Made by a program: the position numbers and the translations under genes. From the IMG/VR virus record IMGVR_UViG_3300014838_000015, positions 1 through 64,000 of that record: a stretch of 64,000 nt of DNA; one strand, given 5' to 3'. Positions within the stretch are counted from its first letter, which is position 1. Every line of letters starts with the position of its first letter. The DNA is from a virus. Under the pieces are notes generated by a model, which saw only the letters and a list, made by a program, of their open reading frames with translations, searched no databases and was not told where the DNA came from. Of this stretch, positions 1 through 64,000 are shown one piece after another.

Positions 1-1008
1 TGAAACAAACGTCCCGCTAACGCCGATAATTGCTGGCCAGTTACCGATCATCGATGTAACTGTACCAGAAACTGCTTGTGGTCCTGAAGTGTATGCATTA
101 ACAGAACCCGTCACATTCTGAGGCCCAGAAGTATATGAAGATCCCGGTGTTGATGTTAAAGAACCACTGACACCGATGATTGCCGGCCAATTTGTGATAG
201 CAATTGAACCGCTAACAAGTTGAGCGCCTGAAGTGTAAACATTCTGACCACCTGTCGCAGGCGAAAGAGTTCCGCTAACGCCGATAATTGCAGGCCAGTT
301 GCCGATCATCGATGTCACGGTGCCAGAAACTGCTTGAACGCCGCTGGTGTATACGTTCAGTCCCGGTTGACCTGAAATAGCAACAGTTCCAGAAACATTC
401 TGAGGACCAGACGTAAAAACAGACGTGCCACCAACTGGCATTGAATTTATTGTTCCACTAACGCCTAACGTCACCGGCCAATTGGTAAGAGCGACTGACC
501 CAGAAATGCCTTGTAATCCAGACGTATAAACATTGGTACCACCAACTGAAAGCGTCGAGACGGTACCTGAAACACCTTGAAGACCACTAGTAAAGACATT
601 CGTTCCTGGAACACTGACAACCGCAATAGATCCACTTATTCCCTGTGGACCTGAAGTGTAAACATTCACGGTTCCTGACACGCCTTGTAAACCAGACGTA
701 AAAACGTTCAGACCAGGTTGACCAATCACAGACACAGAACCTGAAACACCAATCAATGAAGGCCAATTGGTTATAGTTGCACCAACGGTTCCCGATACGT
801 TCTGTGTTGTTGGAAATGCAACTTGGCTAGTAACTGATCCAGTGATGACCAAGCTACCAGAAGAAATTTGAAGGAATCGAACGTAACCGATTGAATCAAC
901 GCCAGCAGTCACCAATCCTATGTTACCAGCGGGCAGCAACACGCTGCTCGAGACACCCATTGGATTGCCGTTAACATCAAAAAGTATCGCTGCTGGTGAT
1001 CCGCTCAT
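1..1008 (-). CDS. Repeat-rich Gly/Ser/Val/Thr fiber-like structural protein (runs off window start; not in ORF track)
   Basis: ATG at 1006-1008 overlaps the upstream TGA (ATGA). The frame reads MSGSPAAILFDVNGNPMG... then repeated NV(F/Y)TSGxQxVSG(T/S)V and NWPAIIGVSG units to position 1. Confidence 0.8.
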   Translation of the reverse strand, partial: MSGSPAAILFDVNGNPMGVSSSVLLPAGNIGLVTAGVDSIGYVRFLQISSGSLVITGSVTSQVAFPTTQNVSGTVGATITNWPSLIGVSGSVSVIGQPGLNVFTSGLQGVSGTVNVYTSGPQGISGSIAVVSVPGTNVFTSGLQGVSGTVSTLSVGGTNVYTSGLQGISGSVALTNWPVTLGVSGTINSMPVGGTSVFTSGPQNVSGTVAISGQPGLNVYTSGVQAVSGTVTSMIGNWPAIIGVSGTLSPATGGQNVYTSGAQLVSGSIAITNWPAIIGVSGSLTSTPGSSYTSGPQNVTGSVNAYTSGPQAVSGTVTSMIGNWPAIIGVSGTFVS

Positions 1009-1568
1009 GGTTGTGACCGAGTACGCGACGTTTCGAATACGCCACTATATGTAACGGTGTCTGTGTACGACTCGACCACAGACACACCATCTGATGCATA
1101 TGCCCGCCATTTTATCACAGTTGGAAGTTTATTAGAATTTCTAGTCACGATTGAATCAACTATCCTCTTTGTCCTCGTTGAATCAGTCCACCATACGGTT
1201 CCCGATGGAAATGGCGATGAACTATCGGTATCCTTCACGAGGTTGTTCGGCCATTGAATACCACGAGGACCATCGTCATCAGATAGATGAATGACCTGTT
1301 GAAGCAATTCATGTAACTGAGAGTTCGGTAACCCTGACGATGCAGTTGCAACGATATATGACGCCGTTGTGTTCGATAAAGCGCTACTAGAAATTGCAAG
1401 AATGCTGCCGGCACCATAATCATTGATCGTTACACCTGGACCCGCAGCTAATTGCCTCGCATTGCCCAAGCTACCTGTGTTGGCAACAAGAACGAATTCT
1501 GCATTCGGATCAGCACCTTGAATGATTGTGTTTATGTTAATTGAAGAAGGTGGATATGTTACTGGCAT
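1005..1568 (-). CDS. Putative virion structural protein
   Basis: 187-aa ORF coupled to its neighbours; AGPGVTIND fiber-like motif; Ser/Thr-rich. Confidence 0.55.
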   Translation of the reverse strand: MPVTYPPSSININTIIQGADPNAEFVLVANTGSLGNARQLAAGPGVTINDYGAGSILAISSSALSNTTASYIVATASSGLPNSQLHELLQQVIHLSDDDGPRGIQWPNNLVKDTDSSSPFPSGTVWWTDSTRTKRIVDSIVTRNSNKLPTVIKWRAYASDGVSVVESYTDTVTYSGVFETSRTRSQP

Positions 1569-1572
1569 TTAG

Positions 1573-2523
1573 TTATTGCTCCGTGACCATTAAATTGCCG
1601 GGAATTGCATCAAACACGTAACTAATTTCTTCAGTCGACAACGTATCCATCGAATAATAAGTACCAGGAAGCATCTGTATGATGAATGATCCTGTCGAAG
1701 CAATTGGGCCCAATGAAATATACGCATTTCCCTTGCTTGTGAACGTGTTAAAAACGCTGACACCAAACCTATTTGCATTCGAAGCAAGGGCAACCTGACT
1801 AACGAGGCTGGCAGTCAAATTTTGCGTTGTGTGAGACGTTGAACGTGGTGATGTAAAATTAGTCACCTGAACAGAACCGGTAACCTGTTGAACTCCAACG
1901 TTCGTCGCAAACGAACCTGTCACCCATATTGGCGCTGATTGAGGTGCTGTAACAATGATCGAACCAGAAATACCGACCGTACCAGATATGAACTGAGCAC
2001 CGCTTGTATAGATGTTCTGACCGCCTGAAGCAGTCGACAACGTTCCACTAACGCCAATCGTAGCCGGCCAATTCGTTATCGTCGTAGGTTGATTTGCGGG
2101 AAAATTGTTTACATTGATCGATCCACTTACGCCAACAAACGCTGGCCAGTTACCGATCATCGATGTAACTGTACCAGAAACGTTTTGAGGACCTGTGGTA
2201 AACACCGATGTTCCACCGACTGGCGTTGAACTTACAGATCCACTAACGCCGACAATCGATGGCCAATTCGTCACAACGATAGAACCAGAAATTCCTTGAA
2301 GCACAGGAAAGTTGGCAACCGTGACCGGCAATGAACTGCTAACAGATACATTGACCTGATTCAGAACGGTGACATCCGCGCTTCCACTCGTCGTCGTGCT
2401 ACCGCCGATTGAACCTGTGATCCACAACGGATTTGTTATCGAAGTTCCAACTATGCTAACGCTACCCGTCACAACGACAGGTGCCGACGTCGATAAATCC
2501 GCTTTGTCGTTAAAGAGAGGCAT
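1573..2523 (-). CDS. Repeat-containing fiber/decoration-like protein
   Basis: Same TNWPxxxGVSG / TSGxQxVSG repeats as 1-1008; C-terminal domain (LASNANRFG...YISLG...PG.YY) shared with 2524-3003. Confidence 0.65.
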   Translation of the reverse strand: MPLFNDKADLSTSAPVVVTGSVSIVGTSITNPLWITGSIGGSTTTSGSADVTVLNQVNVSVSSSLPVTVANFPVLQGISGSIVVTNWPSIVGVSGSVSSTPVGGTSVFTTGPQNVSGTVTSMIGNWPAFVGVSGSINVNNFPANQPTTITNWPATIGVSGTLSTASGGQNIYTSGAQFISGTVGISGSIIVTAPQSAPIWVTGSFATNVGVQQVTGSVQVTNFTSPRSTSHTTQNLTASLVSQVALASNANRFGVSVFNTFTSKGNAYISLGPIASTGSFIIQMLPGTYYSMDTLSTEEISYVFDAIPGNLMVTEQ

Positions 2524-3003
2524 TTATTTGTGAAATTCAGTGATGAATAACGTACCTACGTTTGTGTCCCACGTGCCGTCAATCTCACCTGGATAAGTAA
2601 AAGGCATCTCGTAGTAGCCACCAGGTCGAAGCTTAACGCTGTAGCTATTCGTTGCTGCACCAGCGCCAAACTTCACGTATACACTACCGGATGAAAAATC
2701 ATCACATGTGAATATTATACCCAAACGCGCGGTATTCGATTGAAGCAAAACAACGTTTGCAAAGCTTGCAGTAACGACAGTCAACGTTGTTCCTGATGCT
2801 GAAACAGGTGAAGACGTCACAGGAATCGAACCAGTCGTTGAAATGAACCATGGCGCGCTGGGATTACCAGGACCCTGACCCATTGACGTCCCAACGTTGA
2901 CGTTGAAGCTCGCAGAGAGCTGAACGTTATCAATGGCGACGCTTCCGGTAACCTGAACGACGTTACCGACTGAAACGATGTCTGTTAAAGCATATGCTGT
3001 CAC
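2524..3003 (-). CDS. Small structural protein, paralog of the C-terminal domain of 1573-2523
   Basis: LLQSNTARLG...YVKFG...LRPGGYY aligns by eye with the 1573-2523 C-terminus. Confidence 0.55.
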   Translation of the reverse strand: MTAYALTDIVSVGNVVQVTGSVAIDNVQLSASFNVNVGTSMGQGPGNPSAPWFISTTGSIPVTSSPVSASGTTLTVVTASFANVVLLQSNTARLGIIFTCDDFSSGSVYVKFGAGAATNSYSVKLRPGGYYEMPFTYPGEIDGTWDTNVGTLFITEFHK

Positions 3004-3052
3004 GCAGGATCCCTAACAAATATACCCCACGCAACGTACATATGACCGCAAC

Positions 3053-3343
3053 TCACTCGTTACCGTTGATGCACTCACCTATAAGAAGACGTAAAGAACC
3101 GATGGAAATCCTCAACGATCTCCCTTCAGGATAAACAGGACCCTTCATCGTGGTATCGATGTTTTCATCGCTGTTTGCTTCATCATCAGTTAGAAGCTCT
3201 TCACCCGGATCAAGCTCATCCTCTGCTCCAGCCACACACATCATCCCACCGCGTGCCTGTGGAGGAGTTCCAAACGCATCCTCATGGATACACAAGTCAG
3301 ATCCAACGAACGATCTCAAACGATTCAATCGCCTCTGTGCCAC
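3053..3343 (-). CDS. Hypothetical acidic protein
   Basis: 96-aa ORF with C-terminal LRLLIGE motif. Confidence 0.45.
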   Translation of the reverse strand: MAQRRLNRLRSFVGSDLCIHEDAFGTPPQARGGMMCVAGAEDELDPGEELLTDDEANSDENIDTTMKGPVYPEGRSLRISIGSLRLLIGECINGNE

Positions 3344-3480
3344 AACGATACGTATACTGAACGTTACTTATTGATGATCTTTAGCTCGTCAATCTCATCG
3401 ATGTGTTCAATAATGATATTATATGCTGAACTTGGGATAATTGTGTGACAACGCGTTGTCACACGACCGAACAAACGTCG

Positions 3481-4035
3481 CTAACGCCGGACGACACCCA
3501 AATGTCCGCGCCCTTCGCGCCGAACGAGATCGAATTGAACGGGCTTCGCCTCGTTTGCGATGCGTTCGATTTCATTCGCGGCGTCCCGAAGCACTTGCGA
3601 CTGGCTGTCCGTCCGTACTTCACCGACGCGCGCAGTTTTGTTCGTAGCCATATCAATAAGACTCTTTTTCACAAGAACACCATCAATATCAACATAATTT
3701 GTGTCAGCGTTAACATCAATAACGCTGATCCATTTTACAAATGCTTCTTTTGTTCTTTTACAAACTTCTTCTTCAAGATTAGGTGCAGTTTCAGAAAAAT
3801 TTTCATAAACATATTGTTGAACTTGATCAATTATTTGATCAAGAACTAGATCAATTTTACGTTGTTTGAGTATATTACAAACAAGATCTTTTGATGATTT
3901 AACATCATGTTCAACGTCAGTCGTTACAACGATTGAACTTTCTTTTCTTTCTTCTAACGCCTTAAATCGTTCATCAAGCTTTGAAAACGTTTCTTCAATC
4001 ACATCAATATTGTCCATGTTAACACCTTCAATCAT
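3481..4035 (-). CDS. Hypothetical protein (AT-rich N-part, GC-richer C-part)
   Basis: 184-aa ORF overlapping the upstream stop. Confidence 0.5.
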   Translation of the reverse strand: MIEGVNMDNIDVIEETFSKLDERFKALEERKESSIVVTTDVEHDVKSSKDLVCNILKQRKIDLVLDQIIDQVQQYVYENFSETAPNLEEEVCKRTKEAFVKWISVIDVNADTNYVDIDGVLVKKSLIDMATNKTARVGEVRTDSQSQVLRDAANEIERIANEAKPVQFDLVRREGRGHLGVVRR

Positions 4036-4687
4036 TTAACGCTTGCCATGCACGACCTAACACGATCTCAGCACCGTGTGTTGTCGGATGCACGCCGTCT
4101 GCTAACTGCACGCTAGCATCATCTATACTAACATACACACATGCTGGCATCACAATATCATGTAACATTGAATTGATGGGCCACGTGCGACCATGAACTG
4201 ATGTGTTTCCAACCCAAACGCATCCAATGTGATAACTACGAACAACGTCAAGAATTTGATCAACATTGGGCGCTTGAACGGCATAATAATCGTTCGTTCC
4301 CAAGAACACAATGACATCATCAACGTTAGAGTGAGAACGTAGCGATGTTGCAAATCGATCGTTCAACGTCCAATATTCAATCGTCGTTCCTGGCCTACAA
4401 TCAACATCGAACGTATCGATCAATCTATTGTTTGCACGATCAACGCCTTCAACGACGCGTTGCATGATTGCACCAACTGCGCATGCCTGTGAATCGCCTA
4501 CAACGAGAACGTGTCGAGACGGTTTACGATCGAACACGGTTCGATCAACGCACATCGTTGGTTCAACTGACTGTGCTGTACACTGATCGATTCCATCGCT
4601 GCTCGTTGCAATAGCGTGATCGAACGTGCCAGCGAACGCACCGTAGCAACAACACGTAATCGCAACGAACGACGACCATGAACGCAA
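4028..4687 (-). CDS. SGNH/GDSL-family hydrolase, possibly exported
   Basis: Block I VVGDSQ, block III LGTND, block V DGVHP; hydrophobic N-terminus. Confidence 0.8.
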   Translation of the reverse strand: MRSWSSFVAITCCCYGAFAGTFDHAIATSSDGIDQCTAQSVEPTMCVDRTVFDRKPSRHVLVVGDSQACAVGAIMQRVVEGVDRANNRLIDTFDVDCRPGTTIEYWTLNDRFATSLRSHSNVDDVIVFLGTNDYYAVQAPNVDQILDVVRSYHIGCVWVGNTSVHGRTWPINSMLHDIVMPACVYVSIDDASVQLADGVHPTTHGAEIVLGRAWQALND

Positions 4688-4690
4688 TGA

Positions 4691-4948
4691 TCACCTGCCC
4701 GCGATGAGCACCTGTGCAGCTAGCTCAACACGTTTGCGAAGTTCATCAGGTAATGCCGAAAGAAGAATATACGTCTCAGCCTTAACGATACCATGTGGCA
4801 CGCCTTCGCTGATCGAATCACCGTTTATCACGCCCACTCGCAGAGCCAACGGTGGCAATCCTGCCCTGTTCGCAATCATCGGTTGGTACAGATCGACCCT
4901 TTGAGGGGTCACTTGAGTTCCCATTGTTTTTCCTTCCATTCGTTTCAA
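4691..4948 (-). CDS. Hypothetical protein
   Basis: ORF in operon-like packing. Confidence 0.5.
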   Translation of the reverse strand: MKRMEGKTMGTQVTPQRVDLYQPMIANRAGLPPLALRVGVINGDSISEGVPHGIVKAETYILLSALPDELRKRVELAAQVLIAGR

Positions 4949-5102
4949 GTGCTAGCTTTTTATCAGCAGGTGCATCACGCATGATTCGAACAAGTTCATC
5001 CTGTAACGGTTTAGGATCGCCACCCGTGAGCGCAGTCGCCATCACACGTTCAAGAAAACACGCAAATTTTGCATCCCAACCATGCAAACGTCGAGAGGAC
5101 AT
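4818..5102 (-). CDS. Hypothetical protein
   Basis: GGAG-like SD upstream; its 3' part overlaps the next ORF. Confidence 0.4.
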   Translation of the reverse strand: MSSRRLHGWDAKFACFLERVMATALTGGDPKPLQDELVRIMRDAPADKKLALETNGRKNNGNSSDPSKGRSVPTDDCEQGRIATVGSASGRDKR

Positions 5103-5109
5103 TTCTACA

Positions 5110-5292
5110 TCACCCCTTCAACAACGCATTCTTGCACTCATTGAGCGCTTCTGTGGCACTAGCGAGTTGCTTCTGCAACTCAACAAGTAGTTCCTTCATC
5201 GTAATGATGTTACGTGAACCAACGTGCTCGTTCTTTATTTGTTCTTCTAATGTGGAAATCTGTTCCACTAATAGCTCAGTCCTTGCCGACAT
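5110..5292 (-). CDS. Small coiled-coil protein
   Basis: Heptad Leu pattern; -10 TAGGAT 6 nt before the ATG. Confidence 0.55.
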   Translation of the reverse strand: MSARTELLVEQISTLEEQIKNEHVGSRNIITMKELLVELQKQLASATEALNECKNALLKG

Positions 5293-5360
5293 ACTATGAT
5301 CCTACTCCATTCTCGGGTCACTGTGAACCCAAAGAATATGTAGGCGTACGCAGCGACGTG

Positions 5361-5618
5361 TTACAGTACCCACGACCTACGAACGAATCCTTCAACAACA
5401 TCAACGTTCACACACTTTGTGAACTCAGATACACACTGTTGTTGCTTGACAACGCCATCCAACCTGCCTACGTTGAGCTTAAATCCAGCAGACCTAACGG
5501 TAACGAACGCTTGAGCTAGCATCATTCCGTTTATGCTCTGTGCAACCTTCATTGCCAATTCATAACCCTCTAAACGTTTACCGTTGCTCTTACGATACGT
5601 GTTCTTTCTGTCACTCAT
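5361..5618 (-). CDS. Hypothetical protein
   Basis: 85-aa ORF; -10 TATCAT 6 nt before the ATG. Confidence 0.55.
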   Translation of the reverse strand: MSDRKNTYRKSNGKRLEGYELAMKVAQSINGMMLAQAFVTVRSAGFKLNVGRLDGVVKQQQCVSEFTKCVNVDVVEGFVRRSWVL

Positions 5619-5717
5619 TTGTTGATGATAATGACATCGCTCATTCAGTTGTAACCCAACATTGGATAATCACAAAATAAACGATTCATTTCCTTTTCAT
5701 TGTTGATGTAAAAACAT

Positions 5718-6077
5718 TGGTGGAGATGTCGGCATCCGAGAGCCGAGTCTACGACCTTTCCTCGAAAAAATTCTACAAGCTTAATCCTTCTGTTTGATCG
5801 TCCTAGGATGGGACTATGTGACCTGTTTTTCGTCGGATTCACAACACGACGTTTCGTTTTTACACCCGACGGTGTTTTTAGTGAATCGCTCCACCAGCGC
5901 TCGACTTGCTGTTCCTAGGTTGTCGAGTACCCGTTCCGTCAGGCCGCGTTAGCGAGCGAGACAGAGACGACGCCGTTATCGTTGGCAGTCAAACGTGGTC
6001 ACGTTTTTGTCGAGGTTCATAACCATCCTCGGCTTGCATTTCTTCAATTCTTCGCCGTATCGAATCCTTTCATCCCC
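5718..6077 (-). ncRNA. ssrA: tmRNA (transfer-messenger RNA)
   Basis: 5' GGGGATGAAAGGATTCGA and 3' CATCTCC-ACCA form a 7-bp acceptor stem with the G3:U alanine wobble and encoded CCA; T-stem TCGGC/GCCGA; internal tag frame 5986-5939 = ANDNGVVSVSLANAA*; length 360 nt. Confidence 0.95.
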
Positions 6078-6154
6078 ATATGGTGATCAGGAACGTTCCC
6101 TGACCAACAATAGTAACTATACCACCCACGAGCATCGCTTTGCACCGCAAGACG

Positions 6155-6388
6155 TTAACGTCGTTCAACGATCGAATCAAGGTGTTCTATCTTCTTCTTC
6201 TCACGCTTCATGAAGGCATCAAATTTATCACGAAACTCGCTGTCGTATGTTTTAACAGACTCAAGTGAGTCAACGATGCATGCTCGAACCTTTGCTAGCA
6301 CTGTTTCAGCTTCATCGGTCATTTCATCGTGCATCACCAACGTATCGTACAGAAACATCAATTCACCAGCGTTTAGATTGAGCTTCAT
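6155..6388 (-). CDS. Hypothetical protein
   Basis: 77-aa ORF with AGGA SD. Confidence 0.6.
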   Translation of the reverse strand: MKLNLNAGELMFLYDTLVMHDEMTDEAETVLAKVRACIVDSLESVKTYDSEFRDKFDAFMKREKKKIEHLDSIVERR

Positions 6389-6479
6389 TTGTTCATCCTT
6401 TTAACGATCAATGGCAGGATATCCTGCCACCAACCTTACAACTCACGGTGTCAAAAGTATATCAGCAAGCAAAATCCGC

Positions 6480-6782
6480 TTAGTATCGAAGGTCAGGCTC
6501 CGACAATCCAACAGCATCAAAGTGCTTGCGTAGAGCAAGAAACAACGTTCGAGCCTCGCGACCGTTGAATTCAAGCGTCGGATACCCAAACTCACGTCCC
6601 TCACAATCAATGAACAAACGAGTGCTGTTCATTCGTGGATTGGTTGAAATCGCAAGTTCAAGCGATCCGGGATCACGACGGGACGTCTCTGTTCGAACAT
6701 TACCGTTCTTATCTGACCGAACGATGACACGGGAATTGCTGTTCGTTGATCGTACCACTTTGCTACCTGTTTTCGTTCCCAT
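6480..6782 (-). CDS. Hypothetical protein
   Basis: Start moved to MGTKTG (AGGAG SD); promoter TTGTAC-17-TACTAT at 6851-6823. Confidence 0.6.
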   Translation of the reverse strand: MGTKTGSKVVRSTNSNSRVIVRSDKNGNVRTETSRRDPGSLELAISTNPRMNSTRLFIDCEGREFGYPTLEFNGREARTLFLALRKHFDAVGLSEPDLRY

Positions 6783-6940
6783 TTTCTCTCCTGGTTTGAT
6801 CGTTGATCGATCATGTAAAGAGATAGTACATTCGCACGCGCCTGTGTACAAACCGCCCCCGTTAAAAGACTTTGGCGTAACCTTGAGATATTAGATCACG
6901 CCAAATGAACGATTCCGTGGGCGGCCCGTGGGCAGCAAAA

Positions 6941-7378
6941 TCACGGCTTGAGCGTTACGCTACCGGAAACTGCACAGAGCAACCAACCCTTGCTATCAGA
7001 CCAAAACCCAACGGTTCCGCCCGCTGGAACCTGCAACTTGGTGCCGAGCGAAGAAGAAACCGTCTGAATTCCACCAGTACCAGGTACGTTCACGGCCATA
7101 GAACCGGAGATGAGGTACGGGTATTGACCAAGCGAATCAGTGATGAGAATGTCACCGCCCGGCCATGCCGAAGCCGCAGGAAGCGAACCGGTGAACAAAC
7201 CAGCACCGGCCGAACCGGTGACAGAAACGATGTAGAAACCAGGAGCGGGAATTTGAACAGCGCCGCTTCCAGCAGCGCCGAGAGGCAACATCACCTCAGC
7301 GGCCATCGCCGTCACACCGTTGATGGTTATGTTGTTGCTTCCATCATCTACAAAACCACGTTGATCGAGTGTAGCCAT
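6941..7378 (-). CDS. Gly/Ser-rich putative head decoration/structural protein
   Basis: GGAG SD, TACTTA motif at 7401-7406, composition typical of virion proteins. Confidence 0.5.
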   Translation of the reverse strand: MATLDQRGFVDDGSNNITINGVTAMAAEVMLPLGAAGSGAVQIPAPGFYIVSVTGSAGAGLFTGSLPAASAWPGGDILITDSLGQYPYLISGSMAVNVPGTGGIQTVSSSLGTKLQVPAGGTVGFWSDSKGWLLCAVSGSVTLKP

Positions 7379-7440
7379 GTTATGTCTCCCGCTTGAGACT
7401 TAAGTATGGACGATAACGAAGAAATCATTGAAGCATTAAT

Positions 7441-8322
7441 TCACAACTTCAACAGGAATATCTTGTGACCCGCACCCCACACGGGCCTGACGCCTGCTTC
7501 ATCAACGACCTGCTTCTCCGTCTTTCCAGGTTGAGCACGGTACTTGAAACGATCGAAACGCACTGCGCCGTCGGTGTACCAGTAGTTGACAGTTGTTTCA
7601 CCAACGTTCGTAAACCCACACTGATCGTAGACTCTGCCCGTACCGAACCTCAATTCAGCATACGATAGAATCCCATCAAACGCACGTTGTTTAGCATAGT
7701 CCTTGACGAACGACACCATCTTGCTAGAACCACCACGAACGGAAAAACCTGGTTTGAACGCAACTCGAGCTAGCTCACACACGTGACCCCACTTTTTCTG
7801 AATTGGCGTCCTGATCGTGACTGCGCCGACAATTCCATGCAACGGATGAACGAGAAGCATGTGGCCTGATGAACGCGTGGCACCCTGAACGTGCGATGAA
7901 TCAAGAAACGGTTTCGTCTCGAGCGCCGTGACCACATTCATCTCGCAGTCTCTGGCGTGGAGCTTCATCGGCGTTGAACCAAGCGCATTCGTGACAACTG
8001 ACCTACATACCGCTTCCTTCGCTCGCCATTCATCGCTGAAGAACTGCACGTACCTGACGTTCGCCGCACGTGACCTGACGAGCTTGTTCCTCAGGAAACC
8101 TCGATCATAGATCCCAGGACGGCCACCCATCAGGTCGTGTAGGTCAAAACCAACGTTCTTTGACGGCACCCATGCGTCGAACGTGAGGTCATCTGATGGT
8201 CCTGCTGAACGTTCAGCAACCAATCCAAGCGATGAAACGATCGACAACGCGGTGTTTGTGAAAGCATCCTGAACGGCAACGTCATCAAGGAAACACGGAT
8301 TCGCTTCTGCGGCATGTGACAT
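7441..8322 (-). CDS. Hef-like protein: degenerate PD-(D/E)xK domain plus Mom/GNAT-like C-terminal domain
   Basis: ARDC...FLDSSHVQG...ELARV...VRGGSSKM...ILSYAELRFGTGRVY..GF pattern; N-terminal DAWVPSKNVGFDLHD lacks the usual ExxGxYWH. Confidence 0.65.
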   Translation of the reverse strand: MSHAAEANPCFLDDVAVQDAFTNTALSIVSSLGLVAERSAGPSDDLTFDAWVPSKNVGFDLHDLMGGRPGIYDRGFLRNKLVRSRAANVRYVQFFSDEWRAKEAVCRSVVTNALGSTPMKLHARDCEMNVVTALETKPFLDSSHVQGATRSSGHMLLVHPLHGIVGAVTIRTPIQKKWGHVCELARVAFKPGFSVRGGSSKMVSFVKDYAKQRAFDGILSYAELRFGTGRVYDQCGFTNVGETTVNYWYTDGAVRFDRFKYRAQPGKTEKQVVDEAGVRPVWGAGHKIFLLKL

Positions 8323-8414
8323 GTGATGGTGAAAACTCCTGTATGAGATACCATTGTAACACGAAAGATGAGAAAGTTACACCATCACTCGCAATGTCGC
8401 TGATACGTTAGTGT

Positions 8415-10460
8415 TCAATCATCAATGGTAACAAATTCGGTATTTTTACTATGCTTACAAAGAACAACAAACCTCTCAACAACCTGTGCAGAATCGTTCT
8501 TTCTAGAAAAGTGATCACGACGAATGTTAACATCAATGTCAAGGTTTGAACAATGATCAAATCCAACGCTTTGCGCAGCATCAATGACAGTGTTAACAAG
8601 TTCGGCCGAAACATTGAATACGCACAGCTTGCCGCGCTTGAGACCCATCGACGCTGCCTCGAACGTCGGAACGAGGTAACCATTGATCCAATCATCGAAC
8701 GTTGGATGATCTCGCCAACACTGTCCTGGTTCATCAAAGTACTTCTCAACGTCAAAGTATGGCGGCGACGTGAAAACAAAGTCCAATGAATCAGGTTCAA
8801 TGGGATAGAACTCCGATCCAACGTTGTTCAATTCAAATTCAACGTTCGGCTTCAACTCACGTATCGCGTGTTTAACACGATCAGCGTCTGCATACATGCG
8901 TTTTGATGGATCGGTACCGATGTACATTCCACGATCGAACGTTGCAGCAAAACCCAACATTCTGGCAGAGAATCCAATGGATGGATCCCAGACGACAGGT
9001 TCACTAACGTCACCAATGAACTTTTTATAAATGAACGCTGCATACGATGGATTGAACCATGAAACTGCCTTGCGCTGCACGATGAACCCACGTCTGATAT
9101 TATGAAAATTGACATCGAACGTTTCGTTGGAAGTTATTCTTGTTCCGTCGCTCAACCTGTACGTGTAAGGCTTGCTGTTGTTCAGACCTAACCTGTACGA
9201 TAGAACCCTTGACAACGTCTTGTCGTTGAAGAACGTTTGCATTGGTCCATCATCAACGTCCCAGTACGATTTGATGAACGACTTCAACCACATTGAACTT
9301 GTAAGGTCAGATCCAAGCGTTCGAACGTCGCTGATAGACGATAGAGCGTCCTTCAGTATTCTTTCCGTAGGAGGATAGAACCAACCATGATATGCAACGT
9401 GTGCTCGTAGCAGCGACACGATCGCAGGTAGGTACAGCTTTCGAACGCGTTCCTTGTCGTTTATTCGCAGCAACGTCTCCCTCGAGACTATCGGAGCGTT
9501 CTCATCGAGACGCAACGTTGCTTCCTTCACAACGACACCATCGATCACAACGTGGTACGCCAACGTTACCAAATCATCGAATGATTCGATGCGTGATACA
9601 TCTGTACCCTCTGCGATGCGAAGCAACGTCAGCTTGTGATCGATGGCAAGTTTGTTCTTCAAGATGTCGTTCGCGATGTTCGTGATCTGTATAAGCGAGA
9701 AGTCGCTGTGCTTACCTATGCCATGATAGAACATGCCGTCGAACTCAACGATCGCGCGCTGCGTTGGAAGCCACACATCTGCACACCACGTACGTTCGGT
9801 GAAGTTGAAGTACTTTGAACCAACGGCATCTGGAAAGACGCGAATGATAGAACCAAGAAACGCCGTCTCCTTCTTCGAAGAACGGTTGAGCTTGCGACGC
9901 ATGTTTGCGAGCGAGATCTTCCTGCCGAATTCCTTTGTGAAGACGGTGCTACGACGAATTTTACCTGCTTCGCCTTGCCACGACACAAGCTGCGACATAT
10001 GAAATTTAGCGATCCTTTCAGGGTTCTGCCAACCACGAACATGACCGTTGATGAGACATTGCTTCTTTTCTACGTCCATGAATGCATTCATCACTGATTC
10101 GCTGATCTTCACTGATATTTCTGCACCACGTTCAGCGTATGCTTTTCTGATCATATCGTTACGATGTGCAATTTGTTCAGGCGTTTGCTTATAACCATTT
10201 CTTGTAAATCCACCTGCATCATTGTGCCCATTCACATAATCGTTGAATTTATACCTTACGTTGTGCCATTCAACGTTCTCGCTACAACCACACTTGCACA
10301 ATGGTGTATTTCCGTCTAGCAAGTGCTTGATTACGTAACCCTTGAGGTGACCTAGATCCTTATGCGATCGAGCAACGTGGTTTCCCAACGAACGCCTGTT
10401 GACACACTTCCTGCCACATTCAAAACATGTCTGTTCGACGTCGTCTATACCTGCACCCAC
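8415..10460 (-). CDS. C2H2 zinc finger / DUF559(Vsr)-like nuclease / amino-DNA methyltransferase fusion
   Basis: CFEC...H...H and CKCGC; ADVWLP...IVEFDGMFYHG; motif I-like WDPSIGFSAR, YIGTDP; motif IV FTSPPYF. Start placed at GTG 10460 by analogy with the paralogous start at 11355. Confidence 0.8.
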   Translation of the reverse strand: MGAGIDDVEQTCFECGRKCVNRRSLGNHVARSHKDLGHLKGYVIKHLLDGNTPLCKCGCSENVEWHNVRYKFNDYVNGHNDAGGFTRNGYKQTPEQIAHRNDMIRKAYAERGAEISVKISESVMNAFMDVEKKQCLINGHVRGWQNPERIAKFHMSQLVSWQGEAGKIRRSTVFTKEFGRKISLANMRRKLNRSSKKETAFLGSIIRVFPDAVGSKYFNFTERTWCADVWLPTQRAIVEFDGMFYHGIGKHSDFSLIQITNIANDILKNKLAIDHKLTLLRIAEGTDVSRIESFDDLVTLAYHVVIDGVVVKEATLRLDENAPIVSRETLLRINDKERVRKLYLPAIVSLLRAHVAYHGWFYPPTERILKDALSSISDVRTLGSDLTSSMWLKSFIKSYWDVDDGPMQTFFNDKTLSRVLSYRLGLNNSKPYTYRLSDGTRITSNETFDVNFHNIRRGFIVQRKAVSWFNPSYAAFIYKKFIGDVSEPVVWDPSIGFSARMLGFAATFDRGMYIGTDPSKRMYADADRVKHAIRELKPNVEFELNNVGSEFYPIEPDSLDFVFTSPPYFDVEKYFDEPGQCWRDHPTFDDWINGYLVPTFEAASMGLKRGKLCVFNVSAELVNTVIDAAQSVGFDHCSNLDIDVNIRRDHFSRKNDSAQVVERFVVLCKHSKNTEFVTIDD

Positions 10461-10486
10461 ATCAAGACTATACACCACGTTATTGT
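10449..10486. repeat. 38-bp direct repeat (copy at 11344-11381, 33/38 identical) containing the -10 box and start codon
   Basis: Core ATCAAGACTATACACCAC identical in both copies. Confidence 0.85.
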
Positions 10487-10491
10487 AGCGT

Positions 10492-11355
10492 TCACCCTTC
10501 TTTTGGTTCCCACTCGGCATACTTCCAACCATTCTCATCGCAATAACGTATCGCTGCCTCTCTTTTAGCAACATTCATCGGAATGTCACGCATCGAACGT
10601 GGCTTGATTTCAACGAGACATTGCGATCCATCAACGTACGTTACGTGTACGTCAGGTACATAGTGCCTTGATTTGCCGTCTAATTCATATGGTATAGAAG
10701 TGAATTCCGATTCATATGTTGCAACGTTTTGATCGTTGTCTAACAGCTTGAAGTATTTGAGTTCATACGACGACCTGTACACATATCGTTTACCCGTCTT
10801 TGTCGAATCATGAAATCCTTTCGTCCAATTGAATGAACAATCAACGTACATCGATGCGATCGTCTCTGATATCTTTTTTGAATTGATGGTAAGCTCGCCT
10901 GAAGCGATCATTTTGCTTCTAGTCACGCTGATTTTATCACGGGTCTCTTGACTCATGATCTTTGATGTCATGTGTTCAGAAACTAGCTTTGCAAGCTCTG
11001 GATGTGCTTTATGATATGCTTTAGTGGCAATCGATCGTTTTTCATTTGATTCAGCTGATTGTTTCTTGCCTTTAACGGCTTTTGAAATTCTAAAACGAGT
11101 AAGTTCAGATTTATTGTAAACAGATTTAGGAATATGCGTTTTTCTATACGTCATGAATTTGCCGCTGAAATAAGAAACTTCCTCGCCACAACCACATGCA
11201 CACGTTGGCACAACGCCGTTAAATTCATACTTCACAACGTAATCTTTGAATAAAAGATTATGCATATGCGAAACGTGATATGATAATCCCTTACGATCAT
11301 CGAATGAACGATTACACACCACGCAAGTTACGCGTTGTTTAACACCTGCTTCCAT
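10492..11355 (-). CDS. Zinc finger + NUMOD3 + TnsA/gp4-like endonuclease (putative free-standing homing endonuclease)
   Basis: CVVC..H..H, CACGCG, SQETRDKIS-type repeats, YRSSYE...IPY...HYVPD...EIKP. Confidence 0.75.
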   Translation of the reverse strand: MEAGVKQRVTCVVCNRSFDDRKGLSYHVSHMHNLLFKDYVVKYEFNGVVPTCACGCGEEVSYFSGKFMTYRKTHIPKSVYNKSELTRFRISKAVKGKKQSAESNEKRSIATKAYHKAHPELAKLVSEHMTSKIMSQETRDKISVTRSKMIASGELTINSKKISETIASMYVDCSFNWTKGFHDSTKTGKRYVYRSSYELKYFKLLDNDQNVATYESEFTSIPYELDGKSRHYVPDVHVTYVDGSQCLVEIKPRSMRDIPMNVAKREAAIRYCDENGWKYAEWEPKEG

Positions 11356-11422
11356 ATCAAGACTATACACCACATTATGGTGGTATTCATAACGATAACA
11401 AATAAAATAAATTGTTAAACGA

Positions 11423-11448
11423 CGAAAGGCCCCAAGAGGGACCTTTCG
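11423..11448 (-). terminator. Hairpin terminator after the major capsid gene
   Basis: CGAAAGGTCCC-TCTT-GGGGCCTTTCG followed by a T-rich tract on the minus strand. Confidence 0.65.
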
Positions 11449-11493
11449 AGAATCATCCAACCATGTAAGTGGTTGAAATCATTGAACGAATAA

Positions 11494-13386
11494 TTAAATC
11501 GTATTCATATCCAATATAGTAACAGTTCCGTAGAAGTCTGTGCGAACCATCTTTTTCCCGTACCTTGTCATTACGCCCTTCCTGGGTGTAAAATCTTCAG
11601 GAGCGAAGATCGTCGGAGTCACAATCAATGGAACGTACGGACTGTATACGTACCCAGTCTCGAGGTAGCTTCCGCCCTTGAATCCAACGAGGATTCTGTT
11701 CCGTGCAAAGTACGGATCCTTGTACACCGTGAAGCGGTTGCTTAGAGTACCAATGGCTTCCGCACCGATGGTGAACGGAGAACCGACCTGTCCTTCGCCG
11801 TCGAGCGAGAACTTCGGCTTGTAGAGCACCGAGGACTCGAGGATGGTTGCAACGTCCGGACCGGTGACCATGAAGTTCGCCGAACCACGTAGCGTCTTGC
11901 GGTGAATGGTGTTCGCAACGTCGATGATCGTCTCGATCAACGTTTCGTACCACTCGCGGACCGTACCGGTGAACTGCGGACCGATGCTCAACGAGGTGTT
12001 GAGGACGACCGGCACGCCGGTGAGCTTGTTGACGAACTTACCAGGAGCGCGGCTCCAGTACATGTTCGCACCGTTTGCCTGAGTGACCAGATCATTGAGA
12101 ATCTCTCGATCGATCTCAAGGGCAATCTGTTCAGAGAGGATGCTCGTGAGCTCGACCTCTGCGTCCATCGAGTGGTACGCATTGAGGTCCTGTGCCAGCT
12201 CGGGGCTCCACCGTGCACGCAGCTTTCGCGTTGTTGCAACGATGGCAATCGACTCGATCTTGATGTCGATCTCTGGGATCGCCGGTGTCGGATTGACGCT
12301 GAAGTCAGACTCGAAGGACGGAATCGTCAGCGTTGCACCATCGTCAGCCTGAACGGTGATGCCGTCGGCCGTAGCCATGGAGATGAATGCCTTACCAGCA
12401 TTAAAGGTCGGGGTCGTTGCTCCGGAGAGCTTGATGACAAGCTGAACCTGCGAACCGTTGAGCGGCGCCGCGGTGAAGTTGGAACTCGTCCAGTTACCGC
12501 GCTTGTTGAGGCGTCGGAGGTTAAGGAGACCCGTACCGGTTTGGTACGTTTGCGTCCATGCCTGCGAATTGTCTGTCGAGGAGAAGGTGAACAGTGCGAC
12601 CTGCTCGATTGCCATCAGATCACCGGTCGGGATCGCTGCCTGAATGTCAGAGGTATTGAGGTAAACGAAGGTGACACCGTAAACGCTGTTCGACTGCAGA
12701 TCAACGTCCAACTGCGGATCGAAGTTGCAAAGCTGACCGTTCACACCGGACATCGCCGTGACGATGCCGCCGGCAACGAACGTACCGTTAGTGTTGTTCC
12801 ATGCACCGATCTGAGCGTTGCTACCGGTGACAGATCCGGAGACCTGAACCTTGGTGTAACCAACGTTGACGAGATCGTACATACCACCGGTTGCGAGAGA
12901 CCCAGACTGAATTCCCTTGCCAGTCGGGTTATTGTAGATGGACTGCCCAGCGGTGTACGTCGACTGAGCGCTACCGTTCGGTCCGCTGAGCTGCAACCCG
13001 GACTGACCACCAACGTTGCTACCGTAGGTGTAATCGAGGTAGAAGATCAGTCCTGAAGGAAGGCTCATCGGCTGAATGCTTACGAGCTCGTTGGCAACGA
13101 GGCCACCGAACACTCGACGAACGATCGGGAACGCGATATTCGTGAAACCCTGAATCTGACCCGACGAAGCAACGTTTCCGCCACCGGTCGAGATGCTGTT
13201 GCCAGCCTCTTTGAGCACCTGAGCCGCCTGGTTCTCCAGGAGCTGAGCCATGGTCTCGCGCTTGACGCCATCGAGACCACGAAGCAGGCCGGTGCGGCTC
13301 CACTTCTCAACAAGCCGCGTGCGCTCTGCACCAACGTGCCTGTCTTTAATTCCAGCAGCGAGCTGGTCCATCGTAAAGTACTTCAT
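11494..13386 (-). CDS. gp23: Major capsid protein, T4 gp23-like (630 aa, with a large central insertion)
   Basis: LLENQ, PIVRRVF, VSIQPMSLPSGLIF, TRKLRARWSPELAQDL.AYH..DAE.EL, EIDREI, YSPYVPL, F.P.KG..TRY; start at MKYFTM with GGAG SD. Confidence 0.97.
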   Translation of the reverse strand: MKYFTMDQLAAGIKDRHVGAERTRLVEKWSRTGLLRGLDGVKRETMAQLLENQAAQVLKEAGNSISTGGGNVASSGQIQGFTNIAFPIVRRVFGGLVANELVSIQPMSLPSGLIFYLDYTYGSNVGGQSGLQLSGPNGSAQSTYTAGQSIYNNPTGKGIQSGSLATGGMYDLVNVGYTKVQVSGSVTGSNAQIGAWNNTNGTFVAGGIVTAMSGVNGQLCNFDPQLDVDLQSNSVYGVTFVYLNTSDIQAAIPTGDLMAIEQVALFTFSSTDNSQAWTQTYQTGTGLLNLRRLNKRGNWTSSNFTAAPLNGSQVQLVIKLSGATTPTFNAGKAFISMATADGITVQADDGATLTIPSFESDFSVNPTPAIPEIDIKIESIAIVATTRKLRARWSPELAQDLNAYHSMDAEVELTSILSEQIALEIDREILNDLVTQANGANMYWSRAPGKFVNKLTGVPVVLNTSLSIGPQFTGTVREWYETLIETIIDVANTIHRKTLRGSANFMVTGPDVATILESSVLYKPKFSLDGEGQVGSPFTIGAEAIGTLSNRFTVYKDPYFARNRILVGFKGGSYLETGYVYSPYVPLIVTPTIFAPEDFTPRKGVMTRYGKKMVRTDFYGTVTILDMNTI

Positions 13387-13445
13387 CTGCGTTTTTCTCC
13401 GTTTTGTAAAAGTTGATTGATTCGTTACCTGTTCACACAGCACCA

Positions 13446-15407
13446 TCACTTGACGATGCCAGCGAGCTGCGCCCATCGATCGGTCTCGACACCCTCGTTG
13501 AGGGTCTGCGTCGACGCCGGCTTATTGACCCTGCTCGAAGAACCGATGACCTGACGACGATCAACGCCTTCCTGCAGAGATTTCGAGGGACTCGCAATTG
13601 TCTTGACGAGGCTCTCGTAGACGAGCTTTGCTTCCCGCACCGTGTGGGCTTCGTCCAACTGCTTGATGACCTGCGATTTCTGCTTGGCCGTCAATTCAGA
13701 TTGTAGAAGCTTGTTGGTGTAGAGCAGCTTCGCGTTGAACAGATTCGATTCTGCCAACTTGGTGCGGAGCGTTCCGATGGCCTTGTTCTCCGCGGGCCGT
13801 GATGCAGCGCTATTCGAGCGCGACTCCTGAAGCTTTTTCGAGGCCTTGGCCGCGATGAGCGACATTTTCTTTCCGCGAGCGAGCGATTCATTGTATCGCT
13901 TAGCTAACGTATTGAACTCTTTCTTCGCTTCCGTGAAGCGTTTGGTATTGCCAGACGCCTTAGCGCGCGATGCTTCACGTTTGATGGCGACAGCACGCAC
14001 GGTGGCTCGCTCCTGAAGCTTCTTCTCGAAGTTCAACCTGCGAAGCGCCTCGTGACGTCGTTTATCCCACGTTGCGGTCTCGTGACCATCAGAAACGTCG
14101 GTACCATACTCATCCTGCTTGCGTCGATTCTGTAATTGATCGAGGTCTTCGCCACACGCTTCCTCGAGATCATCATCGTCGGACTCGTCAAGGTCCTGAT
14201 CGTCCTGTTCCTCAAGGTCCTGATCATCAGATTCACCCAACGGACGAGATGCAATTCCAGGCGATAGATCAGTGATTTCCTGATCGCGTGGATCTCCCTC
14301 TTCCTTGCCATCACCAAAGTCAGCAAGAATCTCAGAATCACCTGGACCATTGCCCCAAGAATCAGGCTTCGTTTCCTCACGAAGCGAACGCAAACGAGCG
14401 ATCTCTCGACGAAGCATTCCCTCATCAATTTCAACGATCGTATCGTCGCTCAATCTTCGTCCTTCCATCTGCTGATCCTCCTCATCGGCCATCTGATCAT
14501 CTCCATCGACGGCATAATCATCGAGACCTTCAGGCGCCTCTTCATCACCGCCTCCCATGTCCTCGAAACCCTCAGCACCTTCCTCATCCTCTTCACCGGT
14601 GATGAGATCGACACCGACATTCTCGAGATCGTCCTCAACATCATCAGGAAGCCCAGTCAGCTTCAGCGTGAGATCTGCTTCGGTCATCTTTTTCTTGGAC
14701 ATTGTCGTTGACTCCTGGAGTTTGTTGAGAACTTTGAAACTAGCTTCAAGCGCGTTCTCGTATGAGCTCTTCTTAGCAGGATCAGTTATCGACTCCTGCA
14801 CGTGGTCATACATATCTTCCACACGAGAAATCATTTGCGTAACATGCACACCGTACGCCGGTGTTTCCTTCACGATCTTGCTAGCCTTATTAAACAATGA
14901 AACGCTTTCGGTGATTTTTTCAATTGCACCACCAATATTGATAGGTTTATTGACCACTGATCTCAGCGCATCAACCGATTCAAGGCTTATCTCATACTCA
15001 TCGTCTGATTTCGGCATAGGTTCGCCGAACATCGGCGGAGGTACTGCAGGACCAGGTACGTTTCTAGGCATTCCATCAGCGGACGAATTACCAGCACACA
15101 TCGTATCGATGTCTAACGTTACCTTTCCTTCTGCGTCAGGTGAAGTCACGCATGCATCAGAACCATCCATTACAACCCCTGAGCCGTCATCAGTGAGCAT
15201 TTCACCGCCCATTTCGGTGGCTACAGGTGCAACAGAAACTCGATCCATCTCGTCACCTTCAGCGTCCTCCTGAAGAATTGCACGATCAATGAACTCACGA
15301 ATTCGCGGAGTGACAGCTTCAGTGAGAGCGCGCAGCGCATTTTCCTCAGCGACTTGCTTCACCCTCTTAACGTCAGCCAGCGCTTCCTCAAACAATTGCT
15401 TGGTCAT
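13446..15407 (-). CDS. Prohead scaffolding/core protein (gp22-like)
   Basis: Immediately upstream of the capsid gene; acidic coiled-coil; many LxE sites; C-terminal RWAQLAGI. Confidence 0.8.
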   Translation of the reverse strand: MTKQLFEEALADVKRVKQVAEENALRALTEAVTPRIREFIDRAILQEDAEGDEMDRVSVAPVATEMGGEMLTDDGSGVVMDGSDACVTSPDAEGKVTLDIDTMCAGNSSADGMPRNVPGPAVPPPMFGEPMPKSDDEYEISLESVDALRSVVNKPINIGGAIEKITESVSLFNKASKIVKETPAYGVHVTQMISRVEDMYDHVQESITDPAKKSSYENALEASFKVLNKLQESTTMSKKKMTEADLTLKLTGLPDDVEDDLENVGVDLITGEEDEEGAEGFEDMGGGDEEAPEGLDDYAVDGDDQMADEEDQQMEGRRLSDDTIVEIDEGMLRREIARLRSLREETKPDSWGNGPGDSEILADFGDGKEEGDPRDQEITDLSPGIASRPLGESDDQDLEEQDDQDLDESDDDDLEEACGEDLDQLQNRRKQDEYGTDVSDGHETATWDKRRHEALRRLNFEKKLQERATVRAVAIKREASRAKASGNTKRFTEAKKEFNTLAKRYNESLARGKKMSLIAAKASKKLQESRSNSAASRPAENKAIGTLRTKLAESNLFNAKLLYTNKLLQSELTAKQKSQVIKQLDEAHTVREAKLVYESLVKTIASPSKSLQEGVDRRQVIGSSSRVNKPASTQTLNEGVETDRWAQLAGIVK

Positions 15408-15455
15408 GCTTTCTCCACGAACCTAAAAGTAAGTATTGATGATTTATGCACAACA

Positions 15456-16013
15456 TCAGGAGTTTGCACCCGAATCACCGATTGATTGAGATTGACCCGC
15501 CTGATTGGCGTTGTAAATCTCCGGACCGGTGACGATTGGATTACGTAGGTTCTGATCACCGGCGTCCTCTGTCGTAGCGATCGAACGAGCCTGTTCAACG
15601 GTGATCTGAGGATCAACGTTCTTATCCGTACCATCGGTCAAACCAGGACCGGGAGAAGTAATGTCAGGAATGTACGGGTTGGCAGGATCACCGGGTTTCG
15701 TCCACTTGACTGTCGAAACATCAGGAGGAGTTGACACAGGCGACGACGGAGCTCGCATTGCGAACGAGAGATCAACGCCGTTCGGAAACATTCCAAGATC
15801 ACCGGCTTGAATTCCATCGCTTGGTTGCAAACCGCTAACGCCGTTCGACAGTTTCATCGTTGATTCGGCCTCAATATACGCACGAGCCTTCACCTCATCA
15901 GCGTTAGCAACCATGGTAGCGAACGGGCCGGCAGGGAACAACTTGCTAAGCAACGTATGCGCGGCCGTCTGAGCTCCGCCAACGTATGTCGTGTACTTTC
16001 CTAACAGACCCAT
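15456..16013 (-). CDS. Pro/Gly-rich hypothetical head-module protein
   Basis: 185-aa ORF in the head gene cluster. Confidence 0.55.
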   Translation of the reverse strand: MGLLGKYTTYVGGAQTAAHTLLSKLFPAGPFATMVANADEVKARAYIEAESTMKLSNGVSGLQPSDGIQAGDLGMFPNGVDLSFAMRAPSSPVSTPPDVSTVKWTKPGDPANPYIPDITSPGPGLTDGTDKNVDPQITVEQARSIATTEDAGDQNLRNPIVTGPEIYNANQAGQSQSIGDSGANS

Positions 16014-16040
16014 GTGTTCAACTTTCCTTATCGATTCGAG

Positions 16041-16307
16041 TTAGATCTTCGCGATCAGTTTGTTGGATGCTCGCTTGAGAGCCTCCTTTATCTGACCGAT
16101 TCGACGAATCAATCGAGATTCCTCAATCTTCAGAGCACGCATATAATCAATGTGCTTATCAACGGATTTATCGGTGCCCAATTCATCGGCATCGATCTCT
16201 TCGGTGTCCTTGGCACGTTTCTCAACGTCTTCCTCGTCGCCGAATTTACCGACCTCTTCCTCGATGATGCTACGAAGCAACGATGGCGTCAACTTGACTG
16301 ATCTCAT
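16041..16307 (-). CDS. Small prohead core-like protein
   Basis: Start MRSVK with GAGG SD; N-terminal LLRSIIEEE motif. Confidence 0.55.
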   Translation of the reverse strand: MRSVKLTPSLLRSIIEEEVGKFGDEEDVEKRAKDTEEIDADELGTDKSVDKHIDYMRALKIEESRLIRRIGQIKEALKRASNKLIAKI

Positions 16308-16432
16308 TTCAACCTCTTGTGTCTTTCGATATGTATATGACACCGTGTGTTCGATATCGAACGCTTAACGTAATTCGCCGTGAATATGATAATCCACGGC
16401 GAAACTTCACAATTCAAAACGTATTATATCAA

Positions 16433-16876
16433 TTACTTTTTATCATTCATAAACGCAAGCTCTGCCCAATGATTAGCTGCTTCCTCGCCAAAAACCTCTT
16501 CAGGATCACCGATGTGTTCCTGCTGCGTTAATCTACTAGAAGACTGACCACCGTCTCCACCGCCTGCAAATTGTCTATCGCTCTCCACCATCGTCTTATA
16601 CGTTGTTTGTGCGGTATCTGCGAGAATGTTTGCCATGACAGAACTACCGCCTGCTTGACGTTGAATATTCTCACGCATAGCATCGTTGTGAACAGGTACG
16701 TCTAAAGAAGGATTAAACGTTGGTTTCCTACGTTGACCCTGTGAAAGCACCTGTTTTCCTGACACAAGCGTTTGAGCGTTACGCGTTGTTCGCAACGAAC
16801 CGCTTAATCCCTCGTTCAGTATTTCAACCATTATTTCTCTAACGATCAACTTGAGATCTGATCTTGACAGTGACAT
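16433..16876 (-). CDS. Hypothetical head-module protein
   Basis: N-terminal DLKLIVREIMVEILNE; C-terminal WAELAF. Confidence 0.55.
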   Translation of the reverse strand: MSLSRSDLKLIVREIMVEILNEGLSGSLRTTRNAQTLVSGKQVLSQGQRRKPTFNPSLDVPVHNDAMRENIQRQAGGSSVMANILADTAQTTYKTMVESDRQFAGGGDGGQSSSRLTQQEHIGDPEEVFGEEAANHWAELAFMNDKK

Positions 16877-17377
16877 TCAAACCACCTTACCCTTCAATGA
16901 TCGCTTCTTTACGTCTCTTCTTATCAAAGTACCAACGTGATCAAAAAGCATGATGCCGTATAAATGATCGATCTCGTGCTGAACGATCCTCGCCATCAAA
17001 CCATCGTACTTCACGATCGAAGCGTTTCCATAAACATCATTGAATTCAACGGTGATTTCACACGAACGAAGAACGTTTAGAAAAACGCCAGGCAACGATA
17101 AACAGCCCTCCTCACCCAACGTAGTGTCACCTGATAACCACATAACGTGTGGATTGATCATCGTAACCTGCTCTCCAGATTTATCACCAGCAGACGAATC
17201 AATGACAACGATCGTCTCCAACACACCAACCTGCGACGCTGCAAGTCCAATGCCGTTTAACGTATACATCGTTTCGTACATCTCATCAACGAGAACACGC
17301 AAACGATCGTCGAACTCCTTCACCGGTGAACAGTGTTTGATCAGCAATTCACTTGGATATTCAACTATCTGCAACAA
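16877..17377 (-). CDS. def: Peptide deformylase
   Basis: GIGLAASQVG, EGCLS, QHEIDHL motifs. Confidence 0.95.
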   Translation of the reverse strand: MLQIVEYPSELLIKHCSPVKEFDDRLRVLVDEMYETMYTLNGIGLAASQVGVLETIVVIDSSAGDKSGEQVTMINPHVMWLSGDTTLGEEGCLSLPGVFLNVLRSCEITVEFNDVYGNASIVKYDGLMARIVQHEIDHLYGIMLFDHVGTLIRRDVKKRSLKGKVV

Positions 17378-17386
17378 GCATCGACC

Positions 17387-17779
17387 TTAGCCCACACCTG
17401 ACCATGCAGTACCATCAGGAAAGCTGCCCGACAACATCGGCATGCTACCAGCAGGAACGGTTGTCAGTCCAACCGCCAGGCTGAACGACACTGAACCCAC
17501 GGCACCCGCCAACCACAGGTTAGAACACCTCCATTCAAGCGTCAACGTTTGAGCTGGAGCGACTGTTGCGTAGTTTTGACCATTGATTCCATTCAATGTG
17601 AAACCAAGCTTCAGAGCTCCCGTGGTGTTAAGGTTCGTCAGCGAAATGAAACGCGTGACGTAGTTAAACGTCACCTGTGAAGGCACGGTGTTAACGTTCG
17701 ACGATGACACCCAAGGCAACGCGGAGCTTTGAAACTCCGGAGCAAAGTTGAAACCACCAGCTGGATTACCTAAGGGCAT
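17387..17779 (-). CDS. Small beta-rich structural protein
   Basis: TACTTA at 17797-17802 and AGGTGG SD; composition like 2524-3003. Confidence 0.5.
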   Translation of the reverse strand: MPLGNPAGGFNFAPEFQSSALPWVSSSNVNTVPSQVTFNYVTRFISLTNLNTTGALKLGFTLNGINGQNYATVAPAQTLTLEWRCSNLWLAGAVGSVSFSLAVGLTTVPAGSMPMLSGSFPDGTAWSGVG

Positions 17780-17798
17780 TAAACACCACCTTCATTTA

Positions 17799-17851
17799 AG
17801 TAGGTCAACCCTATCGTTTGAACGACAGGATCTCGTTCAGAACGCGATCAA
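17799..17851. repeat. 53-bp exact direct repeat, copy 2 (duplicate of the prohead protease 3' end)
   Basis: AGTAGGTCAACCCTATCGTTTGAACGACAGGATCTCGTTCAGAACGCGATCAA identical to 19062-19114. Confidence 0.97.
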
Positions 17852-19003
17852 TTCATCAGCTAACGTCTTTACTATATCGGGAAAGTCTTCTATCAAATCA
17901 GGATAATTTTGCAATTTATCCCATATTATTTTTTTAAAATAAATAGAAAAATCATATTGATCATATCGTGTCAATATCGTTTTAAATATTTCAACAGGAA
18001 GATTATCATTTAAAATAAGCGCACGATCAATTTCTTTATCATCACGTTCTAAAAGTTTAAACAAAACATCTTTTGGCGTGTTTGAATTACGTGCAAAATT
18101 GTTCAATGTTCTTTCTATTGCCGAAGATTTCTTCTTACTTTTATGAAGCGAATATTGTTCTTTCTCAAAAAATAAGAATTTATTATACATCTTTCTAAGA
18201 TCAACGGAAGACTCAGTAAAACCAATTGTATCTTCATTTTTTTCAATTTCAGATTGAAGTTTATTTTTAAACGCATCAACGTGTTCAATCGCTGAACGTG
18301 AAAAAAACACCGCCTGAGTGGGTTCGTTGGGATGAATCGTGCCGCTACCTTCGTCATCAACGCCATCTATTCCTATATCCCGAAACAATTTATTCCAATT
18401 TGTTGGGTTTTTTGACTTTAAACGAACACCGTTCCAAAACACCCTTGTAGGAGTACCAAGATACTTTTTTAAACGAGCTAAATTTACTTTGTCATCTACA
18501 TCTAGATAATCAGGCAAAGTACCATCTTCTATTTGACGTTTAACATTCATCATTTCTTTTTCAATTATTTCTCTTTTATGTTGTTCATAATCACATGGAG
18601 GCAAGTTTAACAGGTCATTTATTTTATTCAATAACTGCGTAGCATCAGTTTCTGTAACGTCATTTAATTTAAGAATTCGAGAAGGATTCCTCGGTTTTAT
18701 GACTTGAACATAATCTCTTTCGGTTGCAAAAAATTTTGCACGAGAACGTTTGTTAATAAGTTTTTTCAATATTTCATCTGTGATGGGATATGTATAAATT
18801 CCTAAAGGTGTTTTGAAATTACTTTGAGGATTTATTCCAACCTTATCTTCAGTCGTGAACGTCATATATCCAATTCCAACGTATTTTTTTAATTCATCGA
18901 TGAATTGCTGTTTCGTTCTAACAACAACGTCACCAACGCCTTCCTTATCTGAACGATTGCGTTCCTGTATCAATTGACGTAGTTCGCCCATCATTATAAA
19001 CAT
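17837..19003 (-). CDS. AT-rich inserted gene; putative ADP-ribosyltransferase-like virion protein
   Basis: KVGINPQS..TPLGIYTYP, GIDGVDDEGSGTIHPNEPTQAVFF; N-terminal ELRQLIQE; GC visibly lower than flanks. The ART call is inference. Confidence 0.55.
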   Translation of the reverse strand: MFIMMGELRQLIQERNRSDKEGVGDVVVRTKQQFIDELKKYVGIGYMTFTTEDKVGINPQSNFKTPLGIYTYPITDEILKKLINKRSRAKFFATERDYVQVIKPRNPSRILKLNDVTETDATQLLNKINDLLNLPPCDYEQHKREIIEKEMMNVKRQIEDGTLPDYLDVDDKVNLARLKKYLGTPTRVFWNGVRLKSKNPTNWNKLFRDIGIDGVDDEGSGTIHPNEPTQAVFFSRSAIEHVDAFKNKLQSEIEKNEDTIGFTESSVDLRKMYNKFLFFEKEQYSLHKSKKKSSAIERTLNNFARNSNTPKDVLFKLLERDDKEIDRALILNDNLPVEIFKTILTRYDQYDFSIYFKKIIWDKLQNYPDLIEDFPDIVKTLADELIAF

Positions 19004-19012
19004 GACTTTAAC

Positions 19013-19061
19013 TATTCATTGTTCATAGCGTCAACCAACTATAATCGCTTATCTCTCGTTG
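19013..19061. repeat. 49-bp copy (48/49) of the terminase large subunit 3' end (25892-25940)
   Basis: TATTCATTGTTCATAGCGTCAACCAACTATA(A/G)TCGCTTATCTCTCGTTG. Confidence 0.95.
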
Positions 19062-19114
19062 AGTAGGTCAACCCTATCGTTTGAACGACAGGATCTCGTT
19101 CAGAACGCGATCAA
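19062..19114. repeat. 53-bp exact direct repeat, copy 1
   Basis: Identical to 17799-17851. Confidence 0.97.
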
Positions 19115-19730
19115 CGCGATCCGAGCGCTTTATTGATTTTCTAAGGTCATTTGAATTGATAACATAACCCTCAGGAATCATGAATGCCTGGCTCGTGGAG
19201 GGTTCGCTGACCATGTCCCAACAGATTATCTGAAAATCGTCCTGAACAACGTGGTACTCGCCTTGCTTCTTCGTTGAACCAACGCCTCGACTGCTAATGC
19301 CAAGCTTGACCTTCGACTCGACGAGCGACTGCAGAATCTGACCTGCAGGCGTGTTTAGCAACTCTATCGTACCCTTGACGTCGTTTCCTTCCATGTAAGC
19401 TTCACGAACGATGTGCGATACGTTCTTTAAATTGACGACGCTTGAATCTGGGTGATCACATTCGCCTAGCGCGCGGTTCTCAAGGATGAATTTTTGATAG
19501 TTTCGTATCTCCCTTTCGAGAACCGCGAGTGGGTAAATGCGACCGTTTTGGTTCAGAGCGTCTGCACGTTGAAGAATTCCCCTGAGCATCACCTTCTTGA
19601 CGGCGGGCGCGATGATCGGTTTACCGTGCGTATCCTCACCAATGACCTTCGACGGCGTGACCTCCTCGGCCACAACATCACCCGTAAACACCTCGTACGA
19701 ATTTAAAAGCCTCATTGAATCAACCGACAT
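19074..19730 (-). CDS. gp21: Prohead maturation protease, T4 gp21-like
   Basis: NQNGRIYP, ALGECDHP, VSH, TPAGQIL, LGISSRGVGS, WDMVSEPST. Confidence 0.95.
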   Translation of the reverse strand: MSVDSMRLLNSYEVFTGDVVAEEVTPSKVIGEDTHGKPIIAPAVKKVMLRGILQRADALNQNGRIYPLAVLEREIRNYQKFILENRALGECDHPDSSVVNLKNVSHIVREAYMEGNDVKGTIELLNTPAGQILQSLVESKVKLGISSRGVGSTKKQGEYHVVQDDFQIICWDMVSEPSTSQAFMIPEGYVINSNDLRKSIKRSDRVDRVLNEILSFKR

Positions 19731-20583
19731 CTGAATCCTCCGTCACCAGCTCATCGTTGAGCTTGCTGTACAACATGAACCTCGTCACGGTGTCATCGTC
19801 AACGTCGACAAGCGTTTCGCTCTGAATCCTGTTCACCGCCTCATCGATCTTCGCTCGATCCAACGTCGAATCACCGGTACTGTCGTTGAGCCTCTTGAGA
19901 ATGTTCGACTTGATCTCGTGAAGTTTGGTGCTAAGCGCATCTGGATCATCGTTCGCCGTAGAAAATGCATATGCACGAAGCAAGCACTTCTGCTCATCGG
20001 ACAACGCATTTGCATATCGCTCGTTCAATCGCTTCATCATCAGCTTCATCAGCAACCGCGTCGAACCAGGTGCATCACCGGTGCCGACCTGCTCGTTGCC
20101 AGACTGCGTCCTCTCGGTGATCAGCCACTTGATCAACTGATCCTCATACGTTGCAATACGTCCCAGGTCTGATCCAGGAGTACGCCAATCATTTATCAAC
20201 GTCTGAATCGTCGCCAACATCCTGTACTCGTTCACCTGCCTGTCATAAAAATCGGCATCATTAAGCGATTTATTTATCGCGCTGATCAACAAAGATTTCT
20301 CGCTATCGAGCTGCGCTGTGTCGTGCGATCTGACGACCTGTTTGGCTTCCTGTAGAATGGACGCGGCAACGTGTTCGCTCGATACGCTTGTCCTGAACAG
20401 CGCGTTGACCAACCTAAACTCCTTGTAGAGCTCTGTTCCAGGCTTGAAGTACCTCTTTATAATACGTAGAGCTGCGTTCGAACGCTTCGTATCACCACGA
20501 ACGATGGCCTCAGACACGCTGAGAACGAGGAACTCGTGCAGCAAACCAACGGATCGCTTCTTGTTGTGCGACTTAGCCATCAT
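19720..20583 (-). CDS. Hypothetical helical protein between portal and protease
   Basis: 287-aa ORF overlapping both neighbours. Confidence 0.65.
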   Translation of the reverse strand: MMAKSHNKKRSVGLLHEFLVLSVSEAIVRGDTKRSNAALRIIKRYFKPGTELYKEFRLVNALFRTSVSSEHVAASILQEAKQVVRSHDTAQLDSEKSLLISAINKSLNDADFYDRQVNEYRMLATIQTLINDWRTPGSDLGRIATYEDQLIKWLITERTQSGNEQVGTGDAPGSTRLLMKLMMKRLNERYANALSDEQKCLLRAYAFSTANDDPDALSTKLHEIKSNILKRLNDSTGDSTLDRAKIDEAVNRIQSETLVDVDDDTVTRFMLYSKLNDELVTEDSDVG

Positions 20584-23500
20584 TCATCCTCGCTATCATC
20601 ATCAAAATCAGCATCGCCATCGATCGTAAGTACACTCTCATTAATCAAAGGTTCGTCGGGTGCAGCTCCATTCGACCTTAAATCTTCATTGATCACAGCG
20701 TTCGACTTCGAATCGATCTCATCCTGAACGTCGGTTCCCTCGGAAATTAGAATCGCTCGTTGCTCGTCGGCGTGTTCGCTGAACGCCTTAGATTCCGTCA
20801 TCTTACGAAGCATGTACACCGTGTCGTTCGGTAACCGTCCACCCGCTATCTTCCTTGGCTTCTGAACGATGCGATCGACGCTCTCACCGAACGGGTTAGA
20901 AACCATCGAATTGATGAAGTTGTTGTCGTATGGATCACCCATCGCCTCATTGTCGTTGCTCGTCATCTTGTTGAGGTCTGGAGTCGCGGTCGAGTTCGAT
21001 CCGTGGTGACGACGCCTTCCGCGATTGTAGAGAGAACGTTGCAGCTGCGACTGTGCCTTGATGGGCGGACCAACGTCGCCGTAGAGATGCGGAAGCTTGA
21101 GCGAGAACGATTCATCGTCGTCGAGGTCATCGCTGCCGGTCAACAACTGAACGCCGGCGTTCGTCTCTTCCTCGGGTTCATCGCCAGCGTTTTCAGGCGC
21201 TGGTGTCGCTTCTTCGCCTGCACCCGATTCCTCACCACCGCCACCCGATTCCTCGCCACCGCCGCCACCGAACAATCCCTCGGCGCCGCCTTCTGTCCCA
21301 CCACCGCCGAAGCCACCGTCGCCGCCTTCGATGTCATCGTTGACCTGCTTCTCCTCGAGGCGTTCGGTGTCGAGAACCTTGATCTGCTCGTCGTTGAGCC
21401 CCCAGATCTCCTTGCGGATGAACTTCTTGCTGGCCATTCCCTCAGGAGCTGACCCGGCGATCTCGAACTTCGCTCGCCACAGCTCGAGCTTCTGTTGCTG
21501 AGCGACCGTTGACGGATTTGACAGGTGGAGCGTGAAGTTCTGAAGATCCTCGTTGTCGAAACCGTGAGCGTAGAGGTGAATGATCGCAAGTTTATTCAAT
21601 TCGGCGGTGATTGTCTTTTGAATAACGTTTGTCGTACGAGAAAATCTTATGTCTTCCTGAGCTAATGTCGCTTTCGAATTATGAACGAAAACAAATCCAT
21701 CAAGACTTAAGTCAGAAATTGCAAAATTGTGGTATTTTTCAACCTCAAGATCATAAACCGCAATTGGTTCATCAACGGTGATGATTTCAACAGATAGAAC
21801 CTTATGATTATTTTTCAACGTTTTCTTAAAATCTATAAATGTTGCATATCCATTCTCTTTAATAATACGTTTAACAACCGATCCACAAAATGGAACATTT
21901 CCTAATCGTTTCCAATCTGTCATTGACGTAACGTTGTTTTTAACACAAAACTCAGTCAATTGTTCAATTGTATACGTTAACCTTGGTCTAGTTCCACGTG
22001 GATACCCACCAAAGTGTTGTACCAACCATTGTGATATATTAATACCGTTTCTCGTTAGATTATTTCTAAAACAACTCCAACTAACATTAATATCCAAAAG
22101 TTTACACATGAAATCGTTACGATCGCTGCATTTTTTTGCTATTTCATGTAATTCATTAACAGATACATTTTTTTGCTTATACTTTGAATTATTATTTGAT
22201 ATTGCCTCTCGTCTGCTTCCATCATCATTATCCCAAGCGTATTTAACACCATTAACATGTGCTGTTAAATATTTTTCAGTTTTCATAACTTCACGTAACT
22301 TATCGCGAGAAGACTCAGATAACAAATTTGACAATGCACCCTTCGAATGAAGTAATGCATGAGCCTTCCTACCCATCTTCAACAAATTAATTGGTGAATT
22401 ATTTCGTTTGTTACAATCAACGTGGTGAACAACATAAGAACGTTCAAGCTTACGTGAAGGATCATCACTAACAAGACCTGCTTCACTCACCAAACGGTGT
22501 GTGTATTTCCATTCACAATTCTTATCAAGAACCATCTCGTAACCGTTAAGTTCATCATCTCCACCTTTCTTTTTCGTCGATGATGTTCTACGATAAAGTG
22601 GCATCAAGCTATCACAAATTTTAAGTTCATCAGCTCTCTTATATGAACCATCTCTCATCATGAATGGATGATTTTCTGTCACATCAAACGTAGTCCCATC
22701 ATCTAACATGATCCTGTGAAATTGTGTTACATCCTTTGTTTTCCATACTCTGTTAACTTTACCTGGTACAACATTTCCAGTTTCATTATCAATTGAGTAA
22801 ACCCAAACATCCTTACAATCAGATTTTGCTAATGTTTCAATCGTTTGCGTTGAACCATCCAATAAAGCAACGTTCGTATTGCCACGTAGACAACTCAACA
22901 TTTCATCGTAACCGAGGTATGCTCTTGGAATCTTCAACGCTGCAAATAATTTTTTCTGAATATAAGCGACGTCCTCAACGGCGGCCGTGTTTTGTCCACC
23001 CGCGAGCGTGTCGATCTTCGTGCCCGTTTCGCCACCACGAATGGGAATGAAGAAATCTTCCTCGACGGAGTTGTGCAACATTACGTAACCAAGCGATTCA
23101 TTGTTTGATTCATCAAACGATCCCGCGGCAAAGTTGTGCCAACGTTCAACGTTGATGCAACCGGTGTCCTCTCGAACGCGCAACCTCTCAACGCCATCGA
23201 CCTTCGACGATTTCTTGGCACACGACGGCATCAGGGGCTGGTCATGTTGCAGTTCGTCGGCTCGTTGGTACATACCATCGAGCAGCATGAAGCGGTGATC
23301 GGGTGTAACGTCGAGCGAAGAACCATCGTCGAGCGTCACTCTAACGAGCTCCGCGTTCCTACGAGTGATTCCGGCCCAGGTGACCTTGCCAGGAACGTAC
23401 TTCTTCGTCTCAGCGTCAAATGAATACACCCACTGATTGCGCTTACCCGCATTCCACTCGGAAATCAGATCACCGAGTCGCAGCGTCCCGGCGTCACGTA

Positions 23501-25295
23501 TCTTGATTCCGGTGTCGAGCGAGAGGCACATCGGATTGTAACGTAAATCGACCCTTCCGGTCGTCCTGTCCACGACTGGCGTCGTTCGCATCTGCTGACG
23601 TTGCTGTTCGATGTACGTATTGACCTCGCCAGGCGGCAGGTTCGCAACGTCGATGTAGAACACGCGACGCTCAGGAGCTCGAACGACGCGGTACACGAGC
23701 ATCGCGTCCTCGATGAGAATCAGCTGACGCCAAATCCGTCGAGCGGGTTCAATGATCGACGAACCATACGGCAAAAACATATCATTTCCTAGAAGCCTAA
23801 AGTGGGTGACCTCCCAGTTCTCAAGCGTTCTGTTGCCGAGCGTTACCCACCTGTAACGAACGGCGAAAGGATCGTCACGATCGTAGTTCTCCTCGCGTTC
23901 GATCTCATTGACTGGAATGGGAAACGCATTGATTACGCCGTATTCGGGAGACACGTCGTTGTAGAGGAAAAAATCGCCGTACTTACACAGGTTCCTAGCC
24001 CACGACCTGAGGTTAAACTCGACGTTGAGGACGTTGTAGAACAGATCCTCCAACAGTTCACGGACACGCTCGTTGTCGGAATAAACGTGAAGTATACGAC
24101 CCTTCTCGTCCTGAGCACACGTTTCATCAGCGTAGATGTCCATCGCCGCGGCGATCTCTGGCGTGTTGTGAGAAACAACGCTGTCGGTCGCAAAGTTCTT
24201 GTACCCGTCGACTGTCAGATCGTAGAGGGGTTGAATGCCCGCGCTTTTGACGCCGACGACCTTGCAATCATGGTACGAATCGACCCACCGTGAGAACCCA
24301 TCGAACCCTTGACCACGAAGACACTGCATCACAGCGTTGATCGACGTTCCAAGCTTCTTCGCTAGATCAACGCGACTCATTCCTTGTTCGTAAGCATCGC
24401 ACACTCGCTTGTACGTTAGTTCAACGCCTAGCACACCGTCGTTCTTCAGGTTGTAATCGTACGTTTTTGCAAAAACTTCGAAGTTCGCAAATCCAAACTC
24501 TGCAAGCCTGGCACGAATCAAGCTAAGGTTTGCACACAGTGCCTCGCTAACGATCGACTGATTGAATCCCAATTCATCACATGTCTGAAGTATCTTTGCA
24601 AACGTAACATCGTTTCGCTTCGGTTGATCGTTGTCCCGTTTCTTACCAGACACAAGCTCAGAGAACAACACGTGTTCAGGAACCCATGGTCGTTCCTTCT
24701 GCATCGTGTAAACACGCCGGTGTTCTTCGTATCCGCACTCGCTCTCACGGCAGAACGGCATCATTGCATCACCAACGACGAGGTCCTTGACCTTGCGATA
24801 CGATCCGTCTCTGAGCATCAAACGATGTTCGCCTGAGGCGGTTATTGACTTACCGCTGTCGAGTTTCACCTCGAACGTTTCGTCAACGCACGTTTGTCTA
24901 GCCTGCTTACCGATCGCAGGAACGATAGTTTGCGTAGCATGATCATATGAATAAACAATGAACGTATGATTTGGATCTTTGTCACATTCGCTTGATAACT
25001 CACCGATGGTTTTAAACCCACCAGGAACAGCAATTTGCGTCGACTCAATTAAACTGTACTCCATTTCCTGAAAATCTTGATATCTCATTAATCTCTCGGA
25101 GAGATTGTACGCATTACTCGTGATTGTCGCATACGTTGGCGATAATGATTTTTGAAACAGTAACGTTCCAGATGATTTCGTTTTATCTGCAACTGCGATC
25201 GTTGTATCGAGTGCTCTAATCTTCCTCTTAACGATCGGTCCTGACTTGAACAATCGTGATAATCGCCGAAATAGGCTCTTCGGTTCTTTTGCCAT
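20580..25295 (-). CDS. gp20: Portal protein, T4 gp20-like, interrupted by three inteins
   Basis: PEIAAAMDIYADE, LIEDAMLVYRVVRAPERRVFYIDV, EDFFIPIRG, IDTLAGG, KKLFAALKIP, EDIRFS; start MAKEPK. Confidence 0.95.
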   Translation of the reverse strand: MAKEPKSLFRRLSRLFKSGPIVKRKIRALDTTIAVADKTKSSGTLLFQKSLSPTYATITSNAYNLSERLMRYQDFQEMEYSLIESTQIAVPGGFKTIGELSSECDKDPNHTFIVYSYDHATQTIVPAIGKQARQTCVDETFEVKLDSGKSITASGEHRLMLRDGSYRKVKDLVVGDAMMPFCRESECGYEEHRRVYTMQKERPWVPEHVLFSELVSGKKRDNDQPKRNDVTFAKILQTCDELGFNQSIVSEALCANLSLIRARLAEFGFANFEVFAKTYDYNLKNDGVLGVELTYKRVCDAYEQGMSRVDLAKKLGTSINAVMQCLRGQGFDGFSRWVDSYHDCKVVGVKSAGIQPLYDLTVDGYKNFATDSVVSHNTPEIAAAMDIYADETCAQDEKGRILHVYSDNERVRELLEDLFYNVLNVEFNLRSWARNLCKYGDFFLYNDVSPEYGVINAFPIPVNEIEREENYDRDDPFAVRYRWVTLGNRTLENWEVTHFRLLGNDMFLPYGSSIIEPARRIWRQLILIEDAMLVYRVVRAPERRVFYIDVANLPPGEVNTYIEQQRQQMRTTPVVDRTTGRVDLRYNPMCLSLDTGIKIRDAGTLRLGDLISEWNAGKRNQWVYSFDAETKKYVPGKVTWAGITRRNAELVRVTLDDGSSLDVTPDHRFMLLDGMYQRADELQHDQPLMPSCAKKSSKVDGVERLRVREDTGCINVERWHNFAAGSFDESNNESLGYVMLHNSVEEDFFIPIRGGETGTKIDTLAGGQNTAAVEDVAYIQKKLFAALKIPRAYLGYDEMLSCLRGNTNVALLDGSTQTIETLAKSDCKDVWVYSIDNETGNVVPGKVNRVWKTKDVTQFHRIMLDDGTTFDVTENHPFMMRDGSYKRADELKICDSLMPLYRRTSSTKKKGGDDELNGYEMVLDKNCEWKYTHRLVSEAGLVSDDPSRKLERSYVVHHVDCNKRNNSPINLLKMGRKAHALLHSKGALSNLLSESSRDKLREVMKTEKYLTAHVNGVKYAWDNDDGSRREAISNNNSKYKQKNVSVNELHEIAKKCSDRNDFMCKLLDINVSWSCFRNNLTRNGINISQWLVQHFGGYPRGTRPRLTYTIEQLTEFCVKNNVTSMTDWKRLGNVPFCGSVVKRIIKENGYATFIDFKKTLKNNHKVLSVEIITVDEPIAVYDLEVEKYHNFAISDLSLDGFVFVHNSKATLAQEDIRFSRTTNVIQKTITAELNKLAIIHLYAHGFDNEDLQNFTLHLSNPSTVAQQQKLELWRAKFEIAGSAPEGMASKKFIRKEIWGLNDEQIKVLDTERLEEKQVNDDIEGGDGGFGGGGTEGGAEGLFGGGGGEESGGGGEESGAGEEATPAPENAGDEPEEETNAGVQLLTGSDDLDDDESFSLKLPHLYGDVGPPIKAQSQLQRSLYNRGRRRHHGSNSTATPDLNKMTSNDNEAMGDPYDNNFINSMVSNPFGESVDRIVQKPRKIAGGRLPNDTVYMLRKMTESKAFSEHADEQRAILISEGTDVQDEIDSKSNAVINEDLRSNGAAPDEPLINESVLTIDGDADFDDDSEDE
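21678..22892 (-). mobile_element. Intein 3 in portal (405 aa, HNH endonuclease)
   Basis: MLS|CLRGNT, VTENHPF, HNH VHHVDCNKRNNSPINL, VYDLEV..YHNF, end VHN|SKAT; AT-rich. Confidence 0.93.
23070..23528 (-). mobile_element. Intein 2 in portal (153-aa mini-intein)
   Basis: NPM|CLSLDT, VTPDHRF, HNF, end LHN|SVEED. Confidence 0.92.
24165..25055 (-). mobile_element. Intein 1 in portal (297 aa, Ser1...His-Asn/Thr; degenerate endonuclease/HTH region)
   Basis: MEY|SLIESTQI, block B ASGEHRLM, block F YDLTV, end SHN|TPEI. Confidence 0.9.
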
Positions 25296-25496
25296 CAGTT
25301 GATCCCATTCCTCATTCGGTGTAGAATTCCAAGCGTACAACGCAGCAAAGGCGCAACGGTTCCTCGCCGTTGCACCGTTTCTTCGTTACCGATCGTTCTG
25401 TTTACCATCTGTGATCTGCCTTCCTATTCCAGGAACGGCTCCTCTCGCGCTTTAAACATACACCATCGGTGCAAGCGTTACGCTATAGCTGTTGAC

Positions 25497-25808
25497 CTAC
25501 TTGCCACCCTTCGTCGACTTCAACGATATCCTCTTCGGTTCAATCCTCTGTTTCGGTACGTACGATCCTGGACTCGACAACATGTTCTCAAGCACGTTCT
25601 CGAGTTCGCTGACGTGCGGAGTCACTGCGTTCAAAGCTGCATGAGGCGCCTTTTCCTTGAACGTTTCGATGGCCGCCAGAAGCTTGCTAGCCACGGTGAC
25701 GATGCTGTTGATGCTCTTGTGATCGACCGATTCATCGATCTTTGCGAGCTCCTCCATCACGAGCTGACGCATTCTGAGGTTGCTGATCCTAACGTTCGAA
25801 CGCTTCAT
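25497..25808 (-). CDS. Hypothetical head-associated protein
   Basis: N-terminal RMRQLVMEEL; TACTTA at 25834-25839. Confidence 0.55.
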   Translation of the reverse strand: MKRSNVRISNLRMRQLVMEELAKIDESVDHKSINSIVTVASKLLAAIETFKEKAPHAALNAVTPHVSELENVLENMLSSPGSYVPKQRIEPKRISLKSTKGGK

Positions 25809-25901
25809 TTCACGCGCCTCTTTCCATTTCACTTAAGTATCTAACCTGTTGTCATCATAGATCTTGAGTCACCGGCTTCGCAACACGATCATATTCATTG
25901 T

Positions 25902-27542
25902 TCATAGCGTCAACCAACTATAGTCGCTTATCTCTCGTTGGTACGGGTTCCTCGGTGAGACCTGCGATGCATCCTGTGGTCTATAAACGCTGTGTGCATT
26001 CATTCCCCTGATGTTCGGATTGACCAACGGTTGAGCATCGTTTATTCCGCCTGGAAGCTTGTTGATGTCTCGACGATCGACCTTCGTTGCATTCAACAAC
26101 GCATACATCATCTCACGGTCCTGTTCAGAAACTCCTGAACTGCCATCGACTAACCAACAACCTATCGCGAGGCTCATGATAAGATCGTCGTAGCTATCCT
26201 TGCTCGCTTCTGGTTTGTTGCCGTTCCAGATGAACGCCTGGATCTGATCATAGAGTCGTCTCGAGTGTGAGTGCAGCTTCTTCGTGCGAATAAGGTCCTC
26301 GAACTTCGACAGAATCTGCGTCCTCGAACTCTTGTTCGTTGAGAATCCGGGTTGCTCGTCGGAGTTCAGTGGCATGTAGTTGAATGGATCACCCGCGTTG
26401 CTAGCGTAGTACAGGCACCTGTAGTTCAGGTCATCCCGCAATCGAACGTTCGTGAAGTAACCGAACGTGTTGTTCTCGGGTACGAGCAAAGCGTTGTTGT
26501 AGACCTTTCCCCAATCTGCCATCATGTCAGCGAGCTTCGACGGAGACACCTTTCCCATGTACTCCGCTGAAACGGAGCACTCATTCGCATCGATCACGTG
26601 GAATGCAGAGAAATCCCTTGCATCTCCGCGAGAGACGTCGGCGCTGATGACGTACCTGTGACCAGGCACAGATCGTTTCCAGATCCACACGTTTCGATCG
26701 TGACCCGTCTTCTCAATGGGTTCAAGTATTTGAGCGCGCAGCTCATCGATATCGTTTGGTTGAAGGAACGTATCACCCGATGATATGAAATCGCATAGGT
26801 ACTCTTGCGCAATTTTGCGGCGCGTTAGGCTCCTCGTTTCTTTATCATACCATGCTTGATCGTGCTCAGGATGAACGTTCCACAACAACCTTGTCGTGTG
26901 AAAATCGTTCTGTCCAGAAATTGCCTCCATCCATAACCTATAGTATTGACCGCCCACGCCATTCGGCGTTGATAGGATTATTGCCGATCCACCGGTTGAA
27001 ATCGTCGGTGCAAGGCCGGTCCATATATCCTCAAAATCACGTATAAAGGCACACTCATCAACGATTAATAAAGATAATCCTTCTGAACGACCTGCGTCGT
27101 CAGACGTTGGAATTGCAGTAACGCTGCTACCGTTTGTGAACGCTATCGATTGCTTCGTGGGCTCGAACTTCGTGAGCAGCAACCACGGTGGCAGGTTCTC
27201 AAGCATGACCTTGATCTTCTTGATGAAGTTTATCGCCGTCGGTAGCTTCGTCGCTATGACGAGAACGTTCTTGTCCTTATGAAAAATCGTGAACCACAAC
27301 GAATATGCAGCGCTGATCGTCGATAGACCTAGCTGTCTAGATTTCAGAACGATGTTGAGCCTGTGCTCGACGAAATCATGAATGCACTGATCCTGAAAAG
27401 GATACGTTTCGAATGGAATCATCCCACGCTTAGGATGTTGTATTCTACAATAGTTCTTTATGAAGTAGATCGGATCCTTGCCACACTTTAGGATCTCATT
27501 GACCTGATAATTCTTGTTTTGAGACAGTACGTTTATTGCCAT
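25902..27542 (-). CDS. gp17: Terminase large subunit, T4 gp17-like
   Basis: YPFQ, KSRQLGLST (Walker A), LLIVDECAF (Walker B), STPNG, ADVSRG..DFS, ENN, DDLIMSLAI. Confidence 0.96.
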   Translation of the reverse strand: MAINVLSQNKNYQVNEILKCGKDPIYFIKNYCRIQHPKRGMIPFETYPFQDQCIHDFVEHRLNIVLKSRQLGLSTISAAYSLWFTIFHKDKNVLVIATKLPTAINFIKKIKVMLENLPPWLLLTKFEPTKQSIAFTNGSSVTAIPTSDDAGRSEGLSLLIVDECAFIRDFEDIWTGLAPTISTGGSAIILSTPNGVGGQYYRLWMEAISGQNDFHTTRLLWNVHPEHDQAWYDKETRSLTRRKIAQEYLCDFISSGDTFLQPNDIDELRAQILEPIEKTGHDRNVWIWKRSVPGHRYVISADVSRGDARDFSAFHVIDANECSVSAEYMGKVSPSKLADMMADWGKVYNNALLVPENNTFGYFTNVRLRDDLNYRCLYYASNAGDPFNYMPLNSDEQPGFSTNKSSRTQILSKFEDLIRTKKLHSHSRRLYDQIQAFIWNGNKPEASKDSYDDLIMSLAIGCWLVDGSSGVSEQDREMMYALLNATKVDRRDINKLPGGINDAQPLVNPNIRGMNAHSVYRPQDASQVSPRNPYQREISDYSWLTL

Positions 27543-27925
27543 CAGCTGATCTCAAACACTGCCTTGTGCCTGTAATAGGCAGTCCTACGAGGATTGTGCA
27601 CGTTGAAATTGATGATTTCAAGGTTATCAACGTTTGAGATCTCCTTAAACGTAACGTTCTCATCACACAAATCCTTGTACGCCTTCTTGACGTACTTTAT
27701 CATGGCAGACGTAACGGCCTTCGCCTCTTCCTCGTAACGACGTTTGAGCTCGATCATGTTCCTCTCGGTCGCAAACGAAACGATCGCAACGTACGACGCA
27801 GCGACTCTATCCGTTCCAATCAACGTTAGCTTGATCGATTGCGATGCGGTCTTTGGCGTTGACGATCGACCGAACGTTGTGTCCATGGCCTGTCCAAGCG
27901 CATTGTAATCGATTTCTTTTGCCAT
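27542..27925 (-). CDS. Hypothetical protein
   Basis: Coupled to terminase; TACTTA at 27948-27953. Confidence 0.6.
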   Translation of the reverse strand: MAKEIDYNALGQAMDTTFGRSSTPKTASQSIKLTLIGTDRVAASYVAIVSFATERNMIELKRRYEEEAKAVTSAMIKYVKKAYKDLCDENVTFKEISNVDNLEIINFNVHNPRRTAYYRHKAVFEIS

Positions 27926-27946
27926 GTTCCTAACGTATCTCCTCGT

Positions 27947-28261
27947 CTAAGTATTGCATACGTTGATGTTAATGACGACCGTGGTTGGCACGCGGTCGCG
28001 CTCAGCATCAACAACCTGTTCATTCGTTGGTCTCCAACCATCAATCCACGCACGCTGCCTGGGCCAGGCCCACAGCCTTGCACATCTATCGCAGCAAGTG
28101 AACCTATTGTAGGAAACCTCATCGTCACAGGAACGCATCAGGTGATCACACAGTGGGCACGAAATTGGAACGCTCGGCGTAGCATCGTTCGGTACGATGA
28201 CAACGAATCCCTCAAGTTGTTCCTCGATCAAACGATCGTTCAGGTACGGTCTCCACGCCAT
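27947..28261 (-). CDS. Small Zn-binding protein
   Basis: CPLC...CCDRC. Confidence 0.55.
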   Translation of the reverse strand: MAWRPYLNDRLIEEQLEGFVVIVPNDATPSVPISCPLCDHLMRSCDDEVSYNRFTCCDRCARLWAWPRQRAWIDGWRPTNEQVVDAERDRVPTTVVININVCNT

Positions 28262-30849
28262 GACTCATTATACGTCACGCGTGAATCCTTTTCGTCCCTC
28301 GTTATCTCGATCACGTGATCAGCTATGTCCTTTGCGCCATCGACGTGCGTTATCAGAATTATCGTCCTAAAGTAATGTTTCAACGAAACAAGCAAACGAT
28401 TGCACGCTTCGACCTGCGCAGCATCCAGGTTTCCAATCTCATCAAGAACGAAGAAATCAGGTTTCGGCAACGATGAAACGTTGATCAACGCAACTCGAAG
28501 CGCTATCGAGGCAATCGTCTTCTCCATGCCGCTACCAAGTTCAATAGGACGACGCGAATCACCATAGTTGATGTAGATTTCAAGCGAATCACCTGTCTCA
28601 TCGTCTAAAACCAACTCAACGTTGAAATCAACGATCCCTTGAAGTATCTTCGTTATCTCTGCATTGATGATAGGAAGCTGCGAAGCAACGATCATGCTAG
28701 GAATACCCTTCTTAGAAAACGCCTGCATGATCAGCTCGTGAGCACGCATCGTTTGTAGCAAATCAGAACGATTCTTAGCATCAATCATCAATTTATCGAG
28801 TTCAAGTTGGACGCGTCCCATCTCCGTTGCCAACGACATGCTCTCAGACTCAAGCTTCTTGAACGAACGTGATGCCTCGTCTATGCTATGTCGCAACGTG
28901 ACAACCTCAAGGTTTTCCTCGTTCTTCAACGCCTCTGTGATTTCAACCAGCCTCTGCTTCGATGAAACAATGAACGTTTCAAGCTCCAACTTCTGCGTCT
29001 CCAACTTCACGAGTTCAGTGTTCTTCATCGACGTGTCAAGGCGTAGCCTGTTTCGAAGTTCAATCAGTTGCTCAAGCTTCTGTACCTTCCCAAGCAAATC
29101 CTCACGTTTCAATTCATCGAATGATTTGATCACAACGTTGAGCTTTTCTAAGGCATCGTTAACCCTCTCACGTTGCGGCCCGATACGTTCCTTATTCTTA
29201 TGAGCATCCTTGATGAACCTACATGTTGGAAAAGAATCACCGCACGGTACATCATCAAGTATTTTAAGCGATCTCTCCTGCTGCGCAAGCAACGTTTCGT
29301 CCCTCTCGTGAACCAACTTCAACGATTCAACGGATGATTCAATCGCTCTATACGCATCCAACCTTCTCTTCAACTCAGCGGGGTCGTTATCATTAAGCAA
29401 ACGTTCGATTGAAGAAACCTTTCCATCGTTCTTTTCTATGTCACTTTTCGTTTTACCAATGTTTTTGATCACAACGTTCAACTTGTTAGAAAGAGATACG
29501 ATCCTATTTTCTTCGTGTTCTCGCTGTATTTCAGTGACTGGAACGATGTCGCTAAACGATAACAACTCGTGCTTCAATGAATCAAGCATCATGCTTATAC
29601 CGTGACGCTCATAATCATTATCACGTATTGAATCTGCACACGTTATCAACCGTTGCCTAAACGTCGTTTCAAGCTTCGACCAATCGCGATCAGGAACGCT
29701 TCGAAGAGCCAATTTGCTGACGTTGACATCATCCTTTGCAAGTGAATGCATCTGATCAAATATGTCAAGGTCAAGAAACCTTGAAAGGTGTTGACGACGC
29801 TTCGTCGATCCTTGATTTATGTACTGTTTAACATCATCCTGCGTTGCTACGCTAGTCAATAAACAATCATCACCCGTTCCAATCAACCTACGTATCGTTC
29901 TTTCTGTGTCCTTCCTTTCTTCGCCTACAAGGTCAATCGCCTCACCATTCTCATTCATTCTGAAAACGTTCAATGATGTGTTTGCATTGACCTGACCCGT
30001 ACGTTTCTCGTGTTTCGTCGTCTGACGTTCAATCACATAATCAACACCAGCAACGTTCACTATCGCTCGTGTATAACAGTATGGATGACGAGCGTTGACA
30101 ACGTAAAGGTTCTTTATGTTTCCTCTGTCGGTCATGTTGAACAGTGAATACATGATCGTACCGATGATCGATGACTTACCTGCACGGTTCTGGCCAAAGA
30201 TTCCAACTATTCCAGGAAGCTTATCAAAGCTTATCTCGTTGCCTTTACCGTAATTGAACGTGTTGTCGAACTGCACGTGCCGCAACGACCACTTCGTGTT
30301 ACGAACGTCATCGTCCTTACCGACACAACCCGCAAGGTACGTTACAACCTGTTCACGAACAACGTTCCATTCGTTATCAGTGATGTTTTGTTGACCGTCG
30401 TAGTAATCCTTCAATAGACTAAGAAGAACATCGGGACTGCGTAGATCATCCTTGACCAACGTTGCTACGCCGGTCATTATCACATCGTTGTTCACCTGTT
30501 GATCGTTTTTGAACGTAACCTCAGTTGCCTTCAACGATTGTTGAAGCTCGCTTGTGATGTCAACAAGGTCCTTCTGCGTGAGCAGATTTGTGCTCCTGAT
30601 CCTAAACCTGCTCCCCTCAGGATACGATCGAGCAACATCAATGATATCAGACGTGTTACCATTCCAATCAAGCGTAACGTAAGGATTGCTGTTTGGTAGT
30701 TCATGAAACGAAACATCGAACCTAGATCGTTCATCAATATCCCACAATAGGAAACCATGCGAAAGAGATTCAGCATAATTCTGTTGAATAACAGTTCCAG
30801 GATATGCAATGAATGGCTTTTTCGTTCTAATCTTCAGTTTATTACTCAC
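28240..30849 (-). CDS. gp46/SbcC/Rad50-like ATPase with the C-terminal half of the gp47/SbcD nuclease fused at its N-terminus
   Basis: N-terminal YPGTVIQQNYAE..HG; Walker A GQNRAGKSS; zinc hook PCGDSFPTC; signature GSGME; LDE; ITH. Confidence 0.9.
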   Translation of the reverse strand: MSNKLKIRTKKPFIAYPGTVIQQNYAESLSHGFLLWDIDERSRFDVSFHELPNSNPYVTLDWNGNTSDIIDVARSYPEGSRFRIRSTNLLTQKDLVDITSELQQSLKATEVTFKNDQQVNNDVIMTGVATLVKDDLRSPDVLLSLLKDYYDGQQNITDNEWNVVREQVVTYLAGCVGKDDDVRNTKWSLRHVQFDNTFNYGKGNEISFDKLPGIVGIFGQNRAGKSSIIGTIMYSLFNMTDRGNIKNLYVVNARHPYCYTRAIVNVAGVDYVIERQTTKHEKRTGQVNANTSLNVFRMNENGEAIDLVGEERKDTERTIRRLIGTGDDCLLTSVATQDDVKQYINQGSTKRRQHLSRFLDLDIFDQMHSLAKDDVNVSKLALRSVPDRDWSKLETTFRQRLITCADSIRDNDYERHGISMMLDSLKHELLSFSDIVPVTEIQREHEENRIVSLSNKLNVVIKNIGKTKSDIEKNDGKVSSIERLLNDNDPAELKRRLDAYRAIESSVESLKLVHERDETLLAQQERSLKILDDVPCGDSFPTCRFIKDAHKNKERIGPQRERVNDALEKLNVVIKSFDELKREDLLGKVQKLEQLIELRNRLRLDTSMKNTELVKLETQKLELETFIVSSKQRLVEITEALKNEENLEVVTLRHSIDEASRSFKKLESESMSLATEMGRVQLELDKLMIDAKNRSDLLQTMRAHELIMQAFSKKGIPSMIVASQLPIINAEITKILQGIVDFNVELVLDDETGDSLEIYINYGDSRRPIELGSGMEKTIASIALRVALINVSSLPKPDFFVLDEIGNLDAAQVEACNRLLVSLKHYFRTIILITHVDGAKDIADHVIEITRDEKDSRVTYNESWRGDRT

Positions 30850-31496
30850 CCAATCACCTCTGCTCCTGGGTACTTGCTAAGATCACATTCATCAATTTCT
30901 AACTCAACGTCCCTATGTGCAAGATACTGCAACTTGTGTATATCACCAAGCATCACGAAGTCCCAACCATCAAAAAAATCCGTTGTCACACCCTCATCTA
31001 TCAACCATTCAGTTTCTGACAAAGCACCACGAACCGGACCATGATAACACGCAATGTTGATCTTACCTTCAACGGGTTTAACAATCGACCAATTGTTCGA
31101 ATCAAACAAGCTAAACACACCAAACACGTAACCCGCAGCAAACTCATAAACTCCACTGTTCTTGTAAAGATGAACCTTTGGGTTGTTGAGTGCTGCAACG
31201 ATTGGTGAAATTGCATCTTGCCTCGTGAGATTTGCAAGGTTCATATCGTGGTTTCCCAACGTAACATGAACATCAGCAACCAAAGACAACGTGTTAAACA
31301 TCCAACACATGAACTCAATGCATTCAGGCGACATACCCGAACACTTCGTATGAAACACATCGCCACCAATGTAAATGTGATCAATGCAGTGCAGTTTACA
31401 CTGCTTCACAAACTCAATAAAAACCGCCTTGTATTCCTGGTGTCGAGAGATGTTACGGACGTGCACATCAGCGATGTGCGCAATACGAATTGCCAT
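30846..31496 (-). CDS. gp47/SbcD/Mre11-like metallophosphoesterase, N-terminal part
   Basis: ADVH, GGDVFH, GNHD, YHG, GDIH. Confidence 0.9.
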   Translation of the reverse strand: MAIRIAHIADVHVRNISRHQEYKAVFIEFVKQCKLHCIDHIYIGGDVFHTKCSGMSPECIEFMCWMFNTLSLVADVHVTLGNHDMNLANLTRQDAISPIVAALNNPKVHLYKNSGVYEFAAGYVFGVFSLFDSNNWSIVKPVEGKINIACYHGPVRGALSETEWLIDEGVTTDFFDGWDFVMLGDIHKLQYLAHRDVELEIDECDLSKYPGAEVIG

Positions 31497-31541
31497 GTTT
31501 AAACACAATAAAGCATTCTACGATGGTTTACACGTGAACTA

Positions 31542-32507
31542 TCACAGCGCTTCCAATCGATCGTTAAACGTATCATCCCAACAATATTGCTTCGCTTCAC
31601 GTAAGCGCTCTAAAAATTCGCTTTTTGTCATATCACCTGGATCAGTTGGCACGTGAACGATCCTCACGCTAACATCGTACTCCGCCAACTTCCTTGCGAC
31701 TCTAGGCATCTTCTTCGTACGCATATCAGCGTCCATTGCAAGCGCGATCGGTGTGTTGTTGACAACGATGGCATTGAACAATGCCGAACGTTCATTCAAA
31801 TCGCTACCCAACATCGACACTGCGTTATCTGGACACTTCATCAGGTCGAACGGTCCCTCGCATAGCACGAGCTCACGTGACCAATCAACGTTGAGCTCAT
31901 TGAAGATGATTGGGTACTTGTCAACGTTTGGACTATCATACTTCGGTCGACGAAACTTATCAACCGCTCTACCGGTGAAGTAATTGAGCTCTCCATCAAC
32001 ATCAAACGACGGTACAATCACTCGACGTCTCCATCTAGGATCATCGCTATAACCTAGCTTGAAGTACCACATATCACGCTCGCTTACCTTCCTACGAGAT
32101 AATTCACTACGAAGAGCCAATGCATCAGGATCGCGCATTGATGACGTAACGATCAACCTAAAATCATCTGGCAGAACTAACTTTGGTGCTAAATCAACGT
32201 CAATGTCGCGTTGTTTCTTCGCTCGCTCGGTTTCAGGCATGTACCTGTTACGATACTCGTTTAGTTTATCTGCAGAACCGTACTTTTTTATCAACGGTGC
32301 TAGAGTAAACGCCTTGTACCCGCAAGACCAACAATGCAAACGTCCATCAGCGATGTGAATTGATAACTTCTTCTTCGTTTTATCAGTTGAAGCGCAAATG
32401 GGACACCACACGTCGAAGTTCGCTGAGTCACGCGACAGCTTACCAGAACCAAATATCGATTCAACGAATCGAATGTGTTCGGTGATGCTGATGGGTGACA
32501 CGACCAC
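31542..32507 (-). CDS. DNA primase (zinc finger + TOPRIM)
   Basis: CPIC...HCWSC; FTGR; EGPFD; DAD. Confidence 0.9.
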   Translation of the reverse strand: MVVSPISITEHIRFVESIFGSGKLSRDSANFDVWCPICASTDKTKKKLSIHIADGRLHCWSCGYKAFTLAPLIKKYGSADKLNEYRNRYMPETERAKKQRDIDVDLAPKLVLPDDFRLIVTSSMRDPDALALRSELSRRKVSERDMWYFKLGYSDDPRWRRRVIVPSFDVDGELNYFTGRAVDKFRRPKYDSPNVDKYPIIFNELNVDWSRELVLCEGPFDLMKCPDNAVSMLGSDLNERSALFNAIVVNNTPIALAMDADMRTKKMPRVARKLAEYDVSVRIVHVPTDPGDMTKSEFLERLREAKQYCWDDTFNDRLEAL

Positions 32508-32528
32508 AAACTACCATAATTGAGGCAT

Positions 32529-33134
32529 CTACTTCACTTTTTGTTTCTTTTGCTTCTTCACAACAACGATTGGACCACAAATTGATGCCGCTCTCGCAAC
32601 TACGTATGCATCCGTGGTATCGTAACTACGATCAACGGGTTCACCATTTTTCTTTAGTTCCCAAGCAACGTGTTTCAGATCATGTTCGCGCATGTGCTTG
32701 AAAACCTGAGATTTCTGTGGTCCGCCAAGAGCGGTTTTTAGTAGTTTGATTCCACAAAGCTTTCTTGCGTGTCCAGAACCAATATATTCAGGTTCCTTCT
32801 GAAAAACGTTGCGAGCAACGTAGCTAACAATGCCATTGAACTTCATCAACGTTGAAATTGTCATAGCAGACGACATACCCGGTCTAAACGACATCAATGC
32901 TTCTTCAAGAACGATGCGATCCAGCATAATTTCTAACCCATTGGAACTGAGCATTTTTTGAAAAAAACGTACTACGCAATCAGCCTTTTCAAACAACGTC
33001 TTTTTGCCCTTGGTGAAATCAACAGAATCAAGCAACAATATGTGACTTCCCTTGTCATCAGGTACAACTTCAGAATCGACGATGGCCACGCCCATAACGC
33101 TCGTTGAAACGTCAAGTCCTAAGATAGTGCTCAT
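32529..33134 (-). CDS. RuvC-like Holliday junction resolvase
   Basis: ILGLDVSTS..G, IVLEE, K..V, DTTDAY. Confidence 0.8.
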   Translation of the reverse strand: MSTILGLDVSTSVMGVAIVDSEVVPDDKGSHILLLDSVDFTKGKKTLFEKADCVVRFFQKMLSSNGLEIMLDRIVLEEALMSFRPGMSSAMTISTLMKFNGIVSYVARNVFQKEPEYIGSGHARKLCGIKLLKTALGGPQKSQVFKHMREHDLKHVAWELKKNGEPVDRSYDTTDAYVVARAASICGPIVVVKKQKKQKVK

Positions 33135-33180
33135 GATCGACTATAACACACCTGCACCCACAGGTGGTCACGAGAACGCA

Positions 33181-33582
33181 CTACTTCAAGAGACCAAGAA
33201 CCTTCAACTCGTTCTCAGTGATCACGACCAGGGCGGTTTGGTGGGCACTACACCACTCCCGTGCAGCGTTTAGCTTCTTTACCACGTTCGCCTGCGTGAC
33301 ACGCTTCGAAGGTTTGATTTCAACAATGGCATGCGTATCATCAACGTACGTTAGTAAAAAATCAGGATAATACTTCCGAATTTTCCCAGTTCTAACGTTG
33401 CTCACATATGGTATGATGACGCTCTCATATGACCATGTCAAAATCGATGGTTCGCCATCAAGATATTGCATATACGATAATTCCCAGCCACTCCTATACT
33501 TGCACGTCAATCCGGTTTTTAACGATGTGTAAATTCCTGTGTGATAGTGACCACGACGCTTCTTTCGTCTACGTTTCTTCAT
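33181..33582 (-). CDS. gp4-like head completion / TnsA-like nuclease
   Basis: YRSGWE, WSYE..IPY, YYPDF, EIKP, K..AA..WC, ITE.EL. Confidence 0.8.
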   Translation of the reverse strand: MKKRRRKKRRGHYHTGIYTSLKTGLTCKYRSGWELSYMQYLDGEPSILTWSYESVIIPYVSNVRTGKIRKYYPDFLLTYVDDTHAIVEIKPSKRVTQANVVKKLNAAREWCSAHQTALVVITENELKVLGLLK

Positions 33583-33583
33583 G

Positions 33584-36500
33584 TTAAAAATCAAACTTGC
33601 ACTTGAACATAATTGCATCGCCTTGTCTCTTTGCAATTGGCTGCGCCAGTGATGTTTTTAAAACAACGTTTAGATCCTTATCGTGAAAATTAATGTTTGA
33701 CACATATACAAACTTATTTTCAGGATCGTTCGGATAACCAGTCGGAGGCAACGGTAAATAACACGGATTGCTTGATGAATTCAATTGATTGCTTGGCGCA
33801 AGCGCATCAAGCTTCATGACGTGAACGTGTTGCTCACCACGCATGTACATTGACCACTGGTTCTGACCGAAAAAGTACAAGTGCGGGCTCTTAATGATCG
33901 CCAATCCCTCATCGTAGTACAAATTTCCGACGGAATTCCACGTTGCCTGTGTCGTCAAACAATCTGCGCGGTAAACGTTTCCTCGTCCATCGTCGGCAAG
34001 TTTGATGCGAATGGGCCCCGATTTAGGCGTCATATTCGATCCGAGAAGGCTTGACTGCAACAAGTCTTGATCGCTGACCGTAAACGTCGTCGGACTGATC
34101 CTGAATCCGTAGAACATGTTGCTAGCGTCGAACACAACGACCTCGTTCGATGATGGATCCTGCGTACGTTGATACACCGTGAGAGGTGCACCTGCCTCCA
34201 CATCGCTTCCTGACTGTACAGTGTTGATGTAGTTCGACATCGCCGGACCTGTATTCGCGAACGGCGTTTCGGGTGTCGCACCTATCTGAATGTTAGCGAA
34301 CTCGTTCACGTCTGCATCAGGTTGCGAACCATCATCAAACGTACCTGCACCAAACATCAACGTTGTCGGTGAAACCATGTTATCGAGACCAATGAAGCTC
34401 AGTTCGTCTATTCCAAGATCGTCGATGGCACGAACGAGGCTCTCTGATTGCAGGTATTGAAAGCTAGGAACGAAGTTACCATCATCACATGGTAGGATCG
34501 TTAGGTTACGCTTAGCAACGAACGGTTGCGAATACAGAAACTCATTGCACGTCTCTGCTTCCGGAGTCGATGACTGCAACGCAACGCCGGTGAGATGGTG
34601 AAGCATTGGAAATTGCTTTGCCGCAAAATCCTTGACAAAGTTCTCTAGGTTGATGTAGTGACCTGCAACGCCAAACGATAACGCAACGCTGAACGGAGTG
34701 TACGTCGTACCATCAACCTCCTCAAACGGTGTGACCAACAACCCGCCGTGATCATCGACGAACTGTCTATACGGCGATTGTTCAACGAAGAACGGTGGCA
34801 CAAAGAACGCAAACGTCTTATCAAGAAAAACTGGTCCAATCGACGATGACGTAGCGATATCGAGGTCGGAAAGGTAACACGTCCTGAACGAAACGTTGTG
34901 CAGCTCAGCGTTCAACGGATGATTGAATGCATACGATGGAGGCGTTTCTATCGTAGCGGTATCATCGGCAAGAAGAACGTTTAGACCATCACGTGTCGCT
35001 GGATCGGTCGCAAAGAACATTGCCTGAGCGTTCGCCGTATTATTCGAACCCTCGTAGAAGTTACCCAAGCATAGAACGTCAGGATCCTCTTGCACAACAT
35101 CAACGGGTTTATCATCAGACCACCGCGATAGATCAAACGATGTCGGAGAGATAGAACTGCATGGAACAACGAACGAACCAACGTCTGTGCCATCAACGTT
35201 GAAGGTGCCTGAACCGTGATTTATGAGGTTGGTTCCCCATCTAACAACAACGTGGTGCCAGTGATTGTGTTGCAGAACGTTATCGTTAGAAATGAACACC
35301 ATGCTGCTAGACGGGTACTGAATCACGCTATCAATGTTACGATACGTGCCAAACGGGGCATTCACGTGAATGCCCCCAGAACTATCCTGTAACACGTACG
35401 ATGGAGGAATGTCAGCTGAACAACTCAACTGCAACTGCAACCTGAAACCAGACGTTCGACCGTTCACGTCCTTCGCTGAACCGCTGATCAACGATAACGC
35501 AAACGTCGATGAAAGGTGCATGATGCAACCAGGTTTGAACGAACCGTTTTGTTCATCTGGTTGATAGCGTGGGTTGATATAGAAATCAAAGCTCCAGCTT
35601 GTCAATGGCGTGTAAACACCAACATTGACATTTTTAGTTGGAATGTTTGGGTACAACAAAACAGATGATTCAGGAACGACTGACGCGGTGAAGAAATTCA
35701 ATGCATTGTAGTTCGTGTACGCATAGTGTGCGGTCGGATACGAAACCCTGTAGTACGGATTTAGTTGGTCCTTGATCGTCAACTTCCTCAACGTATTGCT
35801 GTTGAACAACGGTGGAGGAGAAAAGATGTTGATATCCAACGTTTCAGCTAGACGAGCGGCTTGAGGCTGCGTAGCACAACCGATCATGTATTGATCAATG
35901 ATTGATGTGAAATCTGGTTGCAAATCAGACGTTAGAAACGTAAAAGTGCTGGCCTCTGGAGTCAAGAACGTACCCACGCTTGACGGAGCAAATCCTGAAG
36001 GAAACGTGTAAAAAGCTGGTGTCAAAGGAGACGACAAACTCTCTGGATATGAAACGGATTCAAGATTGATGTACTTCGAAAACACAGGACCCGACGTCAG
36101 CGTCGTCGAACCCACTACGGTGGGTAACACCGCGTGAGATACAGTGTCAGTCAACAAACCCGTCAACGTTGTTGCCATAGACGAAAAGTAGTTGTTCGTC
36201 AATCCTGTAACGTTGATTCTAGACAAACTCTGCGCTTCCTGAGCGATCTGTGACGGCGTCAACGCCGTGTTTGCCCACAACGACACCTCGCAAACATCGA
36301 CGTTGTAACCAGTTTCATCAAAATAATAATATGCACTAGAATTTGACGAAATTCCCGTTGCTAACGTAACGCTTGATGGAACATGACCAGCAAGTCCATA
36401 ATACAATGTTAAATTTCCGCCGATCGTTCCAACGATTGCGATGTAGTTCCAAACACCAGGCACCGTGATTGGTGAACCATAAGTGTACTGCGTACCAGCG

Positions 36501-36997
36501 TAGTAGAAGTATAGGTTACCACCCCCCTGAGCAACGGCAAATTGTCCTGAAGCAGCACCCAAATACGATGCACTGCCAGCAATCGAGGTGGTATTGTAGA
36601 AGCACATATACGTAAATGCCGTGGTGAATGCGGGAATGCTACCGCCAACACCTTGCACATATGCCCCAGCGGGAATTGAAATTGCAGAAGCAGGAAATCC
36701 ATTCACGAACTGTGCATAGTACGAACCAACAACGTCGGTGTACGTCGATGCATTTCTGATAGACTTACCAACGTTCTGTGCCGATTGTAACAACGTCGAT
36801 AGATCGGAATCATCGTGCGCGCCATCGATGAACGATGAATCGGGTTGAATATCCTTCTGAATCAACGAGTGTCGTGGATATAGGTTGATCGATCCAACTG
36901 GACCACCCGTTGAGCTCGACGAGTACGAAACGATCGGATTCGTGACAACGCTGAACGTTTCAACGTCTGTTTGATCAAACGGGTAAATCGATGGCAT
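33584..36997 (-). CDS. Large virion structural protein with LamG-like domains
   Basis: WNYIAIV and WHHVVVRW LamG-like strands; C-terminal GNLYY..G, NSSSNP, YVSNINFHD...LAQPIAK...KFDF shared with 38544-39857. Confidence 0.65.
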   Translation of the reverse strand: MPSIYPFDQTDVETFSVVTNPIVSYSSSSTGGPVGSINLYPRHSLIQKDIQPDSSFIDGAHDDSDLSTLLQSAQNVGKSIRNASTYTDVVGSYYAQFVNGFPASAISIPAGAYVQGVGGSIPAFTTAFTYMCFYNTTSIAGSASYLGAASGQFAVAQGGGNLYFYYAGTQYTYGSPITVPGVWNYIAIVGTIGGNLTLYYGLAGHVPSSVTLATGISSNSSAYYYFDETGYNVDVCEVSLWANTALTPSQIAQEAQSLSRINVTGLTNNYFSSMATTLTGLLTDTVSHAVLPTVVGSTTLTSGPVFSKYINLESVSYPESLSSPLTPAFYTFPSGFAPSSVGTFLTPEASTFTFLTSDLQPDFTSIIDQYMIGCATQPQAARLAETLDINIFSPPPLFNSNTLRKLTIKDQLNPYYRVSYPTAHYAYTNYNALNFFTASVVPESSVLLYPNIPTKNVNVGVYTPLTSWSFDFYINPRYQPDEQNGSFKPGCIMHLSSTFALSLISGSAKDVNGRTSGFRLQLQLSCSADIPPSYVLQDSSGGIHVNAPFGTYRNIDSVIQYPSSSMVFISNDNVLQHNHWHHVVVRWGTNLINHGSGTFNVDGTDVGSFVVPCSSISPTSFDLSRWSDDKPVDVVQEDPDVLCLGNFYEGSNNTANAQAMFFATDPATRDGLNVLLADDTATIETPPSYAFNHPLNAELHNVSFRTCYLSDLDIATSSSIGPVFLDKTFAFFVPPFFVEQSPYRQFVDDHGGLLVTPFEEVDGTTYTPFSVALSFGVAGHYINLENFVKDFAAKQFPMLHHLTGVALQSSTPEAETCNEFLYSQPFVAKRNLTILPCDDGNFVPSFQYLQSESLVRAIDDLGIDELSFIGLDNMVSPTTLMFGAGTFDDGSQPDADVNEFANIQIGATPETPFANTGPAMSNYINTVQSGSDVEAGAPLTVYQRTQDPSSNEVVVFDASNMFYGFRISPTTFTVSDQDLLQSSLLGSNMTPKSGPIRIKLADDGRGNVYRADCLTTQATWNSVGNLYYDEGLAIIKSPHLYFFGQNQWSMYMRGEQHVHVMKLDALAPSNQLNSSSNPCYLPLPPTGYPNDPENKFVYVSNINFHDKDLNVVLKTSLAQPIAKRQGDAIMFKCKFDF

Positions 36998-37046
36998 AAC
37001 GTTACGTGTATGTAACTATACCCCGTGATCAGGCCGCGAGCTGCTA

Positions 37047-37703
37047 TCAACCACGGTGCTTGCCAAGAACGAGCGGAACGTAATCGTTTGGAACAGGTCT
37101 ATACATACCAAGATCTTTATTGACGACAACGATCAATCCTATTCTATCGGCGTTCGTTGGCTTAGTCGACCAAACCTCGTGCGTCTCATCAGCGTCAGGT
37201 ACAGAATCCTCAAGTGCCTTTGGAACCCCGTATTGACTGTTAGAATCAGGTTCAACGAACTGCTCAGGCACCTCATCGTTGTTCGTGGCCCACTTCTCCC
37301 ACTTTGGAAGATCAAAGTTCATTCCGTACTTGTTGTCGTTCGACGTTGGAAAATTACCGCTCGTGAGCTCAACATCAATCTCACCCGGTAGATTGTTACA
37401 TGCATACACGTGAATTATGTCGCCGTTAACAGCCGGCGACATGGCTTCGAATGCATCGTGAACAGATGGCGCCCATGAAATGCGACGCGTAAAATCATCC
37501 TCAATAACGTAGCCCCCATGACCGAACATGGGCATAGATGGTCGACGAGGAGTGAACGTGAACGAATCACCCAAATCTTGCCTGCTAAGGTGAAAGAAAT
37601 TCCATTTAGATTCATCAAAAAACGTTTCTTCATCGGCATCATCATCGCCGGGATCAAGCGATTGTTCGATCAATAGACGAAGGTCACGTATGCTGATCCT
37701 CAT
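37047..37703 (-). CDS. Putative ADP-ribosyltransferase-fold virion protein
   Basis: FFHLS...TPRRP...EDDFTRRISWAPS...VPDADETHEVW; N-terminal DLRLLIEQ. Fold assignment is inference. Confidence 0.45.
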   Translation of the reverse strand: MRISIRDLRLLIEQSLDPGDDDADEETFFDESKWNFFHLSRQDLGDSFTFTPRRPSMPMFGHGGYVIEDDFTRRISWAPSVHDAFEAMSPAVNGDIIHVYACNNLPGEIDVELTSGNFPTSNDNKYGMNFDLPKWEKWATNNDEVPEQFVEPDSNSQYGVPKALEDSVPDADETHEVWSTKPTNADRIGLIVVVNKDLGMYRPVPNDYVPLVLGKHRG

Positions 37704-37720
37704 GGAGTGTAAATATCAAA

Positions 37721-38554
37721 TCAATCAACGTATGACCACAAAAACCCACCAGCGGTGCCACAACCGTTGTAACAAACGCGGCGGACGTTGTCCTCACCGA
37801 TGCTCGTTGCTTCGCTAGCTATGCGTGCAGTTTCGAACGTTGCAACGAACTCACCCGTCAACGTTCGTTGCACGACGGATCGCTTGTACGCGCTTTCGTG
37901 CATGTTTGCTTTGCATGAATCCGATCTGATGACTGCACGATCGGGTTCGACGTACCTCCACATGAATCCCTTCGATTGCTTGAGGTGACCTTGACAACAC
38001 CTCACAACGTTGGCACCCTGACACAGTAACATCGCTTCTTTTATGGAAGAATGAACGGCAATCAATTCGCCGTCGAGCGTTAATTGCTCGACGGGTTTGT
38101 TTGCTGCTTGACGAACGTCAAGTGGTCGAACCGATCCCATCGAACCTTCACCGCCTGACGAAAAGTTCGATCCCCAAAAACCGTCTCCACCGTGGTGATA
38201 CGTTCTCAATTCACCTATCAAACGAACCTCTTCATCGAACGCAAGTCGTTCATTCAACGTTACAAACACAACGATTCGTTTCAATCCATGCATTGAAGCA
38301 ATTGCGTCGTGCAGCTTGTTACGGACCTTAGAGTTGATGCGGCCACGGTTGCCTTTGCCAACGTACTGTGCTCTGGGAACTTCTTCAGTCGTCCAATCAA
38401 CGTACGTAAAGAAATACTTTTCAACGTCGAGCTCTATCTTACGTAGCTCAACAAGCTGTGTGAGCGAATCATCAGAAAATGACACCCAATCACGTAATTT
38501 AACGAACTCAACGTTGCTCAACGTTTCACTTTTCTTAGCGAAATCAGAAATCAA
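37721..38554 (-). CDS. GIY-YIG-like homing endonuclease with two NUMOD1 repeats
   Basis: FTY...YVGKG..R, E..LI, N..GGEG; two V.Q.TL.GE....S...A...CC.G....GF.W.Y units. Confidence 0.75.
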   Translation of the reverse strand: MISDFAKKSETLSNVEFVKLRDWVSFSDDSLTQLVELRKIELDVEKYFFTYVDWTTEEVPRAQYVGKGNRGRINSKVRNKLHDAIASMHGLKRIVVFVTLNERLAFDEEVRLIGELRTYHHGGDGFWGSNFSSGGEGSMGSVRPLDVRQAANKPVEQLTLDGELIAVHSSIKEAMLLCQGANVVRCCQGHLKQSKGFMWRYVEPDRAVIRSDSCKANMHESAYKRSVVQRTLTGEFVATFETARIASEATSIGEDNVRRVCYNGCGTAGGFLWSYVD

Positions 38555-39857
38555 GCCTGACGCGGAACGTTAGATCTCTGTCTGGCGACTTTTGAATCGG
38601 ACGTGAGACCTTTGCGATCGCCAATAAATTGTCGTTCGCATCGTAAAGCCCTATCGAACTGATGTACGTAAACGATTGCTGCGTGTCCTCCTGACCAACG
38701 TCAATGACAACGATCCTGTTTGAAGAATCGGTGTACGTTGGATTGGAGGAGTAGTTAAATTCATCTGCTTCCGCTCGACAGAATATCAGCGTCGAATTAA
38801 TATTCGTTACGTTCTGGAACGTGATCGCCGTCTGGCTACCGCTACCCATCCTGCACGATGCGACGTGATCTATGATGTTGTCTAACGATCCACTCACCAC
38901 AAAATCAGGAATGAACTTCGATGCAAACTGCGTCTGCGTACCCTTGGATCCCAACACCTGGTTACCAAGCGGTGCCATGGCATCGATGGTACCAGAAACG
39001 AACTGGCTGCCACTCGTCACCTTGGCGAGGTCCAGGACAAGAACGCCACGGTCGTAGAACATCAGACCAACGTTTCTAGTCGTGTTCGCCGAATCGACAA
39101 CGTTTCCGACCTGACCACCAAACGTCGACAGCTTGTTCGACGCAGCACCGATGTCGGTGTAGATCGCACTGCCACTACAAGACGTTGAGTACAGGTTTGG
39201 AGACGTCACTCCAAAAGTACCGTTAATCGTGTTGCCACCCGTGGATGGATTGTTCGCAGAACCTAGGTACGTCTCGACTAGACCTGAAACGTTTCCGGAG
39301 TATGGAACTGGAGCCGATGGACTGGGCGAATAAACGCTGGCTGTCTGAAAAAACCTCATCGCAAACGTCTCACGTTTGATGCTATCGCGAGCGAACAGTC
39401 GCTTGAAAGAGATGAACAGAGCAACGTCGATCTGATCTGAGGCGTTTGAGCTGTTTAGCGGAGACGAGAACACGTTCGACGCGTTGCCAAGCAATAACTG
39501 AGCGAACTGACGATAGACGTCCAACTTCTCGCGCATCATGAGGCTAGAACTTGGAAACAGTTCCTTGCCTGCAGAATCGACGCCGGTCTGAGCAGTCAGC
39601 TCCGTTGGACCTCCGGGTTGTAGACCCATCGTCATGTCAAAGATCGAATTGGCAGTCTGAAGCGTAAAATCCTGATCATAAATTGTTTGAAATATCGACG
39701 ATGTTACGCCTGGGCCTATTCCCCCAGTCACAAAAAGTTGATATTTTCTGCGCGAAACTGACCCGCTAATGTCCTCTTGAAGAACGTCCACCAGTTGGTT
39801 CAAAAAACTTCGTGCAGTCTTTATGTCTGCAGGAAGTATCTCTTTAAATGTCGCCAT
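38544..39857 (-). CDS. Virion structural protein
   Basis: VGLMFYDRG; FCRAEADEFNYSSNPT...YISSIGLYD...LLAIAK.S.P..K...RVRLDF. Confidence 0.65.
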   Translation of the reverse strand: MATFKEILPADIKTARSFLNQLVDVLQEDISGSVSRRKYQLFVTGGIGPGVTSSIFQTIYDQDFTLQTANSIFDMTMGLQPGGPTELTAQTGVDSAGKELFPSSSLMMREKLDVYRQFAQLLLGNASNVFSSPLNSSNASDQIDVALFISFKRLFARDSIKRETFAMRFFQTASVYSPSPSAPVPYSGNVSGLVETYLGSANNPSTGGNTINGTFGVTSPNLYSTSCSGSAIYTDIGAASNKLSTFGGQVGNVVDSANTTRNVGLMFYDRGVLVLDLAKVTSGSQFVSGTIDAMAPLGNQVLGSKGTQTQFASKFIPDFVVSGSLDNIIDHVASCRMGSGSQTAITFQNVTNINSTLIFCRAEADEFNYSSNPTYTDSSNRIVVIDVGQEDTQQSFTYISSIGLYDANDNLLAIAKVSRPIQKSPDRDLTFRVRLDF

Positions 39858-40902
39858 ATACTACATTCTCCGTTGTTTTGTTCTGTTCTTTCAATGGATA
39901 CCCTGGTTCATGAACGAAGTACGACACAGCGTTGGACGCAGATCGCAATTGTTCAACCAACACGTCATATGTATGCTGTTTCACTACCTTACCCCACTGT
40001 AAATCTGTCAGCCTGAACAGCTTAAATCCTTCGTGTTGCTCAAACCACTTCATCGTTGCAACATCATTCTTCATAGTTACTCTGATTTTATCATTAATAC
40101 GTTCTTCACCCATCAACCCGTGCCAATATACACCATCAACCTGAATGTAAAGATCGAGCGATTTGACGTAAAAGTCAATTGAATGACGTGCAATCCAGCT
40201 CTGCGTTTTTATGTCATCAACTCCAAACGTGCTACTCAAAAACTTACCAACATCACGTTCAGGTTTTGAAACGAACAATCGACCCTCAGCAATCAACGTC
40301 TCTCGACGTTTTCTATTCGATTCAACGTAATCGATCTTACTCTTGACATTTGCCGACTTAAAAGGATTATCAACGCCGTAATTTTTTAACCACGTTACAA
40401 TTCTTTTGTTTAAAACACTTTTCAATCCTGACGGTGATGACACACCGTATTTTTTAAATGAATTACTTCTACGTTTTTCTAAAACAACGGAAGAACGCAT
40501 TGGATGCTTTACACCATAACGTTCAAGCATCGTTTTTTCATATATTGGCCTAAGAACCGGCGATCCAAGAGAACCGGCGGATCTAAACCTTTCGATCGTC
40601 GTTGCTACGCACTTATCCCTAATGACCTTCAACTTCCATGGATGATCAACGCCGTACAACTCAAGGCACGTTTCCCTACACTTTTGTTGAACTTCGTTAG
40701 ATATTGCTTTTTGTATATCAGATAATCTTTTCCGTCGCGTGGGACAGGCATACGTACACTTCTGAGAACAGTACAACGCTTTTGTCTTTTTATGCGCAAT
40801 GAATTCATTACCACAAAAATCACACTTGGCGCATAGAACGGTCTTCGTACGTCGCCTTCCCAATGAATCATTCACCTGCAAACGCTCAACGTTGACTAGC
40901 AT
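39844..40902 (-). CDS. Putative homing endonuclease (Zn ribbon, T..E.YGV..P repeats, DUF559-like nuclease)
   Basis: CDFC..YCSQKC; repeated YGV.(H/N)P; SKPE, IDFY, IQVDGVYWHG. Confidence 0.75.
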   Translation of the reverse strand: MLVNVERLQVNDSLGRRRTKTVLCAKCDFCGNEFIAHKKTKALYCSQKCTYACPTRRKRLSDIQKAISNEVQQKCRETCLELYGVDHPWKLKVIRDKCVATTIERFRSAGSLGSPVLRPIYEKTMLERYGVKHPMRSSVVLEKRRSNSFKKYGVSSPSGLKSVLNKRIVTWLKNYGVDNPFKSANVKSKIDYVESNRKRRETLIAEGRLFVSKPERDVGKFLSSTFGVDDIKTQSWIARHSIDFYVKSLDLYIQVDGVYWHGLMGEERINDKIRVTMKNDVATMKWFEQHEGFKLFRLTDLQWGKVVKQHTYDVLVEQLRSASNAVSYFVHEPGYPLKEQNKTTENVVYGDI

Positions 40903-40951
40903 CAATCAGATTCTATACATTGTTCAACAATCTTACGCTAAATGCACGTTT

Positions 40952-41134
40952 CTATTTCGCTCGTACAACGTTTGGCCTCGTCGGCGCCTCCAACGCAGCA
41001 ACGTACTCACTAATCAACTCGTGTAGTCTGATCGACTCCCTGGTCCTGTTGATCCTAACGCCGCAGAACACACACCTATCGTTGTCAACGGAATCCCTCC
41101 ATTCCAGGAGAGCGTTGAGAAGTTCCTTGTCCAT
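40952..41134 (-). CDS. Small hypothetical protein
   Basis: GGAG SD; CVFCG. Confidence 0.45.
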   Translation of the reverse strand: MDKELLNALLEWRDSVDNDRCVFCGVRINRTRESIRLHELISEYVAALEAPTRPNVVRAK

Positions 41135-41241
41135 GTTCGAACGCCTTTCTCCCCGCAGTGCGAAGTGAAGCCAACGTTCTTAACTATCGTTGAATGTAAT
41201 ATAAATGAATGTTACAACTATGAAACAATTTGTGCTAGAGC

Positions 41242-41958
41242 TCAGAGGTTCTGCTGAATGACGATGCCGATATCCTGTACGGAGCCGCTCTGAACGCCTG
41301 TCACCTTCATGTATGCCTTGATCACCGTCTTATCCGCCGTCGTCCCATACACCTGGAACGTTGCATTTGACATGCTCTTGACAGAGAGCGTGAACTGCAC
41401 TGACGAACCACCGAACGAGTTCTCAGTCGGAGATCGCGTCAGAACATACGTTGCTCGTTGGTTGCCATCAATGTTCTCTGGCGTCTGCTGCATGATCTGC
41501 ACAAACAGGTTTGGCACGTCGATCACAAACGTCTGATCGCGAAGTTCAACGTCTATAGACGTTTCATTCTGTATCGTCTGCTGCACTGTGATAGTAGCTG
41601 TCTGTTGCGTTTGGATTCCAAGGGTCACTAGACCATTGAGACCATCGACGTTCGCATCACCCGAAAGCGCAAGGTTCGGCATATAAAGCAGGTTTGGATT
41701 AGAAACGGAGATTAGCTTGTACTTCTGAGCGATCGCTTGGTTTGTTAGGGCTTCAAAGATCGGTGTATTTTTCTCCAACTTTTCGGCGCCGACCGTACGA
41801 CCATATTTGGTGATGACAGAATAATTGACTTCATCATCGCCTGCCGCCCATTTATGAACAGAAAAAGATCCATCGTTGCGTGCTAAAAACTGTCTGCCAA
41901 CGTCCGTGAGGACTGCATCAAGAATAATGTTGTTGGTTGAATTATCGAGAAATCCTAT
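41242..41958 (-). CDS. Virion structural protein, probable ATA start (longer than in the ORF track)
   Basis: Frame open upstream of 41778: (I)GFLDNSTNNIILDAVLTDVGRQFLA...GDDEVNY; N-terminus parallels MGGILDNKSRVLDTILTLEGRRQL of 51676-52671. Confidence 0.75.
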   Translation of the reverse strand: MGFLDNSTNNIILDAVLTDVGRQFLARNDGSFSVHKWAAGDDEVNYSVITKYGRTVGAEKLEKNTPIFEALTNQAIAQKYKLISVSNPNLLYMPNLALSGDANVDGLNGLVTLGIQTQQTATITVQQTIQNETSIDVELRDQTFVIDVPNLFVQIMQQTPENIDGNQRATYVLTRSPTENSFGGSSVQFTLSVKSMSNATFQVYGTTADKTVIKAYMKVTGVQSGSVQDIGIVIQQNL

Positions 41959-41976
41959 TTTACACGTAATTTCTTT

Positions 41977-42930
41977 CTACGGTAGATTACCGCCTTCACG
42001 AGAATACCTCCATACGTATCCAGCGCTTGTCTTTGTTAGGCCTGATGCAGCGTGAGAAATAGCACAACCTGTAACACCAACGAAATGTGCTGCCTTATTG
42101 ATTGAAGAGAACGTTCTCAACAAGTTTCCGTTCTTATCGAACATTTCAACCGGTTTAGATGAAATTTCAGACAAAACCTCCAATCTTTTTGCTAAAAGGT
42201 TTTCACGTCTGTTTGCTCGACCAAGAATTTCTTTCATTCCATTTTTCATCAAACCGTTTACAATTGCTCGCTTGTGTTCTTCCGTAAGTTTCCTTCCGGT
42301 GAGCTTCTTCCTTATCATTTCACGTTGTTCTTCAGGAATCACCTTGCCTTTCTGCGACGCAGATAACCTTTCAAGGTGTTGTTGAGAACGATTCTTCGAA
42401 TACTCGCTTTTCTTTGCTCGCGTTTGGTCAGAATCCTTGACACCGGTGTGAACAACGCTTTGTTTAACACGTGTTTCTTCTGACGCTTGCAAACCTAAGT
42501 GAGACTCACGCATTGCCCTTCTAGTTTCATCGCTTGGTATCCAACCAATTCTTGCTTTGCTGGCCCGTTTTTTCGATTCATCGTTCCACTTCAATCCTAA
42601 CGTTCCATCGCCGCCCTTCGTCATATTATAACCACTTTGAGGATGCTCAACAAAGTATGTCTTCAATTCAGCGATGAGCCTAACATCAGCGTCCTTCAAT
42701 GATTTAGAGTCTACGTGAGTTTCTAGAACGCTTCGTTCAAATGCATCAATACCGTACTTCCTTATCGCACGGTGAATTAAACACATTGATCTCTTTTTAA
42801 ACGCATCATTAATGTGACCGTTCCAACGCTCATCAATGGTCGTAGCAGTTATTCCCACATACCCCTTCCCATTCACACGGTTCCTGATGAGGTACACCTT
42901 TCCATCGATCGCTTTACCATCATCGATCAT
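41977..42930 (-). CDS. GIY-YIG homing endonuclease with NUMOD3/NUMOD1
   Basis: KVYLIRNRVNGKGYVG, R...H, YNMTKGGDG, SEETR repeats, C-terminal NUMOD1; the expected catalytic Glu appears to be Asp (LKDADVRLI). Confidence 0.88.
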   Translation of the reverse strand: MIDDGKAIDGKVYLIRNRVNGKGYVGITATTIDERWNGHINDAFKKRSMCLIHRAIRKYGIDAFERSVLETHVDSKSLKDADVRLIAELKTYFVEHPQSGYNMTKGGDGTLGLKWNDESKKRASKARIGWIPSDETRRAMRESHLGLQASEETRVKQSVVHTGVKDSDQTRAKKSEYSKNRSQQHLERLSASQKGKVIPEEQREMIRKKLTGRKLTEEHKRAIVNGLMKNGMKEILGRANRRENLLAKRLEVLSEISSKPVEMFDKNGNLLRTFSSINKAAHFVGVTGCAISHAASGLTKTSAGYVWRYSREGGNLP

Positions 42931-42948
42931 CGTTAAATTCTACACCGT

Positions 42949-44907
42949 TCACGCTGAACCGTTCTGAACGGCTTTGTTGTTCCTCTTTCTACCCAACTGC
43001 ACCTGCGTCGTTGCCAATGGTTGTGTACCAGCAGGTAGCTGATCGTCGATAGTAATATTGATCGTTGCCGCCTTACCGTTATCAACGTTGATGAATTGTA
43101 GCTGGTAGCTCCCGCCCTTCTGCTTCGTCGCCACGACCTGATCAACCTTGTTCTGATCATCATAAACGTAATAATATTCGGGATTGAAGTAAAGCTTCAC
43201 GTTCGTCGAGCTGGGACCGTTTGCCTTGATCGTGTTGACGAACAATTCACCGTCGAGGTACAGGTTCGGGTACTGTTTCGGGGCACCCAAGTGACTCACG
43301 TGCTTCTTGACGAGCACGTTCTTGAAAGCATCAAACCACACAACGTACTGCGCCGAGAGGCAACTGGAGAGCCCGTGTGCATCTACGCAAGACACGCTGT
43401 AAATAAAGCCACGTTCCTCCTTCGTCTGAGTAAGCCAATCAAAATCATCATCAACGTAGTATTGAGCAGGTGACGTAAGGTACTCAACCAGCGAAGGATC
43501 TGGTTGTTCGTTGTCAGGAAACTTAACGTCCGAATCATCGAAATTGTAGTTCTTCTGCAATGCAAACGGTTGTTTGACGCTTGAACGTCTGAACACCTGA
43601 AACTGCTTGATGTCCTGCTGCGACCACACCGGAAATGCCCACGTCACCGTAAGCTTGTTCGTCTCGTAGTTCCAAATAAAATCAACGTCGCCAGGAGGTG
43701 GAGGCGCATCGAGCTTCGTGGTGCTAACGTACACCTTGTTCGATGGTTTGCTGCTCACGAGGACCTTGATCGTTGCAACGTCACCGTTGCTATCATCGAT
43801 CGCTGGCATCGTCAACAATCCTATTGATCTGATAGTGTAGCAGTAGTTTGCGTGGAACTTCACAGCAAAATCTGCGGTCGTGGCGACGTTCGGACTGTCG
43901 ATGACAATCGGTGCCATCTTGATCGTGCTACCGTCCTGTAGAACCTCGTACTTATCAATAATGAACCCAACGATCTCTGTGCCATACTTCTCGTGGTGAA
44001 GCGCTGTTTTCTGTCTCTTCACGTCGATGTATGGTATGAACGTCTTATAATCGCTTTCGCACACCTGCGTTGAAAACTTGATCGACGATTGCTTCGCTGA
44101 TTTTGCATACCCGTGAATGTTCGATATTTCGTTTGCCAACGTTGCCGTTGGATCGAACGCAAGGTTGTTGGCCATATCCTCAAGCAACTTTGAATTCACC
44201 TGCGTATTGACAGCAACGTTCTTCAATCCCTCGAAGTAACCATTGACGAACCTTTTCTTCTTCGATTTTGGGTGCGTTGTAGGCGCAGAAGTTCTTCCAG
44301 CCGACGTTGGACTGTAAAATTGCGCGTTACCTGATTTGTCTGGTTGCGTTAAAGCGCGATAGACGAAGTGAGGTTTGATGCTGTTTGGTAGAGACGAGTT
44401 CAATCGTTGAGCAGAATGGTACGAACTTGCGTTGTCGTTGTGTTCGTTCTCGAGCGTTTGCATTGCCAACGTTCCGGACACGATGTTGAATGCTTTTGTT
44501 CCTATGTCGCCATCGTGAAAGCTGATGGCGACGAAGTTGTTTCCAGAAAAGAAATCTTCATCAACAACCTTATCGATGTTATCAAGTATCAACGAACCAT
44601 TTTGCATACCTGTTATTCGCGTTGAATTATTACGTTGAGCTAATGCACTAACGGTGTTGCCAACGTCTGCAATCTTGGGAGGCGAAAATTTGAAGTCTAC
44701 CTCCCGAGGAACACGCGTCATTGACCATTGAATGAAGCTCGAATCTATCAATGCACCAGGTCTAGAAAGCGCGCGAGCAGGAACACCTCCAGTATCATTG
44801 ATGCACTCATCAGGAGTAAAAAAATTGTACGCAAACGTTGCGGTAAAATTCCTCACCTGAGGAACGTCTACGGCATACACAAGTTTCGAAGGTTGAGAAA
44901 TTGTCAT
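42949..44907 (-). CDS. Virion structural protein (Fn3/Ig-like segments)
   Basis: PPPP.D...LTVTW...FQVFRR...Y.V..VD.HG.SS pattern. Confidence 0.55.
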   Translation of the reverse strand: MTISQPSKLVYAVDVPQVRNFTATFAYNFFTPDECINDTGGVPARALSRPGALIDSSFIQWSMTRVPREVDFKFSPPKIADVGNTVSALAQRNNSTRITGMQNGSLILDNIDKVVDEDFFSGNNFVAISFHDGDIGTKAFNIVSGTLAMQTLENEHNDNASSYHSAQRLNSSLPNSIKPHFVYRALTQPDKSGNAQFYSPTSAGRTSAPTTHPKSKKKRFVNGYFEGLKNVAVNTQVNSKLLEDMANNLAFDPTATLANEISNIHGYAKSAKQSSIKFSTQVCESDYKTFIPYIDVKRQKTALHHEKYGTEIVGFIIDKYEVLQDGSTIKMAPIVIDSPNVATTADFAVKFHANYCYTIRSIGLLTMPAIDDSNGDVATIKVLVSSKPSNKVYVSTTKLDAPPPPGDVDFIWNYETNKLTVTWAFPVWSQQDIKQFQVFRRSSVKQPFALQKNYNFDDSDVKFPDNEQPDPSLVEYLTSPAQYYVDDDFDWLTQTKEERGFIYSVSCVDAHGLSSCLSAQYVVWFDAFKNVLVKKHVSHLGAPKQYPNLYLDGELFVNTIKANGPSSTNVKLYFNPEYYYVYDDQNKVDQVVATKQKGGSYQLQFINVDNGKAATINITIDDQLPAGTQPLATTQVQLGRKRNNKAVQNGSA

Positions 44908-47900
44908 GTGCCCTCATCAAACGTTTCAATTGTGATGAAGTATTTGTCGGCTGTTACATCGCCTTGATTCGTATCACGATCCCTATACTTCCACGAATTA
45001 ACGTTCGGAGATGATCTATTTTGAATGAATGATCTGCCTCCAGGCGTAATTTGATTCGTGCCAATTTGCGTTGTGCTCGACAACGCAACATCGTTTTCAG
45101 TTGCAGGAACTACATCGCCATTTTTAATCATCAAGTTAAGTGCTTGTCGACCAAACGGTGTTGCTGTCGTACGTGCAACATCAATGTCGAATGCTGTTGG
45201 ATCAACAACAACGTTGAAAATACGATCGAATTGCTTTGGATTGATGAGTTTTTGATTCACGGCTAAAGGACTGGATATCGTTGACATGGTGTTTGACAAG
45301 CTACTGATGGTGCGTAGTGTTTCTGCAACAACTGGAGCGTTTCTTGATGAGATTGTGCTAAGGTTGTTTCCAACATTTCCTGTGACGGTCACCTGTTGCA
45401 ACGTTTTTATCGGAACGTTTGCAGATTGTATGTTCTTCAATCTTGATGACAAAGAAACGTTACCCGCTATACCAGAAGGATTAGACAATTGAGATTGCGT
45501 TATTGATAACGGTGAAACACTACCTTGTAATATTGATGTTGCAGTCGGTCGAACGTTCGTTGTTGAAAACATAACACCGCCAGTTACGTTCGACTGACTT
45601 TGCGTAGACGTTGATTTTTGCTTCACAACGTCTGAAACGTGTTGCATGGAATGTTCAAGCAACGTTTTTACGAGCGTTTGATCGACCGGTTGCATTGAAT
45701 CTACCATGTCAAAATCAGATTCTGCAACGCTCAATCCTGTCATCAAATGAATGTACGCCTCAAGAAGTTGACTAACAATGTGATTATTTAAAATTGATGC
45801 CTTCTGATTCACAGTTAAAAATGAATATGAATCATCATCAAACGCAACTCTAGCATTTTTTATTCCATCAGCGCCAGCAACAACAGATGACGCATATTCT
45901 ATTCCATTCGTTATTGCAGTTGACGTGCTTATGTCTACGTTTTGACTAAAATTCAACGTTGGAATCGAATTCACGATGTCTGACAACGATGGTTTTTGAG
46001 GAATCGGTAACCATTGTGACGTAGAAACCTTCACGGGGAACCTCGACAACTCAAACATAAACTTCAATGGTTTGTAAACGATGTCGCTATTGATCATATC
46101 AACCTTATAAACACAAACATTTACTATGTCATTTCGTCTATTTTCAAATGATGCACGTCCTTGTTTTTGAATGTTAACTTTTTGCTTGATACGTTGCGTA
46201 AATCCTAAAGGAATTCCAACAGAAAGTATTCTCTTGTTCGTTCCTCTGTTTGATGCAAACTCATCCTGTCCAAGGTAACCAAGCACTGCATCATGTGTCG
46301 CTTGAGATATTTGAGACTCATCAAGTATTGTAATTTCTTCAAAGTTGTTTGCATCACTTGGACTGCTAGGTTGCTTCGTTCCCGACGTCTCGCTGGTTGC
46401 AGCTAGCAAATTCTGAACAGACGCAGCCAAAAGCATGATTTGTTGCTCAGAAAACAGCATCTGCATCATTTGATTATCGTTATTAAGAATGCCATAAATT
46501 TCTAACATTTTAGAATTAACGTCGGAAGAATTCAAGTAATTGCTAACACCGGCTAGCGATGCTTTGAGCGTTGATAACGTATTTGTAACAGTTAATACCA
46601 ATTGTTGAACTCTTGCATCTTCACCATTTACACGTTGCATAACTTCATTGATGGAATTTTTGTGATTTATTGAATTCGTTGAAATAATGTAATTCACGGT
46701 GCTAGACGTTATGTTTCCAACGCTTTTTGTAGTACCAACGATGCTTTGACTACCATATTTTGCAATCATTGAAATGATTAAATCAAACGCAACCATCATG
46801 ATGCTAGTGTCAATGTAACCGTTAAACAACGTATATGAACCCGTGATTGCGCCGCTATCAACGCGTAATTGTGATAAAATTTTACCCATCATCTGCATGA
46901 CCCACGTAACCAACTGCGATCTCTGTCTCAACGCAGTTTCAAATCCGTTAGCAGTCGTTGCAAACGTAATGCCCTGTCTCTCGTTCAACGTTAGCGATGA
47001 TTTTGACGTTGGTATTGTTGCTAGCAATGAATTTAATATAACGTCAACCAACGTATCCATCAACGGCGTGTTTTCAAAAGCAATTTCGTTAGAAACCATG
47101 GATGAAACGCTGGTGGCGACTTTGGCGTTCGACAATGGCGTTGTGATATTAGAAACATTTGACATGTTGTTAACATACGTAATATTTTCACCGTAACTTC
47201 TTGATATCAATGTCATTATGTACACAAATAACGACGATTTAAGATCGGGATAATAAAATGCATGATGAAACACTGCAGCCAATTTATCAGTTTTTAACAT
47301 CGCAGACGTTTCATTTGTTGAATCAAGAAGTTGATTACTCAACAACGTGATCAATTTGCCGGCTGTCATCAAATCCTGTTGAGAAACATTTGTTGACGTA
47401 CTAACATAATCTAATGGATTTGCCAATAAATTTAATTTATCTGTTATGATATTAAATGAATTAATTGAATTTTGAAGTGTAGTGACAAATGTATCAATGT
47501 TTTTTGTGTCAAACGACGTTCCATTCACTTGTAAAACTTGATCAAAGAAATAATCTCCGCCAGGAGACAATGTACCCGTATCGCCTTCAACGTACTTTGA
47601 TTCAAAAGTAAGAACGCCTGTGGCACCTGCAACCTGTTGACCAATCGATACTAGCGAATTTATTTGTTGCGTTGGAAAATCAGTAATATTGTTACCAAAA
47701 TTGCCAATGATGCTATCGAATATAGTTGAATTAGCAAACGTTGGAACAACTGTAAAGTTATAATATTTGTTTAACGTCTGTTGAACAGTTTTTAATGCTA
47801 ACCCATTTGAATACCTATATTCTGTAGATAAAAGGTGAGCTAGCGCAGCAATGCGCGCTTCTTGATCCTTAAATGGAACGTTTTGATACAACGAATTAAA

Positions 47901-49199
47901 CGCAGACGTTATTGCTTTCGTTGTGACTAAAACGCCGTCATACGGCGTACTAATAACCTCTGATAAAGGTGGAAGTTCTGGCAAATTAGATGATAAACTG
48001 AATCTTGAAGCATTTGGATTCAATATCGTCGTTGGATTTGAATCATTACGTTGGTACGATGGATCTACGTCAATGAATTGTAACGTGTGGTATCGTAAAG
48101 CATACGATAACTCAACTAACGTCTGTATCCAAATCTTGCTAGACGCATACACGTTCTGAACGTTATCTTTTGTATATCCTAAACTCGTCAGTGTATCAAC
48201 AAAATCATACGTTGGTGGATGATTTACAGCGATTGATGACGTGTTTCCAGATGAAGTTGGATTTACGTCTGATTGAATTTGTTGAGAATAATTTGCTGCA
48301 CCTAACGTACCAACCTGAGTTACATCAACGGTGTAAATATCGTGTCGTAAATCAAGCTGACTTTTTTGTGATTCAAGTATTCTAACAAGATTTAATAAAA
48401 ATGATGCATCATCCTGTAATGAAGAAAGAGCGATTGAAAAATTAGCTTGAGCCTTAGCAACATCGGCGCTAACGTTGGCATACGTAGCATTTAGCGTTTT
48501 CATCAAACTTTGAGAATTAAACGATCGCATATTTCGCATATAAAATTGAACGTCAAAAAACCTACCTGCGTCAGTCATATATGGATGAATGCCAGCGTTC
48601 TGTAACACATCAGTAAACTTTTGTCCGGAGTGTTGCTTATCATTGATGAACAATGGTTGAAAATTTGTGATCATAACAACTTCAGGACGTTCCTGAGAAA
48701 TACCTGTCAATTGTTCATATGGTTGAAATTTCGTAGTTGTTGTAATAAATGAAGAATTCTGTCTTAAATCATAATCTTTTCCACGCCATAATGAAAGATT
48801 ATATGTTGGTAAAATTTTTGCAATTGATACTATTGTAGCCGCTGTACGAGTGGGTGTAGTTGCTGCAGCCGCTGCCGCAGCAGCTTTTCCCGCAGCGGCA
48901 CCAGCTGCAGCTCCAGCGGCTGCCTGAGATGCAGATGTTGAAACAATCTTTGCCGTAGTACTCAGCGCTTGAGCTACTTCTTCTAAAGAAGAAGATGATG
49001 AAGTTTGCGTTACACTACCAATGGCTGTTTTAACAAGTGATAACGTAGTAGAAGCAGCTTGACTGGGTGATGTCTTTCCTAAAATTGTTGAACTTTGTGA
49101 TTGATTTGCAATTATTGCAAGAGGATTCGTTGTAGGTTGCAATGAAACGTTGCCGAGGTTCACAAACGAACCATTGTTTGCTAGCAACGAACTGATCAT
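44904..49199 (-). CDS. Large Ser/Thr/Asn-rich virion protein
   Basis: 1431-aa ORF coupled in the structural block. Confidence 0.55.
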   Translation of the reverse strand: MISSLLANNGSFVNLGNVSLQPTTNPLAIIANQSQSSTILGKTSPSQAASTTLSLVKTAIGSVTQTSSSSSLEEVAQALSTTAKIVSTSASQAAAGAAAGAAAGKAAAAAAAATTPTRTAATIVSIAKILPTYNLSLWRGKDYDLRQNSSFITTTTKFQPYEQLTGISQERPEVVMITNFQPLFINDKQHSGQKFTDVLQNAGIHPYMTDAGRFFDVQFYMRNMRSFNSQSLMKTLNATYANVSADVAKAQANFSIALSSLQDDASFLLNLVRILESQKSQLDLRHDIYTVDVTQVGTLGAANYSQQIQSDVNPTSSGNTSSIAVNHPPTYDFVDTLTSLGYTKDNVQNVYASSKIWIQTLVELSYALRYHTLQFIDVDPSYQRNDSNPTTILNPNASRFSLSSNLPELPPLSEVISTPYDGVLVTTKAITSAFNSLYQNVPFKDQEARIAALAHLLSTEYRYSNGLALKTVQQTLNKYYNFTVVPTFANSTIFDSIIGNFGNNITDFPTQQINSLVSIGQQVAGATGVLTFESKYVEGDTGTLSPGGDYFFDQVLQVNGTSFDTKNIDTFVTTLQNSINSFNIITDKLNLLANPLDYVSTSTNVSQQDLMTAGKLITLLSNQLLDSTNETSAMLKTDKLAAVFHHAFYYPDLKSSLFVYIMTLISRSYGENITYVNNMSNVSNITTPLSNAKVATSVSSMVSNEIAFENTPLMDTLVDVILNSLLATIPTSKSSLTLNERQGITFATTANGFETALRQRSQLVTWVMQMMGKILSQLRVDSGAITGSYTLFNGYIDTSIMMVAFDLIISMIAKYGSQSIVGTTKSVGNITSSTVNYIISTNSINHKNSINEVMQRVNGEDARVQQLVLTVTNTLSTLKASLAGVSNYLNSSDVNSKMLEIYGILNNDNQMMQMLFSEQQIMLLAASVQNLLAATSETSGTKQPSSPSDANNFEEITILDESQISQATHDAVLGYLGQDEFASNRGTNKRILSVGIPLGFTQRIKQKVNIQKQGRASFENRRNDIVNVCVYKVDMINSDIVYKPLKFMFELSRFPVKVSTSQWLPIPQKPSLSDIVNSIPTLNFSQNVDISTSTAITNGIEYASSVVAGADGIKNARVAFDDDSYSFLTVNQKASILNNHIVSQLLEAYIHLMTGLSVAESDFDMVDSMQPVDQTLVKTLLEHSMQHVSDVVKQKSTSTQSQSNVTGGVMFSTTNVRPTATSILQGSVSPLSITQSQLSNPSGIAGNVSLSSRLKNIQSANVPIKTLQQVTVTGNVGNNLSTISSRNAPVVAETLRTISSLSNTMSTISSPLAVNQKLINPKQFDRIFNVVVDPTAFDIDVARTTATPFGRQALNLMIKNGDVVPATENDVALSSTTQIGTNQITPGGRSFIQNRSSPNVNSWKYRDRDTNQGDVTADKYFITIETFDEGT

Positions 49200-51673
49200 G
49201 ATGCATCCACAATAATAGTATTTGATGTAACTGCAACACCAACGTTATAATCATTCATCACTGGCGTTACCACATAAGAAATACCACCATCATCGTGTTT
49301 TGTAACCTGATGAAAGTACTGACATGCCGTCGTTGGAAACTGTGAATGAGCTTTTCCTATCAGTGTCTTCACTCCATTCACCAACTTAAACACCAAAAAA
49401 TGATCAACCTGTGTAATATCACCATTCGCCTGCCACGATATGATGTTAAGATCACGGTTGAAGTTTGTTGCAGTTAAATTCGACACCAATGACGTACTAA
49501 TGTTAAATGACACATTGACAGTGACCAAAGATCCAACAATACCAAATGACATTGGATCCTTTGCATAACGTTGACTAGCACCCTGCGTCGAAACTAACAC
49601 TCCTCGTGTCAACGCTAACGGATGTAAAAACTTTGCAGGCGAAAATGAGTACGGCTTCTTTGTTGTTGGATCAATAGACGTCTTTACAAACCCATCAAAC
49701 ATCGTTTCAGATGCTCGAAGTAACGGATAAATTTCATACCTGTACAAATGACTATATTGTAATGGATCTATCGCTCTGTTTTTTCTAAGCGCTGAATCAT
49801 CAAAGTTATTTGTTGTAATCGTTCCAAAATCCTCACGTTTTCCCGTTGATAAATCGACGCGTTGAACGCTGTACGCAATAAGTTTTTGCAATTGATCACG
49901 TTGTGATTGAACATCACCTTGAAAATACTGTTGCAAATTCTGATTTGTTAACATCTGCGTAATTTGATCCATGTCAGTTGCAGCGGTTGTTGCAGCGATC
50001 GTAAACGTTACGTTAGGTGCAGTCATGGTATCGCTAACGGCCAAATTTGTAGTTGTTACAGAAACCTGACCCGGTGCTGGTTTGACAAATTCTAACGTAA
50101 CATCACCAAAATCCTCTGTCACGCCGTTCGTGTAAATTAATCTTGCAACGTATCTATAAATGTTAGAATCAAACACGTTGTTATCAACGATCACGACCAA
50201 ATCAGCAGCGCGTGTGGCATCATCAATGAAAGCAACGTCACCGTTCACTGTTGTGTATAGTTTATCAAACGTTGTCATGTTCCATCTAAGCAGTTGAATT
50301 GCAATGACTTTCGTTGGCAACTTACGCATCTCTATTTGAATACCTTCGTTCACCTGAACACCTGTCAACGCAATGCTACGCAATGGTGTATACCTCAACG
50401 GTTTAACGACGGCATTATTAAATTCAAATCCAAGCGTTGCTTGAACACCAACAGGTATTGCCCTATAAATCGTCGGACAAGATTGAGGAACATCAATCTG
50501 CACCTGCAACGCTTGATCACGTGACGTTAGTGAATACGTACCTATCAATGAATAAGAATCAAGATCAGATGATGCAACGAAGATTGATTTTTTATAAATA
50601 CTAACAGATGTCGCTCCTGGATCGTTTTGTTTAACACGAAGCGTAGCATACGTTGACGCCGCCGAAACAGACGTTTTAAGCGTTGGCGGCAATTTCGGCG
50701 TATTATAAACCTGTATTTCTTTCGTAATATCAAGAGTTTTAATGACAGTGTCTATTGGTTCATTTGAATTTGAATTTAATAAATCAAATTGAACAAATAC
50801 TTTTGTGAGATCAGCATTCTCAAGTTTTAATTTTGATTGCAATAACGTAACGTTGACAGGAACTTCAACTGTGCTACTCGTTATCGTTGATAACACCGTG
50901 ACAAGATCGTTGTCGATGAGTTGATCAGTGTTTGTTGGCGGAACTGATAACGACGTTGGAAACACGTGATAGTTTAATAACTGTGAAGCTGGGTCGGTTG
51001 TTTTTTCAAGTGCAGTAGACGTGTTAGACAATCCACCACGCGTTGAAATTTCATCCTGTGATCGTGACGTCAATTGAGAAATGTACGTTGGATCGAGTCC
51101 CTGTCTAACGAGCATGTCATACATCAACGTACGTAAATCAATGATTGTATTGGAAGCTATCACATTCTGAAGATCAGGAACGGCGGCTGAATTAGCAATC
51201 CTTTGTAAGACTGGTTGCGAGTTGTTTGTGTTTTTGATGTCACCAGCTTTAACAACGTTCAATTGTGGCGTGTTCAGTTGTTGTATGTTTTCACTTGGTA
51301 CCTGAGCTAACATCTGCTGAATGACTTCATTATTAACAAAACTCATGATGTTACTATTATTTGAAGCAATAACGTACTTGTCTCGTTGTTGAACGGCTGT
51401 TTTTGCATCAGGAAGCAAAGATCTAACGTTATTGATGATTGATTTATTATCGATAATTCCTCGTTGAGTTAACCCCAACAAATCTTTTGAGTGAACGTAC
51501 CTGCTAAGCACCGTTACAGCAACAACGTTTGCATTGTAGTTTAGAACGGTGCTAGGATTGACTGAATACGTAAATTGAAATTGCAGATTGCCATCAGGAG
51601 AAATTGACACGAGTTCAGCATAATCATCATCAATTGTGATTAAATTCGCTATTTGCTGGTACCTGAAGTACAT
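49196..51673 (-). CDS. Virion structural protein (beta-rich repeats)
   Basis: 825-aa ORF with repeated Y.Y strands; coupled. Confidence 0.55.
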   Translation of the reverse strand: MYFRYQQIANLITIDDDYAELVSISPDGNLQFQFTYSVNPSTVLNYNANVVAVTVLSRYVHSKDLLGLTQRGIIDNKSIINNVRSLLPDAKTAVQQRDKYVIASNNSNIMSFVNNEVIQQMLAQVPSENIQQLNTPQLNVVKAGDIKNTNNSQPVLQRIANSAAVPDLQNVIASNTIIDLRTLMYDMLVRQGLDPTYISQLTSRSQDEISTRGGLSNTSTALEKTTDPASQLLNYHVFPTSLSVPPTNTDQLIDNDLVTVLSTITSSTVEVPVNVTLLQSKLKLENADLTKVFVQFDLLNSNSNEPIDTVIKTLDITKEIQVYNTPKLPPTLKTSVSAASTYATLRVKQNDPGATSVSIYKKSIFVASSDLDSYSLIGTYSLTSRDQALQVQIDVPQSCPTIYRAIPVGVQATLGFEFNNAVVKPLRYTPLRSIALTGVQVNEGIQIEMRKLPTKVIAIQLLRWNMTTFDKLYTTVNGDVAFIDDATRAADLVVIVDNNVFDSNIYRYVARLIYTNGVTEDFGDVTLEFVKPAPGQVSVTTTNLAVSDTMTAPNVTFTIAATTAATDMDQITQMLTNQNLQQYFQGDVQSQRDQLQKLIAYSVQRVDLSTGKREDFGTITTNNFDDSALRKNRAIDPLQYSHLYRYEIYPLLRASETMFDGFVKTSIDPTTKKPYSFSPAKFLHPLALTRGVLVSTQGASQRYAKDPMSFGIVGSLVTVNVSFNISTSLVSNLTATNFNRDLNIISWQANGDITQVDHFLVFKLVNGVKTLIGKAHSQFPTTACQYFHQVTKHDDGGISYVVTPVMNDYNVGVAVTSNTIIVDAS

Positions 51674-51675
51674 GT

Positions 51676-52671
51676 TTACTCGAATACCAAGGTGAATAGG
51701 TGAATGAACGTATCGGATCCCTTTTCATCGATCATAACCTTGCCAACAAAGTAAATGTGTGATGTTGGCGCTGATCTATCACCGGTTCGATGCATGCCAA
51801 AATCAACGACGTCAAGCTTTCGTAACGTATCATAATTCTTTTCAAAAAATTGACCAAACACGTTGTTCTTCAACGATGTTGGATCAAACGATATTTGTCG
51901 CATGTAACCTAATGACTCATAATATCCCAGTTCGTTTTTGATTTGAGCATACGTTAAAGACGCAACTGTTGAAGCACCAAGAGTTGGATACGTTGCAAGT
52001 TGACTTTTCGCCATTGCATCAAAATCATCCAAATTTCCAGTAGTTTTATTGACTGGAGGGAGATACGCAAAATTTGGCATGTGACTAAATCGTGGATCGC
52101 TAAAAATACTATCGAGCGAAGTGACATGCGTTGAGTACAAATCAGGATCAGATATTGGTCTATTGCTGTTTAACGTGAAAGTGATATCGCTAGGACCTGC
52201 TGCAAACCCATCATCTTCAAACGTCATGTCATGAGTTGCTACTACCATCAATTTATTGAAATTACCCAACGAATTTCCCAGCAACTGTCCAGTTAGATCA
52301 GAAAATGAATTACCTTGCGAAGCTGCAACATTCTGATCACCACCAATGATCGTACCAGAAACTCCTGAATACGTGTACGCAAGTATCTTTCCAGGCGATT
52401 GTGGAATGCCATCTGCGTTGCTAAACGGTAAAACGTTTCCTGCATCGTCGGCTCGAAACGTCACCTGATCCTGAGGCAATTGACACGCTTCAAAGTAGAT
52501 CCTTTGCGTGGCATCTTGACTACCGCTTTGAATGTCAGCCTTGTAAAACGTCGTTGAATCGCTAAACGACACGTACGAAACATCAACACCACCCTGCGAT
52601 AGTTGCCGACGGCCTTCTAACGTGAGGATGGTGTCTAAAACACGCGATTTATTATCAAGAATTCCACCCAT
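51676..52671 (-). CDS. Virion structural protein, N-terminal paralog of 41242-41958
   Basis: MGGILDN...LDTILT..GR..L motif. Confidence 0.55.
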   Translation of the reverse strand: MGGILDNKSRVLDTILTLEGRRQLSQGGVDVSYVSFSDSTTFYKADIQSGSQDATQRIYFEACQLPQDQVTFRADDAGNVLPFSNADGIPQSPGKILAYTYSGVSGTIIGGDQNVAASQGNSFSDLTGQLLGNSLGNFNKLMVVATHDMTFEDDGFAAGPSDITFTLNSNRPISDPDLYSTHVTSLDSIFSDPRFSHMPNFAYLPPVNKTTGNLDDFDAMAKSQLATYPTLGASTVASLTYAQIKNELGYYESLGYMRQISFDPTSLKNNVFGQFFEKNYDTLRKLDVVDFGMHRTGDRSAPTSHIYFVGKVMIDEKGSDTFIHLFTLVFE

Positions 52672-52715
52672 GACGGTCTACTGTACGTATCCCGATGGCG
52701 AACCTTCAAGGCACA

Positions 52716-54110
52716 TCACAGAATCTTAGAAGCAATGGTAGCTAACTCGCTTCGCTCACCCTTTATGAGCGTGATGTGACCCGCAATTTTTTGATCCTTA
52801 AACCTCTCAACTGCACACGTTAAACCATTGGTAAAAACATCAACATGTACGTTGTCGATCTGTTCAATGTCACCCGTCAATACGATCTTTGTTCCCTCAC
52901 CAGCACGCGTGATGATTGTCTTTAGTTCATGCATTGAAAGGTTTTGAGCTTCATCAATCACTATGAATGCCTTCGGTATAGATCTTCCCCTGATGAACGT
53001 TATCGCTTCAATTTCAATGAGACCACGATCCTGCATCATCGCAAGATATGCATCATCATTTGAAATTGGTTTATCAGATTGACCCGTTGCACGTTTTCTC
53101 TTTGGCCTATCACGTTTATATTCCATCAAAAAGTTCAAATTATCACGTATTGGTGCGATCCACGGTTCCATTTTCTCCTCTAGAGAACCTGGTAGGAATC
53201 CTATGTCGTTGCCAACTGGGTGCACAGGTCTGGTGACTATCAATTTATCATACCTAGGTGTACCTCCCAACGTTTTAAGCTGTTCAAGGCCTGAAGCAAG
53301 AGCAAGCAACGTCTTACCACATCCACTTGGACCTGTCATCGTAAGTAATTTAATGCTTTCGTCCATCAACAAATCCAACGAAAACGACTGTTCTTTATTC
53401 CTTGGAGACAACCCATACGCACTCTCAACCTTTGAGATTGGTACGAGTGGTTTCGTTGAATCGATGAACTTCGTCAACGCTGATTTCGTTGTCTGACCAT
53501 CACAAGTGTTTTTAATGACAACTATCTGATTAGGATAAAACGTGTGTTGCAACAATAAATCGCTAGATAATTGAAGTTGATTGTTTCTATAGAATGAATC
53601 AATGAGTTCCTCTTCAACCTCAACAACGCTAACACCATGATAGAATTTCTGAGGATCATCAGCAACACGCATCTTCAGGTAATCCTGACATGGAACGCCA
53701 ATAGCATCGCACTTCACCCGAACGTTGATGTCCTTTGACACCAGAATGGGGTCACTGCCATATGACGCCGTCCCTAGAATGCTCAACATCAATGCAATGA
53801 TGATGTTATCAGCCTTCGTTGAATCGAACTCGTGGGGCAACTCAGCGCCTTTTTGAAGTGCTAGCACTCGTAACGTTCCACCATTTGGCAGACGAACACC
53901 GTTCGTCAAGCTGTTTCCTGGCATTCGCATATCATCAAGAACGCGATTTACCTGTCTCGCATTCCTACCGACCTCGTCAGGCCTGCTCTTATGCCTATCG
54001 AGCTCCTCTAAAACGATCAGAGGAATCACAACATCATTGTCTTCGAATGCAAAGACAGAATTTGGATCGGAAAGCAATACGTTTGTGTCAACTACGTACG
54101 TTTTCTTCAT
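52716..54110 (-). CDS. phoH: PIN domain + PhoH-family ATPase
   Basis: YVVDTNVL, EELD, DN.I, SKD.N.R; GPSGCGKT, IGFLPG, FIRGRS, IDEAQN, TGD..QID. Confidence 0.93.
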   Translation of the reverse strand: MKKTYVVDTNVLLSDPNSVFAFEDNDVVIPLIVLEELDRHKSRPDEVGRNARQVNRVLDDMRMPGNSLTNGVRLPNGGTLRVLALQKGAELPHEFDSTKADNIIIALMLSILGTASYGSDPILVSKDINVRVKCDAIGVPCQDYLKMRVADDPQKFYHGVSVVEVEEELIDSFYRNNQLQLSSDLLLQHTFYPNQIVVIKNTCDGQTTKSALTKFIDSTKPLVPISKVESAYGLSPRNKEQSFSLDLLMDESIKLLTMTGPSGCGKTLLALASGLEQLKTLGGTPRYDKLIVTRPVHPVGNDIGFLPGSLEEKMEPWIAPIRDNLNFLMEYKRDRPKRKRATGQSDKPISNDDAYLAMMQDRGLIEIEAITFIRGRSIPKAFIVIDEAQNLSMHELKTIITRAGEGTKIVLTGDIEQIDNVHVDVFTNGLTCAVERFKDQKIAGHITLIKGERSELATIASKIL

Positions 54111-54193
54111 GCGTTTTTCACTACTTTCATTTCTCTAATTCGTGATCGACTTGTACACAGATGGCGTCTTCCGTTAGATTATACCTTGTAAGC

Positions 54194-54469
54194 ATGCAAG
54201 AATCAAACAAACGCTTAAATGTCATTGGTGCAGATCGTATCGTTGATGGAACAACGTGTTTTGATGTTCAATCCAAGGCAGGCGTCAGTTGTCAAAGACA
54301 ACGTTGTCCTCATTGGATGGCGTTTGATGAAGGAGGAAATTGCGTACACATTGCATCAAAGATGGGTCCACATACGTTACAACGTATAGGTCAGATCTAC
54401 AATCTGACAAGAATGCGAATCTGTCAGATCGAAAAAAGCATCTTTGATCGTATTCGAAACGATTCGTGA
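54194..54469 (+). CDS. Small Cys-rich protein with sigma-70 region-4-like HTH
   Basis: C..C...C...NC then HTLQRIGQIYNLTRMRICQIEK. Confidence 0.75.
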   Translation: MQESNKRLNVIGADRIVDGTTCFDVQSKAGVSCQRQRCPHWMAFDEGGNCVHIASKMGPHTLQRIGQIYNLTRMRICQIEKSIFDRIRNDS

Positions 54470-54474
54470 TCGTT

Positions 54475-54822
54475 TCACGTTGCTTGCTTAACTTTCTTAT
54501 TTTTCTTGCTGCTAGCAACAACATGAACTTCATCTAGTGCTGGTTGAACGTCGTGTTCAACGAGTTGTTCAGCAATCTGCTGTTCTTGTTTATCTTCAAT
54601 GACGTCAATTGATGTCGATTGTGCGATTGGTTCTACGACATGAAGTTCTTCTTCAATTTGTGGCGGGTCAAGAAAAACCAATGCTGACTTCAATTCAGGT
54701 TGTTCAGGAACAACTGACGTAACGTTAGCAACCAATCGTCCATTATGGGTTCTGGTATGCTTCTCCTTTGGATTGAGGCCAAATTCATGAATGTCACGAA
54801 GTATTGCTTTAGGTGCAGGCAT
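54475..54822 (-). CDS. Hypothetical protein
   Basis: Start MPAPK with GGAG SD; TATTTA at 54838-54843. Confidence 0.55.
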   Translation of the reverse strand: MPAPKAILRDIHEFGLNPKEKHTRTHNGRLVANVTSVVPEQPELKSALVFLDPPQIEEELHVVEPIAQSTSIDVIEDKQEQQIAEQLVEHDVQPALDEVHVVASSKKNKKVKQAT

Positions 54823-54860
54823 AATGATCTCCAGCTCTAAATATGGAGGCCAAGAAACAG

Positions 54861-54889
54861 CAAAACCCCAGCACATCGCCAGGGTTTTG
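54861..54889 (-). terminator. Hairpin terminator
   Basis: CAAAACCCTGGC-GATGT-GCTGGGGTTTTG. Confidence 0.6.
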
Positions 54890-54909
54890 AAGAAACGATC
54901 AATGAACAG

Positions 54910-55122
54910 TTACTTGGCTTTTGCAGCTAACTTATTCGCCTTGTCCTGTTCTAGGCTTGTCTTGACGAGCGAAGAAGCCTTTGCCTTGAGCTCACGAAGA
55001 ACCTTTCGTGCTCGAAGACCTGCAGCCGCATTTCCCTTTGCGTTCTTCACAACATCAAGCTCAAGATCGTCAATGATTGCCTTGATTTCTCCCCACAACG
55101 CGATGATTTGATTTTCGTCCAT
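54910..55122 (-). CDS. Histone H1-like (Hc1-family) small DNA-binding protein
   Basis: KGNAAAGLRARK..RELK motif; GAGG SD. Confidence 0.7.
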   Translation of the reverse strand: MDENQIIALWGEIKAIIDDLELDVVKNAKGNAAAGLRARKVLRELKAKASSLVKTSLEQDKANKLAAKAK

Positions 55123-55207
55123 TGAAACCTCTCTCCAACTAGATATACCACCTTGAGCAGGCCTGTAAAACATTAAGTGCTTTGAATTGCATATAATGTC
55201 AACATTA

Positions 55208-56875
55208 TCATGTCAAGGCACTTGAAAACTCTTCTGGAAACATTGAAGCGTTCTCCCTATAAAACCTTGTCCAGTCGGCGTCGAGTATGTAAGAAACGGC
55301 GTGATCCTTGCTGTTACGAACCGATCTACCTAACGCTTGTATAACCGTTCTTGCAGTTTGACATGCGTACCATTGTTGGTTCTTTGCTTTACGTAACTGA
55401 ATGACTTTATCACCCAAATACGGGTATGGAACCTTACACAAAATTTGAAACCTGCTTACATCATCAGCGAGATCGACGCCCTCCGTCATCGAAGGACTTA
55501 CAAGCACGGTTGGTTCGACGCTATCCTTGTGAAATTGTATCGTTTCATCACGATTGTCGCTATTGTGAAGCAACAACCTCTTTGATCCAACGTTATCAAT
55601 TATATATTGAGCTATCTTATACGATACACAGTGTATTATTCCCTTCTCTTTTACGTGCAATTCAAGCAAATCCTTGATCGTTGATACAATGTTTGGCAAC
55701 GTTTGATCAATGCATCTCATTGACATGCTACCGACGCCGAGGTAATGAATTGGTCTGTTCTCCTTCGGAAACGGCGATGGAATGTCAAGAAATGAGACTT
55801 CATTCAAAGGAACGCCGACTGACTTACAAAATGTATCTTTGTCAACGATCGTTGCTGACATCATCAAAATGCGTGAACCCAATTCATAAAGGTGATCGTA
55901 CCCAAATGATGATACGTCAACAGGTTTAAACTCGAACTTTCGATTGCTTTTTTTGTCTTTTTGCGTTGATTTGATGTAATTCATGATCCAGTTGTCTGGA
56001 TTATACGATTCAATGAATCTATTCACCTTGCATATGTGCTTATCAAGCATCTCGTGACGTTTGCTGTGTTCAACAAGACCCGTCGAGTCGTCCGTGTTAA
56101 AACATGAATCTAACTTGGATTTAACATCACTTATGTGTTTAAGAAGATTTTTCCTGTATGCACCCTTGATCCAAGCAAACGTCGCAGCGTCAGAATCTAA
56201 CTTCGGTACTCGACATCCCAACACGGTACGTGCAAACCTTTCAGAAAACGTTACCTCAATGAACCTTGATAGTTCGTTTTCTATGTTATGAGCTTCATCG
56301 ATCACAAGTAATGCCCTAGGACCTAACTGACCTGCGTACATCGTCTCTGCAAGAAAGTACGAAAAGTTCGTTATTCCCAATGGGAACTCAATGAATTCTT
56401 GCTTATCAATGACGTATGGACAGTTACCCTTGCAACACTTGTGAAACTCTGTACCATTGACCTGATCGCCTAGTTGTTTGAGCAAACGCCTTGACTCTGC
56501 ACACGATTGATCGGTGTAAAACCTACACTTATAATTGCTTGATGACTTGAGCGATCTCATCATATTTCGACCAGATGTCGGTCCAAAATCATCCATGTAC
56601 TGTTGTTGCAACAGTTTTTGCGTCGTTAAAACATACGAGCCGGTTGTCTCTTCGCCCTTATCATCGTACGTTTTGCCACCGTTTGAGTTGAGGTACCTTG
56701 CTACAGTGACACCAATTATTGATTTTCCAACTCCTGTACCTGCTTGCAAAATTACATAACGTTTTCTTTCATTGATGAAAGAATTCAAAATGAAATTAAT
56801 TGCCTTTTCCTGTTCAGACCTCACGCTTTTGAACGGAAAAAATTCCTGCCAATCACGAATCGTAATTTCTTTCAC
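55208..56875 (-). CDS. DinG/Rad3-like SF2 helicase with Fe-S cysteines
   Basis: Q motif R.EQ, AGTGVGKS, Cys cluster, DEAH, MSAT, EGVD, KVPYP, QALGRSVR. Confidence 0.9.
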   Translation of the reverse strand: MKEITIRDWQEFFPFKSVRSEQEKAINFILNSFINERKRYVILQAGTGVGKSIIGVTVARYLNSNGGKTYDDKGEETTGSYVLTTQKLLQQQYMDDFGPTSGRNMMRSLKSSSNYKCRFYTDQSCAESRRLLKQLGDQVNGTEFHKCCKGNCPYVIDKQEFIEFPLGITNFSYFLAETMYAGQLGPRALLVIDEAHNIENELSRFIEVTFSERFARTVLGCRVPKLDSDAATFAWIKGAYRKNLLKHISDVKSKLDSCFNTDDSTGLVEHSKRHEMLDKHICKVNRFIESYNPDNWIMNYIKSTQKDKKSNRKFEFKPVDVSSFGYDHLYELGSRILMMSATIVDKDTFCKSVGVPLNEVSFLDIPSPFPKENRPIHYLGVGSMSMRCIDQTLPNIVSTIKDLLELHVKEKGIIHCVSYKIAQYIIDNVGSKRLLLHNSDNRDETIQFHKDSVEPTVLVSPSMTEGVDLADDVSRFQILCKVPYPYLGDKVIQLRKAKNQQWYACQTARTVIQALGRSVRNSKDHAVSYILDADWTRFYRENASMFPEEFSSALT

Positions 56876-56907
56876 TGTGTTGAAAGATTACCACATAACA
56901 CACGGTT

Positions 56908-57159
56908 TTACACAGCATTATCATCAACGAACTCAGCTTTTCCTATGAGAAATAAATCATCGCCACCAACATCACGAACAACGCTTGTCAACGTTTGCAT
57001 CTGTTCAACGTTTTCAAGCTCCTGTGCCAACAGATAAATTACCATCAACACCTGACGTTGTGAGACGCCAAAATTGCTTATTTCTCGTGCAATCTGACGA
57101 CAAACTTGATTTTCTTCTGCACGTTTTTCAGACTCTAGTTTGCTGTACAATTCACTCAT
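56908..57159 (-). CDS. Hypothetical protein
   Basis: Coupled ORF. Confidence 0.6.
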   Translation of the reverse strand: MSELYSKLESEKRAEENQVCRQIAREISNFGVSQRQVLMVIYLLAQELENVEQMQTLTSVVRDVGGDDLFLIGKAEFVDDNAV

Positions 57160-57620
57160 TTGATAATCTCCTCTCGAACGAAAGGTTCAACCTTGAACAT
57201 GTTCTCTCCCAAAATTCGTACGTACTTACCTTGCCTCGTACCTGATTCTTCATCCATCGTAAGCACCACAAAATTTCCCCATTGCTTGTTTTCATAAATG
57301 TATTGAACGTATTCCCACGTTGCAATGTCTGCATTGTTGGATTCAAGCAAATCAGATAATCTAGCGGGCAATGATAATTTAATATCATCAATCGTTACAA
57401 TAGATTTCATCTCTTCACGACCCTGAACAATTTCTGACTTATTGATTTCAGTCACTCTGTGAACAATCCCACAATTATTACACGTAACGAACTTCTGTTC
57501 AACAACATCGTCATCAATTATTGAAAAAACAACGAATTGATGTGATGGTGGATTCTGTTGACGTTTGAATTGCTGCAAAATGCACCTACACGTGATGAGA
57601 TGCTTTAATCCTGTTACCAT
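57156..57620 (-). CDS. Zn-ribbon hypothetical protein
   Basis: CRC...CNNCG..H; -10 TACAGT 6 nt before the ATG. Confidence 0.6.
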   Translation of the reverse strand: MVTGLKHLITCRCILQQFKRQQNPPSHQFVVFSIIDDDVVEQKFVTCNNCGIVHRVTEINKSEIVQGREEMKSIVTIDDIKLSLPARLSDLLESNNADIATWEYVQYIYENKQWGNFVVLTMDEESGTRQGKYVRILGENMFKVEPFVREEIIK

Positions 57621-57671
57621 GCATAGACTGTAACGTCCTACTTAGCAAAAGTAAACCACAGGAACAAAACA

Positions 57672-58751
57672 ATGGCAAAAACGCTGAAAAAACTGTACGA
57701 TGTCAAACGAATTGAACTCATCAAGGAACGAGCAAAATCAGCGAACGTTCAATTGTTGAACGAACAACGAACCGTAACGTTGCTTTTAGAAGTGATGGAT
57801 CAAGATGATTTGAACAAAGTAACAGCAATCATCCAAAAACTGGATAGCATCAAAACTCCTGAGTTACCAAGACTAAGCGCTGCAATTGAACAAGCGATTT
57901 CAGAAATAAACAAGTACACCGGTGGTGGACCATTGACGAAGGCATGGAACAAACTAAAAACGATGGCAGGAATCGATAATCCCGTTGTCAAGGTCACCGT
58001 ATTTGCAAACGCGCTTGAACGTGGCTTTGCTCAGGTACCAACGATCCTCAGAAACAACGGCATCAATCTAAAAAATGCCGACCTCACAAAAAGCCTGGCA
58101 ACCATGCTCGCTGACCCGAAAAAAACCGGCGAAAAATCCGATAAAGACATCGGCATGCAACCTCCAGAACAACCTGAATCGTTCAACGTACCAGAAGGCG
58201 TGCAGAACGAAGCAAGGGTTGACGTTGCAGGAAAGCTCAAGATCGTTGTTGATCAGCTACAAAAGGCACTTGCACCCGGAGGAATATTCGGTGCGTTCAA
58301 GAAGGTTCCTTACATCAACGGTCAAGAATTAGCACAGGAACTCGTTCAGGCACCGATCAACGTATTTGCAAAGATCGCAAAGAAAATACAAACAGGTGCA
58401 AAGGCCGCAGACGTAGCTCCGGACCTCAAATCACAGATCACTGGACAGGGTGGCGAACAAACGAAACCCACAACTGACGATGATCCAACGAAGAAGACGC
58501 AACAAACACAACCAACGTCACCAAGCGGGCCAACCAACTCTCCGCAGCCCACCGTGCCCACAGGAGAACATCCAACAAACGGAGCGCCCGGTGAGAGAGG
58601 TGGAGGTGCACCGCCTGCACAAGATCACGAGAAGGTGATTCTGGGGCAATTGAAGGATAATGGTACACTTACACGATTGGGAATCAATATTCCAAACGCT
58701 AAAGCATTTATAAAAGCAATAAACGACCTAGGCGTTTTTAAGCAAAAATAA
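57672..58751 (+). CDS. Putative internal head protein (isolated plus-strand late gene)
   Basis: TACTTA at 57639-57644; LIKE/LLNE/LLLE sites; Pro/Thr/Gln-rich tail. Confidence 0.5.
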   Translation: MAKTLKKLYDVKRIELIKERAKSANVQLLNEQRTVTLLLEVMDQDDLNKVTAIIQKLDSIKTPELPRLSAAIEQAISEINKYTGGGPLTKAWNKLKTMAGIDNPVVKVTVFANALERGFAQVPTILRNNGINLKNADLTKSLATMLADPKKTGEKSDKDIGMQPPEQPESFNVPEGVQNEARVDVAGKLKIVVDQLQKALAPGGIFGAFKKVPYINGQELAQELVQAPINVFAKIAKKIQTGAKAADVAPDLKSQITGQGGEQTKPTTDDDPTKKTQQTQPTSPSGPTNSPQPTVPTGEHPTNGAPGERGGGAPPAQDHEKVILGQLKDNGTLTRLGINIPNAKAFIKAINDLGVFKQK

Positions 58752-59931
58752 TTCCATCAAGATCGTTCAACGTTCTCATACACTGCACAACGTATGTTTG
58801 TGCTGCAATCTCTTTCGCAACGAGCTCACCATCGATCGTTAACCCGTGTTCGATCATCGACTTGACAGAGCGCAATGATTGATCTATCGCTTGCGAATTC
58901 ACAATGAAATTCCTGTTGTTGGGCAATCTAACGATGACGTGATTTGGCGTTAGAGACCTGATTCGTTTATCAAACAACATTCCCTTATCATCTATGCTTT
59001 CATCGTTTCTACGATTTCGCAACTCGTAAACGTGTTGAGACACGCGATTATGTGTTTTTGAATTCGTTACAACGACGCGACCATTTTGAACCGTAATTTG
59101 ATCAATGATTGGAGCATCGCTAAATCTTATGCTGCTGATTAAATCACCCTTAAGGCTAGACACAAGATCACAACCACAAACAATTGATATATCAACCAAC
59201 GTATTCATTCCCTCAAGATCAAAGTTCACGGCGATTGGAATGACACGTAGGCTACCTCTATCGTAGTTTGTTCGTAACGTATGAATAACATCATCTGAAG
59301 CTCCACGTAAAAAAACAACGCATGGTTCTTTAGCTTCACCCGCAGACTCCAACAAATGATGTATTTCTGACACGTTTTCAACGTAACCATCGATGCAAAA
59401 GATCCTTGAATGAGTAAATGTTACATTGAGTGGTATCAATTGTTTTAATAAAAACGTGTAACCTCTAACGAGTTCAACGGATGGCACGTTCGATTGCGTC
59501 TTTTCAACGATCACCTTTCCACAGAATCCAGCCGACAAAATTGCCTTATTTGTCAGGTTTTCAATGAAAGCATCAGCATCTTTTGTACACGTTGAAACAA
59601 TTCGCTTAACATCGTTCATCGTTGGTGCGATTGCAGAGCGTGAAACAACGTTTGTGCTGGATGTTTGCTCATTGATGAGCAATTCGATGAACCTATCGAA
59701 TCCACCAACGCAGAACTTTTCAGCCATCACCGCATTGCTCATTATCGTTTCATGAATCAATCGTTCGGCATCCGTTTTTAACTTCAGTCCAAACAACACC
59801 TGCATTTTAGTGTGTAACATTATTCCATTCTTTTCTCTAGTCAATGCAGATGATTTGATACAAGAATGTATTCTCTTGATAACATTCAAAACGTTTGAAA
59901 TAATTGCTTGAGCGTTGCTTGTTGTTCCCAT
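58738..59931 (-). CDS. Divergent GroEL/Cpn60-like protein
   Basis: G.VIVEK....VELVRGY.F; apical-domain-like IHHLLE.A...P......DVIHTL..N..RG.L.V..I; L.DI.IV.G; no GDGTT motif. Confidence 0.7.
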   Translation of the reverse strand: MGTTSNAQAIISNVLNVIKRIHSCIKSSALTREKNGIMLHTKMQVLFGLKLKTDAERLIHETIMSNAVMAEKFCVGGFDRFIELLINEQTSSTNVVSRSAIAPTMNDVKRIVSTCTKDADAFIENLTNKAILSAGFCGKVIVEKTQSNVPSVELVRGYTFLLKQLIPLNVTFTHSRIFCIDGYVENVSEIHHLLESAGEAKEPCVVFLRGASDDVIHTLRTNYDRGSLRVIPIAVNFDLEGMNTLVDISIVCGCDLVSSLKGDLISSIRFSDAPIIDQITVQNGRVVVTNSKTHNRVSQHVYELRNRRNDESIDDKGMLFDKRIRSLTPNHVIVRLPNNRNFIVNSQAIDQSLRSVKSMIEHGLTIDGELVAKEIAAQTYVVQCMRTLNDLDGIIFA

Positions 59932-59980
59932 GCCAACAATGTAACACTGGACGACACGCGCGTTAAGAATATGTTTAACA

Positions 59981-60324
59981 GAAATTTCTAAATTTCTAGA
60001 AATTTCTAGAAATTTAATCTTTAAAGATTAAATTTTCATTTACAGTGGTCGCTGTACGCCGTTCGCTGTAAATGAAAATTTAAATTTTCATTTACAGCTG
60101 ATAGCTGTTGCCGTTTAATCATTACTACTAAATTTAAGCTATCAGCTTAAAGCTTAAATTTAAGTTAAATTTAACAGTACAGCTTAACAGCGTAGCATTC
60201 GCTGTACGCCGTTCGCTGTAAATGAAAATTTAAATTTTCATTTACAGCTGTTAGCTGTCTCTGTTAATCATTACTACTAAATTTAAGCTTAAACTGATAG
60301 CTTAAATTTAGTAGTAATGATTAA
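59981..60324. repeat. AT-rich nested palindrome/direct-repeat array between divergent transcription units
   Basis: 34-bp perfect palindromes at 60065-60098 and 60215-60248; 26-bp palindrome at 60010-60035; 26-bp inverted repeat 60264-60289/60299-60324; ~90-bp direct repeat with 150-bp period. Confidence 0.92.
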
Positions 60325-60341
60325 GCGGTTGTTAACGTAAC

Positions 60342-60370
60342 CTGTACAAGAAGCGTGAATAGATTATCTT
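60342..60370 (+). promoter_or_regulatory. Putative promoter CTGTAC-N17-TATCTT for a leaderless transcript
   Basis: -10 box lies 6 nt before ATG 60377; no SD. Confidence 0.55.
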
Positions 60371-60376
60371 GTCTAG

Positions 60377-62281
60377 ATGGTACTAGACTTCAGCAGAAGT
60401 ATCTTCGAAGAACAGATCAACATCCCTCCAGAAACTCAGATCATATTCATTTCAGATATGTTCGCTAGCGAATTTATCGGAGGAGCTGAGCTAACAACGC
60501 AAGCGTTGATTGATTCCAGTCCTTTCAACGTTGCAAAAATCAGAAGCAAGGATGTAACTGAGGAATTCATACGTAAGAATGCGAACAAATTTTGGATCAT
60601 CGGGAATTTTTCTCAGCTGAATCCTGAGTGTATCCAGAAATTAATGCTCACTTCGTACTCGATTCTCGAATTCGATTACAAGTATTGTACGTACAGATCG
60701 CCTGAAAAACACGCCGCAATTGCAACGATGCCATGTGATTGTCACAACAAAAACAATGGAAAATTCGTTGAAAGTTTCTACAACGGATCAATGGGATTGT
60801 GGTGGATGTCAAAGAAACAGGAAGAACGTTACACAACAGCATTTCCAGTTCTTTGTAACGTGTCTCAACCAACGCTATCCAGCGTTTTTGATATACGAAC
60901 GCTTGATCTTTTACGAACGTTACGTATGAAGTATGCGTCAGTTGAACGATTGAAATGGGTCGTTTTAGGAAGTGATTCTTGGATAAAGGGATCAAAAATA
61001 GCGATTCAGTGGTGTAAAGATTCAAATAAACAATATGAGGTTATTTCAAATTTACCGTATGAACAAATGCTTGAGAAATTGGCATCTGCGAAGGGACTCG
61101 TGTACCTTCCACGAGGTGGTGATACGTGTCCTAGGTTGGTGATTGAAGCAAAGTTGTTGGGTTGCGAATTACACCTCAATGATAACGTTCAACACAAGGA
61201 TGAGGAATGGTTCGCAACAAACGATCTTGAAGCGATTGATTCATATCTCAGATCGTCTCCAGAACGTTTTTGGAATTCAATCAGACGAATGATTGATAAT
61301 GAACCAACGATAAGTGGTTATACAACAACGTACAATTGCATTGATCAACAATACCCGTATAAGCAATGCATTTCATCGATGCTTGCGTTTTGTGATGAAG
61401 TCTGCATCGTTGATGGCGGATCAATTGATGGAACGTGGGATGAATTATTGCAATGGAATCTAACAGAACCAAAATTGATCATTAAACAAATCAAGCGTGA
61501 TTGGTCGAGCAAGCGTCATCCGGTGTTTGATGGAATGCAAAAAGCTGAGGCAAGAAAACTTTGTACGTCAAAGTACTGTTGGCAACAGGATTCTGATGAA
61601 ATTGTTCATGAAAATGATGCTAAATTGATTGCTGGTATGTGTAAATTCATGCCAAGCAATGTTGATATTATGGCGCTTCCCGTGATTGAATATTGGGGAA
61701 GCGCAGATAAAGTACGTTGTGATGTAACGCCGTGGAAATGGCGATTGAGTAGAAATAAATTGAACATCACGCATGGAATTCCAAAGCAACTACGTCGAAC
61801 AGACGAAAATGATGAGATCTATGCAGCACAAGGTACAGATGGTTGCGATATGATCGATTCTGTCACTGGATTATCATTACCGCTTGTGAACTTTTACAAT
61901 CAACAGGTAGAATCATGTAGGATGAATGCTTTACGCGGTGATGATCGCGCACGTGTTGAGTATGAACGTTGGTTCAATGATGTTGTGAATTGTTTGCCAA
62001 GCATTTTTCATTATTCGTGGTTTGATCTTTCACGAAAAATTCGATTGTATCGTGATTACTGGCAAAACCATTGGAGAGCGTTATACGATCAAGATACGTC
62101 AGACACTGCACAAAATAATATGTTCTTTGATTTACCATGGTCAGAAGTTACAGATGAAATGATTGATGCACGCGCCGAGGAGTTAACACAAATTGGCGGT
62201 CATATTTGGCACAGCAAGTACAACGGCGAACGTACACCATGGATAACGTGTGGTAGGATTCAACCCAAGGTGATGTTATGA
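60377..62281 (+). CDS. Two-domain glycosyltransferase (GT-B-like + GT2/GT-A)
   Basis: GGAELT, WIKG, DTCPRLVIEAKLLGC; TTYN, IVDGGSIDGT, QDSDE. Confidence 0.85.
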   Translation: MVLDFSRSIFEEQINIPPETQIIFISDMFASEFIGGAELTTQALIDSSPFNVAKIRSKDVTEEFIRKNANKFWIIGNFSQLNPECIQKLMLTSYSILEFDYKYCTYRSPEKHAAIATMPCDCHNKNNGKFVESFYNGSMGLWWMSKKQEERYTTAFPVLCNVSQPTLSSVFDIRTLDLLRTLRMKYASVERLKWVVLGSDSWIKGSKIAIQWCKDSNKQYEVISNLPYEQMLEKLASAKGLVYLPRGGDTCPRLVIEAKLLGCELHLNDNVQHKDEEWFATNDLEAIDSYLRSSPERFWNSIRRMIDNEPTISGYTTTYNCIDQQYPYKQCISSMLAFCDEVCIVDGGSIDGTWDELLQWNLTEPKLIIKQIKRDWSSKRHPVFDGMQKAEARKLCTSKYCWQQDSDEIVHENDAKLIAGMCKFMPSNVDIMALPVIEYWGSADKVRCDVTPWKWRLSRNKLNITHGIPKQLRRTDENDEIYAAQGTDGCDMIDSVTGLSLPLVNFYNQQVESCRMNALRGDDRARVEYERWFNDVVNCLPSIFHYSWFDLSRKIRLYRDYWQNHWRALYDQDTSDTAQNNMFFDLPWSEVTDEMIDARAEELTQIGGHIWHSKYNGERTPWITCGRIQPKVML

Positions 62282-63012
62282 AAAAACTACACATCAAAGA
62301 CAAGCTTGAGGAGATCGGCGTTTCAGTTGATTCAATCGTTCTTGGAGATTTCGATCGTTTAGGTGAATTTTGTGCTAAACGTGAGAGATCATCGAATGAT
62401 CCCAATTACAAAAAATATGGATTATATTATCGATCAAACTACGAACGCGGAATTCTCATTTATTACCTCATTCGACAATTTAACCTTTCATCCATGCTTG
62501 AAATAGGATTTGGACGTGGTTATGGTACGTTTTGTGCAGCGAAAGCATTCCATGATGCAGGAATCGTTGGAAAGGTGACGACCGTTGATCCTAACTTTGA
62601 TGAACGATTCATGAGTGCGCTCAACCAAGTGTTGCCAAAGGAATGGTTCAATTACGTACAATTCGCTAAAGGTACGTCAAGTGATGTCATTCCTCAACTT
62701 AATCAAGAATATGATCTCGTGTACGTTGATGGCGATCATTCGTACCTAGGCACGAAGAGCGATTGGGAGAACGTAAGGAGCAGGTTCAACAGCTTTTGTT
62801 TATTCGATGATTATCATCTTCCATCGAAGGATGATCCAGGAATCAGGTGTCGTGATGCAATTGATGAAATTATTGAGGACGATATCAAATGCAATGAAAA
62901 AGAATTAATACTGATGGATCGTCTCATATTTAACGATGATAAACGAGACGTTGTACGTGACTACGGTCAGGTGTTACTAACGAAACAAGGAATCAAACGC
63001 GATGACTGGTAG
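62278..63012 (+). CDS. Class I SAM-dependent methyltransferase (Methyltransf_24-like)
   Basis: LEIGFGRGYGT, VDP, YDLVYVDGDHSY, FDDY. Confidence 0.85.
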   Translation: MKKLHIKDKLEEIGVSVDSIVLGDFDRLGEFCAKRERSSNDPNYKKYGLYYRSNYERGILIYYLIRQFNLSSMLEIGFGRGYGTFCAAKAFHDAGIVGKVTTVDPNFDERFMSALNQVLPKEWFNYVQFAKGTSSDVIPQLNQEYDLVYVDGDHSYLGTKSDWENVRSRFNSFCLFDDYHLPSKDDPGIRCRDAIDEIIEDDIKCNEKELILMDRLIFNDDKRDVVRDYGQVLLTKQGIKRDDW

Positions 63013-63346
63013 GTGTCACGTTCCACCAAAGGGTTGGTATTGTTCACGTGAAGAGTATCATGATGGACCTTGTGCTGCACATCCTGTGAAAAATATCTGG
63101 AATAGATTGAACGATCTCTTCAAGAGAGATGATGTTAAACAAAGTTCTTTAAATTTACGTTTAACGTTTTCTCCCAATGAAATTGAATACACAAAAGCTT
63201 GTGAATGGATCAATATTCACTGTTGTAAAGGTTCAACCGGCGATTCATATACGTGGTGTTTCACACCGACAGGTTTAGGCGTTGCGTGTACAGTACGTTG
63301 TTCATGCGGTGCAGAGCTAAACGTTACAGACTATGAGTCTTGGTAA
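63002..63346 (+). CDS. Cys-rich hypothetical protein
   Basis: C.R...HDGPC; FTPTGLG...V.C.CG...NVTDYESW. Confidence 0.6.
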   Translation: MTGRCHVPPKGWYCSREEYHDGPCAAHPVKNIWNRLNDLFKRDDVKQSSLNLRLTFSPNEIEYTKACEWINIHCCKGSTGDSYTWCFTPTGLGVACTVRCSCGAELNVTDYESW

Positions 63347-63776
63347 CGTCATGAAAGCTCTTGGATTATGGCAACCATATGCTGGATTGATTCGTTGTGG
63401 TATAAAAACTATCGAAACGAGGTTCTGGCCAACATCGTACAGAGGACCGTTGTTGATCTGTTCAACCAACAGAAAGATGAACATCACTGATCATCAAGTG
63501 ATAGCACACTACAATGATTCACGGTTGTCAACAGATGCATTTAGCTTCAATCTAGGCGTGATGCAGTGCGTTGTTGATGTGGTTGATTGCAGGTTGGGAA
63601 CAAAGGATGATGAACGTGCCGCATGTTGTGAACTATATGCGCTGAATCCACGAACGGGTATTGAACAACAAAAGTATGCATTCATTCTTGAAAACGTTAG
63701 ACTTGTGGATGAAAAACCCGTGAAGTGCGGTAGGAAGTGGTTTGACGTTCTAGATGAACTTGTCGTGGAGGTTTAA
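63333..63776 (+). CDS. ASCH domain protein
   Basis: L.QPYA.LI..G.KTIETR.W.T.YRG.L.I. Confidence 0.88.
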   Translation: MSLGNVMKALGLWQPYAGLIRCGIKTIETRFWPTSYRGPLLICSTNRKMNITDHQVIAHYNDSRLSTDAFSFNLGVMQCVVDVVDCRLGTKDDERAACCELYALNPRTGIEQQKYAFILENVRLVDEKPVKCGRKWFDVLDELVVEV

Positions 63777-63777
63777 C

Positions 63778-64000
63778 ATGGTTGATAATAAATTTGTGTT
63801 CATTGCACCGATCTACAATGCTTCAAAAACGTTGAATCAGATGATTGTATCGATTGTCGGTCAATCGTATTGCAACTGGAAAATCATATTGATTGATGAT
63901 GTGTCAGAAACTGTTCTAGAACGTGATAGTGAAAAATTCATAATCAATCAATGGAAAGACGTGTATGGATCAGATCGTATCGTAACGCTTTGGAACGATG
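63778..64000 (+). CDS. Glycosyltransferase family 2 (truncated by window end)
   Basis: MVDNKFVFIAPIYNASKTL...SIVGQSYCNWKIILIDDVS; GGAGG SD. Confidence 0.85.
   Translation, partial: MVDNKFVFIAPIYNASKTLNQMIVSIVGQSYCNWKIILIDDVSETVLERDSEKFIINQWKDVYGSDRIVTLWND

What the first reader, a model, noticed from the sequence alone, without database searches (positions are those of the whole stretch)
7441..11381. Three-gene nuclease/modification island wedged behind the major capsid gene
Seen: ZnF-NUMOD3-TnsA-like nuclease, ZnF-DUF559 nuclease-methyltransferase and a degenerate-nuclease/Mom-like protein in tandem, each with its own -35/-10 promoter-like element, separating the capsid gene from a probable decoration gene. 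Inference: either stacked homing elements at a hotspot, or a phage restriction/self-modification system assembled from homing-endonuclease parts (cut unmodified competitor or host DNA, protect self).
Basis: partly seen in the sequence, partly recalled or inferred. Interest (0 to 1): 0.72.

Follow-up and report, generated by a model that had tools for sequence, protein, structure and literature searches.

The report
Stacked homing-endonuclease genes behind capsid gene
Three selfish DNA-cutting genes have piled up in a variable slot just behind the major capsid gene of an uncultured peat jumbo phage; two also carry a DNA-modifying domain, and one of those has lost its cutter and kept only the modifier.

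Summary

- **P3** (10492-11355): zinc finger plus an intact TnsA/gp4-type nuclease.
- **P2** (8415-10460, GTG start): zinc finger, Vsr-like (EDxHD-type) nuclease and SPPY DNA methyltransferase.
- **P1** (7441-8322): a truncated Hef-like protein. It lacks the DNA-binding head, and its nuclease motif is eroded. The Mom-like domain is intact.

About 100 related viral contigs show that the gap between the capsid terminator and the next conserved gene is a hotspot. It holds zero to three such genes in many combinations. None of 42 unbiased relatives has this trio. So this is a stack of independent homing elements, not one three-gene system.

P2 and the Hef family share one zinc-finger/nuclease chassis (hhalign 98.7%). 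They end in different DNA modifiers. In this slot I found no copy of that nuclease without a modifier in the same locus. Modifier-only forms are common.

This fits single-gene cut-and-protect elements, an idea already published for nuclease-Mom fusions in jumbo phages. The nuclease-methylase fusion appears undescribed in papers. This scan noted it earlier on other DNA.

No enzyme activity, target site or modification was tested.

The parts
11494..13476 (-). Major capsid protein gene (T4 gp23 type), the conserved gene whose 3' flank is the hotspot
   Evidence: Pfam Gp23 4e-77. About 100 relatives at 40-80% identity were fetched with it.
11417..11447 (-). Capsid-gene terminator: 10-bp GC-rich hairpin plus GTCGTTT tail. 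The island begins downstream of it.
   Evidence: Read from the sequence. The same hairpin with (C)CTTTCGTCGTTT follows the capsid gene in nearly all relatives, with or without inserted genes. A metatranscriptome contig over the capsid gene stops at 11443.
11475..11495 (.). Left copy of a 21-nt imperfect direct repeat (18/21), directly after the capsid stop codon
   Evidence: the repeat finder family D11. Its partner is at 7421-7441. The match is unremarkable by similarity alone; only its placement at both island borders is notable.
11344..11389 (-). 46-nt upstream element of P3 with TATAGT, six bases, then ATG. Candidate promoter giving a leaderless or near-leaderless mRNA.
   Evidence: 83% identical to 10449-10494. 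The proteins behind the two copies are only 29% identical. Similar TGGTATAAT-N5-7-ATG sits in relatives.
10492..11355 (-). P3: zinc finger, weak NUMOD3 and a TnsA/gp4-type PD-(D/E)xK nuclease. Free-standing homing-endonuclease type, motifs intact.
   Evidence: Pfam TnsA-like_N 53.6 bits against cutoff 26.5. NCBIfam TnsA_like 1.2e-12. Its nuclease domain is 43% identical to the phage's own gp4-like gene at 33181-33636. PD...EIK is visible in the translation.
10449..10494 (-). Second copy of the 46-nt upstream element, ending in the GTG start of P2. It overlaps the P3 stop codon.
8415..10460 (-). P2: zinc finger, helical linker, Vsr-like (EDxHD-type) nuclease, linker domain and SPPY amino-methyltransferase
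   Evidence: More than 100 full-length database clusters at 35-52% identity. E198, D228, D241, H246, D265 and DPS.GF / S565, P567 of SPPY are invariant (P566, Y568 in at least 90%). AF2 model pLDDT 87.7. Methyltransferase fold Z 19.4 to Trm11.
9561..9875 (-). P2 nuclease core (aa 196-300), with alpha-beta-beta-beta-alpha-beta secondary structure
   Evidence: Secondary structure of the model. Invariant residues. Homologous to the Hef-family nuclease (hhalign 98.7%).
8415..9023 (-). P2 methyltransferase core (aa 480-681): motif I VWDPSIGF, motif IV TSPPY
   Evidence: The nearest cultured-phage hits are annotated N-4 cytosine DNA methylase.
8353..8361 (-). TGTTACAAT, an extended -10-like element upstream of P1
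   Evidence: Read from the sequence. An RNA contig covers 8199-8334.
7441..8322 (-). P1: truncated Hef-like protein. Zinc finger, NUMOD3 and zinc ribbon are absent, the nuclease remnant is eroded and the Mom-like GNAT domain is intact.
   Evidence: Alignments A2 and A3. Foldseek top hit Mu Mom 8bv8, E 1e-6. Counterparts of Mu Mom residues R111, S124, D149, R151, Y159 are present.
8023..8193 (-). P1 nuclease remnant (aa 44-100): ...FDAWVPSKNVGFDLHDLM--GGRP. The upstream Glu and the 'WH' histidine of intact relatives are missing.
   Evidence: EDxHD residue roles are from PMC3239194.
7444..7980 (-). P1 Mom-like domain (aa ~115-293)
7421..7441 (.). Right copy of the 21-nt flanking repeat, directly after the P1 stop codon
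7401..7407 (-). ATACTTA motif upstream of the 145-aa gene. Candidate late promoter that belongs to the resident downstream gene.
   Evidence: (G)ATACTTA(C) precedes the first gene after the capsid gene in relatives without inserted genes.
6941..7378 (-). 145-aa gene (P0) bounding the island. Function unknown.
   Evidence: No Pfam or PHROG hit. Homologues sit directly after the capsid gene in L011, L013, L030. An RNA contig covers 7078-7381.

Best explanation
The island is a stack of three independently acquired, free-standing homing-endonuclease-type genes. They sit in a hypervariable slot between the capsid-gene terminator and the next resident gene. All three lineages are built on one N-terminal DNA-binding chassis: a C2H2 zinc finger, a Cys cluster and NUMOD3-type motifs.

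- P3 adds a TnsA/gp4-type nuclease.
- P2 adds a Vsr-like (EDxHD-type) nuclease and an SPPY DNA methyltransferase. Both look intact.
- P1 descends from a Hef-type gene (chassis, Vsr-like nuclease, Mom-like GNAT). It has lost the chassis and key nuclease residues but keeps the Mom-like domain, so it is an orphan modifier.

Inferred mechanism, none of it shown here: in mixed infections P3 and P2 cut related phage genomes near the 3' end of the capsid gene. Repair from the carrier genome then copies the endonuclease gene and nearby capsid markers across. The methyltransferase of P2 and the Mom-like domain of P1 mark the phage's own DNA. That would spare it from the cognate nuclease and probably from host restriction. 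This would explain why modifiers outlive their nucleases.

Shown here: gene structure, domain homology, conserved catalytic residues, presence/absence variation and the fixed position behind the capsid gene.
For: Hotspot:
- Of 42 non-redundant relatives anchored on the capsid gene, 22 have at least one chassis gene in the slot and 20 have none. None has the window's trio.
- The distance from the capsid stop to the next conserved gene runs from 289 to 7656 nt.
- Searches started from P2 or from P1 also land just behind a capsid gene in most loci, in some down to 40% capsid identity.
- Hef-like genes also adjoin the capsid gene in Tenacibaculum phage PTm1 and E. coli phage RPN226. T4 segD lies between genes 23 and 24 (PMC2988022).

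Shared chassis:
- P3 against P2 N-termini, BLASTP 2e-12.
- P2 family against Hef family over zinc finger to nuclease, hhalign 98.7%, E 2e-16.

Intact enzymes:
- P2 nuclease and methyltransferase residues are invariant across 35 to 95 homologues.
- P3 scores above the Pfam cutoff.

P1 as orphan modifier:
- Intact relatives read D..IExHGLYWH, while P1 reads GFDLHDLM with the WH deleted.
- Five database clusters at 56-67% identity share this short form and a common N-terminus.
- The Mom residues are kept and Mu Mom is the top structural hit.

Coupling of nuclease and modifier:
- Of 51 Vsr-like nuclease places in the fetched loci, 44 have Mom or the methyltransferase downstream in the same locus. 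Two are cut by contig ends. Five are a different architecture elsewhere.
- The same methyltransferase module is also fused to NUMOD4-HNH_3 heads.

Mobility: the Hef tree is decoupled from the capsid tree (Mantel r 0.05).

Literature: Hef-type proteins belong to the Vsr-like EDxHD homing family (PMC3239194). Nuclease-Mom fusions in jumbo phages have been predicted to act as restriction plus protection (PMC7824862).
Against: - No cleavage, methylation or momylation was tested. No target site is known.
- Vsr-like homing endonucleases without any modifier exist: L104, L107, L109, L110 and I-Bth0305I. The nuclease type therefore does not need a modifier.
- P2-family divergence tracks capsid divergence weakly (Mantel r 0.42, p 0.03). 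That fits a long-resident gene better than a frequent invader.
- The island shows no presence/absence variation within this phage population. Three DNA runs hold it at 99% identity or more, and no contig skips it. Contigs cannot show rare variants.
- Direct sequence or fold matches of the P2 nuclease to Vsr or I-Bth0305I are weak or absent.
- The methyltransferase fold is closest to tRNA methyltransferases, so a DNA substrate is inferred only from Pfam and phage homologues.
Confidence: 0.72

Rival explanations
1. Fusion by accident. The methyltransferase, and likewise Mom, is an ordinary resident anti-restriction gene of the slot behind the capsid gene. Homing-endonuclease genes that land next to it have merged with it by loss of the gene boundary. 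Nuclease and modifier have no functional link, and the modifier protects only against host restriction.
For: Stand-alone methyltransferase genes and forms without a nuclease occupy the same slot: L068, L072, L096, L099, P0117, P0107. The methyltransferase tree weakly follows the capsid tree. An earlier follow-up of this scan on another genome preferred this reading (e1-4042024). Vsr-like homing endonucleases without a modifier exist.
Against: The full-length fusion is old and stable: more than 100 clusters at 35-52% identity, with both active sites invariant. Fusion recurred with unrelated HNH heads. The same chassis carries Mom in a sister family. No chassis-plus-Vsr-nuclease gene in the slot lacks a modifier in its locus, 0 of 44, although TnsA-type genes always do.
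Confidence: 0.3
2. One coordinated three-gene phage restriction/self-modification system. P3 and P2 are the cutters. The P2 methyltransferase and P1 Mom protect the phage's own DNA, and the genes depend on one another.
For: All three sit in tandem on one strand. P3 and P2 share a near-identical 46-nt upstream element. L092 repeats the TnsA-then-nuclease-methylase order. L068 holds nuclease, Hef and methylase together.
Against: None of 42 unbiased relatives has the trio. TnsA-type, Hef-type and nuclease-methylase genes each occur alone many times.
Confidence: 0.07
3. The Vsr-like domain of P2 is a repair nickase that serves its own methyltransferase, as E. coli Vsr serves Dcm. It is not a homing nuclease.
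For: vsr overlaps dcm in E. coli (established knowledge). Two family members weakly hit Pfam Vsr.
Against: The methyltransferase is an SPPY amino-methyltransferase, not a C5 enzyme, so there is no T:G deamination product to repair. The nuclease sits on a zinc-finger/NUMOD chassis shared with Hef, a family reported as homing endonucleases (PMC3239194). The gene lies in a presence/absence hotspot.
Confidence: 0.04

Closest known systems
Hef-type / EDxHD (Vsr-like) homing endonucleases: Hef of T4-related phage U5, I-Bth0305I (PDB 3R3P)
   Same: Full-length relatives of P1 have NUMOD-type DNA-binding motifs and a Vsr-like nuclease. Cultured-phage homologues of P1 are annotated 'Hef-like homing endonuclease'. 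P2 keeps the E, D, H, D residues in the same order. They are free-standing genes next to conserved phage genes.
   Different: P1 has lost the DNA-binding head and two of the five motif residues. P2 carries an added C-terminal methyltransferase that no described member has. I-Bth0305I has no modifier domain and is intron-encoded.
Nuclease-fold plus Mom fusions of jumbo phages, predicted as restriction plus momylation (Iyer et al. 2021, PMC7824862)
   Same: The same architecture as the intact relatives of P1, and the same proposed logic of cutting others and modifying self.
   Different: That paper does not mention the homing context, the capsid-flank hotspot, the nuclease-less orphan forms or a methyltransferase sister family (one search found no such text).
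Phage Mu Mom (tRNA-dependent glycyl transfer to adenine N6; PDB 8bv8, PMC13219725)
   Same: GNAT fold, with Mu Mom as the best solved match. Residues matching R111, S124, R151, Y159 are kept, and D149 is Glu.
   Different: 14% identity. Pfam Mom is below cutoff for P1 itself. P1 has a ~110-aa N-terminal nuclease remnant. Substrate, co-substrate and the role of the HTH-like insertion are untested.
T4 free-standing homing endonuclease genes (seg, mob), e.g. segD between genes 23 and 24
   Same: Selfish nuclease genes sit in intergenic slots next to essential late genes and vary among relatives (PMC2988022).
   Different: Different nuclease folds (TnsA-type and Vsr-type, not GIY-YIG or HNH), a zinc-finger head, up to three stacked copies, and modifier domains.
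Single-chain Type IIG/IIL restriction-modification enzymes (e.g. MmeI)
   Same: P2 joins a PD-(D/E)xK-type nuclease to an amino-methyltransferase in one polypeptide.
   Different: This resemblance rests on my own knowledge, not on a test here. P2 has a homing-type zinc-finger head and no recognisable matching target-recognition domain. It is phage-borne at a homing hotspot.
T4 gp4 head-completion nuclease (TnsA-like)
   Same: The P3 nuclease domain is 43% identical to the phage's own gp4-like gene. PHROG 'head closure' hits at 1e-17.
   Different: P3 has a ~190-aa zinc-finger/NUMOD head and is sporadic among relatives. gp4 is a core gene.

Membership tests
Free-standing homing endonuclease genes | Sporadic presence or absence at one fixed locus among related genomes | tested here: met
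   22 of 42 relatives carry at least one chassis gene in the slot and 20 carry none. Combinations vary.
Free-standing homing endonuclease genes | Intact site-specific nuclease with a separate DNA-binding module | tested here: met
   Met at motif level only. P3 has PD..EIK with a zinc finger. P2 has invariant E198, D228, H246, D265 with a zinc finger. P1 does not meet it.
Free-standing homing endonuclease genes | Cuts the allele that lacks the gene near the insertion site and spreads by gene conversion | not testable with these tools
   Needs enzyme assays or phage crosses.
Free-standing homing endonuclease genes | Gene tree decoupled from the tree of the neighbouring host gene | tested here: inconclusive
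   Mantel test against the capsid protein: Hef r 0.05 (not significant), TnsA type r 0.35 (p 0.10), methylase family r 0.42 (p 0.03). Samples are small, 9 to 14.
EDxHD / Vsr-like homing endonucleases | Composite motif E...D...x...H...D (Vsr E25, D51, H64, H69, D97; PMC3239194) | tested here: met
   P2: E198, D228, D241/E239, H246, D265 are invariant or nearly so, in that order. P1 keeps D49 and the later Asp but lacks the Glu and the His, so P1 does not meet it.
EDxHD / Vsr-like homing endonucleases | Detectable sequence or fold match to Vsr or I-Bth0305I | tested here: inconclusive
   Pfam Vsr in 2 of 35 family members, best E 0.01. The profile search of PDB sequences did not list 3R3P or 1VSR. 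Fold searches were filled by the methyltransferase domain. The nuclease domain was not folded alone.
DUF559 (PF04480) | Match to the Pfam model | tested here: not met
   No PF04480 hit for P2 at E 0.1 or below, nor among the 25 listed of 40 families hit by 35 relatives at E 1 or below.
Mom family (PF25680) | Pfam model at gathering score | tested here: inconclusive
   P1 scores 23.8 bits against cutoff 27.1. Full-length relatives L079 (33.4) and L065 (28.7) pass. Close short homologues P0122, P0123, P0125 carry precomputed PF25680.
Mom family (PF25680) | GNAT fold closest to Mu Mom | tested here: met
   Foldseek rank 1 is 8bv8, E 9.9e-7, TM(target) 0.59. Other GNATs follow closely. Model pLDDT 85.8.
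Mom family (PF25680) | Residues needed for activity in Mu Mom: R111, S124, D149, R151, Y159 (PMC13219725) | tested here: met
   hhalign pairs them with P1 R186, S200, E222, R225, Y232. The alignment probability is low (10.6%, E 0.003). The S124 column is not invariant among relatives.
Mom family (PF25680) | HTH-like insertion (Mu Mom 175-209) and use of Gly-tRNA on dsDNA | not tested
   The alignment ends at Mom residue 179. Chemistry needs experiments.
N6/N4 amino DNA methyltransferases | Motif I (FxGxG-like) and motif IV (S/D/N)PPY on a Rossmann fold | tested here: met
   VWDPSIGF and TSPPY are invariant. Pfam N6_N4_Mtase in 29 of 35 members, best 2e-9. Fold Z 19.4 to Trm11, which has a (D/N)PPY motif by my knowledge.
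N6/N4 amino DNA methyltransferases | DNA, not RNA, is the substrate | not testable with these tools
   The closest solved folds are tRNA methyltransferases. The closest annotated phage homologues are N4-cytosine DNA methylases.
TnsA-like / gp4 nuclease (PF08722) | Pfam model at gathering score and a PD-(D/E)xK motif | tested here: met
   P3 scores 53.6 bits against 26.5. YVPDV...VEIKP is in the translation.
Multi-gene restriction-modification system (the three genes as one unit) | Components co-occur across genomes | tested here: not met
   0 of 42 unbiased relatives have the trio, and each type occurs alone.

The most novel reading that the evidence does not exclude
The shared zinc-finger/Vsr-nuclease chassis with a C-terminal DNA modifier (SPPY methyltransferase in P2, Mom-type GNAT in Hef proteins) is a class of self-immunising homing endonuclease. 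The modifier marks the carrier genome at the nuclease's own sites, so the element can keep an uncut target beside itself and attack any unmarked co-infecting relative. When the nuclease decays, the modifier survives as an orphan, as P1 has. This would also explain the old report, recalled from memory because the paper is not held here, that Hef cuts its own phage's DNA in vitro.
Probability: 0.3. Interest if true: 0.8.

Novelty: new variant of a known kind. Interest (0 to 1): 0.55.

Why it matters
Free-standing homing endonucleases must avoid cutting the genome that carries them. The known answer is sequence change at the target site.

A homing nuclease that carries its own DNA modifier would be a second answer. 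It would blur the line between homing elements and restriction-modification systems.

It would also place Mom-type adenine hypermodification and a new methyltransferase family in phage-against-phage competition, not only in escape from host restriction.

The families are large, with more than 100 protein clusters. They are tied to one easily found landmark, the capsid gene. They can be tested with cell-free expression and synthetic target DNA, without culturing the phage.

If the modifiers are only resident anti-restriction genes, the locus is still a clear case of a homing hotspot with repeated gene fusion and decay.

Tried and rejected
- The contexts of database homologues of P2 and P1 could therefore not be read. 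I used the search for related loci on viral contigs instead.
- **Cultured phages.** Megablast of the island against cultured phages found nothing. P2 has no full-length homologue in cultured phages. Only one uncultured 484-kb record matches, plus distant methylase cores.
- **DUF559.** The label was not confirmed.
- **P2 nuclease domain.** A profile search of PDB sequences gave no Vsr or I-Bth0305I hit. Fold searches of the whole P2 model were filled by the methyltransferase domain.
- **Promoters.** The sigma-70 consensus scan is at chance level.
- **Base composition as a clock.** The contig averages 44.5% GC with sd 4.4. P3 at 40%, P2 at 46% and P1 at 53% are all unremarkable, so composition gives no order of arrival.
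- **L068.** I looked for a duplicated piece flanking the Hef gene that sits between nuclease and methylase there. BLASTP found none.
- **Population variation.** I looked for reads or contigs that skip the island and found no joints. These are contigs, so rare variants cannot be excluded. No RNA contig covers P2 or P3, which is not evidence of silence.
- **The 21-nt flanking repeat as a relic of the capsid gene's end.** The window's copy matches the capsid-end consensus at only 8 of 15. The link rests on a chain of similarity through L020 and L092, and I do not claim it.
- **Literature.** No paper was found that describes homing-endonuclease-methyltransferase fusions or links Hef to Mom by name. 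The original Hef paper (PMC1275590) is not held.

Full report
**What the window is.** The window is the first 64 kb of a 101-kb IMG/VR viral contig judged about 29% complete. It is probably a jumbo phage of the T4 type: its major capsid protein hits Pfam Gp23 at 4e-77. Nearly identical DNA occurs in peat, permafrost and freshwater metagenomes released from 2018 to 2025.

**The observation.** All genes around the finding are on the minus strand. In order they are:
- the capsid gene (13476 to 11494)
- a hairpin terminator (11447 to 11417)
- P3 (11355 to 10492)
- P2 (10460 to 8415)
- P1 (8322 to 7441)
- a 145-aa gene, P0 (7378 to 6941)

P3 carries a C2H2-type zinc finger, a sub-threshold NUMOD3 and a TnsA-like nuclease above the Pfam cutoff. 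Its nuclease domain is 43% identical to the phage's own stand-alone TnsA-like gene at 33181-33636. That gene is the T4 gp4 head-completion type described in PMC7824862.

P2 starts with a domain paralogous to the P3 head (BLASTP 2e-12). It continues through a helical region to a D..ExDG..H nuclease core. It ends in a methyltransferase with motif I VWDPSIGF and motif IV TSPPY.

P1 hits PHROG families named homing or HNH endonuclease, but only their C-terminal parts. It hits Pfam Mom weakly.

The observation therefore stands, with four corrections:
- 'DUF559' is not supported by Pfam.
- The P2 start is GTG 10460, judged from homologue N-termini.
- The promoter claim does not survive a plain consensus scan. 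It is supported instead by a conserved 46-nt element shared by P3 and P2 and by TGGTATAAT-N5-7-ATG in relatives.
- The 'decoration' role of P0 is untested.

**The slot is a hotspot.** I fetched 80 loci with the capsid protein and mapped the window's domains onto them.
- Among 42 non-redundant relatives with at least 2.5 kb downstream, 20 have no such gene. In some the capsid gene runs straight into P0 or into the homologue of the 123-aa gene at 6480-6851.
- The other 22 have one or more zinc-finger genes.
- The distance from the capsid stop to that anchor gene ranges from 289 to 7656 nt.
- TnsA-type genes occur alone (L019, L034, L039, L045, L074). Hef-type genes occur alone (L033, L046, L065, L079). 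The nuclease-methylase type occurs alone (L044, L085-L087, L093, L095).
- Mixed stacks also occur: L024, L031 and L114 have TnsA then Hef. L092 has TnsA then nuclease-methylase. L068 has nuclease, Hef and methylase as three genes.
- None of the 42 has the window's trio.

Searches started from P2 or from P1 end up directly behind a capsid gene in most loci. In several of these the capsid protein is only 40-55% identical.

Hef-like genes of the cultured phages PTm1 and RPN226 also adjoin the capsid gene. T4 segD lies between genes 23 and 24 (PMC2988022).

The capsid terminator is conserved whether or not genes are inserted, and the inserted genes begin 40 to 100 nt after it.

**One chassis, several warheads.** Full-length relatives of P1 (alignment A2) contain, in order:
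- a C2H2 finger
- a Cys cluster
- two NUMOD3-like motifs (Pfam NUMOD3 up to 5e-9)
- a zinc ribbon
- a nuclease with D..IExHGLYWH
- a Mom domain that passes the Pfam cutoff in L079 and L065

Taylor et al. place Hef-type proteins in the Vsr-like EDxHD homing family (PMC3239194).

A profile-profile comparison shows that the P2 family and the Hef family are homologous from the zinc finger through the nuclease (98.7%, E 2e-16). They differ in the C-terminal modifier: methyltransferase against Mom. P3 shares only the head and carries a different nuclease.

**P2 is a member of a large, conserved family.**
- The database search returned more than 100 full-length clusters at 35-52% identity and about 97% coverage.
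- Across 35 to 95 of them the nuclease residues E198, D228, D241, H246, D265 are invariant. So are the methyltransferase motifs.
- The AF2 model is confident (pLDDT 87.7). It shows an alpha-beta-beta-beta-alpha-beta nuclease core and a Rossmann methyltransferase.
- The methyltransferase is closest in fold to Trm11 and TrmN (Z 19.4). In sequence it is closest to phage N4-cytosine DNA methylases.
- The same methyltransferase module is also found fused to NUMOD4-HNH_3 heads, to a zinc finger alone, or standing alone.

**P1 is an orphaned modifier.**
- P1 lacks the finger, NUMOD3 and ribbon. Its nuclease motif reads GFDLHDLM, with the WH histidine deleted and the upstream Glu gone.
- This is not a one-off wreck. 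Five database clusters at 56-67% identity have the same short form, the same eroded motif and a shared new N-terminus..FLDDPxVQ...
- Other short forms have eroded the motif in different ways.
- The Mom part is well kept. Mu Mom (8bv8) is the best solved match.
- The residues shown to matter in Mu Mom (PMC13219725) have counterparts R186, S200, E222, R225, Y232 (a low-probability alignment).
- A metatranscriptome contig covers the 5' end of P1.

**How it probably works.** The evidence supports three independent homing-type elements. For the nuclease-modifier fusions there are two readings, functional coupling and accidental fusion.

In favour of coupling:
- Of 51 Vsr-like nuclease places in all fetched loci, 44 have Mom or the methyltransferase in the same locus. 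Two are cut by contig ends. Five belong to a different architecture elsewhere.
- Modifier-only derivatives are common in both families, while chassis nuclease-only genes were not seen in the slot.
- Fusion with the methyltransferase recurred with HNH heads.

This asymmetry is what restriction-modification logic predicts. It matches the published prediction for nuclease-Mom fusions (PMC7824862).

Against coupling:
- Vsr-like homing nucleases without modifiers exist.
- The methylase tree weakly follows the capsid tree.
- An earlier follow-up of this scan on another genome preferred simple gene-boundary loss.

I put the hotspot-stack reading at about 0.7 to 0.8 and the self-protection step at about 0.3 to 0.4.

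**Other details.**
- A 21-nt imperfect repeat sits right after the capsid stop and again right after the P1 stop. Its similarity alone is at noise level. Only its placement is suggestive.
- In 12 relatives a near-exact second copy of the last four capsid codons plus the stop follows the true stop. Most of these are genomes that carry an inserted gene. This hints that the 3' end of the capsid gene is the site of action.
- Within this phage population the island is fixed as far as contigs can show.

**Novelty.** Stacked free-standing homing genes next to capsid genes are known, as are Hef-type nucleases and nuclease-Mom fusions. I found three things in no paper:
- the sister family with a methyltransferase on the same chassis
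- the stable nuclease-less Mom lineage
- the depth of the link to the capsid gene's 3' flank

This scan had already noted the nuclease-methylase fusion and the twin-modifier chassis on other DNA.

Noticed in passing
L031, L034, L042, L043, L045, L051, L057, L063, L090, L092, L108 and L037 (first 20 nt after the capsid stop): A second, near-exact copy of the last four capsid codons plus the stop follows the true stop by 1-3 nt, for example ...ATGAATATCATATGA C ATGAACGTCATCTGA. It matches at 11 of 15 or better, and at 13 of 15 or better in seven loci. The background rate for 11 of 15 or better is 0.9%. Of the 13 loci at 10 of 15 or better, 11 have a zinc-finger nuclease gene within 400 nt. It may be a scar of homing-driven exchange at the capsid 3' end.
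   Followed up: partly
window 33181-33636 (-) and 32529-33134 (-): A stand-alone TnsA-like gene (T4 gp4 head-completion type) is followed by a RuvC-like gene. The start of the RuvC-like gene also has TATAGT, five bases, then ATG with no Shine-Dalgarno sequence. The same arrangement occurs at 67248 (+) of the contig. It is possibly a small class of leaderless genes.
   Followed up: partly
window 7401-7407 and relatives L003, L005, L009, L011, L013, L062: (G)ATACTTA(C) precedes the first gene after the capsid terminator in relatives without inserted genes, and precedes P0 here. It is a candidate late-promoter motif of this phage group.
   Followed up: no
L068 11026-15000 (same contig as L097): Zinc-finger Vsr-like nuclease (388 aa), zinc-finger Hef-type gene (471 aa) and methyltransferase (451 aa) lie as three separate genes. 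A Hef gene thus sits between the two halves that are fused in P2. No duplicated sequence flanks it.
   Followed up: partly
L116 6760-8831: A mosaic lies behind a capsid gene that is 74% identical: a P2-type finger and linker fragment, a TnsA fragment, then a zinc-finger Mom gene. It looks like a graveyard of earlier inserted genes.
   Followed up: no
L104, L107, L109, L110 (ORFs of 247-351 aa): A different Vsr-like nuclease architecture: zinc ribbon, several ERYGVE-type repeats, then ..QFDGVYWHGLDRP, with no modifier domain and not behind the capsid gene.
   Followed up: no
P0115, P0116, P0120 (802-834 aa database proteins): NUMOD4, HNH_3 and an HTH head are fused to the same linker-plus-SPPY methyltransferase module as in P2. 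This is an independent fusion of a homing-type nuclease with this methylase.
   Followed up: partly
window 6000-13600: In one peat metatranscriptome, contigs cover the capsid gene (ending at 11443, in the terminator hairpin), the 5' part of P0 and the 5' end of P1. None covers P2 or P3. DNA runs from peat and freshwater (2020-2025) hold the island at 99% identity or more.
   Followed up: partly
LR756508.1 171901-177374 (uncultured 484-kb phage record): This is the best cultured-collection match for both the capsid protein and P2. The P2-like gene lies about 2.4 kb after the capsid gene, so the arrangement extends to a megaphage-sized genome.
   Followed up: no
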